DNA of 64,000 bases from Calcarisporiella thermophila CBS 279.70. Its lineage: Eukaryota > Fungi > Calcarisporiellomycota. Under the pieces are notes generated by a model. That model worked only from the letters and a program-made list of their open reading frames with translations, was not told where the DNA came from and did no database searches. The stretch covers positions 514,662 to 578,661 of the forward strand of contig NW_027192210.1 of assembly GCF_041956535.1 (NCBI RefSeq), read 5' to 3'. A program made the translations under genes and the position numbers. Of this stretch, positions 1 to 64,000 are shown in pieces. Every line of letters starts with the position of its first letter. Within the stretch, counting starts at the first letter, position 1.

Positions 1-1836
1 GGCTATCTATGATCAAGAGTAACGGTTTTCTGGTAAAGGGTACCAGGTCCCCTGGGTAAAGGCCATGAATATGATTCGAAACAGTCGCATCCGACTTGTC
101 GGTTTGGCGACGCTGGTGGGTCGCTACACCACTAGTATATCCTGTGGTGTAGAAAAGCATTTGGTTTACCATTGGAATCCTCCCAGCCACAACACGTTTG
201 CCTTACCAGCCAAAGGAGCGACGCCATTATCTGCATTCTCGTTGTTCTGCATGTCAATCCCGTCGGCCGAAATGTAAACCAACAGTGCCGAGTTATCATT
301 AATTTCCTGTAGTTTGGGTTAGGTTAGTGCTCCCGGAATACTGCGAAGAGTAGTGAATACCTTGAATGCCGTAGCTATGTACACCATGAGCTGGCTAAAA
401 GTGGGGCGGTAAAGCAAGTATTTGTGAGGGTTTTGTCTGCGGACATTGGGCTTTTCCTTTGGTTTGCTCTCCTCCTCCTCCTCCTCCTCCTGTCCCTGGG
501 GCTTTTCCGAGCTCTCGTTGCCTCGCTGGTATTGGTGCCGCAGCGGAATGGTGGGTTCACGCTCTAGGCTTTGTAGAATGTAGTACATATCGAGGGTCAG
601 CTCGGAGAACTTGATTTGGTTCTGGTGGTTTCCCACGAGAATGGCTTCCTGCAAGTGTAATCTTGTGGCGTCATCCATCTCGACACTTGCGCATCGATCC
701 TGGGGTAGCCTGCGGGGGAAAGAGAGCTGATCTCCTTCGGGAGTGGTGGGAATAAGCTTCTTCTTGGCCTTTTCACGAAGCGGAGACAGGGTTCAATCAC
801 ATTATCCTTGAATGACTAGTAGCTATACTCTACCTCTACAAACATGTTAATCTCTTGAAGCACCATCTGCCACTCCACCGCGTCAGTGGGCTTGAACGTT
901 TTACTGTAGCTATCAATAATGGTGGAAAGTTCATCCACCAGTGTTCGTACCAGAGATCTCTTGTCAAGCAACAGGCACACTACAATAAACCGAGCATAAT
1001 AGCGCAGCTTTTTGATCATCAGGGCGGGGCTGCACATAGGTGAACACGATTAATAGTCAAGAAATAGAAGTGGTAGAAAAATGGTTACTGTGCTACTTTT
1101 TGGCCTCCAAAACATCCTTAAAATAGGCTCGGTCTCGGATTGCTTCATAGAAAATGAAGGATTCGTGTAAGTAATTCGTTTCGCTAGTTCGAAGACTGTA
1201 AAATAGAAGAGATTAGAAGAGAGATGGAGCAAAATAAGGTTGGTACACACTAGTAATGATAATAGAGCTGGCCGATTTTAGAAGCAATTTCCCCCAATTC
1301 CCATCTCTTCAGCCCATAATTCTCCTTATTCTCAAGGATTACCCTACAAAACACGTCAAATAAACTTAAAGACAAAACGTGTCGCGGAGATGGTCGCTGT
1401 GATATTACCTGTGCTGCTGCTGGAATTTCCACAGCTAAGTGATTCGCAGATGCAAATACAAGGAGGTCAATGCCTATGGAATAGCTATGAACGGATATAC
1501 AGAAAGATACCTTGGTATAAACCTCAAAGGTCCGCTGGAAATAGGGTTGCCACTGGCGAGTCCCGGTAGGCGGCAGATCTCTGCACGAGCAAAGTAAACG
1601 GTTTTTAATTTTCCAAGAGAGCAAGGGAAAGACAGCAAGTTATACCGAAGACCAGCGAAGAGCTGCTGGCTCTTCTCAAGAAGATACTGGAACTCCTCAA
1701 TGATTTTCTGGTTCTTCAGGACTTCTGCTGCACGGTCAACCTCCGTCTGATCCACCGCAGGAGCAGTTTCTTCCGCTATCGACTCTACTTGTGAATGAGC
1801 AGTGGTCGCGCTGTTGGTGGGAGGAATTTGTTCCAT
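1..1836 (-). CDS. SCAI: Protein SCAI homolog (multi-exon, 3' end runs off the window start)
   Basis: Spliced exons give KIIEEFQYLLEKSQQLFAGLR|DLPPTGTRQWQPYFQRTFEVYTK|LWKFQQQHR, KRWELGEIASKIGQLYYHY, KKLRYYARFIVVCLLL, NPHKYLLYRPT, all hallmark SCAI motifs. Confidence 0.9.
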
Positions 1837-2311
1837 TGTGTTCCGAGATATATGGATTAGCTAGCTGGTAATGGAATCAAGGGATATATAGAGAGAATAT
1901 GAAAAAAAAAGATGCTGAGCCACTCTCCAATAAAATTCAGTCAAGTCTATTCGGCTTTCTCTCGTTAAATATGACTGAATCCAACTAGTTTATTGCAAAC
2001 CGGGGCAAACAGAGCTCATTCACCAAGGGCGAAGGATGAGCTGGTAAACAACTCTAGGGATTCTAACACATTTGGCGCCTTTGATATTTGAAGCACAACA
2101 TATTACACCTGTACTTAGAGAGGGTTGCCTTTTACTGCTCGTTTCTTTAGCAGGAATATGAGAGTTTGTGACTGTTGGAAATTTCCTTTTTGAGAATAGA
2201 TAGAAGTATTGGCGTTTTGTTCGAGTTGATATAAATATAATTGAGGGTTTCCAACCTTTCTTCTCTCTCTTATATTATGCAATTTGTTTTTATATGATCT
2301 ATTGTTCAAAT

Positions 2312-2764
2312 ATGCTACGTACTCTTCCTTCACAACTTCGCCATCCTATCCGGCAAGTGTTGAGCCCTATAGCGCTTCGCTATTCTACAGGGTCTCACAT
2401 GAGCGATAATGATCCTCACGTACTCGAGAGAGAAAAGCAGAAGGTGCTGAAGGGTAAGTACATGCCTATCCGATACACATCCCGGTTCAACGCCTCATAT
2501 GATGCTGACCTAATCGTTATAGGAAAGCACTCTGGTTGGAACGAGCTGCTGGCATCGCATAGCGAGGCAAATGTAAAGGCGGAGCGGGAACCAGATATGG
2601 ACGTGAAAGATATGCAAAAGCACAGCATAGATAAGCTAAAACAACACGAGAATTCAAACGCTGAATTTGAAATGCATACCATGTCGCGCGAGCAGCGGCT
2701 AGAGCAAGGGGATACGAGAAGAATTATTAGGGAAGAGACAGGCACTGTGAAGAGGTCAATTTAG
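2312..2764 (+). CDS. Small conserved fungal protein with probable mitochondrial presequence
   Basis: MLRTLPSQLRHPIRQVLSPIALRYST is Arg/Ser-rich and acid-free; conserved-looking HMSDNDPHVLEREK and GWNELLASHSEANVKAER; probable 69-nt intron 2454-2522. Confidence 0.7.
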   Translation: MLRTLPSQLRHPIRQVLSPIALRYSTGSHMSDNDPHVLEREKQKVLKGKYMPIRYTSRFNASYDADLIVIGKHSGWNELLASHSEANVKAEREPDMDVKDMQKHSIDKLKQHENSNAEFEMHTMSREQRLEQGDTRRIIREETGTVKRSI

Positions 2765-2932
2765 AGCCAACAAACGGTTTCCTATTGGCGCTGTCATCTT
2801 CATCCCACTTGTTTTCAATATAATAAAAGTGAAATACGCTCCAAATACGTGTGGAAAGAAATTCACTATTTATTTGCAGACACAAAAAAATCATTTTAAA
2901 AGGTTGGATGCAAAAATAAAAAGAATACACCA

Positions 2933-3718
2933 CTAAAACACAGTTCTTCGGTCCGTGAAGACTCGCACTATGCAGCCGTTGCCTGCGACCTCGGTGAGCT
3001 GCTCGTTGACAATTCATGTTAATTTTCATGTTAAAATTCATATGAACTCCCATCAGATAATCATGAATTACCTTCTCATGCCATGTCAGCAAAAGGGCCG
3101 AGTTAAAATGTTCAGGTGCAGCCATCCCGGCGTACAAATATTTCATCAGCAAATCTTGCTGCTCTCTTGATAGTTGCTTTACCGCAGTGGAGGCATCAGC
3201 TGGGGGAAATTGTGAAAGGGTTTCATAAACAGTTTGAACAGCCCGGAGCTGATGAAACAGAAAAATATCAAAAAAGAAAGGGGAGAATGATAAGTCCAAT
3301 TGCATATAAAAAATGCCGTGCAATATATAACATACCTTGATGGATTTGTCGCAAGGACCATAGGGCGGATTTTGGAGTGCTTTTATCAAAGCGTCCGAAT
3401 GATTACCCCTGAAAAGATAGCCCCATTAATAAAAATAAAGGGAGATTAGGGAGAAAATTAAAAAAAAGTAAGATTGAGCATTCTAACAAGTGTCGGATGT
3501 TTTATGGTTTTACTTTTCTTTCCATAAAAGAATTGAGAACAAGAGGATTTACTAACTAACCTTGATAGCAAAGCCCTCACCTCTTGCTCGGTTGTCCTCA
3601 CACTAGCATCAATCTCAGCAGGCGAGCGAGGCGTATCCCCAGTGGCAAAATAATAGAGATCTTCTTCGTTGAGTCTATCCTCATCAAAAGCATCAATATC
3701 GATTTTTCGGTGTGCCAT
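2933..3718 (-). CDS. ARPC5: Arp2/3 complex subunit 5 (p16-Arc/Arc15)
   Basis: MAHRKIDIDAFDED, ALQNPPYG, QQDLLMKYLYAGM, LLLTWHEKLTEVAGNGCIVRVFTDRRTV across four exons. Confidence 0.93.
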
Positions 3719-3740
3719 GGTGGTTTATGATGAATTTTAA

Positions 3741-3852
3741 TCGCGTTCAATTCACAAAACTTGGCCCCACAAGAGAGTTATTCGAAATGAGACTGCGCCA
3801 CCATGGCTTCAGTCATTTACGCGAATAAAAAAAATTGGAAATCGCGTCGCGT
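3741..3852. promoter_or_regulatory. Cluster of four ACGCGA/TCGCGT (MCB/SCB-like) elements in the ARPC5/SMC3 bidirectional promoter
   Basis: TCGCGT 3741-3746, ACGCGA 3819-3824, TCGCGTCGCGT 3842-3852 in an AT-rich 198-bp gap. Confidence 0.55.
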
Positions 3853-3916
3853 ATTTTTTTCTTTGACTATGCCAGTTAAAAGATCGAATCTTGAATAGAA
3901 TTCCTTTTATGAAGCA

Positions 3917-9124
<5,208 letters not shown>

Positions 9125-9278
9125 GAATGCTTGTATTTGTATTGTTTACTCTATGTTATACTTTATATATTCGTAGCACCCATGCTTTCAATGTAGCATT
9201 CTTTGTTTATTAAAGAGAGGGAATGAAAAAAATTGCCAGGGCTATATACATAAGTCGCAATCATGTCGTTTTGCTGCT

Positions 9279-11058
9279 CTAGAGGGCTAAATCCCTTAGA
9301 AATTGGCGCATCTCCTGAAGTTCTTCAATTCCAGACTCATCAAGCACGTGTTGATATTTGGCGAGTGTCTCTTCAACTTCTGCTAGCGCTTCCGAGTGCT
9401 GTCCACTGAAAGGAATCAAGAGGGGGTCGTAAATAGATTGGATAATGAGCAGAAAAAGCAAAATAAAATCACCTATTAAAGAGCAACGAGCATAGCTTGA
9501 TCTTTTCGTTCGCAAGCTCCACTCCTTCTCCATATACCCTCTGCACAATCTCTAAGGATTTCCTGCATTTTTCCACTGCTTGGGTATATTGCCCCATATA
9601 TGCTAGCACTTGTGCCATTCTGTCATAAGTCATACCGATTAGCCGGCACTGCGGGTGGTATACACGCAATTGAACCTCAAGAAGTTTATTCAATTTTGAC
9701 ATGGCAGGATCAAAGGAAATATCCTGGATCAGTGATTGAATTTGGTGCATAAGAGCCTGTCTTTGAACAAGATTTACGGGCGTGGCACAACGGGAGCAGA
9801 GGGCATCCTGTTCTGACAGAAAATTGGAACATGCGGAATCGGAGCAACGGTATACGTATTCTAATGGATTTTGCTCACTATTTGTCGTTAGGAGAGCTTA
9901 GTAAGATTCAGATAAGCACATGAAAAGTACCTGTTTTGGCAAGATTCGCACTCGCAATCGAAGAAATAGTTCTCTCTTAATATTCTTTTACGCTGTTCGG
10001 TGCGCTGTTTTCCTACTAGTGGCCCATAACTGATACACACCGGCTCACCCTCTTTAACTTCCCGTGCCACTATCACTTTCAACACGAGAGAGTTCTCCAC
10101 ATGCTCAAACTTGACTATGGAATTTGGACTACAATCATGGTTTATCCGACTCGCTACCAGATAAAGCCCCAGCCCGATCGAGGTAGAAGTGAATTCGACG
10201 GTGTTTCCTTCTCGAACCACGGTAGATTCAGATTTATCCCCTTGGATTTTGAAGGCATTGCATCTGACTTTGGCAAGCATGTGCATGAGCTCCAGAAGAG
10301 CCTCGTCGGGAAGTCCAAAGGTGATTGCGAGGATAGAAGCAGTTATTGCATATTGGGAAACTAGGGCAGGAGGCTGCGCATCCAAGTGGTGGACAAGTGT
10401 GTTAAACCCGTATTTATCTGCAACAAAAATGTTAGCATAAGTTTGGTTACTTTCAAGAAAGGGCGACCAGCTGTTATATATTGGGTCATTTACCATTCAA
10501 ATAATCAGGAGCACCATGCTTCTGCATAAAGTATGCCTTTACAGCCATTTCGGTAATCTCTCCAAATTTCGCTGATAAACCTTTAAGTCCGCATACAAAT
10601 CTGTGTCCTCCACGGTCATTGTCGAAACACTCTTTTCCACAAAACCATACTTCATTGCATTCTGCACATTTGATTCGTTTGACATCCTTATCGCCCAGCA
10701 CAGCAAGACACGCTTCGCACCGCGCATTTTTCAATTCTAATTTTAACGCATGCGTAAAAGGTAATTCTTCGAGCACAACTGCACCAGCAGAAAGACTCCG
10801 GGTAGCAACAAGATAATTCCCTGCCTTTGAGGAAGACGTGAGAGTCATATCTCGGGGAGGTGTAAAGATGTCATTTGGTCGAGTTAGAGGTTGAGAGATA
10901 CGACGACGCGCTGGAGCATTTGACCATTCAGAGAGAAAGGATCGCAATGAAGGAGATTTCTGTACATAGGCACGTACACGTGCTCGTTCCTGTGCAGATT
11001 CAGCGAAGTTTGGATTAATTCTGAGAGAGTCAAACCATTCTGTACGCAACAGAGACAT
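9279..11058 (-). CDS. SET and MYND domain lysine methyltransferase (SMYD family)
   Basis: GNYLVATR, MYND CEAC...CAECNEVWFCGKEC...HRFVC, SET ASRINHDCSPN, ISYG, post-SET YFFDCECESC, C-terminal TPR-like helices. Confidence 0.9.
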
Positions 11059-11197
11059 TTATTGTTATATTTTGTGGTCTTCCTTTGGACCTGAGTGTCC
11101 TGCCGTAATTATAAATGGTGGCGCAGCCAAAATATTAGCAGGTTCTAATTTAATGATAGACTAGCATAGGCAGTTTCAATAGGCAGGACTAATCATC

Positions 11198-12330
11198 ATG
11201 GTGCTCTATTTCACAAGCAATGGTATGCATAGCGCTCTGAAATACTTTTATTCAGTTGATTAATAGTAACTGTTGTTTCTTCTTTAGTTGTCGATCCTCC
11301 GGCAACGATCTATATGGGAAAAGACAAATATGAGAGTAAGTGGAAATTTCTAGACTATGATTTTTTTTCATAAAAGTTAACTCATGTACATTAGATGAAG
11401 AATTGATTAAATATGGATTTGACGAAGACGTATGGTAAGACCAACTTTTTTGGCTTTTCCTTACATTAAGAAATTTAACCCAGACGCGTGCTTTTGCTTT
11501 GTTTTGTGCCTCTATGCATTTTAAATTGCAACTTAGGGTAAGTCAGAACCTTCCATTCTAACTGACTATTTTCGAATTTATAACTGTTCAAAATACGACT
11601 AGTTTCACGTAGACAAACTGTCGAGTGCACACGTATATCTTCGTCTTCGTGAGGGTGAATCATGGGAGGATATTCCAAAAGCAGTACTCAATGATCTCGC
11701 ACAGCTGGTGAAAGCCAACAGTATTGAGGGTGAGCTATTTCGCCCCCTTATTAGATTTTCCGTCAGAGTATTGATATATAATCGCAATGCTCAGGGAATA
11801 AAAAGAATAACATCACTGTGATATACACTCCTTGGAGCAATTTGAAGAAGACCGGAGACATGGATGTTGGCCAAGTGTCTTTCCATAACCCTAAGCTTGT
11901 GAGTACATATTCTTATTTCTTTGCTATTTTTCCCTCATGTAACCGAATCTGGCTTTTGAAAGGTGAAACGGGTATTTATCGAGAAGCGTGTCAACGAAAT
12001 CGTGAACAGGCTCAATAAAACTAAACAGGAGAGATACCCTGACTTGTATGCAGAACGCCTGGAGCGAGATAAACTAAAGAGAAGAGACGCGCGGATTGCA
12101 CTGAACAAGCAGGTGTGTAAACTTTGATAATTGGGTTCACACTTTCAAGGTCACCTTGCTCATGATTTATCACTTCAAAACAGCGCCAAGAAGAGCTTGC
12201 GGTCAAAAGAGAACGGGATGCAGCCAAGGCCAATTCACTTGAAAACCTGTTCGATATTACCAATATGAAGACTAACCGGCGCGTAGACGATGATGACGGG
12301 GACGTCGTCGATGAAGATGACTTCATGTGA
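11198..12330 (+). CDS. CCDC25: CCDC25/Jlp2 NFACT-R domain protein
   Basis: Spliced MVLYFTSN|[16 protein letters not shown]|[14 protein letters not shown]|[15 protein letters not shown]...[11 protein letters not shown]|[30 protein letters not shown]; ends EDDFM*. Confidence 0.92.
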
Positions 12331-13079
12331 TTCAAAAGCCATGCAGAGGAATTGGCAATCTACATAAGCCGACAAGGCTTCATTTTTTGTGTATATTTGG
12401 GGATAATAGAATTGAGAGTTGAGAATTGGCGAGGATAAATAAGGATGCATCTTGGTTACTATTTTGGCCCATTGTTCGAATCCGAGAGCTTTCTTTTTAG
12501 TGTATTCTAAACTGAGAATTTCACCTTCGCATCAGTATTTTTCTCGTGCTAACGCGAGGATCCTTGATGCAGACTGCATTCCAGTGACCGCTGTCAAAAA
12601 TTTAATTAGACGATGGAAAAATTCGCTCTCAGAGCGGGCATTTTTGGAAAAGATCCCCCAGAAATTGGTACTAGATTACGGAAAATTGAGACTAAGTCGC
12701 GCTGCTATGCGCACGGTTGTTGTCAAGTCCCATTATATAAGGTTTTGCCCGACTCTACGTTCCTGCAATAACGAAATCTCTTTTGAAAAGCTTCCCTCTC
12801 TTTATTGAGTGCCCCTTCTATAAAACCGATCTCTACATCCTTTTATCATCTCGAAGTCCTTTCTTCCTGGGAAGAGAAGAAGAATACCCCCATTATTCCT
12901 CCTTCATTACCTATCTCTACTGTAAGAACCACCCTCATTGCTCGTCTTTAAAGCTAAATATCTTCAGGAGCTGAGCTCTTGTCTTTATATTCTACAATAC
13001 TATACAATTTCCTCTATATCCTTATACGTTCTTTTGCTATATTTCCTATCTTTACAAAAGTTTTTGTTTGATTGATATC

Positions 13080-14015
13080 ATGAAGACGCCAGTCCTCCTA
13101 ACGCTCAGCCTGTTGGGTACGACGACGCTAGTTCTCGCTGCACCCAGCAAGCGTGGTCTCCTCGACAATACCCTCAACAACCCTCAGATCATTGATCACA
13201 TCAGCGCGTTGAATTCGATGGTCAACTCCAATCCGCAGACGAGCGAGAATACAAATGCAAACACTAAGGCCTCCGGCCCGGGCGACAACTCGAATCTCCA
13301 TAAACAGGGCCCGGAGGGCGCGTATATTAGTGGATATCACCACCATCATCACCACCACTACGCAAAGAGAGAAGCCATTCCCGAAAACGACGCGAAAATT
13401 CAGAAAGATGCCAAGGTGAAAAGGGGAAATAATGCCAAAGCCAAAAAAACGGGCCGGCACTCCAATAAGAAAAAGCACAAGGATGATGGCAATCGAGAGC
13501 TAATCGCGTCGCGCATGCGTATGGTGCACGAAATGATGAAGCAAGACGTGCACGAGCACGGCTCGGCGACCATCGGAAAGCGTGGCGTTCTCGACAACAC
13601 CCTAAATAACCTTAATGTGCTTGACCATATCTCTGCGCTTGACTCGACGGTCAATTCGAACCCGCAAAACGGCGAGAACAGAAGTGCCAACACCAAGGCA
13701 AACGGTCCTGGCGACAATTCTGTCTTGTCGAAGCAAGGTGGCGAGGGTATCTATGGCTATCACCGTCATCACCACCATCACCACCATTATCCGTACCATT
13801 CTCACAATTGGAAGCGAGCGACAGATGCGGACAAGCTCAAGTATGGAAATTTCTATGGTAAGGACTATGACACAGCAATGGCAGCCATTAAAGCACAGAT
13901 GCGCAAATCAAAGGGGCCATACACGGAATTTGAAGACGAGCTAATGCGGCGCAATGAAATCGATAGCCATGCTAACTATGAGGACACCCTCACCAACAAT
14001 TCAGCAGCCCTTTAA
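13080..14015 (+). CDS. Secreted Kex2-processed repeat precursor with two Asn-rich modules, each ending in a poly-His/Tyr tail
   Basis: Intronless; signal peptide MKTPVLLTLSLLGTTTLVLA; five KR sites; modules at 13155-13370 and 13584-13817 homologous to each other and to 36174-37148. Confidence 0.85.
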   Translation: MKTPVLLTLSLLGTTTLVLAAPSKRGLLDNTLNNPQIIDHISALNSMVNSNPQTSENTNANTKASGPGDNSNLHKQGPEGAYISGYHHHHHHHYAKREAIPENDAKIQKDAKVKRGNNAKAKKTGRHSNKKKHKDDGNRELIASRMRMVHEMMKQDVHEHGSATIGKRGVLDNTLNNLNVLDHISALDSTVNSNPQNGENRSANTKANGPGDNSVLSKQGGEGIYGYHRHHHHHHHYPYHSHNWKRATDADKLKYGNFYGKDYDTAMAAIKAQMRKSKGPYTEFEDELMRRNEIDSHANYEDTLTNNSAAL

Positions 14016-14504
14016 AAGAGCAGATATGCAGAGTCAAACGCCATATCGAAATGTCATAGCCTAATCTCAAAACTTGAAGAGCAGAGGCAGACGAAGTTTT
14101 AAACTCATTGTATTGCACTTATTTTATTATTTTGCCTTCTTGCTCTAATGTTTTTTTGTATCCTCTACTCTCCTTTGCCTTCATTTACTATTACTATGTT
14201 AGTACTTTATTTATGAGTTGCGAGGGATAAAAATAAATATACTCTATTCATATTGAATAAATTCACCCGCACTGAGACCAGCATCCACTAGCTGCTTAGG
14301 GGTTAGGAACGCACTCAAGGACTTTCTTTCAGAGCATAATTCTACACTGGAATGTTTTGAGACGGCTCATCTTCGACCGATCCATTATCCATACAAAATC
14401 CTCAATATTTCTAAATACGTATTCTCTTGCACTGGCCCTACATTTCTCCGGTTTTCGCTTCCATGCATTTGGAAATATGGATTCGATCTTGAAAGGAATG
14501 ACAA

Positions 14505-14530
14505 AACAAAGAAAGTGGCCAAACAAAGAG
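14505..14530. promoter_or_regulatory. Tandem HMG-box TR-box-like sites
   Basis: AACAAAGAAA (reverse complement of TTTCTTTGTT) 14505-14514 and AAACAAAGAG 14521-14530, about 1.05 kb upstream of the HMG gene. Confidence 0.4.
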
Positions 14531-15341
14531 GCGATAATTAATTCCTCTTCGTATCCAGAGCGTAATGGAGTGAGTATTAGGTTCCTTCGGAGTACAAGAC
14601 AAGCTTTTTTGCAGTCGTAATTATTTATATGTAAAAAAGGAATGTACAAGCTTCTAATATAGCGGTAAGTTGATGATTCTAAAGGTAAAATAAATAACTA
14701 AACGTATTATAGGTCATTCAAACTTCGTGTACAAGGAAACTGTTTATTACGTCTGTGGCGATATTGGTGAATGAATATCCAAACTTACGTCTTTCTTTCT
14801 ATTATCTCTACAACTTGTGGTATGCTGTTTATAGATTATTTATTATACGGAGTTGCCTCTGATTATTTTTGCTTTTTAACACTTATTCCTGTATTAATAG
14901 AGGAGCAAGTATGGAGCCGTTCGCCCAGCTGCTAAGATATCTCTATAACGTGGTTAACAGATTATAGCTTGTATGAAATATCTTCATCCTCTAATGTATA
15001 TGTGAAAGAATCTGTTAGTCACCGCGATTTGGATTACATGAGCTAGTTGGATTTGTTCATATCACTGTGCCTCAACTGGATCTTTGCTTGTTCGTTTCAT
15101 ATAACAATTTATCGCTCCTCGGAATGCAAATAAAGTATAGTGTCATACAAAACTTACCTCCATACCAATATGGCCTTCAAAAGATATCGTGGACAATATA
15201 AACTCTCCACTCTTATGGAACGCTATTAAACCAACCCCAAAAATCCAACCAAAGGGAACTTTCAGATCACGGCCCTGGCACAAAAATATGAACACAAAAA
15301 CTAGCTCTGCAATGACTCGGAGCTCTATATATCATTACACC

Positions 15342-15362
15342 CCAATTGTTTTAAACAATGAA
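15342..15362. promoter_or_regulatory. Inverted pair of HMG-box (ATTGTT/AACAAT) sites upstream of the HMG gene
   Basis: CCAATTGTTT-T-AAACAATGAA: both halves fit YYNATTGTTY; just after TATA-like CTATATAT at 15325-15332. Confidence 0.5.
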
Positions 15363-15576
15363 AATTTAATTCAATTCTATGAATATATTTCTATATATTA
15401 TGCCCAATCTCCGGGAGTAAAGCAAACCACTGTGTCCTATTTTTATTTCATATTCAAGATATCGCATTACCTCTCCATTTTCATTATATTCTTATCACTA
15501 TAGCATTTTACGGCATCCGCACACAAGACAACCACAAACAGCAATCCATCGCAACTTTTTCATTTCTTTTTTGCAC

Positions 15577-16876
15577 ATGGCATCCAAACTATCCCAGTCA
15601 AGCAACCAAAATTCGTCTCAGGCGAAGCCCACGGCCGACGAGCAATATGGAACTCACATTCGGCCCACCATGTCCACTCTTAGAAAATGGAGAAAGAAGA
15701 CGCCAAGGCCAATAAAGTGCGTAGAGATTGTCTTTTTCATATTTTCATAGATGCAGAAAATAACAGGGTATTGCTCTACCTATTATTCAACATAGCTGTT
15801 TTATGGCTTACCGCATGGACAAGCACCACGAAATTCTGGCCAAATATCCAGGGATGAACAACAAAGAGATCAGCCGACTAGTTGGTGAAATGTGGCGCGT
15901 GGAACCCGAAGAAGTGAAGACGGAATACCGCAGGCGTGCAGAAGAGTCGAAAAGATTGCACAAACTGAATTTTCCCGAGTATCAGTACCGACCAAAGAAG
16001 AAATCGGATGTTCAACGGACTGCACTGAATTCTCGAGAAATTTCGAACAGGACTTTGGAACAACCGGAGTCTTACACCGAAAGCAAAAGGGTGCTTCATG
16101 GGGGAATAGGAAAGAGAAAAATAGAAAGAACTTTACTATGGAGGAAGACCCATGAACAGTGGGTATCAAAAAGAGTCACGGGTATTGAGGAGCCTGAGGT
16201 GGGCTTGAAACTGCCGATAGCGATGCGTATGAGAGGATCGAGCTCGGGAGCTGAATGGGGAAGATTGCACAATTCCACAGTCTCAACCACGAAAAGTGGC
16301 CTGTCTACAGGGGATGTTCAAACTGATATCTCTAACCTCTCACTCAGGCCTTCATATCAACTCTGTGGTGGTGCAAACGGAATCACAAGCTGTGGCAGCG
16401 ATTATATAGGCATGATACCGCTGCCAATTCAAATTACGCATTCGTTACCAGAGTTTTTCTATAGTTCGAATAGCTATAATGAAATGGAATCGAGGTTATC
16501 TCACATTGTCGACAAGCATAGAAATCTTCCCCACTGGCTGTCCGAGTTACAGAGAGGAGTATCGCATTCTGAACCACCGCCTACGCTACTAGATTTTGAG
16601 CATCAACCCACAGCCACGACTTGGACCCGAGCTAGTACAACCTTTAACACTGCACATGGGTTGTATAATTGGGATATATCCTTTCCACCTTTTAACGAAG
16701 AATTCCTGCTCGATTCGAGTCCAATGTGCCATCATTCTTACACCTCTTTTATAGAGAACTTTTCTTCGGAATTATCTGGAGAGTATAAGGAGGCCCTTCT
16801 AGAGACTGAATTTTTCTCACCTGAAGAGTATCAACAAAAGCAATTCGAGTTGAGCTTTGAAGGAACACTGGGTTGA
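15577..16876 (+). CDS. MATA-class HMG-box transcription factor (SexM/SexP/MAT1-2/Rox1-like)
   Basis: Exon 1 15577-15716, intron 15717-15795, giving RKKTPRPIN|CFMAYRMDKHHEILAKYPGMNNKEISRLVGEMWRVEPEEVKTEYRRRAEESKRLHKLNFPEYQYRPKKK; acidic/aromatic C-terminal tail. Confidence 0.9.
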
Positions 16877-16995
16877 TATACATTTTGGTTGCTTATTTAA
16901 ACTTGAGGGATGAGAGCATTTAGAAACCCATATTTTTGCATTTTCTCTTTCAATTCTTCTATGCTTCACTTTCTGTGCATTATAATAATATTATA

Positions 16996-17018
16996 ATCCG
17001 GGTAATTATTACCCGGAT
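16996..17018. repeat. Perfect 11-bp inverted repeat made of two TTACCCGG (Reb1-type) motifs
   Basis: ATCCGGGTAAT-T-ATTACCCGGAT, 120 bp downstream of the HMG stop codon. Confidence 0.8.
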
Positions 17019-17850
17019 CACTCCAACCTACTATCACGATACACTACATCGTTGAGAGGGATAGACGGATCATTTAGGGATCACAGAAACATCAAATCTA
17101 TTTAAAAGAAGGAAATGCCGACTTGAAACTGTTCACTGTATGAAAATGAGAGCATTATTTTTCATTTTCAAATCCGTCATTTCTTTCTGTAGTATAGACT
17201 TTAACAACGCTACCTGAGACGGTGCTCAGAAAAGCCAGACAGATTAGAAAGCTATTCATCTCAATATATCAACGAGAACAGTTGAAACAATAGAAGGTTA
17301 GATTAGAAAGAAGAAAAAAAGGGTAAATAAAAAGTTTTCTTTAAAACAAAAGTTATCTGATCGAAAGCTACCTTGTTCTTATATAATTCAATGAACAATT
17401 TTTAATATTAGCTTGGTTACAAGAGTTTTTTGAAATTATTATATCTATATTTATATCAATAATATAGAAGAAACTATGATAACACCATTATTCTTTTGTT
17501 TTTTTCTGTGAAATAAACATTACTACTTCATTGAGTAGAATAGAGGGAGCATAGAGCTAACAGCAATTTTCACAAAGTACCAATTTACTTAGAGGAGAGA
17601 AAACCGAAGTTTTACTATATCCATATCAATGTTACAGAAGAATCTTCAAAAAAATCATTAGTTGTTTTGACATTTATAAACTTTATCTTGTGTATAAAAG
17701 ATCAATGTAGTAAGCGCAAGCCAACACCATATAAAATATTTGTTATACGAAGAGCAGATAGTGTATTTAGCTTGAGAGCAAGACAAATTAAATGCTATGG
17801 ATAGCTTTTACTAAACTATAACAAGTCAGTGTTTTTTATATCCATTTTTC

Positions 17851-18208
17851 TTATTGTACAACTACCGTTCCCGTCATAGAAGGATGTAATGCACAGTGGT
17901 ATGTAAATTCTCCAGGAGTTGTAAGCACACGGGTAAATGACACTATGGTAAAATATTCTTAAGCCAAAGCCTCTCACGTCTAGCTTCTATCTAGATAACT
18001 TACTTCCAGGACTTAATACTCCAGAGTCCCATCCCGGCCCATCGCTAGTGGCGGTATGCTCAGCATCGTCATTATTCGCCCATCTTACCGTGTCACCACT
18101 GTTTATTGTCACATGTTGGGGTACAAATTGGTAACCGTCCATTACAACTATATGATTTGCGGCTAAAACAACGCTCAGCGAAGCTAGATAGATTGGTAGG
18201 ATTTGCAT
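17851..18208 (-). CDS. Small secreted type-1 blue copper protein (amicyanin/plastocyanin-like cupredoxin)
   Basis: Signal peptide, FVPQHVTINSGDTVRWANNDDAEHTATS, intron 17943-18003, exon 2 SFTRVLTTPGEFTYHCALHPSMTGTVVVQ* supplies the Cys-His-Met ligands. Confidence 0.9.
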
Positions 18209-18597
18209 CTCAATATATCAACAAGTGAAGTTGCGACTTAAGGAAGATTACAAAAGATGATATTAAAAAAATAAGGTAAAAGAATAGAGAGTATATACAG
18301 TAAGGTATTATAAATTAAAAATGCTCCTTGTAGAAACACTTCTTGTTCATATATAATGCGGCGAAATAGATCTTACATTAACACATGTATTTGGAAATAG
18401 TAATAGCCAGAATTTTTTGGCATTACTATTCCCAAAAATCAGAAAAGAATTAATTTAATAGTAGATATTATCTACTATATCTAATAAACAGTCACTAATC
18501 CGATCTGAACTAATTCACTCATGTGGGGGAAATCGTGAAATCTTTAAGACCTAGGGAAAATTTTTCTTTTTCTTCTTTCACGATAATTAAGGACAAA

Positions 18598-19240
18598 ATG
18601 GTGAGTGTAAAACATCATTAAAATGTATTAATGGATGGATAGATGGATGAAGAGATGGATAAGGTGGATGGATGAATGGGTTGAATGAGTGTAAATGATG
18701 AAAAGGGTGTAATTATAAAGGAGTATGGATGGAATGATGCACGATGTGGACAGCTGATTTTTTTCATCTAACAATACTGAAATCTGCATCTCTTCTATTT
18801 TTATTAGGCCAAGAAGGAAGCCGCTGCTAAACCCTCTGGTGGTTCTAACAAGAACAAGAAGAAGTGGTCTAAAGGAAAGGTTAAGGATAAGGCCAACAAT
18901 GCTGTCGTTTTCGACAAGGTCGCTTTCGATAAGCTGCACAAGGAAGTTCCTACCTACAAGCTCATCACCCAGTCCGTCCTAGTTGATCGGTTGAAGATCA
19001 ACGGCTCCTTGGCCCGTATTGCCATCCGGGAGTTGGAAAACAAGGGACTTATTAGGCGGATCTCGACCCACGGATCCCAGCTGATCTACAGTAAGTTCTT
19101 TTCTTTTTTTTCTTTTTTAATCCAAACCTAAGCACTTAATTATCTTCAATCTAGCTCGCAATACTGGTGTGGAGGATCTCGTTGTTGAGCCCACCGCAAA
19201 GGCTGGCAAAGGCAAGAAGGCAGCTGCTGAGGATGAGTAG
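18598..19240 (+). CDS. RPS25: 40S ribosomal protein S25 (eS25)
   Basis: ATG-only first exon, then AKKEAAAK...[21 protein letters not shown]...[32 protein letters not shown]...HGSQLIYTR. Confidence 0.96.
18630..18680 (+). repeat. Degenerate (GGAT)n microsatellite in RPS25 intron 1
   Basis: atggatggatagatggatgaagagatggataaggtggatggatgaatggg. Confidence 0.7.
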
Positions 19241-19828
19241 ATGCAGAACTACATTTTATTCTTTTCTCTTGTGCAAATAAAACAATATAATCACGTACTG
19301 TCTCTTGCCTCGAAAAAGTATATGAATACGAATTATATCTAGTATGATTGTATCTGTATCAGTGTTGCTCAGTATTCGCCACCAACGAAAAATAGTGAAG
19401 AGTTTAGGACGTAAACTGAAAGGCAGTATGTTGTATGTAAAATGGATACTAGCGCATGCAAATCATATATATCGATAAGTGCTTTGATATTTTTCTCCAA
19501 CACATTTTGGAGCAGATAAAAGTGTAACCGAAAGTGCTTCTCTTAAGGGCACATTGGACACAAACAGGATATTCGATTTTTCTGATATTAGTTCACTTTA
19601 ACTACAAGGCCTTGCTTGTGTTGCATAATATAAGAGGAGAGGAATATTAGTAGATAACAGTAGCTTGCTGTTTTATAGAAAACCTGGAGAATCATACAGC
19701 TTAAGAATTGTAAATGTAAAATTTAACGATCAAATGTGATTGTACTATAGAGAAATTACAAAAGTCTTGGAGTAATTCTCAATGGAAGATGAATCTTTTT
19801 CTTTCATTGTTCACAACAAGATTCCAGA

Positions 19829-20154
19829 TTATTTTAGATCCTCGTCATCAAAATCATCTTCAAAGTCTATCGCAAAAAAAAAGCGAATTAGTTTTGTAAA
19901 CGTAATCAGAAGCAACGTCAATTATCCACCATTATAGAAATCACTATGCACAATTCGCTCGTGTACCCTTGATATTCTGCCTATAATCTCATCACGACCG
20001 CTCACCATGGAAGAGGGAGTAGAATCCATCAGTTCATCCAGATCATCGGTGCTCATAGGATCGAAATCTTAAATGAGGTTAGAAAAGTATATTAATATAA
20101 TTGTATGAAAATGAACAAATATATATATATGGATTTACCTTCGATTTGTGACAT
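19829..20154 (-). CDS. COPS9: COP9 signalosome subunit 9 (CSNAP/MYEOV2), 63 aa, 3 exons
   Basis: Spliced MSQIEDFDPMSTDDLDELMDSTPSSMVSGRDEIIGRISRVHERIVHSDFYNDFEDDFDDEDLK; C-terminus matches the CSNAP motif VHxDFxNDFEDxFDDxD. Confidence 0.88.
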
Positions 20155-20501
20155 TGATTAGGAGGAGAACGCGAATTATATGCTATCGAATTTATTATCT
20201 ATTTTCTTTCCGTGTAATAAATGAACGTGTGACTTAATAATCAGTCAAATATGACTTGATGTACATTCAAATTTCATTGTGTATATCTTGGTTATCTCGA
20301 AATAATAATAACAGGAAAAAAAAAAGGCCTACATGCGTTCTAGACTAGATATATTTTCACTTTTATTAGAAGAAAACTGACATCAATTAAGTCCGGGTAA
20401 CGGCTCAATAGAGCTCATTGTAATGAAAATATATTCTTATACAAATTCTTGAGTGAGAATAAAAGGTATACGAAGCTCAGCCCCCCATAAAGAGGGTCTT
20501 G

Positions 20502-20794
20502 TCACAAAACAACTGTCATTAAACCCTCTTCCATACTATTAGGATATTGGATAAACCTTTTTAATGGCGTCAATACTATAAAACTGTGAAGATAGTCCAT
20601 CCTTGCAAAGATGTCACCAAAGAACTGCAAAGGGGATTAAAACTCATCAGAAGTATTCACAACCTCATACCAGCATAAACTAGAGAGAAAGGCATGGAGC
20701 GTAAAACACAATTGAAATAACGCACTCGCACTTGTTTGAGTGCCTTCATATACGGCACTTTTTGCCGAGTGTTCACCAATTTCCTTGACGCCAT
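20502..20794 (-). CDS. Possible spliced orphan microprotein (about 64 aa) with 9-nt microexon
   Basis: Phase-0 GT..YAG introns 20680-20731 and 20625-20670 keep an open frame MASRKLVNTRQKVPYMKALKQ|FML|FFGDIFARMDY...VVL*; no recognised homology. Confidence 0.25.
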
Positions 20795-21781
20795 ACCTTC
20801 AGATATACTTGTCTGATTCACTCAACATAAATATTCTATAATATAGAATACAAGGACATACTATGTTTTTAGGATATAACCGGTAGAGGGTGGTGGGTTG
20901 GCTCTTCTAGGGTAATCCTGTGGGTTCTTGTTAAGGCATCTTAGGGGTACAATGGGAAATATTGAGAGCAGAAGCCCTTTATTGGTGGTTTAATGTAGTG
21001 TTAAATTTTGATTATGATGAAGAGTAAGAGTTTGCCTTCTTTAACTTCAATGGTTTAATAAAGCTATTATGTAATGCACTTATGGTAGCTCACTGCCCAA
21101 AAAGACCATAATGTTTTTCATGTGACCTCATGTTGGATCGTTTAAACTTGCACAGTGTCCAGCATCCAAATCGAGTCATATTTGACTAAATAAAACAAAA
21201 CACGTCACAATGCTAATAGCAAAACAACTATTCAGTACTATCTATTCAAGAAGAGTTTCAAAGACTTGCTGTCTTTAGCTATTCTTTGTATGGCAAGATT
21301 GTAAGTCCTGCCAGAAATCTTCTGGATCTTCTTCAATAATGCCCGGTATAGCGAACCTCATCAAATTGGGTTTATAGCGGATGCCAACTGGCATTGCACT
21401 GCGGCGCTAAAACAAATACATGCAAAATAGGGCCTTGTTTCTGACATATTATGCCCTGATCAAATGGCGTCAAATTTGGGAGACTTGGCATTCAATTCGT
21501 AGAGGATATAAGATATAAGAACTATAATAATGCTTGAGGATATGATACGATCCTATTCTCGGTCAGCTCTATCATTGAAATGAGCAATGCTCTTTCCGAA
21601 TAATTAAGATAGGATATCTTGAATAATATGATAATCCGGTCTGTATAGCTCTGGGATTCTGAAGGATAATAAAGGATTTTGGAGAAAACATATATTTGAA
21701 ATTGTTTTGGGTGTAGCAAGGTACATTTATGTAATTTTTCTAGTCTAACAATAACAGGGATTAATACATAATGTACAACAC

Positions 21782-22249
21782 TTATTCCTTGAGTTTCTGG
21801 ATGAGCTCCAGCGATGCTTTGATATGTCCTTGAATGTCCGTCATGGAGTTGAAATAGCCCTTCACAGTTCCATCGGGTCCGATGATATAGGTGGCTCTAC
21901 CAGGTAGCAAGCCAAGCGTATTGGGGACCTGGAATGCCTTACGAGCTTCGCCCTTGGGATCGGCCAACAACGTGAATGGGAGTCTCCGGTTAGATGCAAA
22001 GGCCTTGTGAGAGTCCACAGAGTCGGAAGAAATTCCAACGACCTCAGCTCCATGCTGTTGGAACACTTCGTAGTTATCCCTAAATGCGCAAGCCTGAGCA
22101 GTGCAGCCCGAGGTTTCGTCCTTGGGATAGAAGTAGATGACGGCAGATTTGCCGGCGAAGTCATCGACCAGGGTTACCTCCTTGCCGTCTTGGTTTTGAA
22201 GCTTAAGGCCGCGTGGAGCGGGCTTGTTGAGAAGGGCGTGGGAAGACAT
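21782..22249 (-). CDS. Peroxiredoxin Q / BCP family (possible upstream start at 22327)
   Basis: YFYPKDETSGCTAQACAFRD (peroxidatic and resolving Cys), VVGISSD, LPFTLLAD, PGRATYII; intronless. Confidence 0.93.
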   Translation of the reverse strand: MSSHALLNKPAPRGLKLQNQDGKEVTLVDDFAGKSAVIYFYPKDETSGCTAQACAFRDNYEVFQQHGAEVVGISSDSVDSHKAFASNRRLPFTLLADPKGEARKAFQVPNTLGLLPGRATYIIGPDGTVKGYFNSMTDIQGHIKASLELIQKLKE

Positions 22250-22760
22250 GGTTCGAGTTAATTGCTGTCGAAAGATTAGCGAGGCGGGAGAGAGAGAAGG
22301 ATTTTTGAAGAGTAAGGAGAAATGCATAGGTCGAGGAGAGCGATCCAAGGGTTTTATAAACCTCCCTGAGAAATACGCAGAACCATAGGGAAAGTTCTGT
22401 GCACGCGTCATATACGATTATTATCGGACTTTGATCGTTCGATTTTGAACACAGATTGAAGAGGAAAGTAATCATGTTTTTTGCGCGGGAGATTTTACCG
22501 AGAATCAATACGTCACAAGAGCAGTGCAGAATTTCCGGAGAGTCAGCCCTAATCTCTACGCCCCCCTTATTTAGCCGATCCAAGCCGGAAGCAAGTTATC
22601 GGGTACCGCTGTGACATGTAATGTTGTGTGGTGGCGAAAAAATTTTTCTCACATAATAAGTTTTTCCCATTTTTTTTTTCCTGGTGAGAACACAAACCAC
22701 CGCGCTCTTCTCTTTACCGCTCTCCATTCTGCTCTGTTCTCCACACTCTCACATGGCGAC

Positions 22761-23682
22761 ATGGCTAACTTGTTTGAGTTGGAACTCTTGGTCAAAGGCC
22801 CTATAACGGAGGACATGACAAGTAAGCGTTGCCTCTCGCTCTCTCCTTCCCATTGACTCTCTTGCGTTAACCCTCCATTCTCTTATTAGCGTACATCGCC
22901 AACATGGCTGCCCGTGTTCTGCCGTGTACTCCGGTGCGTTCTGCTGTCCTCCTTCCTCCACTTCCAACTTTCCTCCGCATGCTTACCTGCCACATGCCCA
23001 TCTCCAACGGCACCCTCTTCGCCACCCTCCCCCTACTCGACCGTCTATACCAACGCCTTCCTGCGGACGCGCACGGACTCGAATGCACTGCCCACAGGAT
23101 TTTACTCGCGACGCTCATAGTCGCCAGTAAAGTAGTGAACGATACAGCACCTAGGAATAAAACGTGGGCGCGGGCTTGCCCATGGTTTGAACTCAAGGAG
23201 ATTAATTTAATGGAAAGACAACTGCTCATGCTGCTCGTACGTGGTCTTATTCTTGCCATTCCTCCCTCCTCAACGAGAGCATTTAACTTAATACCTCTTA
23301 CGTTGACAACTCATAGGGCTATGATCTTAGCATAACCGAGTCGGACCTTCTACCCCACCTCTCTCCTCTTCTCCGCTTTTCCTTCGCCCTTCCACACTCT
23401 TGCACCTCGGGAAAGAAGCGCACAAGGCATCACCACCGCTCCATTCCACCCTCAGTCCCGCCCCCAAAGCAGCCTCTTCCCCCCATTCCGCGGCCTCCAA
23501 GGCCTGATACATGGATCGAGTCAATTACTCCTGAGGCTTCTGAGGAGGAAGATGCTGGGGCTAGGGTGGATACGCTGAGAGGTAGAACAAGAGAAAGAAG
23601 GTGGGAGGACACACGTGCATATATTACACCGCCTTCACCCTCGCCCCTCTCTGTCAACAATAGCTCTGTGAATTTGATATAG
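22761..23682 (+). CDS. Pho85-type cyclin (Pcl1/2 family)
   Basis: Cyclin box LPPLPTFL...TLFATLPLLDRL..RLP...GLECTAHRILLATLIVASKVVND..PRNKTWA...EINLMERQLLMLL|GYDL. Confidence 0.88.
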
Positions 23683-24080
23683 TAAATTATTTATTGTACA
23701 TATTATCCTTTGATTTTTTTTAATATCTACTCTATCTATTATTTGTTGCTGTCCGTGTGTATCATTCATTTTCAATTGCCTCTTTCAACTTTGCTAGCTG
23801 TTTATTTGTTCGTTTTTTATTTTGTTTTTTCTTTGAAAGTGGAATTGAGAGGAGTTCTATTGCCCTTGTCCTTGTTTTGCCTTCTATTTTCTCTCCCTCT
23901 AATGATCTTCTACTAACCTGTATATTAGTGCTTCTCTGGTTTATTCCAGCGGCTTTATTTCTATCTGAAACAGAAGGAATTCACAGTGATATTATTTGAA
24001 TTAAATAATTACAAGTAATACAAAAATTGGGGAGAGGGGGATAAATGAAAGTTAGGAATACAAACTTCTGCGAGCCACGC

Positions 24081-24942
24081 TCAGGGGCTTGAGTGAGGCG
24101 GGGGAGGGTTACTTGCTATAGCCGCCCAAGAGTGGCCGGTGTGGTTGGCGGATATTCCATCTCGGGGAAGTGGAGGTTGAGATGGAGGATGGAGGCTTTG
24201 GGAAGGTGGCCTCCACGGCATACTCGAGAAGTGCCTCTCTCTTCCGCCATAATATCCACTTCTTCCACTTCTATCTTCATGGTGGCTTCTCCCACCATGA
24301 TATCCTCTGTTGCCTCCATAGTGTCTTCTTCGACGAACCTCCTGGATAGGCATACGATCTAGTCTCTCTATTATCTCTCTAACCTCATCGGCTCCATATG
24401 TACTGGTTGGCCATGGCATTATTGTCATTACGCGATGAAAGCCTTCTTCAAGACGTGGTTCCCTAAGATCATCTACAAAGCGACGTAAGATTTCTATGCC
24501 ACGCGGTCCCTCCACTCCAGTGGGATGATTTTGGCGACTAATAATTCTACGCTCACATTCCTTTGGTAAAATGAAGGGATTTTGATTAGTGATTGACGAA
24601 ATGGAATGTCAAGAGATAAAGGTTTAATCCCACCTCATAGCTTGTTCCGAAAAATATGCATTCCACGTTCACACCTGCATTCTGACCAATCCTAATCCAT
24701 ACCCCTCTCTGTCGATTATCGAAATTGCACCTATCTATCACGACATTATTCCTTGGCAAAGAGGCGCGTGCAAGCGATTCGCAAGCCTGGCGAGAGCCCA
24801 AATCATCCTGGTTGACGCGGACCCAATTAGGAAGGGCATTAACCAATGCGGAGGCAAATGTGGACTTTCCACACCCAGGGGGTCCTACTAACACAAGAAG
24901 TCGAGTCGATGTTGCTGAGGGGAGATAGGGTGGCATATTCAT
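24081..24942 (-). CDS. P-loop kinase (AAA_33 / polynucleotide kinase-like) with RG-rich tail
   Basis: LVGPPGCGKSTFA, RVNQDDLG, VVIDRCN, lid ECERRIISRQNHPT, EEGF. Confidence 0.85.
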
Positions 24943-25109
24943 TCGGGATTCGAAGAGAGACTCAGAGGAATTTATACTCGCTTCAGCAACCTACCATATT
25001 TGATGGAACAATTGAAATAGAGTAGGGTGTGACTGCCAACTCATACTTAAGGTCTTTTCCCCATCTCGATTCTCTAGAGTACCATTCATCCTTTAAGAGG
25101 TGGAAAACA

Positions 25110-26898
25110 ATGGCGGCGCCTTCATCCTTTGCCGCTTTCATATTTTACACGGGGCTTCTTCTTTCATTCTTTCTACTTCTTCTTGGCATTACCTTCACCT
25201 TCACTCTCCTCTTCGCACGCAGACATATAGCCCGAATTCGCTCTAAAACCCGATCCCGACTCCTCGAGAGTGTTAAATTGGAGGGTGGTCAAGCAGGACA
25301 GCGAGAGCCGGTTGTATTAGGGTTATTTCATCCGTACTGGTGCGTATATGGAGTAGATTTCTAAGTCATGTTGAACGTCAAATGCTGACATGAATGAAAA
25401 TATATACATATAGTAATGCAGGTGGAGGAGGAGAGCGCGTTCTCTGGTGCTGTGTTCGCGATGTGCTCGCAGCCTACCCTTATGTAGTTTGCGCGATCTA
25501 TACAGGCGATACGGATGCGACTAAAGATCAAATTATTTCCCGTGCCAAAGTAGGCTTATCCGCTCTATGAATCCCATTGGGATTTCAACATGTCTATAGT
25601 TTGCCTTTTTTAGGAACGATTCAATATCGAACTAGATACGGATCGAATAGTATTTGTGTTTCTTCAAGGAAGAAAATGGGTGGAGGATAAAAGGTACCCG
25701 CGCTTCACTTTGTTGGGTCAAGCGCTCGGGTCTATGGTTCTTGGGTGGGAGGCCCTCAATTTATTAGTACCTGACATTTATTTTGGTAAAAAGCCTTAAT
25801 CCATCACCACCCCCATTTTGAACTGCTCCGGCTAAATCATATCAATGTAGACACGATGGGCTATTCTTTCACGTATCCTCTTGTCAAACTTCTCTGCGGG
25901 TGCCCTGTAGCTTCATATGTGCACTATCCTACTATCAGGTTGATTTACTGGCACGCCAGCCTAATCCTGTTCCATTTTGATTCACATGCTAACGCAATTT
26001 TGCTTCTCCTTATTTTAACTTCTTCTATAGTTCGGATATGCTACGACGTATTAGTGGCCGTGTCTCCGCTCATAACAACCAATCCCATATTTCCAGGAAT
26101 CCTGTTCTTTCCAGGGCTAAGCTAATTTACTACCACGCGTTCGCAGCACTCTACACTTTCTTCGGCTCTCACTCCGATGCCGTCATGGTTAATTCGAGCT
26201 GGACAAAATCACATATCGACTCCCTGTGGCATACAAACGCGCAAATTGTGTATCCACCCTGCGATACAGAACGACTTAGGAGAATAAAACTGGAGGGCGA
26301 GGAGCGGGAGGAAGGGATAATCGTGAGCGTTGCACAGTTCCGACCCGAGAAAGATCACCCGCTTCAGCTACGGGCGATCAGCGAGCTCGTGAAGCGATAT
26401 CCCGCCTATAGAGAGAAAGGATTGAAATTAGTGCTTGTGGGAAGCGCGCGCAATGCGGGCGACGAAGAGCGCATCGAGGCTCTTAAAGCCCTAGCCACAG
26501 AGCTCAATATTATCGATCTTGTGCATTTTGAGGTGAACGCCCCGTACGAGAAGTTACTGCATTGGCTAGCACGGGGGCAAATAGGGATTCACACGATGTG
26601 GAACGAGCACTTTGGCATCGGGGTGGTGGAGTATATGGCGGCAGGATTAATTCCAGTGGTCCACAATAGTGGGGGGCCTAAACTCGACATCGTAGTTGAG
26701 TGGAAGGGAGAGCGGACGGGATATCTTGCTGAGACTGCCGAAGAATTCGCAATGGCATTGCACACGGTGCTCTCTATGCCAGAGCAAGAGAGGTGGCGGA
26801 TGCGAGAAAGAGGAAGAGAGAGTGTGGTGAAGAAGTTCTCAGAAGAGCAGTTTGTAGACGGGATACTGGAATCACTGGATGCTTTTTTGACGAGATAG
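25110..26898 (+). CDS. ALG11: GDP-Man:Man3GlcNAc2-PP-Dol alpha-1,2-mannosyltransferase
   Basis: N-terminal TM, FHPY|[57 protein letters not shown]. Confidence 0.96.
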
Positions 26899-27163
26899 CT
26901 CTAGACAATAACAAAAATATTAATCAAAGCGGCGGGGCCAGCAGTATTTTGTTGCTTTTATCAATATTTCCCTTTAATAAACATAAATGACGAACTTTTA
27001 TTCCTAAGAGTTGAAGAATCACCCCAGAAAAGATGAAATAAAATGCAAGCTTCCATTCATAACATTAAGATTAAGCTGCCGCCCAGCACCAAAAAAGAGC
27101 AGGGTTTGACAGCACGCTGGACGAGGAGAACCAGCCTAGAGATAATTTAGTTTTGAGCATTCT

Positions 27164-30100
27164 CTAGAAGGGGGCAGCACACACCGGCCACAACTTCAAT
27201 TCCCATCCGGCCAGGTATTTTTCCCATGGCTTCCAACCCAATTCGCTCACCAGCTCACGCTTCATCTTCCAAGCTTTCTTCGCATCTGCCAGCGCCGAAC
27301 CACTCACCTCCACGTCTGCCAAGAACTTGTTCAGCGCCTTTAGGACATTTCCGTAGCGGAGTGCACGTCGTTCGCGCTCAAGATAGGGTAGGAGGGCCTG
27401 CCAATCTGCAGAGGAAGGAGGTAGATCGGTCCACTGGCAGAGGAGACGGTATGTTGCCTCGAGTTCTTCGGCCTCTTTCCTCTCACCCTCTTGCTGATCG
27501 GTGCCTTTCTGGCAGAGATAGGAGAGAGCACGATGACGACCCCGCAGTCCCGCAATAATCGCGTCTCGTCGTTTCTCCATCTCTTTCCTCTTGTTCTTCA
27601 CCTCTTTACTCTCCTCCGCCCCAGAAGATTTGATCCCAAGGAACGCGGCAACTTCGTCGGGTGGACCAGCTTTTTCCACCACCATAGAGGCCGCCTTCTC
27701 TGCTCTCCTCGCGGTTTCCTCGGAGGGTGAGGCCTCGAACACTTCGAGGGCGACGTCAAGGTTGGTCATCAGTAGTGGGAGGTGGGTTGGATCGGAGTTG
27801 AGCAGGTCGGTGAGTAAAGCTTGTTGAGCCTCTCGATCGGAGGACAACTTCTTTGCATGGGCGATCTTCGCGTCCCTCACGGCATCGTTCAAGGCCTTTG
27901 CAGGGTCCTCCTTCTCCTTCTCGCCGCCCCGTCCTCCCTCGTCTGAGGGCTCTTTTGCCTTGATCGGCTCGGGTGGTACAACCCATCCGACCCGATATTC
28001 TCCACCTTCAATTTTACCTCCGCTACTACCCACTAATTCCATCCGTCCACACAACATATCTCCCAGTTTGGCGTCCTTAGGCAGAGACGACCAGTCATTC
28101 GGCGCAGCAAAATAAACGGGCACACGAGAGCCCCTATCAAGTGCGCGTTTACCGAAGGTGCCGCTTGAAGCGGTAAATGCCCCTTGGACGTAGGAGTGGG
28201 CATCTAGAGACAACGAGCGAGGTAGATTAGAGTCCAGCAGGCACACCAACGACTTCAGCTTCTCTAACATATCCTCGACCTCTGAGGTCAACTGCATCCT
28301 CAGTGTGTATTCTCCTTTCTTTGGTAGCTTGATATTACGAGGATAAATATCCAGATAACCCATCACTTGCCCACCCGCGTCAGTCAGGATACCAAACACG
28401 CCGCGCAAGAAGTGATCATACATGCGATCTTGGATGGCTGGGAATCGTGCGGTTACTTGAGTATTGGGCTCACTAGTCCTGAAGGTATAAGTCAGGACAA
28501 GGCCATATGCTTGTCGCGTAGTGGGTAGGACGTCACGCTCCTTGCTGAGTGGGCGAATGCTGGCGTCACTCGGCCGAATGGCACGCCGCAACACATCCAG
28601 CGTTATGCTAGGGTTGACATTTTCTTCAAAGCGCACTCTCGGTTCAACGTCGATGCGCGTGACCCCATCCCCGCCATTCAGTAAGATCCGGCCCTCTCCC
28701 CCTGCCGCACCGCCTGCCTGAGCCGCGATGACTTGCACCCCTCCGAAGGACAAGTCAACATCCAGTGTGTGCTCTCCAGGAGAAGACCAAAACTGGGCCA
28801 GGCAAATTTCTACCACAGTGTTGGATTGGAGTGCGAAGCGTTTCTTGTGCATATACATAGGAGAGGAAGGAGAGGCATAGGAGCCTTTTGCAAGAGTGAG
28901 CTCATAGGAAGTCTCGGTGTGAGTGAATCTATACACCACGTTAATAAAAGAATAATAGATGAGTCAGCCAATTGGACCACGATGCTATTCTCGAGTCAAA
29001 TATTCACCGTGTATGGGGAACCAACTGCATTACCCGCACCCAGAGTCTGGCGGTTTCTTCCGCCTTGTCTTGCCCTTTGTGCCTCCTTCCATCATTTCTG
29101 TTCTTCACCACTAGCTCACCAAACGTCGCTCCAGCAGGCACATTCACAAACTTGCGGATAATTTCTCCTGGGCCGAGTTTGACACCCTCCCATTCTACTC
29201 TGCCATCCTCTGTTTGAATGCTTTTGAGGACGGTTACCGGGAGAGTGAAAACAGGGCCACGCTCAGGGCATTTTGTGTCAAATGCCTGCACCTCTGCATA
29301 GTGCACTCCCCCGTCCGTGGGGAGGCACGTCGGGTCGACTTTTACAGGGAAATCGCGACCTGAGCTTCCCATTGCCAAGAAGTCCGGGCAGCGAACCCAA
29401 CTGGCCGTTGCGGTAAGAGCAAGTCGCATGTCCAGATCAAACTTAGTCCGGTTTGAGGTATCTGAGGCCGGGATGGCAGAATCATTGGGAGAGAGTGGGT
29501 CGAGCATGAATACGGGTTTAGCAGAGCAGGTGAGGGTCTGTATACGCGCAGCGGCATCATGTTCTCTCAGATAGATTCCTCGGTCGGATCTGGAAGGTAA
29601 ACCCTAGCAATAACCATCGGATAATATTGTCAGTCTTTAATGCTAAACTTTTGAGTGTGTTATTTTGGGTGTTGGTGCTTACCGGGCCCATGCACGTTAC
29701 GTCGAACATCATATCCAGTTCTTTATACTCCCGGAACTTCTCCAGGTACGCCCACGCCTTTTCGACTTGGATCAGACCAACCCCCATTGGGTCTCCGATA
29801 TCTTTAGTCGTCTGCACCAACGCTGCCCTGACTCGGTAGGGCGTCCAATCCATACCCTCTGCTTTCAGGGCTGAAACAAGGAGGGCGACACAGCCGGCGC
29901 AATTTGGGCTTGACATGGAAGTTCCGTTCGCAAGCTGCGACTTTTGTAGTCCATACACCGGCAAGCTCGCAATAGCACTTCCAGGAGCATACACGTCCAC
30001 ACCTTTGTACCCATCCACCGTTGGACCACGTGAACTCCATGTATAAGCCTGCTCAGGAACATAGTCCAGCAGTGCATATTCAGCCTGCTGTTGGGAATAG

Positions 30101-31774
30101 CTGACGTGAGCCCCCACGGAGATCATTCCGGCCCACATTCCTGCAGGTGCTCCGATAGTACTGACACACGGTCCCTCATTGCCAGCGGAGCAGACAAAGA
30201 TGCAACCAGGCAACCGCCCGATCACTTGTGTCCGTAAAAGCTTTGCAAAATAGCCAAAGGTAGGCAGCGAGGCAGCCTCACCATAGGACATATTTGCAAC
30301 ATCACACTTGTGAGTGATGAGAGCTTCAGCGGCACGAGCGAAGCCAGTACCGGTCTCCAGTGAGCCGAGTCGCGTGTCACCAATCTTAAGGGAGACGATC
30401 TAATTCAAAATAAGCGTTTTTAGAAATATAGATTGCGCAAAAATTCAATCTCGAGGATTCACCTGAGCGCCTGGAGCCATCTAAGAGAAGCAAGATCAAG
30501 CAAACAAATAAAAAATTAATATCCAAGGCAAAATAGGAAAAGCAGATAGTTTGAATATATGTACTCCGTTTAATGCAGGCTCCTCGGGATGGCATGCAGC
30601 AACAATACTGGCAACGTGGGTTCCATGGGACCCCGCCATTGTAACAATACTTTGGAAATTAGACACAAATTAGAGCTGCTACAAGTACACGATATAAACT
30701 TTAAATCACCTGACTAAATCACCATTATCATAAATATTCACGGAGAAGCTTAGTAAATCCTGGTTTGTAAACCGACTAAACTCTCTTTCCTTTCTGAAGT
30801 CTGTCAAGGGCTTTTGTGTCCTTAGATCTCCGTTTTCCATGGTATCGACCACAACCCGCCATGTCTCGCCATCATGGAATACAACAACATCGAATACAGG
30901 CCCTGCATCATCGTAGGATTTGAGGAATTCTTTCAAAACCTCGATGCGTGCCTCAAGATCAGCCTTCTTGGTAGCGAGGGGTGAATCCGAGGGAACAGAG
31001 GGATTTGATTGCTCGAATGTGGCGAGTTCACTCCGGGCTTCAGCGAGTAGTCTATGATGCTCTATCTCGAATTTCTCACGGCGTTCCTAAAGATACAAGG
31101 TAGTAGTATTAGTGAAAACACACTAAGAGTAGTTCTCGAAAATTCTTTAATATTCACCTGAGTTAATCTCTTCACTAATGAAGAAGGGAAAAGTTCCCAC
31201 GCTCTCTTGATGCCCAGTCGATATTCGCCCGTTGGATTCTTCCACTCTGGATTAAGTGTAAGTGTGCGCCCTGACAGGCCGCTGAGTATCGGGCACGACT
31301 TGCCATCTACCTCGGCCAAAGTCGGTTTGACAATAGTGGTAGTGGTAACATCACCTTAGAAATATTAGGTGTTAAAAAGGGTCGATTGGTAAAAAAAAAA
31401 GGGAACACTTGTATTACCAGAGCCAGTACAATCAATAATGTCCAATACCTTAGGCTTTCCCTCCGTCGTCACCTGCATGCCGGCAGCAGCAGGGTCAAGT
31501 CCTAATGATATCCGAAAATGGAACACTCAATTTTCTTCGATTATCTCACTTGTAAGCTAATTGTCTTACCGGTGTCAAGAATCGCGACAACTATGCCGCG
31601 ACCATCGAAGTTAGGATGCTTTTTAATGAATGAGGACGCTTCAGTGTCCTAATATAGAGATCATTATTAATTTTGAATTTGCACTTTCCAATTGCATGCT
31701 ATTCTCACCTCCTTTGGCATTAGCCCATGCACCGGGAACTCGGGAATGGGTCCAATGCTTGTAGATTTCGTCAT
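27164..31774 (-). CDS. TPP2: Tripeptidyl peptidase II (subtilase S8)
   Basis: [23 protein letters not shown]|[36 protein letters not shown]-terminal region. Confidence 0.96.
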
Positions 31775-32114
31775 TGCAAGGCAGAAATAGTGATGGGTTT
31801 CAGGTTAAAATTCCGTGCTATTTACAAAAGAAAAAACTTTCAGCGTTTAAATACTTTATTTAAGCTGTAAGAGAGAGAAAAAAAAAAAAAGATTACGCGT
31901 ATAATTGTCAATTCTTGCTCTTAGCTGAACCTCAGCCGAAGTGAAATTGAAAATTGTTCGCAGTACAAACTAAGAAAAAAAATTAATTAAATAGATAAGC
32001 AAAAATATTTCGATATGATAGATAGTATATAAAAGCAATAAAAAAAAGCAGCGTTGAAGGGAAATTAAAAGAAGAAAAAGTGGTGGATATCGCATGAATA
32101 AAGACTATTTAACA

Positions 32115-33034
32115 TCATCGCTTAATCGATGCCGGCGATGTTATCGGTGAATCCTCTGAGGTTAGAGGCGATTGATGCTTCTTTCCTGCATTCCCTTTTT
32201 CTTCTCTCCCCTCTTTCATGTTCATAAGCACTTTGCTCCGTACCGCCTCTAATACCTCCTCGTGGGACATGCCTTTCACGCCTCTCCCGCTTGAGCTTGA
32301 AGAGTTTGCGGCGGTGGGTGATATTTTGCGCTTGCGCGGTGACTGCTGTTGTTCACTGTTGTTTGGCGAGGGCAATTGTGTTGTTGGACCAGCAAGGACT
32401 GTTGGAGAAGTGATGACGGAGAGGCGAGGTAATCTGGGACGGCTAAAGTGTCGCTGATGAAGACGAGGAGAGGAGCTACTGGAATTGGAGGCTTGGTTTG
32501 GGAGTGGAAGCTCAAACGGAGTGAAGACGGAGGAGGGAGATGTAGAGTAGGTTGACACAGATGGTTCAAGAGGCGTGCTAGGTTAGATAAGATGAGTTTG
32601 ATTAGAAAAATGGAGTTTTTAGAATAGGCCCAGGATAACTACTTTGGCACACTGTGTGGACATAGAGTACATGGCTTTCGTTGCTCTAGGAGAATGTCGA
32701 GTTCGACTTTCCGACCTTGTAGTCTCAACTGCTCGAGCCTCACCCGCTCCTCTTCTTGCCGCCTCTATATCCAATAAAAAGGCATTTAAACCATGAATCC
32801 AATAGATCAAAGTAGCCTAGGGGCGAAAAAACCTACGCGGTCCTCCTCAGCCTTTGCTACCAAAATAACCTTGAGCAGCTCAGGATCATCAATGTCACGA
32901 TACTTGTCGAGAAGCTCGGTGACGGTTAGATCTGCACTGACTGAAGTTGATGCCGGGGAGGAAAGAGAAACAGAGGGGGGTTTAGGCGAGTTAAAATGGT
33001 CGGAGTTCTGCGTTATCGGGGGCGGATTCTGCAT
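32115..33034 (-). CDS. Hypothetical Ser/Pro-rich protein with short conserved helical segments
   Basis: ELLDKY...ELLKVILVAKAEEDR|RQEEERVRLE and C-terminal HEEVLEAVRSKV; canonical introns. Confidence 0.65.
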
Positions 33035-33669
33035 TGTGTCTGTCTGGCTATGAAAGTAAATGAAGAACGTATAAAAAAAAAGCGAGATGGCTGTCTGACC
33101 CCTTTTGGGTGTCTTTAAGTGCGTTGTAAATTTCAAATATAAAAAATGGAGTCTTAAGCCACGGATGTGACTATCTCTTTCAGTGTTCCCATAAAAGCAT
33201 TTGGCCACCTTAAAGTCTATCGTGAAGCAACTGGCCGATCACCATGGCGGAAACCAAACAGGTTGATATTGCCAATACACATCCTAAAGATGCAACTTCG
33301 GTAAATATGTTGACTCTCTTTATGCTGAGTAAACGAAGAAGATTTGGTTTCTCTTCTTCGTGATGTCGAGAGATTCCGAGTCCTCTTTTCATTTGGTTGA
33401 CGCTGAAACAAATGTTGCCCACCATATGTTGAAAACTACTGCGCTGTGTGTTGGAAATGCATTTGGCTGACCTTTCCTATTATTTATATTTTTTTTCAAA
33501 CCTGCATGAATAGGCCCAGCCAGAGCAAACGATCCGTTCCCAATTCATCTCTGCAGGCACTAGGTAATGACAGAGATTAATATATCTGTGTTTCAGTTTA
33601 GTAATGTTTCAAAACTGTTCTTGCTTCCTCTCTCCTGCACCTCCTATATCATTTTGAATTAGCTCTAAA

Positions 33670-35095
33670 ATGAATGCCGTGGACCCTCAGATCCTTCACT
33701 CCGACGATCCGCTCGTGCTCGCGGCTGAACTCGAGCGAGTACAAGATCTTATACGTGAGCAGGAACTTTCTATACAAAAGCTGAAACTTGAGCTAGAAAT
33801 TGAGAATGGGCATACCAATGCGTTGCGACACGATAACCAGATGCTACGACAAATAACAGTTGACATGGCAAGTGTTCTTCTACTAGTTTCTTCTTGCTAA
33901 ATTTCTTTTAATCAAACCTGTTTATTAATAGCATGCCCACGCGGAACAAGAGGAAGAGTACATCTGCAATCGTTTGCTGAGGCGCATTGCAGGATTAAAG
34001 CGCGAAAAAAGTGAACTGCTAGTGCAAGTGGAGCGCGAGGAAGAATATATGACCAATATGCTCCAAAAGAAACTCTACCAGGTATATTTTACTGATCATG
34101 TGAATAACTAATTTGAACTTGTGGATTAACATTATATCTCCCCCTTCCCCTGTGGCAATTAAGTTGCAAAAAGAAAAAGTGGATATGGAGAACCAACTTG
34201 AGCAGGAGCAGGAGTATATTGTAAATCGGTTACAGAAGCAACTGGATGCTCTTCAGATGCAATCGCCCGTCTCTCCGACCTCCATGTAATTAAACTTTCT
34301 CTTATTGGACTCTATTTCGATCCAGGTTAACACGTTGTTTTTATGATACAACGCTAGGAACAATAAAAATCACAAATGGCCATTGTCGCACTCTCCAACC
34401 TCGTCCTCCTCAGAATTTGGAGGTGCGCCCTCGCAGGGCGTTGTAGAGATGCTGAAGAGTGAGGTAAACTCATTGCGACAGAAGGCTGATATGATAGAGA
34501 AGGAATGTAAGTTTTTTTTTCCTCTCATTCCAGTTAGGCTAATCCTTTCTGACTTGCTCTAACACATTAACTTAGATGTAAATAAACTCAATCAAATAAA
34601 AGGGCTGAAGACCGAACTTATCGATCTTCGTCGCAAAGACAATCTCCCAGTGGACGACCTCCTTACCGAAGAAACCGTCCCTTCATGCATGACCTTGAAG
34701 AGTCCTTCACCTCGATACGGTCATATTCCACAAGGGCCGCCGGCTGGGACTAGTCGTTCTCGTTCAACCTCAAAGTCTAGCTCTCGCTCCTCTCTGGATG
34801 GCGCCCGGCCTACAGGTATAATAGGGACAGGGACAGGGACGGTGCCGATGAGTATACCTTTTGGAGAGTCTCCTCGGACGCGTTCTGGTATGACATTTAT
34901 TGGGCGGTTAACCTTGGAAGTTTTATATTTTTCTCACCCATTATATACGACTGTATAGTATCGTGCGAAAGAGGGCTTTCACCTAATGCTGCAACATCTT
35001 CCCCACCATCTCGTCGCTTTTCGGGTGGCTTATATTACGACCAGCCCAGGGGAGGTGTCTTAGGAATGGGCTCCCCATCAAGGACTTCCAAATAA
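33670..35095 (+). CDS. CCDC6: CCDC6-like coiled-coil protein (DUF2046)
   Basis: AEQEEEYICNRLLRRI..LKREK...VEREEEYMTNMLQKKL.QLQKEKVDMENQLEQEQEYIVNRLQKQL; first intron GC-AG 33868-33931. Confidence 0.85.
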
Positions 35096-36173
35096 CTTTT
35101 TCTCGAATTGCTCGAACTTATATGGCTGACGACTGTTAGCAGCCAAAACACTGGATCCTTCCACTCCTTTGCATATTATGAATTCTATAGTGAACATGGG
35201 TGTTTGTTTTGATTTTTCATTTTAAGACGTAAACAGTAAAGATATTTGAACAATTGATAATGGTTGATTTATTAAACTATCAATTCTTTTATTTTTATAA
35301 AAATGCCGAATCCTCTCGTTAGAATAGAACCTATCCATAAAAGAGTTGGTATTAGTTCTGGTCAACTCTAATATTATTTAGAAATGGACAAAGAATAAGG
35401 AATCAGAGGCCTAAATCTCCACAAGGAAGCAAGTGGTAAAGCGATTCTTGCTTCGGTTTGAAACAACCTATTTTAACTCTCATCACATAGAACAAACAAA
35501 ACATCCTCCAACATCTTCTGGAACTTACATTCGGCAAATCAAAAGTTAGGCGTGCATACTAGATAATGAAAAAAAATAAAATAAAAACAAGAAAAGGAAG
35601 CGTAAAGAGAGGTAAGAGGTGATAGAATTTGTCTTTAAATAAATAGCAAGACTGCGCCTTTTTAGACGCAGCAAAATCGGAGCAAGAAAAAATATAGTAA
35701 CCAGAATTCTTGCAGATTGCTGCAGAGAAATAATTTCGCCGGGTACATACTTCAGAGTGGGTGGATAAGGCTTGGGCTGTTCCTCTCGTTCCGCCTTTCC
35801 TCTACAAAAGACGATATTCAAGATATCTATCTTTTTTCAGACACAAGGATGATACTCTTTATATTTGTGAATAAGAAATGAGTTGTTTAAATGAATTGCC
35901 AAATTGTGAGAATTTCACATCTTTTCACACATCTGGTAGTCAGAAAGGGAAGAATGAATTTTTCTCATAGTTGAGAGGATGATTGCTTTGGCTCTCTTGG
36001 ATTAAAAATAATAGATCTTTATAGGCGAATTAGGACTCAACACAAAAAAGTGTGTTGCGAAGAGGTACAACATTAAATACGGTATAAGAAACTGTAAATT
36101 AGAAACTGTTTTGTGCGATAAATTATTTGAATCAGCTAAATAAAATAAGTAAAGTAAAATATCTAAATATGAA

Positions 36174-37148
36174 TTAATATGCTTTGCAATTTCCGTTGTT
36201 GCGGCGATTCTTGCTCTTCCCCTTCCCCTTGTTCTTCTTGCCCTTGTTCTTCTTGTTCTTGTTTTTGTTCTTGTTCTTGTTGCCGCATTTTCCATTCACA
36301 GAGTTGTTGCAATTGCCCTTAGCCTCGGTATTAGCATTGTTATTTTGCACTTCACTGGACTTGGAATTAATGTTGGTGTTAAGGAGAGAAATGTTGTCGA
36401 TGAGGTGGAGATTGTTGAGAGAACCATCCAAGACACGCTTATCCAGTTGCTTGATAGAGTTGTTGCCTTTTCCGCGAGCCTCTGTGTTGGCGTTGTTATT
36501 CTGCGCCTGGGAGGTCTCGGAGTTGATGAGAGTGTTGAGGGCGGAGATTTGGTCGAGGATGTGAGCATTGTTGAGAGAGCCGTCCAAGATCCGTTTATCC
36601 AGTTGATTAATAGAGTTGTTGCCTTTGCCACGAGCCTTAGTGTTCGCGTTGTTATTTTGTGCCTCAGTGGTCTCCGAATCGACATGGACATTGCCAACCG
36701 ATATATGGTCCGCAATATGAGCGTTGTTAAGGGAACCGTCCAGAATTCGCTTATCGAACTGCTTGACAGAATTGTTGTCTTTCCCCTTGGCCTTTGTGTT
36801 TGCATTGTTGTTCTCCACGCGCTGTTGTTTCGAGTTAACCAACACATTAAGGAGGTCAATATTGCTTAATATATGGGCATTATTAAGCGAACCATCCGCA
36901 ATGCCGCGGCGACACCAGCGCTTATCGATTTGATTCAACGAGTTGTTGTTGCAGCCATCGGCGCGAGTATTAGCATTGTTGTTCTCGACCTTTTGGGTGC
37001 TGGAGCCAACAAGGGTGTTGAGGATAGAGATGTCACTTGCCACGTGCGCATTGTTTAGGGTTCCGTCGGCGATGCCTCGAGCAGAGAGGGGAGCCGCTGA
37101 AACGGAAAGTGCAAGGGAGATGAAGGTAAGGAATGAAATGTGCTTCAT
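36174..37148 (-). CDS. Secreted Kex2-processed repeat precursor with five ~52-aa Asn-rich modules and a Lys/Asn-rich tail
   Basis: Intronless; signal peptide MKHISFLTFISLALSVSA; modules (G)I/VLDGSLNNAH...NNNANTxAxGxxNNSxxQxDKR; tail GNKNKNKNKNKKNKGKKNKGKGKSKNRR. Confidence 0.88.
   Translation of the reverse strand: MKHISFLTFISLALSVSAAPLSARGIADGTLNNAHVASDISILNTLVGSSTQKVENNNANTRADGCNNNSLNQIDKRWCRRGIADGSLNNAHILSNIDLLNVLVNSKQQRVENNNANTKAKGKDNNSVKQFDKRILDGSLNNAHIADHISVGNVHVDSETTEAQNNNANTKARGKGNNSINQLDKRILDGSLNNAHILDQISALNTLINSETSQAQNNNANTEARGKGNNSIKQLDKRVLDGSLNNLHLIDNISLLNTNINSKSSEVQNNNANTEAKGNCNNSVNGKCGNKNKNKNKNKKNKGKKNKGKGKSKNRRNNGNCKAY
36297..37076 (-). repeat. Coding tandem repeat, 5 units of about 156 nt
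   Basis: Units 1-4 end in DKR; units 3 and 4 are the most similar. Confidence 0.9.
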
Positions 37149-37928
37149 GTTTGTGTGAGGTCGGCTAGAAGAAATGTGTTGTAAGTGGTAAGGAGTGTGG
37201 TGGAAAAGTGAGGTGAGAGAGGAGGGGAGGGATGTGTTGGCGCAAAATGAATCGGATGGGGAAAGGGCAGATGTGAGGAGAATGCGCTGCCCATGCTTCC
37301 ATGCGTGTTATTTATAACCACGCGGGCTCAAACCTCTGCAAACCCTCAGTTTCCGGTTCCCACTATTTTTAGCCTGTTGCTAAGAACTAAAGACAACATC
37401 AATAGGATTACGCAAAGGAACAGGTTCCCTTGCAATCAATCCAATTTCTGAGGCTCTTAGCATTAATATAGTCAAATATAGTCGTCCATTTGACGAATGG
37501 CCGGACATTTTATTATAGTCGGAGGTAGGTTTTGTGATCCACTGCCCGCGGCAATTTAGGTCTGTTTCACGCAAAAGCCTGGGTCAATTCTTCTATCATC
37601 CACTGATCCTTTCTCAGCTAATGCGAGCATGCATGGTTGAATGGAGGGAGCGCGATTAAAAACGACGAAAACAATGAAAAATATCTTGCAGCGATTCATT
37701 GTCCTTCCGGGCACAACATCAATGAGCGGGCGAAGGGACGCCTATGCCTTATTCTGATGTTATTGCGCTCGACACCCGCAACTGAGACGGTCTCTCTCCG
37801 ACCATGACTATGGGAGTCGTACAGCTCCCCTTAAGCGATGATCTGAATGTGCCGGCCAGGCGGCAAAGGCGGGCATATTCTCCTGTAGATCGCTTTTGAC
37901 TTTGGGGAAACTTGGAGAAGACAATCTC

Positions 37929-37961
37929 TGTAACAAACTTTTGTAACAAACTTTTGTAACA
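37929..37961. repeat. 13-bp tandem repeat TGTAACAAACTTT x2.5
   Basis: tgtaacaaacttt tgtaacaaacttt tgtaaca; contains the dyad TTTGT-A-ACAAA, seen again in reverse at 38439-38450. Confidence 0.75.
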
Positions 37962-39200
37962 GTGCAAGCGGGTTCCTGAGGAACGAATAGGCGCTTGCAA
38001 CCATTAGAGTAGAGATCGACTATTTCGCAAAAAAAAAGTTTTGCCGCGGTTGTACGGGCTGCGTTCTGGAAGGCACAATCTCTCTATAGAAAAGAGTGGA
38101 AATAACCGGTTTAATAATATGGTTATACCAGCATCAAGGGTTCAAAGCCAACATTTGTCTCTAAATCATTTATGTTTTTTCATCCGCTCGATACTGGCTT
38201 GGCTTTGAATATTCATTCCCCCAGCCAGTGATCTACTCTGACTGACGGTCACCACAGCCAGCATAGATTACATAAAGAGAGACTTTTATTGTAGCCGTCC
38301 TTTCTATGAGATACGAGTACGAGATTACTACTACGAGAATCAGCTCCAATGAGCTGATTCTATAGTCAAGAAGGGCGTCTATACTTTTTCCCCGCCAAGC
38401 TTTGGCCTTCAAGAATTAGAGGAACGAAAACAGATTGATTTTGTTACAAATCGGGCATATATTGGCTTTCTTTGTGAACTTTTACACCAACCTTAACCGA
38501 GATTTGATGGTTATTTGTAAAGGCTAGACCCGCGGAATGAAGAGAGAGCAAACAAATCATTTCGAACGAGATAGTAGCCACTACTTTGTGTCGATATTAC
38601 AGAACGCATATTTATCTTTACTCATCCATTATGGGCATGATGCCATTGGTTAGCAGAGTAGCTTATATTAGACTCCAATTATACAATGGTAGCATTAAAC
38701 GTTCATCTCGGTTGCAACTGATCGTAGATATTATACTTTGAGCAGCCCGAACTCGAAAATATCATATTATTGCAAGCTGCTCCTTTCCACTTCAAATGAT
38801 ACGAGTCACTTAATAAAAAAAATCATAATAATGAATTTGGAGTTGTGCTATTGAACTATCCTAGACATTAATTATGGCTGCTGGCGCTTTGCCCTCACAA
38901 GTGCAGGCCATACATAAAAGGCTGGGAGCCTTTATGTATTAAAATCCGTTGGTAGCAGTCATTCTGAGCCACACCCTGTTGCCCTTTGCTGAGTGTGAAT
39001 GAGTTCTCCATGGCTAGGCAGAGAAAATCGCGTGGTGTGACGCGCTTCCTTTGTTTTTTTTTACCAGTCCTGACTTGGTGGCCAAATTGCTTCAATTCGT
39101 CCCAAAGGCCACTTGTTTGCATTGTCGACACATTCATGAGTGCCCTGATCTTTCCCTTCCTAAGTTATTAGTTGAAGCATCGTAACACTTCTTACCTCCC

Positions 39201-41408
39201 ATGTTCCGATTATATCCACGCACGTTTCCCCTGTCATCTTCCCGAACATTATTAAGGCGATATGCAGGTACAACAAAACACATCATCAGATCTAAGCAAT
39301 CCCCTTCCACATCTCCCTCCACATCCCCTTCATCCTTCACACCCATCTACTCTCGCCATTACCAGCCCACTACAGACGAAGTCCGCTCGTTTCTAGATAG
39401 GCATCAACAGTTTCCCCGGCCGCTGAAAGGGACGACAGAGGAGGCACTCGTTCCGTGTCCACACTGCCCGCCAAAGCCGCGAGCAAGTCGATATACAGCT
39501 CGCATCCATCTTCGAACAGGACAATACCAGTGTCCATCCTGTTTATCACGCGGAACTTGGAGCGATTTTGTGAGTGCCGTGGCAAAGCCTTCGTTCGCCA
39601 TTCTTGATGCCACATTGAAAGATGCGGGAGGTCAAAGAGGTGCTGGTAATGAGATAAGTTTCTCTAGGCCGATCTCTGAGATTGAAGCATACCCTGAACA
39701 GCTAAATGAGTATCCGGCTGTACGGGACTGGATGATCGAGATCGGGATTAGGGAAGAAACACTGCAAAAATTTGGTGTTGGAGTGGCGAAGTATGCGTCA
39801 CTGGAGACGAAGTTGGCTGCACATGGAAAGGAGCTAGAGGCCCAAATAGAAGGGGAAATATGTGTCACATTTCCAATGATGGGTCCGGATTTCGGCAAGT
39901 CCAATAATGAAAAGGCCGCCACCGACAATACCAAGCCAGCCGAAGATGCGGCGAAGCCTGCAGAAACAGATCTCGCCACCATCGAGTATCGAACTGTACG
40001 CATCAAAGCGGTCCGTCCGGGAACATCTGAGCTCATCGCTTTTGACCCCGCCACTCGAGCTAAATCTGACGTCCCTTGTCTGTTTGGATACCATTTACTG
40101 CACCCAAACACAGAGGAGATCATCCTTACTGCCAATGAGCTTGACTGCATGGCGGCGTTCCAGGAAACTCGCGTGCCTTCCGTCTCGCTTCCGAGCTTAA
40201 ACCAGCTGCCCGTCGAGGTCGTGCCGCTTCTAGAGCGCTTCTCCAAGATCTACTTGTGGCTCGAGGACGATGTGAATGGGAGATCTGCTGCGGAAAAATT
40301 TGTGAGGAAATTGGGTATACACAGGTGTCGCATCGTGAGTACCCGGGGAGATTCGATTGACGGACCCCGAAGCGCACACGAGGCCTTGGCTCGCGGAAGC
40401 AACCTACGGAAACTGTTATCCGAAGCGAAGCCGCTGGGCCATGATCAAATCATCGACTTTTCGGACCTCCGTGACGCTGTCTACAGAGAAGTGTTGCACC
40501 CGGACCAAGTGTGCGGCACTCCTTTCCGCGATTTTCCCGCACTCACGAATCTCCTTAAAGGGCATCGGCCCGGCGAGCTGACCGTGTTCACGGGGCGAAC
40601 GGGCATAGGAAAGACAACCACGCTTTGCCAGCTCTCGCTTGATATTGCTCGACAAGGGATCCCGACCCTGTGGGGTAGCTTCGAGATACCCAACGTACGG
40701 CTGGCGAAGAAGCTGCTGATGCAGTTGGCGGAGCGCGATTTATCGACCGTGCCGGAGGAGTTTGACGTATGGGCCAATGAACTCCAGAGAGTAAGGATAG
40801 GGCGATGCTTCACTAGGATTAGATGGAACACAGTTCAACTCTAACAATTCAACTCCTTCACACCCCATAGATACCAATGTATTTTCTCCGATTTTTCGGA
40901 AGCACCGATATCAATACTGTCGAAGAGGCCATGCTCCACGCCCTCCATGCCTACGATGTCCAGCACGTTCTGATTGATAATCTCCAATTCATGTTGTCTG
41001 GTCAACGGCACTCCTCACTCGAGCGGTGGGAGCTTCAGGATGAGGTGCTCGCGCGGTTCCGCCAGTTTGCCACCCAGCAAAATGTCCACGTCACTCTGGT
41101 AGTGCACCCAAGAAAGGATGAGAATCCTGCGCTGAGCGTGAACAGCATATTCGGAAGCGCCAAGGTCACCCAGGAGGCTGATAATGTGGTCGTGATCCAG
41201 CAGGGAGAGAAGGGGGTCCGCTACTTGGAGGTGTTGAAGAACCGATTTGATGGAACGCTTGGCCGGGTGCCTTTTGTATTCGATCGAGAAAGTCTGAAGG
41301 TAAATGGGAATAAAAAATACGCCGCGGCACTCAGAATCAAACCTGGACTAACCGCTTTCTCGTCTTTAATAGATACGTGAAATTAGGGACGATAAAATCA
41401 AATATTAG
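39201..41408 (+). CDS. TWNK: Twinkle mitochondrial DNA helicase (T7 gp4-like primase-helicase)
   Basis: Mitochondrial presequence, CPHC...CPSC zinc finger, degenerate TOPRIM, GHRPGELTVFTGRTGIGKTT, LWGSFEI, IDNLQF, HVTLVVHPRK, IFGSAKVTQEADNV, KNRFDG. Confidence 0.95.
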
Positions 41409-42238
41409 TGTACACTATTGTTGCCTTGCATTTGTTTTGTTATTTAGCCTCTTTTTTTTTATTACTCTCCATTTTCTTCCTTATATTTCCTTTACGAAAT
41501 GGGGCAACCTTTGGCGCTGTTTCACCCATTTACCCAGTTAATAGAGACAATAAAAGGTTAAAATGACTAAATGATGACTTGTATACATCATTTGCAGGTG
41601 AAGTTGCCAATGGTAGGCATCTTCCACTCGTCCCTGCTGCTTTTCCCCCTCCAAATCTGTTGGTTTTTCTCTACCTCCGTATCAGCGATCTGCTTCCTCT
41701 TGTCTCACAACGACGATAGCTTCGTTGACTTTGCACCGATACCTTCACATTTTCTCTCCCGATAGCGAAATCCTTTATAACTATCACTTCAAATGCTCCC
41801 CACCGGATATAAGGTATGAATTGTTTTATTATCTATAGCTGGCAGTGTTCAGCATAGTAAAATGGATGGGAAGAGGAATTCTCGTGGTTAATTCTAAAGA
41901 AAAAACGGACTTCCAAAAGAGAAGAGAAGAAAATAATAACAGACAATAACACAAGTGAAAGAAGCGAAAAAAAAATAAAAGATTTGCAATAAAAGAATCA
42001 GCAAAAAATATTATGGAACAATTAAAATATCTATCAGATAAAAAAAAATCGAAGAATAACTTGGCCATAGATAAAGAAATATAAAATAAAAAGCAAGCAG
42101 CAATTATGAATGTGAAAGTTAAAACCAAAAATTAAAAAAAAACCAACTGTCCCCGGTATGGTTGTGCAAATGGATATTGGGGGCCGAATCGCGGGCGCTC
42201 GGGTGAACCCCACCGTGGCAACTTGCATTCTCTCACTC

Positions 42239-45200
42239 TTAGTCAGTGCGCGACTTTTCATTCTCAGCCTCGTCTCTCTCGCTTTCTTCCTCCTCCTCCA
42301 ATTCTACGCTTCTTGCTCGCCGTAAAGCTTCACCTTCACCCATCTCCTTCACCTTTCTTACCAGCTCCAATGGGCTCGCCGATTTATAGCTGGCGTCATC
42401 CTCTTCCTCCTCCTCGTCCGCAATGACAAAGTCCGAGGTGTTCACCGTGAGTTCGGGATTGCGTGCCATCGACATTTCATAGGGCTGAGTCAATGGGCGC
42501 GAGGTGGTGTCATCCTCTTCGGCCTCGCCAATTGAAAATGCTGCTCGCAGAGGCTCAGGCTCCTTTTCATCTACCGCCCCAAGCCCTTGTGCGTCTCGAT
42601 AGTGCTCGAGTGCTGCTGCAATCCGATCATTCACAGACAAGAGCTGATTCAACACCGCCTCCTCGCCCCCGTTACATTCCCGAATATGAGCACGGACACG
42701 GTCCAAGAGACTCGAACATTGTGCATAGAGAACTCCCGCCTCCGTATCCGCCCCACACTCCTCCTCGCGTGCTCTGCTCTTACGCAGAAGCTCAACCAAC
42801 TCCTCAAGTTTGGCGACACTTTCTTCTGCATGTTTGATATCTCTCTCCCTCTCGTCGGCGACTCGCGGGGGCTCCTGAACTTCAGTGGACTGTTTTGGGA
42901 AATCTTTTTCCGATTTAAGGCGAGCGATCTCGGCCAATCTTTCCGTCTCACGATACGTACTTAGGGGTTGAGGGGCAGCTAGAGCGGCCCGATCCTTTCC
43001 TCCATCCCCCGCGGGGTTTTGTGCGGCCTCTGCGTTCCGGATGCACACACTTACGATCTCTCTGCTTAGTCGCGCCATGTCTTTGTGATTGGGCGGTACA
43101 TTCACATCCAAGCATGTGAGGCTCCAGTTCATCTTCACACTTACGCTGAGGGCGAGCACACCCGCCAGCTCCAGCCTAGGGTTCCCGGTCAGATCGAGGT
43201 GCTGGAGGTGTTTCGTCTCGGTGATGCTCTCAGCCAGGGCAATCGCCCCCTCGGAAGTCAGCCCCGTTTCGGCAAGGAAGAGTCCACGCAAGGATCGATT
43301 CAGGGTCAGCGCATTTTTGAGGGAGTGAATACCCTCAAGGGTGGGGGTGGACAGCGGGTTGCGATTTAAATCCAGAATCTCCAGGCTCTGGTTTCGCTTT
43401 AATGCTTCGGCAAAAAAGGTGAGTCCCTTGGAGTCGATGCGATTATCGGCGATCAGAAGCTCGCGCAGACTTCGGTTTCGCCGCAGGCTCTGTGCCACGT
43501 ATTGGACGCCGTTGGTTCGGAGATCGTTTCCGCACACATCTAGCACCTCGAGCCCACGTTTGTATGCCCTGTCTTGGGAACCGATCCCCACTGACCTCGA
43601 CGACAAGGTATCGCTGGTGGCAAGAGTGGGAGTTCCCGAGCGACTTGGAGTGTCCTCGTAATCACGTAGAATAACCCCTAACCAGACGGCACCCTGATGG
43701 GTGATTTTGTTATTCCGTAATGAAAGCGTGCGCAGCGCGGAACGACGTATAGCTGGGGCCAAAACTTCCAGGAGGGGCAGTTTGACCCCGCAGTTGTCGA
43801 GCTTGAGCGTTTCTAACCGAGAGAAAGGGGAATCTGGAAAAGAAGGGGAGGGCGAGAGAGCCTGTGCGATGAGCTGAGCAGCTTTTTTATCAAGGTATGT
43901 ATTGGAGAGGTTGAGGGAGCGAAGATTTTCAGACTATAGATTATAAAAAAAGAGTTAATAGTAAATAAAAAAAGGAATGAGACTAGAGGGGAATAAAGAA
44001 CTACTCCCGCACCTTATTCATATATATAGCGATATATTTGAAACCATCTGCCTTGATGCGGCGATTCCCAGCTAAGCTTAAAACCTCAATCTCATCCGTT
44101 AGAACCAGGCTATGTAACAAAATTCGCAAGCACTCGTTCTCTATCCCACACTCATCTAGTATTAGCTGTCGTAGTCCAAATCGTAATGTGAGCAGATCGG
44201 CGAGAGGCTCTATGACATGCCGTTCCAATGGGGCGCCGGTGAGATCAAGCTCGAGATGATCGGGTGATGTTGATGCTCTTTGGAGGCACTGGATAACACG
44301 ATCTAGGGGCGGCTCTTCGCGTTGCTTACAGGTGGTGAGATAGAAGTTGAGAGCTTCGGCAGGAGAAACGGGCGATGCAGAATCTTCGAAGCTCGGCGAT
44401 ATCGACGATGAGCCGAATCCCGGTGCCGTTCCCGGGACCGATAACGAAGAAGCTTCAAGCGAATCCTCTTCAACCGCGGTGGATGGGCTATCCTTAACGC
44501 AAGCCTGCTCCTCCATGTTGGTTGATATTGCCTTAGCATTCTCTGTTTTTGCCCCCTTATCACACTCAGCCTGGTTTAAGTGCTCCGCATCCTGATAAGC
44601 ATCACTATTCTCCTCTCTCCCCTGTTCCGGGTCTACCTCATTCGCGTAATGAGTCAACTTCTCTCCTCGTGCAAATCTGACCCGCTTTAGCTGGGAGGTA
44701 ACTAGTGGATCTGTTTGCTGGTGACTGGACAAGCTACCCGTGCCACCAACCGGTGGCACCAATCCTGTATTCCTGGCCCCTCCTCCTTCAACCCCAGGCA
44801 CCACATCGCCTCCTTGTCGGTCGTCGTTGGAAGCTGTATGGTTTAATTTCTTCAACGCATTGGATAAAAATGACGACTGCGCACCTGAAGCGCCGCTATG
44901 TTGTGTGTTGATATTGGTATGAGAGGCGGGTTGTAAGGCGCCATTGAGCTTTGCATTTAGACTGGAAAACCAATCGCGTTTGAATACGGCGGTAGCCCGA
45001 TTAGTGATTTGGGGAGAAGACTTGAGAATACCCTTTTTGGGTGCGGAATATTTAGAAGAGGCCTTGTCGTGATTCATAGCTCTTCGCACCGTTTCTAATG
45101 AGGAAAGCAAAAAGTAAAATTAAATGAATGACTCCGTTCAAGAGTCGAAATTAGAATAGTTTTGCCACCCCGCATTCAAACTATACCAACTCAATCTCTC

Positions 45201-45461
45201 TCCAACTAAGACATGCTTGTACATACCTGTTTGCTGGCCAACGATCCATCCAATTACTGCCTCCAACTCCGAGCCTGGATTTTCCTGAATGGCAAGCTGA
45301 GCAATGGAATCTTCAAAACCCATCGTGACGAGCTGAGCGTGCAGATCGTCAATCGATAACGGCTGAGGGGAACCAATTGCATTGTTATTGCTGGTGGTAT
45401 TGCTGGTACTGATATGGGCTGCCACACCTGTCCTTTCGGCGGACACTGTGGGTCCTGTCAT
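42239..45461 (-). CDS. RNI-like LRR PP1 regulator (PPP1R37/Mhp1-like) with N-terminal UBA-like and C-terminal GAT-like regions
   Basis: QLVTMGF UBA-like motif, KKGILK and KRVRF PP1-docking motifs, many LxxLxLxxNxI repeats, LNQLLSVNDRI GAT-like helix. Confidence 0.82.
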
Positions 45462-46556
45462 CACGTGCTGAGGGAAGAATTTGAAGATCGAGAGGAATCC
45501 GAGTAGAAATATTGATCGAGAAGTTAAGTATATTGATAGTGGAGGGAGGTAGTGGCCGTAAAAATCCACCGATGATCTCAAGCTCTGGGCGAAAGAGTTG
45601 TTTACGCCGAAATGAGAGGCGCTTCAATTGGCCAAGATTAATAAGAAAAAGAGGTTGCGCTCTCAAATTTTCTTTTCTCAGTTTTGTAATACCTCAGGCA
45701 ACAAACGATAAAACCGACTCTGAGTGAAAAAGCCAAAACGCTAAGCCGCTTCTCCCCCTTTCTATCTTGGAAATTAATGAAAATGTTTTGGTAGGTGGCT
45801 TTGATAGCTTAGAAAAGCAAGAGCCGTATAATGATCGATGGCTGAATAACCCCCAAGATTATACGCAGCCTAGGTGACGCACAATAACTGCTGTGATTGA
45901 AATCAACCTCCAGCAGGTATTGAAACTGGGCCGGAATTCCGCACAGGACCGCTCCGCCTATTCTTTCTCATAAAAATAGGTATGAAAGCTTGGGCAATCT
46001 AGGAGGAGCGTTGTGTCGAAGGGGATTAATGTTCTGAATAACTCCAGCGAGGATGAGCGGTTTGCGCGGGCTTATTGTAATCGACCCCAATCAAGGTAGA
46101 GCTATCATTCTTAAATATAGGCTAGAATATTACAGTTACACTGGGATTCAAAGTATTCCAACCCGCTTGTTCTATATGGGCCACCTCTTAACCTAGCTAC
46201 AAGTCATCAGGGGTACAGAAATTGGTGTAGCTCCACTGGGCAGTCCGTAGCCTTTTGAATACTAAAAACAGATTTAAAATATCGTATTATTAGGGTTACT
46301 GCTCTCATCCTAGGAAAAGATTATATTGGGTTATGAAATATATTTTACAACTACAAATAAAATATAATTAAACAAGCAATGCTGTATAAGAGGAGAGGTA
46401 TTGAAGCAAATTCAGTAACCAAAGTGATTTACTACAAAACTCTATGGTCATGGGCCCGCTATTGCATACCGACATCGATTCTATATCCATCAGACATTAT
46501 TGAAGTGAGCGTAGAGTAGATATTATCTCTTCGCCCGTTCCCACCGCCTTTACCAC

Positions 46557-46907
46557 TCACTTATTTAATTCCATACTATCACATGGTTCATCAACCATAA
46601 CTCTTGCTGCCCCCATAAACCTATACAGATTACAATTAGCGTCTAGATGCGTAACCACGACTAATTTTTCCCTAGCCAATGGGAACTACTACTCTACTTA
46701 CATGGCAGTATGAATTGCACCTAGTCTTCGCACGTTTTTCGCATGAGCTCCTGCCATCTCAAGTTGCCGTGACAATCTCTGAACATTGGACTGAAGTCGA
46801 TCAAGTTTTAGACTAAGTTGGGCATAATTAGCGGATTTCAAGGTGGAGGTAGTGTTTGATTGGGACAAGGTAGAAATTCGGAAGGTTCGATCTCCCATTG
46901 ATTGCAT
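46557..46907 (-). CDS. HSK3: DASH/Dam1 complex subunit Hsk3-like
   Basis: KSANYAQLSLKLDRLQSNVQRLSRQLEMAGAHAKNVRRLGAIHTAM|FMGAARVM matches the Hsk3 pattern Y..L..QL..LQ.N......L......M..LG..H..MFMAA. Confidence 0.72.
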
Positions 46908-47220
46908 TTTATGTATTGTAAAAAGAAAAAAAAGAGTATCCAAAAAAAAGAGCAATAATTAAAATTCGCGAATACGCGTTAGAAATATCCAGTTAATATC
47001 CCGCAGGATAAATTGGCCGAAGGAGAGCGAAAATCTATTTTAAATAGAAAATAAAGGAAACCGAATGTCAGTTACGAAAAAGGGTAACTAGGAAAGAAAG
47101 AGAATAAAAAAAAGGCACCCCAATCCATGAAACAGAAATACAAAAAAAAAAAGAATAGGTAAGAAAAAGTGTGCGACTCTTAGAGTAGGCAAAAAAAAAA
47201 TAATCCAACCATCGCCTCGC

Positions 47221-48539
47221 TTAGTTTTTCTCGTCTTTCCCGTTGGTTTCATGATTTCCGTTTATTTCTGCAGAATTATGATTTAAATATTCGGGGTTCT
47301 GCCACGGGCCTGCATCGCTTGAACGGCATCCACCTTGCTCGGCGCAAGTACACTTTCCCCCAAGATAGCTCGGCAGATTTTCGGGATCTATGTCCTTCAA
47401 AAGGGCAGACTGGTAGCGCGAGCCAAGGATATGAATTTTATTGACTGTGACTTCATCTAGGAAAGGCTAAATGGAAAGCCGATTAGTTAAAAGCCTCTTC
47501 CCCAAGCCTTCCCATCGGCTGCACTATTCTTACCTTAATTAATGCCCAGATGGAGGAAAATAGGAAAGGAGCATTGATGATATACATTTTGCCCATAAGC
47601 TATTCAAAACAAGTCTTGATGAGCATGGGTTCCATCGTTAGAGCTACAAGAAGAGACGACCTACCTCTGGGTAATAGTCCTGTGCGATAGAGGAGGTAAG
47701 GCGGACAAACCCAAGAACGGTGGTGATGTTCATCATCTTGACGCCCTTCAAGTCCATGATGGTAAAGGATTGCTCGATATGACGACCTGCCTTTGCAGAA
47801 CACGCAACGAAGCGTTGATTGATGAGCTTCTCGTACCTAGTTAATTGGATGAGAAACCAGGTGAGCCTACCCCTGGAGGGTCCCTCAAGCTGGAAAACAA
47901 AATTTACCCAACAACGAACTGCTTGAGCATGCGATCCTCGGTAGTGATCTTGAAGAGCTCATTCACGTCAATATTGCCCAGGTGCTCGATATAGATAGGC
48001 CGGCCAATACGGTCTGTTTTATGGTACTATCATATAACGTATGGTTAGCAACCATTTGGGCTCGACAGATGGAGGGCGACTTTTTTCGGGTTCGAAATGA
48101 AACTTCGAGGAGAGAGTTTCAGATCAGATCATCAACTTACGTAGCGAGGGTATATTTTCGCTATCTTTTCCGCCTCAGGAAATTCGAATTCTTTCACCAG
48201 TTTGTCGACGCCGAACTCCTTACGCCATTTTTCGCATGCGATGAACATGGCCTTGGTCGCGTCCAGATCGAATTTCCGGGCGCGCAAAAATCTTAGTAAA
48301 CAGTGATCATCATGTCGCGATGGATCGAAGTATCCGCCCTGTTGAAGCTCACTGCGGAAACGTTCTAGTGCAACCTCCTGCATGGGCGTGAGGGTGTCGA
48401 GTCTCCCTGTGCCGCCGTAGCTAAGGGCGGCTGAGGGGCGCACGGGGCGCATGGAGAGGGTGGAGAGGGTGCGGGGAGTGTGCAAAGGGGAGGGGGTAAG
48501 GAGGTCGTCGTTGGTTTGGGTTTCGAGATGGCGACTCAT
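47221..48539 (-). CDS. SEC14: Sec14 phosphatidylinositol/phosphatidylcholine transfer protein
   Basis: [70 protein letters not shown], DAGPW. Confidence 0.95.
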
Positions 48540-49387
48540 GGATGCAGGTTTTCAACAAGTAGGAAAGAAGAGCAGAGAGAGAAATGGGCAAAATTAACGA
48601 TGATGATCTGAAAATAAATAGGTCAATCAATTGAATAAGAATTCAAATTGCAGTGGCCGGAAACTGGAGAAGATTGAGAGAGAATCAGATGAACTAGTAG
48701 AGGCAGGAGAAGGTTCTTGTCCACACTAACAGATGAGCATAAGAGAGGATAGCTAAAGAGGAGGGAATGAAGATGAGCGATCTATAATTAAGCACTTGAC
48801 AAAAGAAACTAGTTGCAAGAAACCGTTAACAACAGTGTACAAGTTTATCTCCACGGATAATTTAATTCGCAGGGCAAAAATAAAGCTAGCCCACTCAGAA
48901 AGGGGAGATCGCGCCAGAGCCGATTACTGAACCATTCGGTTCGTTGTGCTCCTGCAATCCTATGATCTCCTCAACCTTCTTTCCCCCTTCGAATCCTGGC
49001 ACTTCTTCCCGTTCCTCTGCTCTTCCTCTAAACTCGAAGGCTGCCTCTCTGCTTTTGTCTCCCTGAAGGCCCCATTATGTTCCTCGACATCTTAGCTTGT
49101 GTGCCTTCCATAACGCCGGCTGACAAATCGCTTATTTATTATAAAATTTTTCATTATTTATTAATACTGTAATGGGTACACTTTGGGCCGAACTCGGTTG
49201 GGCAGCACTTATTGATATGTACTTTTATTCCAAAGGACCGTAAATAAAAAGAAAATAAAACTACTGTAGGAGCTACGTGCAGGCAATTATACTAGGCAGT
49301 GACTATTGGTTTCTTTGAGAACAAGGATTGGAGGGTTTTGAAGGTGGAATGATTCTTGGGGAGGGAACAACATTCTCTATGTTGCAA

Positions 49388-49837
49388 TCATTCCTGCGAC
49401 TCACCCTGCTGCTCCTCAACATTATTCACCTGATTCTGGTCGGGTTGCTCTTCGACATTATTCTCTTGCTTCTGGTCCGGCTGTTCCTCGATCTTCTTCT
49501 CTTGCTTCTTCTCTTGCTTCTTGCCGTGCTTCTTGCCGTGTTTCTTGCCGCGCTTTTTATCGTCCTTGCAGTCCTTTTTGCCGTGCTTCTTTTTGCCCTT
49601 ACGATGATGTTTTCCCTTCTTGTGCTTCTTCTTGTCACCGTGGCCGGGAGTGGACGAGGGCAGAGCAGTTTGGCTCGCAGAGGCGGAGGAGGAGATGGAT
49701 GAAGAGATGTCTCCGGTGGGCACGGGCAAGGCTGTCAGAACGGAGGTCTGCTCAGGCTCGGTCTCAGACTGTTCCTGAGCGATGGCAACGGCGGAGAAGG
49801 CGAGAGCAGCAAAGGCAAGGACAGTGAAGTACTTCAT
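49388..49837 (-). CDS. Small secreted protein with Ser/Thr, Lys/His-rich and Glu/Gln-rich blocks
   Basis: Signal peptide MKYFTVLAFAALAFSAVAIA; KKKHKKGKHHRKGKKKHGKK...KKHGKKHGKK; EEQPDQ repeats; intronless. Confidence 0.8.
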   Translation of the reverse strand: MKYFTVLAFAALAFSAVAIAQEQSETEPEQTSVLTALPVPTGDISSSISSSASASQTALPSSTPGHGDKKKHKKGKHHRKGKKKHGKKDCKDDKKRGKKHGKKHGKKQEKKQEKKIEEQPDQKQENNVEEQPDQNQVNNVEEQQGESQE

Positions 49838-51247
49838 GGTGGTGCTTGTTCTAGAGGTGGGTGATGAGAAAAGCTAGTGTGGATGGGAAAGAAAGAGAGG
49901 ATGAGAGGGGTGCAAAGCTTTCAAGGAGAGAAAGTTGTTGCTTTTCAGTATGGCAACCATCCGGAAAAGCTGGGCTTCTTATATATAGGAGATCTCCTCT
50001 GGGGATCGGACGTGGAAATAAAGATAAGGTAGGAGTGATTTTCAGTAGCAATGAATACAGCCGTAGGACGAAATTCTAAATCTAATAATAACCGCGGTCG
50101 GGTACACTCGTTTTGCAACACTATACTGCATGTGGTGAGGCCAACTGTGATTTGATTTTAACCATGACAATTGATTTCTATTAATTTTCTTGGCGTTAAC
50201 GATATCCGGATTATTGCCCTCGGCCGCGGCCCCCCCTCCACGCGCTCTCCGCCAATATCGCTCCTGTTCTAGAGCGCAAGTTCGTCAGCGCCGGATCAAG
50301 TTCAGCCTAACTTCAGGTGGTATCCACGGCAACACGCCGGCCAGGCCCACCTTACTGATCTGCGAACATGGGTGAGGATTTGTGACAACTTTCAAGCGCT
50401 TCACCAGTAGGATGGGTTGGAGCAAGAGCATCGTAGGAGCTAAAGACCGGCATGTGCCCACAAGCTATGACGTTAACTCTATTAATTTTAGCTTCGCTGG
50501 TGCGAATTAAAAATCCATTTAGAAACGCCCTTTCATTGGAATCGAGAACGTAATCATTAGAGGGCCTCCCGTGTGATTGATAAGCTTTCCAATCTCAACA
50601 TTTTGCATGAACATAACGTAAAACTAAGCAAGAGCGAGGCTAGTATTGCAAATGATAATTGAGTTATATTAGGCTCACTACACCTGGAGTCGGGGCTCTC
50701 TATCCCAGGCACCGGTTGAAAGGCTCAAATTGCTCCATCCGTCCACACACAGCCCCTAATTTCCTTCCAATTTGGCTTGTACCAAGGGCTTTAGGTTATA
50801 GGGGAGTCGTGGCCCTCGGGAGGACGAGGGCCTCCAACCGCTCCCAAAACTCAGTTCTAATAACCACACCTACGTCATGCTTGTGGCTGTTCCCAGGAAA
50901 GCTATTGAACCAGTTGGGCTTTCATGGAGACAGAGCTTTACAGTCAGTCGCCCAGCATTTTGCAGATGGATTATTCCCGATCGGGAATAGTATCGGCTTC
51001 TTAATTGCTTTTCATCACAAGGGATGGCCGTCCCGCAACAATAACAGATCGTTTGCTCTGGATCTTTCATATTGTTATTATTACTAATGCTCTTGAAAAA
51101 AAAAACGTAGAATGGGGGAGTGGAAATACCAACCAAAAAAAAAATTAGACCAAAAAAAGACTACTATACACACATCACAACACACGTCTTAATTACAAAA
51201 CAGAGATCACAAAAATAGCCTAAGGGGAGAATTTTGGTGCTGGGATA

Positions 51248-52452
51248 TTAGAATTGTAATGCGGGCGGCCGACTTTTCCTTACGCGCTCCTCTCCCACCA
51301 GGGTCCACCCAGACCTGCCTCCGATCAGAACTCGTACCACCCTCATCATCACCGTCAACGGCAAGAAGATCCAACCCACAAGCCAACCGCTCCACGATGT
51401 TCCAGCGTCCCGCAACATCAACTCGTGCTCATGCAACCGAGCCTCGAGGCGGGAGAACCGCTGCGACAAGCCGGTCGCAGACTCATTGCGCGTGAAACGA
51501 TGGACCCTTCGCTCGAGAGTGTGGATAGCAGGCTCAACTCCGCCACGCAGCTCCTGAATATCACCCTTGGTTGCGCACGCACCCTGGAGTTTGACCATAA
51601 ACGACTCCAATTCTTTGACGTGGCCCTTCAGAGCCTCAACTTCTCGATCCGTGGCTCCCCCCTTGTTCATGCGCGGGGGGCGAGTGAGGGGAGGGCGCTG
51701 CGCTTTTCCTTGCCAAAGCTTCAGAACATGAATAAAGGGGCGGATCGCGGTAGCGAACACAAAAAGACGAACGTCAAGGTCAGATAAATAGCGGGTGCTG
51801 CTTAAAAAGGAGCGGCCCCAGCGCAGCGTCCACCCCGCCACAAATGGTGAGGCGAGGACAAGAATGAGGCAGCAGCGTTCTTGAGCGAGGAGCTGGGCCG
51901 CCATACGATGGCGTAGCTCGCGATCTTCTTCCGTTTCTTCATCCTCATACTCCCCCTCTATTGGCTCGTTCTCCTCCATCACCTCTTCCTCTAACTCTTC
52001 GTTGCCACCAAGGAATTCATCATTCGAATCCTCCATGGTGGGAGATTTTCTGTAATTCTTTCCGTGTTCCTGCTCGCGTGCCTTCCCCTTGTCCTTGTCG
52101 CCCGATCTGGCACTCTTACTCGTGAACGCCCCTTGATATCTATCAGGTAATTCGCACGCATATCGTTTCGCTCTCGTTAGATTATATAATTCCCAGGGTG
52201 CTTAAGGGGTTGAAGAAAGGAGAAAATTAAGTTGCGAGTAGAAATCTCACCCATTCGCAGCAACTAACCTTTCACAATTTGGAAAAGATAAAACCCAAGT
52301 ACCACTAGCCACACCATGTCTCCCCATACCTCTTGTTTCCCAAATGCAAGAGGTCCAAATGCGGGTAGCAGAGTAACCAGTATAGGCCAGGCGTGATCAA
52401 CGGCGGTATCCGGTGGGGATTGGACGCGTGTTTTGGATTTTGTTGATAACAT
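51248..52452 (-). CDS. Hypothetical fungal membrane protein with coiled coil
   Basis: TM segments HAWPILVTLLP..., VWLVVLGFYLF|..APWELY, LASPFVAGWTL, LFVFATAIRP; C-terminal coiled coil and hydrophobic tail; one intron. Confidence 0.75.
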
Positions 52453-52996
52453 GGTTATGTTTTATTTTAGTTGATGAGAATTAAAAGGCCATTAAGAAGC
52501 TGTATTCGAATTTTTTTTTTCGTTGAGGTGAGAAGAGAGGCGTGGGTCACAAATTGTGTGAGGATTTTTTAATTTGGATATATTTTCATTTCACTATTTT
52601 TCAAGAGTGTGTGCATCGAAATCAATAAAATTTTGAAGGAGATAATGCGGAGAGATAGGATCAGTCCAGAGGCAGGCTCGCGCATTGAATTCGGTAGGTA
52701 CCCATGTCTCTTTATTTTTTGAAATACAAATAAGAGGAGCATAGAAAAGGGCGACATGGACGGCAACCAAAGGAATAAATCTTAACAAAATTGTACAAAA
52801 TGAACATATTAATGTTCGGCTAATTTAACTTCCCTCAAAGTTCACTAAAATACAGTTTCTGGGTTATGTTTCCACATCCTCGGTCTCTCTGGTACTGAAA
52901 TAAACTGATTTTCCCATGGAGAGCTCTACTTGCATATTTCTATGAACTTGACTGTCATACATCTCTCCAAGGCTTTGCTTTGGCTCTTCTCCCGGC

Positions 52997-53024
52997 CATG
53001 GGAATTAGTGTCCTAATTCCCATG
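52997..53024. repeat. Perfect 12-bp inverted repeat with 4-nt loop
   Basis: CATGGGAATTAG-TGTC-CTAATTCCCATG. Confidence 0.8.
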
Positions 53025-53689
53025 AGTTGACTAAAGTTTCGGTGGCGGTGCTCGGGGGCGTGAGCTGCGGTTTTGGCCTGTCTATTCCGTTTTCATGGAT
53101 GAGGTTGCGGGTAAACCCATGGAGACAAGCTAAAGAGATGAAGTTTTAAGTTTTAAGGAGTGTGGAAAATCGATGGCCACTTCAAATCTTAAACTATGAA
53201 AATGGACATGATGTTACTCCAAATAAAATAGAGTGTCTAGTGGTGACCGCTGGATTGAAGAATGAATTCAGCTACTGCAGAAGTAGCTAATAGTGAAAGG
53301 TGGGAAATTAAAAAGAAATCCCAATAAAAGGGAGGATATCAAGTCGAATATAGGATAAACGCGTTTCCATGATCGTGGTGAAGCATTTTTTTTTTATCAA
53401 AGTGCACAAATTCCAGCCAAATTCCTCTCACATTTCAGTTATCATTATAGTGTGCAATTTCGTTGAACCTCATACTATTTGCACTTGTGGCCTATATTTT
53501 GCAATCTGAAGCGTCCTCATTTATGTATCCCTATGAGTATCTCGGCCTATCCCCATAGCCCAGTCACAGATTTTGCGTCGTCAACAAAAGATTTTTCTGT
53601 CGTCTCGGCTCAGTGTTTGTTTCCTTGACGTTCCCTATTCCCCTCCCCCCTGTGCTTTGATCGCAAAAATCACACCATAAAATAGAAAA

Positions 53690-54750
53690 ATGGCCATTCT
53701 TGAGAAAGTTGCTAAATGGGCCATTCCCGTAGGAGCAGCTGTCAGTGCTGTCAACTATGCCATGTATGATGGTGAGTGTATTTTTCTCTTTTATTTAATA
53801 ATCAGATCGATGGAGCTTGGCGATCTAGCTAGCACTCAATTCAATTCTAATCCATGTTTTTATCCCCTCATTATTTTTTTTGTTGTCACTTATAGTGCAA
53901 GGTGGATACCGTGCTGTTATTTTCGACCGTATTCAGGGTGTTAAATCCGATGTAGTGTCGGAGGGTACCCACTTCCTTGTCCCCTGGTTGCAACGCGCTG
54001 TGCTCTTCGATGTGCGCACCAAGCCGCGCAACATCGCCACCAATACCTCGTCCAAAGATATGCAGCAGGTGACCCTCACCCTCCGTGTGCTCCACCGCCC
54101 GAACATCAAGAAACTGCCGCACATCTACCAGAATCTGGGTACAGATTACGATGAGAGAGTACTGCCCTCCATCGGCAATGAAGTACTTAAGAGCATTGTG
54201 GCACAATTCGATGCTAGTGAGTTGATCACGCAGCGTGAAGTGGTGCGTATCTTAAAATTCCCTTGGCTGAATACGAGAGAGCACCCGTTGGACGCTAACC
54301 ATTGTTTTCCCTCTTTGTTTTGCTTTCTGCCATCGGCATTTCCGCCCCCTTTAGATCTCGGCACGTATCCGTGAGGATCTCGTGAAGCGTGCACGCGAGT
54401 TCGATATCGAGTTTGAAGATGTCTCCATCACCCATATGACTTTCGGCCGTGAGTTCACGAATGCTGTAGAGCAGAAGCAGATTGCCCAGCAGGAGGCTGA
54501 GCGTGCACGTTACATTGTCGAGAAGGCAGAGCAGGAGAAGCAGGCCTCCGTCATCCGTGCTGAGGGTGAAGCTTTGGCTGCCGACACCATCTCTAAAGCT
54601 CTGGACAAGGCCGGCCAAGGTCTCATTGAGCTCCGCCGTATTGAGGCTTCCAAGGAGATTGCCTCCACCCTCGCCGCCTCCAGAAACGTCATGTATCTTC
54701 CAAGCAATAAGCAAGGTGGATCGAATTTGTTACTGAATGTGGCTCCTTAG
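53690..54750 (+). CDS. PHB1: Prohibitin-1
   Basis: MYD|[79 protein letters not shown]. Confidence 0.97.
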
Positions 54751-55806
54751 ATTGCATCTTTCTGCACAAAGTTGATGAAACAAAAAAAAAACTTTTTAAA
54801 ATATAATTAAAGTATTTTTATTAGAGAATTATTTCATTGCATGTTTCCCACCTTCATACTTCTGCTGGATCCAAATACTTTTAAAGCAGCAAAACTTTAA
54901 ATCACCACTGGCAAGGATGCAGAGCGCTCTCCCTTAAGTAAGCCTTGCCTAACAGCAACTTTTGGGCTTGTGACAACGAGTTTGAATCTTTGGCGCCAGC
55001 TTTATTTTTAACGATCGTAAAAAAAAAAACTAATGCACAAACTGGGTTTGATCACGCTTTCGAAGAAGAAGAGGAAGAACGCATAATAAAACTCCCTCCC
55101 ATTACATATATCCCTTGAGTATGTACCTTGGAGTTTGGATAGGGGCCATCCTCGTCCCAATGAGGCCACTTGCATGTACAGTATCTAGACACGACGCCCT
55201 GCATCAATCTCCTGTTCCATATAAATAAAGCCGACTAAAAAAACCACCGGAAAAGAAAAAATTTGTGTTGGTAGAGTGAGAGAGAAAGTGCATACGAACC
55301 GGCAGTCAACTCTATTCCGAATGTCTCTATTTAAGCAGCACCTAATCTCTCCTACTTGGTCTAACCTTGATTCTTTTCAAGTTCTCTGGGAGATATATAC
55401 CTGTATTTCGTTAGGCCTAGATTTGTACTAAGGGGGAAAGAGCAGGAAAGCAAAAAGAAAAAGATCTAAAGCCAGTATTTGAAATTATAAGAAGTGTAAG
55501 GAGTTTTGTGTTTCGAGTACTAAGAGTGTGTTTAATCCTGGTGTTTCGATATTTCATGGGTGACATAGTGTCGAGACACTTTCTACTTGGCTAAGCCTGA
55601 TTGTTCAGAAGATATGACGGTTTCCCAGGAGGTTTTCTGGGTGATATCGCGTTATTGTAGCCGATGCCGGGCGGCTTGGCCGTGCGGGTTCTTACAGCAG
55701 AGTGGACACGAGGTATACCAGGTATTGGTATGCGCTCATTGCAGAGGAGAGTTTCCAGGCCATATGGGATGGTGCTCGTGCCGGCATATTGGGGAACGAT
55801 AAGACT

Positions 55807-56039
55807 TGAGTCATTTTGTAAATAGCTTCTATGAGCTAATAAAGGGGAAAGCGCTATCGTGATAGCCTTTCATTGGGTTTGCAGAGTGTATTTCAACGTG
55901 ATTTAGAATTTAATAAACGTTGCATTCTCAGTGTTTCTAATTCCTCTGTAAAGTGATGACGCGTCAGACGGACTAGAGCCATGGTGGAAGTGGGTGACGT
56001 CTCCAAATCGTGAGAAACAAATTCTGCGGAGATGAGTCA
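55807..56039. promoter_or_regulatory. Two perfect Gcn4/CpcA sites (TGAGTCA) upstream of the branched-chain aminotransferase
   Basis: TGAGTCA at 55807-55813 and 56033-56039; TGACGCGTCA palindrome at 55957-55966. Confidence 0.6.
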
Positions 56040-56182
56040 AAGTAATTAGAGTTGACAAGTGTTCGGGGATAACACTCGCACCATCTCCCATCTCTTGTTT
56101 CCTTTGCTATTGATTCCTCCTCCCCTCTCTTTCACCCCCAACTCTCGCACTCAATCTTATCTTTCAAGCAAAGCACGAAACT

Positions 56183-57601
56183 ATGTTCACTCCCATCCTG
56201 CGTCGTGCGGTGCCGAGCCGCATGCTGCTCCAAAGGCAATACTCAGCTCGGAGTACATTCTCTGTAAGCCCGGCCTATTTAGCTCAGGAAGCCGTCTTAA
56301 CCTAATATCTTCCTCCCCTCCTCCTTTTCTTCTCCAATCCATCTCCCCATCCCCATATTTAGGCCAAGGATCTCAAAATCACCCCGACCTCCAACCCTAA
56401 GCCCCTTGTTCCAAACAATGAACTGGTGTTCGGACATACATTCACAGACCACATGCTGAGTGTGGAGTGGGCCGCCGGCAAAGGCTGGGCTGCACCCGAG
56501 ATCAAGGCCTATCAAAATTTAAGCTTGCAGCCATCGGCTGTTGTATTCCACTATGCCTTCGAGGTAAGGCACCCGTTACTACCGTGGCTGATGAGGCAGC
56601 ATGAAGTTGATGTTTTACTCGTGTTTGATCTCTGCTTATAGTGCTTTGAGGGCATGAAGGCCTACAAGGATAAGGAGGGGAGAGTGCGTCTCTTCCGCCC
56701 GGATATGAACATGAAGCGAATGAATTTCTCGGCGGAACGAATTGCACTCCCCACCTTTGACGGTGAAGAGTTGACAAACTGCATCAAACGGTTGGTGAAG
56801 CAAGATGCTCGATGGGTTCCGGACCAGAAGGGCTACTCTTTGTATATCAGACCCACTCTGATTGGAACACAGGAGACGTTGGGAGTCGCTCCGAGCGATA
56901 AGGCTTTGCTGTTTGTGATTTGCTGTCCCGTTGGCCCCTACTACAAGACCGGATTCAATGCGGTGAGTCTACGGGCCACCTCAGAGTACGTGCGCGCTTG
57001 GCCGGGAGGCACTGGTTACGCTAAGATCGGTGGCAATTACGCCCCGGGAATCAAACCACAGCGCGAGGCTACTGCACAAGGCTTCCAGCAGAACTTGTGG
57101 GTGTTTGGCCCTGATCAGCAGATCTGCGAGGTCGGAACCATGAATCTTTTCGCCTTCTGGGAAAATGAGCAGGGGGAGACGGAGCTGGTCACTCCTGAAC
57201 TCGACGGCACCATCCTACCAGGCGTCACCCGTGACTCCATTCTGCAGCTTGCGCGCGGCTGGGGTGAATTCAAGGTGACGGAGCGGCGTCTCACCATGCC
57301 CGAGGTGGTGCGCGCCGTGCAAGAAAAGCGCATGAAGGAGATGTTTGGGGCTGGAACAGCGTGTATCGTCAGCCCCATCAAGCATATCCAGTATGACGAC
57401 CTGGAGCTGAGCATTCCTCTGGACCCAAGCAATCCGCAGAGCCAAGCCGGCCCACTGACGAAGCGCATCAACGACACGATTCTCGCCATCCAGGTAACTT
57501 GATCCCAACGAGTTCGGATCTAGTGGAAAGGGTACTAACTTCACTCCTCCTTTTCACAGCATGGCGAGATCCCCCACGAGTGGTCGGTGGTGGTCGACTA
57601 A
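56183..57601 (+). CDS. BAT1: Mitochondrial branched-chain amino acid aminotransferase
   Basis: LVFGHTFTDHML, FHYAFE|CFEGMKAY, SLYIRPT, PLP lysine in AKIGGNYAP, EVGTMN, ILPGVTRDS, EMFGAGTA. Confidence 0.96.
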
Positions 57602-57991
57602 ACTCCCGCCGAATGTACTTTTACATACACAGCAACCTTTTCCCCTCCCTGCCTAGAATGTTGGAGTGTACTTTTGTGGACAAACCCAAGCTTTCATGCT
57701 CTGTGATCGCTTGAATCATCTTGAATAATCTTATATATGCTATACACTCTCCCGCTTATTAAAGTTGAGATGTCTTTTCCTTCAATAGAAGCCCTTTCCA
57801 TGGAATATGATTGAGTAATCCTGTCCCCCCTGTGCATCTGGGGGCTCAGTGATTTTCATATTAATTTGAGGCAACACAAGATTCTTTGGATTCTTAAATT
57901 GGGAAAAGTTCGATATTGATGGACCTTATATATTCAATGTTTTCTCATGTAGACTTTTGCAAACATCTGTGACTATTGCCTTGGAATTAAT

Positions 57992-59197
57992 ATGCTTATA
58001 CCCTTTTTAATTGCAGGCATTTCATTTCTCTTGTGTACGCGTTCCCTTTCTGGGACAATAGAGCAAAGAGATAACATGCTTCCGGTTAATGAATTGGTCA
58101 AGTTCGCTGCAGAGCAGTACACTAAGATCGCGTCGACTTTGCCACCGTCCGGCGACTATCCTTCTCTTGGAGTTCCAACCAATCCCACTTGGAAGACATC
58201 GAAGAAAGAGTGGACGGTGGGTTTCTATCCCGGTAGCTTGTGGCTAATCTTCGAGCATACCGGCGACGCAAAGTGGAGGCAATTAGCGGAGGCCTCACAA
58301 GAGGGCGTCAAAGCGTTTGAGAACAACACCCAAACGCATGACGTGGGATTCGTGATCATGAGCACCTACGGGAATGGCTACCGTTTGGTGCACAATAAAA
58401 GCTACGAGCGCGTGATAAAGAATGCGGCGAAGTCTCTGGCGACGCGATTCAAACCCAAGGTTGGATGCTTCCGCAGTTGGAATAATCGACCTGGTGATGG
58501 TGGGACGCCGGATGAGTTCAAGGTTATCGTTGACAACATGATGAACCTCGAGCTCATGTACACGGCCTCTATATTGACCGGCGATAGCAAATACAGGGAA
58601 ATGGCGGACTCACACGCTAGGCGTACGCTGAAGGAGCACTTTCGATCGGACGGGAGCTCCTACCACGTGGTTGCCTACAGTCAGACCACCGGGAAAGTGT
58701 TGCGGAAGTATACATGGCAAGGCTACGCGGATAGCTCCTGCTGGGGTCGAGGGCAGGCTTGGGCCCTCGCCGGATACACCATTTCCTATCGTTTCACGAA
58801 GGATCCCGCGTTTTTGCAGGTCGCGACCAAGGTGGCCGACTACTTTATCGATCATCTACCCGACGACGGTGTCCCATACTGGGACTTCAACGCGCCACTA
58901 GATGCCGGATATGTACCCCGAGACACCTCTGCTGCGGCGGTCGCTGCAAGCGGGCTCTTAGAGCTCTTCAACCACACGAATGAAAAGCGATACTTTGAAG
59001 CTGGCGAGAAAATGTTGATATCACTGGCCTCCTCCAAGTACCGAGCGGACGGCCGCCCAGAATACCGCATCCCGGCCATTCTTGTCAATGGTACCATCTT
59101 CTATAAACAGGGAATTTTCGATACCGCAACTCCCTATGGTGATTACTACTTTTTGCACGCCCTGGGCCTTTATCGGCGGCTGAAGGGCTCCGAATGA
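57992..59197 (+). CDS. Secreted GH88 unsaturated glucuronyl hydrolase
   Basis: WTVGFYPGSLW, THDVGF, VIVDNMMNLE, QGYADSSCWGRGQAW, PYWDF, RDTSAAA, YGDYYF; signal peptide; intronless. Confidence 0.92.
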   Translation: MLIPFLIAGISFLLCTRSLSGTIEQRDNMLPVNELVKFAAEQYTKIASTLPPSGDYPSLGVPTNPTWKTSKKEWTVGFYPGSLWLIFEHTGDAKWRQLAEASQEGVKAFENNTQTHDVGFVIMSTYGNGYRLVHNKSYERVIKNAAKSLATRFKPKVGCFRSWNNRPGDGGTPDEFKVIVDNMMNLELMYTASILTGDSKYREMADSHARRTLKEHFRSDGSSYHVVAYSQTTGKVLRKYTWQGYADSSCWGRGQAWALAGYTISYRFTKDPAFLQVATKVADYFIDHLPDDGVPYWDFNAPLDAGYVPRDTSAAAVAASGLLELFNHTNEKRYFEAGEKMLISLASSKYRADGRPEYRIPAILVNGTIFYKQGIFDTATPYGDYYFLHALGLYRRLKGSE

Positions 59198-59588
59198 CGT
59201 GTGTATATCTATATATGTTTTTTGTTTGTTTCTGTTCATAATTTATCTGGCTCCTTGTAAACTTGCGATGGTATCCAATCCCCGGCGACTACGCCGGTCA
59301 AAGTCTCCTTGATTGCATTTTCGCCTGAGTCCGCGCGGACATCTGAGGAAGAGAAATTAAAGGAATGTTTGGGATTCAAAACCTGTAGCTTCTTTTTTAA
59401 TTTCGCAGGATTCCATTGGGCGGACATATTGCTCCGAAATCATCGTTTTACATGCTTTCCGGCCGTCCGGTTTATTTTTATAGCATTCCTCGTTTGTCAA
59501 AGCGCGCGCGCGCGTTCCTTCCTCTTCCAACGCATTCCAATCTTTGGTCATTCACTAACGAATTTTCCGACGCATCCATTCTGCCATC

Positions 59589-60174
59589 ATGAAGCCTCTA
59601 ATGCTTGCTCTTACCGCCCTCTATGCCGCAAGTCTCGTATCTTGCCAGGCTGCCTGTCCCGCCAAAGTCAAGTGAGTCTCATCCCGCGTTTTGGGCTTTT
59701 CATCCGTTCTCTGCTGTCTCCCTCCCCCTCCAACACAACAGCTCATCATCCTTATTATCTTTTTTTCTTACCAACAGCTTTGACTCGTGCATTACCCGCG
59801 CAAGACAAATCTTTGAGAGCTGTGGACTGCAGGACTTCCCCTGCCGTTGCCAGCGCCAGAAGGAGCTCGCGCAATGCTACAATCTTTGCCCCAATGATCC
59901 TGGAAAGGGATCGGAGGAAGGCCAAGTGACCATTTGGTGCTCGTATGAGAAGCAATCCGCTTCGGCGGCTGTCCCTTCGGCATCTGCCGGAGTGTCCAGC
60001 GTCAGCGGCTCAGTGGTTCCGACGGGAGCCCTCCCGTCAGGGTCCGTGAAGCCTAGTATCTCTGGCTCTGGCGCGGCTTCAAGTCAGACTGTGAAGTCGG
60101 GTGCGGAGCGCATTGGTGTGTCTGTCGGTGCCGCTGGTGTAGCCCTTTTCGCGGCTGGGATGATGGGACTCTAG
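59589..60174 (+). CDS. Small GPI-anchored Cys-rich, Ser-rich cell-surface protein
   Basis: Signal peptide, 8-Cys domain (CPAKVN|FDSC...C..QDFPCRC...CYNLCPND...WC), Ser/Gly stalk, KSGAER plus hydrophobic GPI signal. Confidence 0.85.
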
Positions 60175-60467
60175 ATTGGATACACTCGGAGCCAACTGTA
60201 GTATCCATGAACGAAAGCATAATACTCACTCCCCATCCCCCTTTCCCTCTTCACCCTGCTCTAATGTCTTATTCTATATACACTCTGTTTTTCATTATTT
60301 CTCTCGTTTCTCTCTCTTAATCGCCCGTTAGCATCCAAATAAAAGCGGCCTTTGTAATATGGGTTTCCGAACCTAACCTAAAACACGGAAATCATGACTA
60401 GATTTTTAAGTTAACAAAATGTCACTTCTGGGCAAAAGGCATCGGTGCTGGTGTCGATTGCTTAATA

Positions 60468-61858
60468 ATGATCTCGCGGGCGTATCCCTTCGCGCGTTCG
60501 CTTGTAACTCGGCTCTCGCCGCAACGCTTGCATTATTCAACCATTAATACTGCCAAATCACCCCTTCACCCGATTGAAGATCCCGTTCATGCCGGCCCGC
60601 ATCTTGTCCGAATCCCGAATCGTGCCTTTCTCCAGCTCGAGGGTGCTGACAGCGTCAAATTCCTTCAGGGCCTGGTTACAAATCATATGCCGAAAATAGA
60701 AAACGGCGGCGCAGGCTTTTTTGCCGCCTTTTTGGCCCCCAATGTAAGGCTATCGGTCAAGCCATTTCATTGCGATGGATGGCGATCCTATTGTTATTAA
60801 TCCTGCGCTCCGATTCTCCTAGGGTCGCGTACTTAATGACGTCTTCATATACCCGAAAAATAAAGGTCTCACCTTCCCTCACCCCGTATTTCTTCTCGAG
60901 TGCGATTCCCGCTCTTTACCCCAGCTCCAGGCTCACCTCCGTAAGTACATTCTACGCTCCAAATTGAAACTCCAGCCTCTTGGCAGTGCCAGTGTGTGGA
61001 GTGTATGGGGGCCCGGTGTACCCGACATGAAGATTCCGAAAGCCATGGGAGGGGTGCCGGGAGGGGGTCTTGTGGTTAGAGAGAGGGGTTTTGAATTCGA
61101 GGTGGGGTTGTATGACACACGGGTGGAGGGAATGGGGCATCGAGTTGTCGTGTTGGAGGAGCAAGCAAGACCGGAACTTCCCAGCGAATTCACGGAGCTG
61201 GAGAGCGAGGAGTACACGCTTCGACGTTTATTGTTCGGAGTCCCCGAGGGCATTGATGATTTGGTTCCCGGGCAATCGCTCCCTCTCGAGTCGAATTTCG
61301 ACTACATGGGCGGGATTGACTTCCGGAAGGGATGCTATGTTGGCCAGGAGTTAACAATTAGAACCTATCACACGGGGGTGATTCGCAAGCGGATTGTGCC
61401 AGTGGCGCTCTATCGCGAAAATGAACCGTGAGTCTTCGAAGCTTATGGACTTTTGTTTTCTATTTGTGTATAGCCTTAACCTTATGCAGCGCTTCACCTA
61501 TTTTTACATTTACAAATGATCATTTGATGGCATTAATTTTTACATATCCATTCTCTTCTCTCCCTCTCTGACCAGATTTCCCACAGCACTCGCCGTCGAC
61601 CGCAAGGCAAACTTTTCCCTTCCAGTACCGGGGGCCGACATCCTCTCCACTCACTCGCGCCGTCCCATTGGAAAATTCTGCTCGTCCGCGCGCAATCTCG
61701 GGTTGGCACTGATGCGACTTGAGGCCATCGAACAGCAGCGTCAGGAGAAGGACGTGGTGTTCACGGTTCAGGCCGGAGATGGTAGCACGCTGCGTGTTGC
61801 TCCTTTTCCGCCGGGATGGTGGCCACGGACGGATGGGCAACCTCCAAGCAAGGAATAA
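60468..61858 (+). CDS. IBA57: Mitochondrial Fe-S assembly factor Iba57/Caf17 (GcvT-like)
   Basis: [60 protein letters not shown]. Confidence 0.95.
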
Positions 61859-62184
61859 AATAAAACAGTGCATAAACAATAAAATTTATTTTTTAAAACA
61901 GATATCCCTTTATCCAAGAGTCTGAGAATGAGATAGAGCGATAAAGGAATGAGAGGGAGGAGGGGGGGGAGGGTGCAGGATATAGAACCATCGATAACTT
62001 ATACACGGCCCCAATATCTTTTGTAGCAAACGCAAGTACGCTCATTTATATATATCTGCATCAAATGAAGTGTGATAAAGCAGAAACCTTGCTGAAACTA
62101 TAAAAGGAATACAATAATTACATGACCTCCTATCCTATAGCCGACTATTTGTGGGGGGGGGGGGGTTAGGGTGGCACCGCAGGA

Positions 62185-63327
62185 TTAGGGCTTAGGGGCG
62201 GCCTCTTCGGCGGCGGGAGCTTCGACCAGGGTCGGCTCGCTTTCGCTACGCAACCGCACGCCAAATGGCCGCCCGCGGTTCACCACCAAGAAGCTGGCCG
62301 CAAACCCGATCAGAAAAAGCAGGATCTGGGCCGATAACTCTACGTAAGTCCGCCATTGCGGGTTGAAGATGATCCGGTGCGACGGGTTGTCGTCTATCAG
62401 GTCCCAGAAGGAATTCAGCACCCCTCCATTCGCGACAAAATCAACCCCAATGATGGTGGCGGTGGCGCCCATGGCGGCGAGCCCGATCTGAAGCGCAAGC
62501 GGTTCATTGAAAGCGGCGACAAAGACACCCACAAGAGGGAACGCGGCAAGCACGAAGTAGCGTGCGGTGTTGGAGGTAATGACGTGGTCTTTACGCCACG
62601 ACATGAAGTGGAGCACGATGGCGAATCCACCAAGAGCTAGAGAAAGAGGAGAGGATTGGGCATGAGTACTTGCCAAATTAGACTCAATCGGCGGGGACAT
62701 CTCCCCAGCTGATCTCAACGATGCATATCATGGATCAGCCCAAGGCTCCCTCGTCGCCGAGAAGAGCCGCATATACTCACCGGGAATCAGCAATATCCCC
62801 ACGATCACCACGAACACGCATACTGCCGCACCCACGACCGCGAACGCCAGGCATACCCCCAGATAGACAGCAAACCGGTTCGGGTAACACTGCGGGGGCT
62901 CCGAATTGGCGAGGGCGATAAAGGCAATCAGGGCAAACGTGAAGAGGCCTACAAAAAACAGGGCAAGGTGATGGATGCGATAGGCTGCGAAGAGGAGTAA
63001 CAGGCCGATCAGCAGAAAAAGAGCAGAGAAGGTGGCATGAAGGGGATTAGTAGTGGGAATGCCCTCAGGGACGGTGGAGAGATCGTAGGGGTGGCGCGAG
63101 CCCCATCTTTGAAATGGCGAGAGGGGGTCCTCGCTCTCCCACCCATTTTCTTCCCATGAGGTACAGCATTCCGACCAGCAACTTAGCTTCCTATTGCTGC
63201 ATTCGCATAGGTCGCAGGTTGCACGGGCTATAAGGTCCCTGTGGGAGCTGCTTGAGGCGGGATTGGTGGACGGGGCAAGAATAAGGATTAAAAACGAGAA
63301 TGCGAGGGAAAAAGAGAGTAGACGCAT
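62185..63327 (-). CDS. Multi-pass membrane protein, TMEM198/TM7SF3 (DUF4203)-like
   Basis: Signal peptide, Cys-rich ectodomain, GLLLLFAAYRIH..LFFVG, AAMGATATIIGVDF; about seven hydrophobic segments; one intron. Confidence 0.75.
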
Positions 63328-64000
63328 GGGAAGGGAGAAATGGTCGAGCTTGAAAACAATGAATTGCGAATGAATTTCTCACCCAGGGGGCGGTTGAATT
63401 GGATACCGGCAGGGTGAATAAGAAGGGTTGGGAAGCGGGGAGCTTCCATATGCCGAGTTAACTATATATATCTCGCCGCTTACTGTCATGCAAGCCCTTA
63501 TTTCGCATGGATTTTAAGAATTTTTTTCGAGAAAATCTCAGTTAATAACGCTGGATTTGGTTAGGAATCTGTGGTCTTGGCCACTTTGCAGTGGGAATTG
63601 ATGGCAATAATCTAGATAGTTTGACCAAGGGGGGAGGGGAACAGCAGGCCGGATGCCCCCGCTGAAGAAGTTCAACGGGCCCACTGCGGCATCACAGCGG
63701 CTCCTGGAGAGTTCTTTTACCACGGCCACAGCTCTCTCCCGCTCTTGTTTATGACGACTTTCAAAGATCATACTGCCTCTAACTCAAGTGATTGCGGCAC
63801 TCTGGGAATAACTCATCCAGGAGGCCATTTGTAAATTCGAGTATGATTGCGATATATTGAGAGGTTGCGCCAAAGTATTTTTATAACTTAGCATCTTCGT
63901 AGGTAAAATCCAGGGCATACAATGAAGGACAGTAAAAACCTGATGAGTCACATCTCGCTATGTGACTTGCTTTAAGCATATGGGAGATTCCAAGGCTGAG

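Follow-up and report, generated by a model that had tools for sequence, protein, structure and literature searches.

The stretch of Calcarisporiella thermophila DNA that was analysed (64,000 nt, hereafter the window) contains an intronless gene on the minus strand for a predicted secreted pre-pro-polyprotein of 324 aa, and a second gene of the same family on the plus strand. An identical 324-aa product is among the called proteins of the database searched (P0001), and no intron is required. The features, read from the sequence unless stated otherwise, are as follows.

37311..37316, minus strand: TATAAA box approximately 165 nt upstream of the ATG, of putative function
36174..37148, minus strand: intronless gene for the 324-aa secreted pre-pro-polyprotein (from the ORF, its composition and database protein P0001)
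37095..37148, minus strand: signal peptide, aa 1-18, probably cut after VSA (from hydropathy; the paralogs share the layout of a signal peptide plus a short propeptide)
37077..37094, minus strand: short propeptide, aa 19-24, with a single Arg at its end (SAR/G)
36918..37076, minus strand: module 1, aa 25-77, with the family Gly first, Cys66 inside and a DKR end
36906..36917, minus strand: WCRR mini-spacer, aa 78-81, with Cys79
36747..36905, minus strand: module 2, aa 82-134, sharing 72% identity with P0021, a peptide with a double-Gly leader (by comparison)
36591..36746, minus strand: module 3, aa 135-186, without the N-terminal Gly
36435..36590, minus strand: module 4, aa 187-238, without the N-terminal Gly
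36279..36434, minus strand: module 5, aa 239-290, with Cys280 and Cys288, followed by the tail without a preceding dibasic site
36174..36278, minus strand: Lys/Asn tail of microsatellite-like hexamer and 15-mer repeats, with RR at aa 315, Cys321 and the stop codon
13080..14015, plus strand: second family gene, encoding a 311-aa precursor (P0016) with two modules and His-rich spacers (by profile search)

This ORF bears out the layout given in an earlier note on the same DNA, namely a signal peptide, five modules of about 52 aa, four DKR ends, a Lys/Asn tail and three Cys residues (280, 288 and 321). That description was correct and overlooked the Cys66/Cys79 pair, the single Arg before module 1 and the loss of Gly in modules 3-5. 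The N-terminus of the precursor is hydrophobic, with Kyte-Doolittle values of up to 2.3 for 11-mers, and a pyrimidine-rich leader with A at -3 lies between the TATAAA box and the ATG. The modules are 52-53 aa long, start at aa 25/26, 82/83, 135, 187 and 239, and show pairwise identities of 51-76%; the dibasic sites are KR at aa 76, 133, 185 and 237, and RR at aa 80 and 315. Tandem Repeats Finder detected a period of 156 nt in the gene (score 373). Approximately half of the codons for residues shared between modules differ, indicating that the repeats are old and have been maintained by selection. The modules contain 22% Asn, 9% Ser and 5% Gln, in agreement with the Asn/Ser/Gln-rich composition claimed before; the accompanying claim that they are free of Pro held for this precursor, whose sole Pro is aa 20, but not for the family, in which 35% of the members have Pro at module position 27. 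Module net charge ranges from -1 to +3, with 0-2 Cys per module, and Cys79 in the WCRR spacer is the likely disulfide partner of Cys66.

The neighbouring genes in the window, in which spliced genes were viewed as single open frames, are ordinary. They include a DnaB/Twinkle-like helicase (39201-41380, plus strand), a subtilase resembling tripeptidyl peptidase II (29557-31319, minus strand), an LRR-GAT protein (42239-43762, minus strand), an HMG-box protein (15803-16876, plus strand) and a MYND-finger protein (10486-11058, minus strand). No biosynthetic cluster was seen among these neighbours around the 324-aa gene. Tandem repeats with periods of 36 and 12 were also present in the window (49408-49591), probably in coding low-complexity sequence.

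A module profile search of the C. thermophila genome detected 89 module copies at approximately 19-22 loci, and the nearest relatives of the 324-aa precursor are uncharacterised proteins of this same organism, which we take to belong to the Mucoromycota. The paralogs examined, a few of them partly N-masked, have between 1 and 12 modules behind a signal peptide, the spacers varying from one to another, and their propeptides mostly end in KR or RR, unlike the single Arg of the 324-aa precursor. Among modules with a Cys near position 42, 15 of 17 have a partner Cys in the following spacer, compared with 5 of the 72 without such a Cys, these copies being related rather than independent. The Lys/Asn tail is absent as a conserved feature among the paralogs, whose tails are acidic, His-rich, basic or missing. 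A role of the cationic tail as an anchor, as proposed earlier, was not upheld, the tail being specific to the 324-aa gene and built on microsatellite-like repeats.

Many paralog spacers are poly-His, including those of the P0016 gene, which also encodes a spacer peptide (RMRMV...ATIGKR) common to other paralogs. Such spacers, the frequent His residues at module positions 11 and 15, and one bacterial copy adjoining genes for an HTH regulator and a FecCD ABC transporter could be accounted for by a metal-binding or scavenging system acting through module Asp and His residues and the His-rich spacers. This explanation is very unlikely, since the two His residues are only approximately 50% conserved, the 324-aa precursor has no His-rich spacer and the transporter link is a single case. 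Possible metal-binding variants are two paralogs, at L007 (G000:C14:172.3-174.1 kb) and L027 (C12:180-181.4 kb), whose modules are shortened and end in runs of His, or whose spacers are rich in Asp, Trp and His.

KR or RR directly precedes 81 of the 89 genome modules, and a single Arg precedes three more. Six kexin P-domain matches were found in the genome, with intact catalytic motifs in the five loci examined. Based on these two observations, Kex2 processing of the polyprotein is predicted with high confidence; the Kex2-type precursor proposed in the earlier note gained strong support in silico, including that from bacterial homologs of the same mature peptide (see below). The P-domain loci are at G000:C5:1110032-1112179, C7:757755-759762, C17:258385 and C19:558104, two of them being adjoining opposite-strand pairs, and there is an apparent expansion of kexins alongside that of the polyproteins.

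By its architecture, comprising a signal peptide, homologous repeats separated by KR or RR, and a kexin in the host, the 324-aa polyprotein fits the class of Kex2-processed repeat proteins (KEPs; PMC7329392). As far as the main text of that survey goes, Mucoromycota average 9 KEPs per strain and Calcarisporiella is not mentioned. A signal peptide followed by KR-separated repeats is also the layout of the Rep1 repellents of Ustilago maydis, which are processed into peptides of 34-53 aa; these are amyloid and were proposed to form a surface film on aerial hyphae (PMC3133707). The two systems differ in that amyloid has been demonstrated for Rep1, whereas the module family, here known from its genes, has bacterial and plant homologs and comprises approximately 20 genes in C. 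thermophila. No Ustilago or Ustilaginomycotina protein was among the named matches of our homolog searches. Dikaritin precursors are accompanied by a UstYa/DUF3328 gene; none was found in the C. thermophila genome by a search that gave none in the control genomes either, so the 324-aa polyprotein may not be of this kind.

Three intronless genes for 8-Cys hydrophobins (PF01185 above cut-off) were detected in the genome, at G000:C25:89122-89352, C18:373349-373579 and C18:374809-375051 (L073, L074). Hydrophobins are rare in Mucoromycota, having been found in 1 of 5 genomes (10.1101/2022.08.19.504535), and the C25 copy (E 4e-21) could have been acquired from Dikarya by transfer. Given their presence, a reading of the peptides as a stand-in for absent hydrophobins is not supported; the peptides would supplement them, not replace them. 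Membership of the module itself in the hydrophobins was rejected, as it lacks the eight-Cys pattern and gave no PF01185 match.

No significant match for the 324-aa protein, its paralogs or the modules was found in Pfam or NCBIfam, and a PDB sequence search gave no match either. ESM Atlas gave no usable match for the full 324-aa protein. Among its named clusters, the nearest were rodlin (0.81) and chaplin (0.78), at lead level only. A literature search for module motifs and keywords found no paper on the module family. The short HILDxI motif of the module resembles the C-terminus of rodlins, of which a loose echo had been noted before; kinship was rejected, since hhalign gave a probability of 2.9% over 10 columns, no HMM match was obtained and rodlins scored at most 9 bits on the module HMM, which is the level of shuffled sequences. 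Chaplin membership was rejected as well, with no Pfam match for 45 modules or for P0133, despite the UniRef label DUF320 of the latter.

The module HMM, searched across fungi and bacteria as the earlier note had proposed, detected homologs in both and also in plants; the note itself had overlooked these bacterial, plant and other fungal relatives. Profile searches yielded 58 clusters at 50% identity and 120 proteins at 90%. The named bacterial hosts include many Streptomyces, Kribbella, Nocardia, Kitasatospora, Saccharothrix, Actinokineospora and Catenulispora; the other named fungal hosts include the nematode-trapping Orbiliaceae Orbilia oligospora and Dactylella cylindrospora, with a partial match in Crucibulum; and the plant hosts are Stipagrostis hirtigluma and Papaver nudicaule. 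Conservation extends over all of the approximately 47 module residues, and Asp4 is invariant. With an HMM built from fungal modules only, real members scored a median of 57 bits (minimum 20), far above shuffles (at most 11) and reversals (at most 5), indicating that the homology is not compositional. On these comparisons, the module is an unannotated cross-kingdom peptide family.

Eight Streptomyces loci were obtained from a GTDB scan, and each complete one encodes a protein of approximately 77 aa with a signal peptide ending in AxA, followed by one module. Actinobacterial secreted peptides are up to 89% identical to fungal modules. The bacterial gene is rare, occurring in 4 of 300 further Streptomyces genomes, or about 1-2% of Streptomyces, with 0 matches in a sample of 400 other Actinomycetota genomes. 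It stands alone in variable regions with neighbours that are not conserved, copies being found also on plasmids and on two IMG/VR contigs, and no conserved enzyme, immunity or receptor gene was found beside it. Multi-module KR polyproteins were limited to C. thermophila among the homologs found, with the exception of the two-module bacterial-type P0029. In some homologs the module is fused intact, as an autonomous tag, to unrelated domains. Actinobacterial proteins with fusions to unannotated domains of approximately 90-110 aa, or with a C-terminal module, were P0100, P0105, P0107, P0108 and P0160; P0019 and P0106; and P0052. Those of these proteins that were scanned gave no Pfam match.

Among 130 members from outside Calcarisporiella, 121 start with Gly, which follows AxA (94), GG (3), xR (10), xT (11), Met (9) or the plant leaders ending in RRFL and RVLL. 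The Orbiliaceae and plant copies sit behind basic-residue sites, and the plant leader ends resemble subtilase S1P sites. Comparison of these leaders shows that each predicted processing route would free the same G-h-h-D-G N-terminus; the bacterial homologs would release the same mature peptide through signal peptidase. A lasso-peptide interpretation of the TR/G leaders was rejected, there being no Asp or Glu at positions 8-9 and no lasso enzymes nearby.

The conserved free N-terminus also fits a ligand role. A diffusible signal or mimic, bound by a receptor through the invariant G-h-h-D-G motif, would explain why four processing routes converge on one N-terminus with an invariant Asp4, and pheromones are among the established Kex2 repeat precursors. 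We regard such a role as distinctly unlikely, because conservation covers the whole module and not only its N-terminus, the Gly is gone from modules 3-5 of the 324-aa precursor, the module genes lack a linked receptor gene and a receptor common to Actinobacteria, fungi and plants is implausible.

The three members with double-glycine leaders (P0021, P0022 and P0023) are probably cyanobacterial, as judged from neighbouring genes. The P0021 gene lies between genes for an NHLP-type HlyD protein and a C39-peptidase ABC transporter, and thus matches the known double-glycine-leader peptides exported by transporters of this type; P0022 and P0023 have no adjacent transporter gene. No modifying enzyme or immunity gene was seen beside these members. 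The leader and transporter of P0021, and the patchy, accessory distribution of the family on plasmids and viral contigs, are as expected of a secreted peptide with antagonistic action, bacteriocin-like or antifungal, that owed its spread by transfer to needing no helper genes, the polyprotein serving to raise the dose. This explanation is unlikely in view of the range of net charge given above, the lack of canonical amphipathic-helix periodicity, of a conserved immunity gene and of a bacteriocin family match for the mature part, and the intactness of the module in fusions to large domains.

Low-complexity convergence or assembly contamination might in principle produce such a cross-kingdom likeness, the sequence being short and Asn-rich and the Papaver gene lying on a contig of 9.5 kb. 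This is scarcely credible: shuffles and reversals fail on the HMM, and for the fungal genes the artefact explanation is largely refuted, as these lie on contigs of 0.4-1.2 Mb among spliced fungal genes and have a GC3 of approximately 0.61, compared with 0.86-0.94 in Streptomyces. Introns in the Orbilia and Papaver genes, and a contig of 8.1 Mb around the Stipagrostis gene, indicate that most eukaryotic copies are not bacterial contamination. The plant copies (L059, 8001-8294, in Stipagrostis; L060, 1399-1782, in Papaver) are in different parts of the tree, which suggests two separate microbe-to-plant transfers.

Transfer of the peptide between kingdoms is considered highly probable from these sequences. 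On contig C9, the modules of an 860-aa paralog reach 87-89% identity to a Streptomyces peptide but do not exceed 66% to any other gene of the C. thermophila genome; for the modules of another paralog, identity to the double-Gly peptide is 77-79%. One fungal module has 43-44 of 51 residues in common with Streptomyces copies, with third codon positions saturated; this saturation and the difference in GC3 indicate that any transfer is old. Fungal and bacterial rows interleave in the tree (47 columns, simple model, no outgroup), and on the same 47 columns the AU test rejected monophyly both of the Calcarisporiella modules (p=0.0008) and of the fungi together. More than one transfer has therefore probably occurred, on trees that do not fix its direction, and convergence under shared constraint may contribute to the likeness. 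In C. thermophila, the peptide would then have been amplified into approximately 20 polyprotein genes.

The sole conserved element upstream of the Streptomyces genes was a -35/-10 pair, xGTGAC-N16-CGTTG(A/C), with the boxes 16-17 nt apart and located 6-7 nt before the start codon, implying a putative leaderless transcript. It resembles the motif recognised by sigma-BldN, CGTAAC-N16-CGTTGA (PMC2375139), a factor whose main targets are the sheath genes for chaplins and rodlins (PMC4125116). At a fixed distance from the start, all 13 Streptomyces-type genes, which are related and not independent, matched the BldN consensus at 8 or more of 12 positions and 11 did so at 9 or more, compared with 4.5% and 1.1%, respectively, of 11,605 control start codons. 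The same boxes were found before the chaplin and rodlin genes of the same genomes, in a training set seeded with the consensus. In five genomes, the pattern occurred 44 times (2-16 per genome) versus 5 for the reversed control, with the module gene among the hits in 5/5. The BldN-type promoter was absent from four non-Streptomyces module loci. ShbA recognises a similar motif with CGATGA (PMC12019637), so another ECF sigma factor is possible for the module genes.

Chaplins (PF03777) and rodlins (NF041022, PF25848) are also short, secreted and cut at AxA, and share the BldN-type promoter with the Streptomyces module homologs. They differ in distribution: chaplins were present in 5/5 and rodlins in 4/5 of the genomes tested, whereas the small share of Streptomyces carrying the module gene indicates that it does not encode a core sheath protein. 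On this promoter evidence, the Streptomyces homologs are apparently made under the switch for the aerial-hypha coat. Transposase-like genes of Streptomyces were also seen directly behind the same GTGAC-N16-CGTTG pattern (L115, L120, L124, L132, L135 and L136), and insertion sequences may be tied to a developmental ECF sigma factor. Two other small secreted Streptomyces proteins (L138, 1324-1503, minus strand; L112, 1210-1503, minus strand) have the same leaderless-type promoter, and the L138 product ends with a DGSL motif resembling the module start.

Analysis of 140 modules showed that hydrophobicity in the N-half has a period of approximately 3 residues, its periodicity being close to the lowest value at 100 degrees, the angle of an alpha-helix, and that in the C-half the alternation peaks at 180 degrees, with Asn32, Asn34 and Asn36 conserved. 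AlphaFold predicted a weak helix for a lone module (pLDDT 59) and, at low confidence, a stack of identical beta units when the five modules were linked (pLDDT 47, pTM 0.40). The nearest shapes to the latter model, all below significance, were beta-solenoids, including the CsgA fibril (Z 8.8 at an rmsd of 9.4) and FapC (E 0.013). CsgA and FapC resemble the module in their Asn-rich imperfect repeats with G-x-x-N arcs, and differ in that their repeats remain joined in a single chain and are exported by dedicated operons, whereas the Calcarisporiella repeats appear to be cut apart; no CsgA or FapC chain was found in the PDB by sequence at E values up to 10. The top VIA match of the model was an SRRP adhesin solenoid (Z 9.0). 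This match, the stacking of linked modules and a Cys66-Cys79 bond that would bridge a KR site are compatible with a precursor that stays largely uncut as one beta-solenoid adhesin or wall protein. We consider this very improbable indeed, because the dibasic sites before the modules have been retained while the spacers vary, and the bacterial form is a single module.

The best reading, and one that we moderately favour, is that the 324-aa gene encodes Kex2-released, self-assembling surface-coat peptides. It is supported indirectly by the BldN-type promoters of the Streptomyces homologs and the stacked-beta model, and further by the hydrophobic periodicity with conserved alternating Asn in the C-half, the fusion of the module as an autonomous tag and the lack of a conserved partner gene beside it. 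Counted against it are the occurrence of the promoter pattern before several transposase genes, the poor AlphaFold models and the presence of hydrophobins. According to this coat reading, the precursor would enter the ER on its signal peptide, kexin would cut after each KR or RR, and a Kex1-type carboxypeptidase would trim the basic residues, yielding five peptides of approximately 50 aa, two of which may have a C-terminal disulfide loop. By sequence, the same peptide is encoded as a single copy, each time behind a leader of its own, in Actinobacteria including Streptomyces, in probable cyanobacteria, in Orbiliaceae and in two plants. After secretion, in-register stacking of the fungal peptides would most likely give fibrils of the cross-beta or beta-solenoid type, and such fibrils could form an accessory part of the sheath on aerial hyphae or spores, acting like chaplins and the Ustilago repellents.

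A broader and more tentative proposal is that the modules form an undescribed functional-amyloid family of Actinobacteria, cyanobacteria, fungi and plants that belongs to the BldN sheath regulon, crossed between kingdoms several times and was re-fitted to signal peptidase, C39 transporter, kexin and plant subtilase, with approximately 90 variant subunits co-assembling into a coat in one early-diverging fungus. Most KEP repeats are not known to have a homolog outside fungi or a traced origin, and the literature search brought up no KEP with a repeat equal to a secreted peptide of bacteria. The module is a KEP repeat that agrees with such a peptide at either end, so that the path from one bacterial peptide gene to a family of fungal polyproteins can be traced. 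An old question also becomes testable, namely if filamentous bacteria and fungi came by their surface amyloids solely through convergence, as in chaplins, hydrophobins and repellents, or in some cases share them by transfer; the 77-aa Streptomyces gene is open to knockout in a tractable host and the 51-mer to synthesis. The module may prove to be an overlooked accessory part of the Streptomyces sheath, and may also provide a self-assembling peptide of thermophilic fungal origin.
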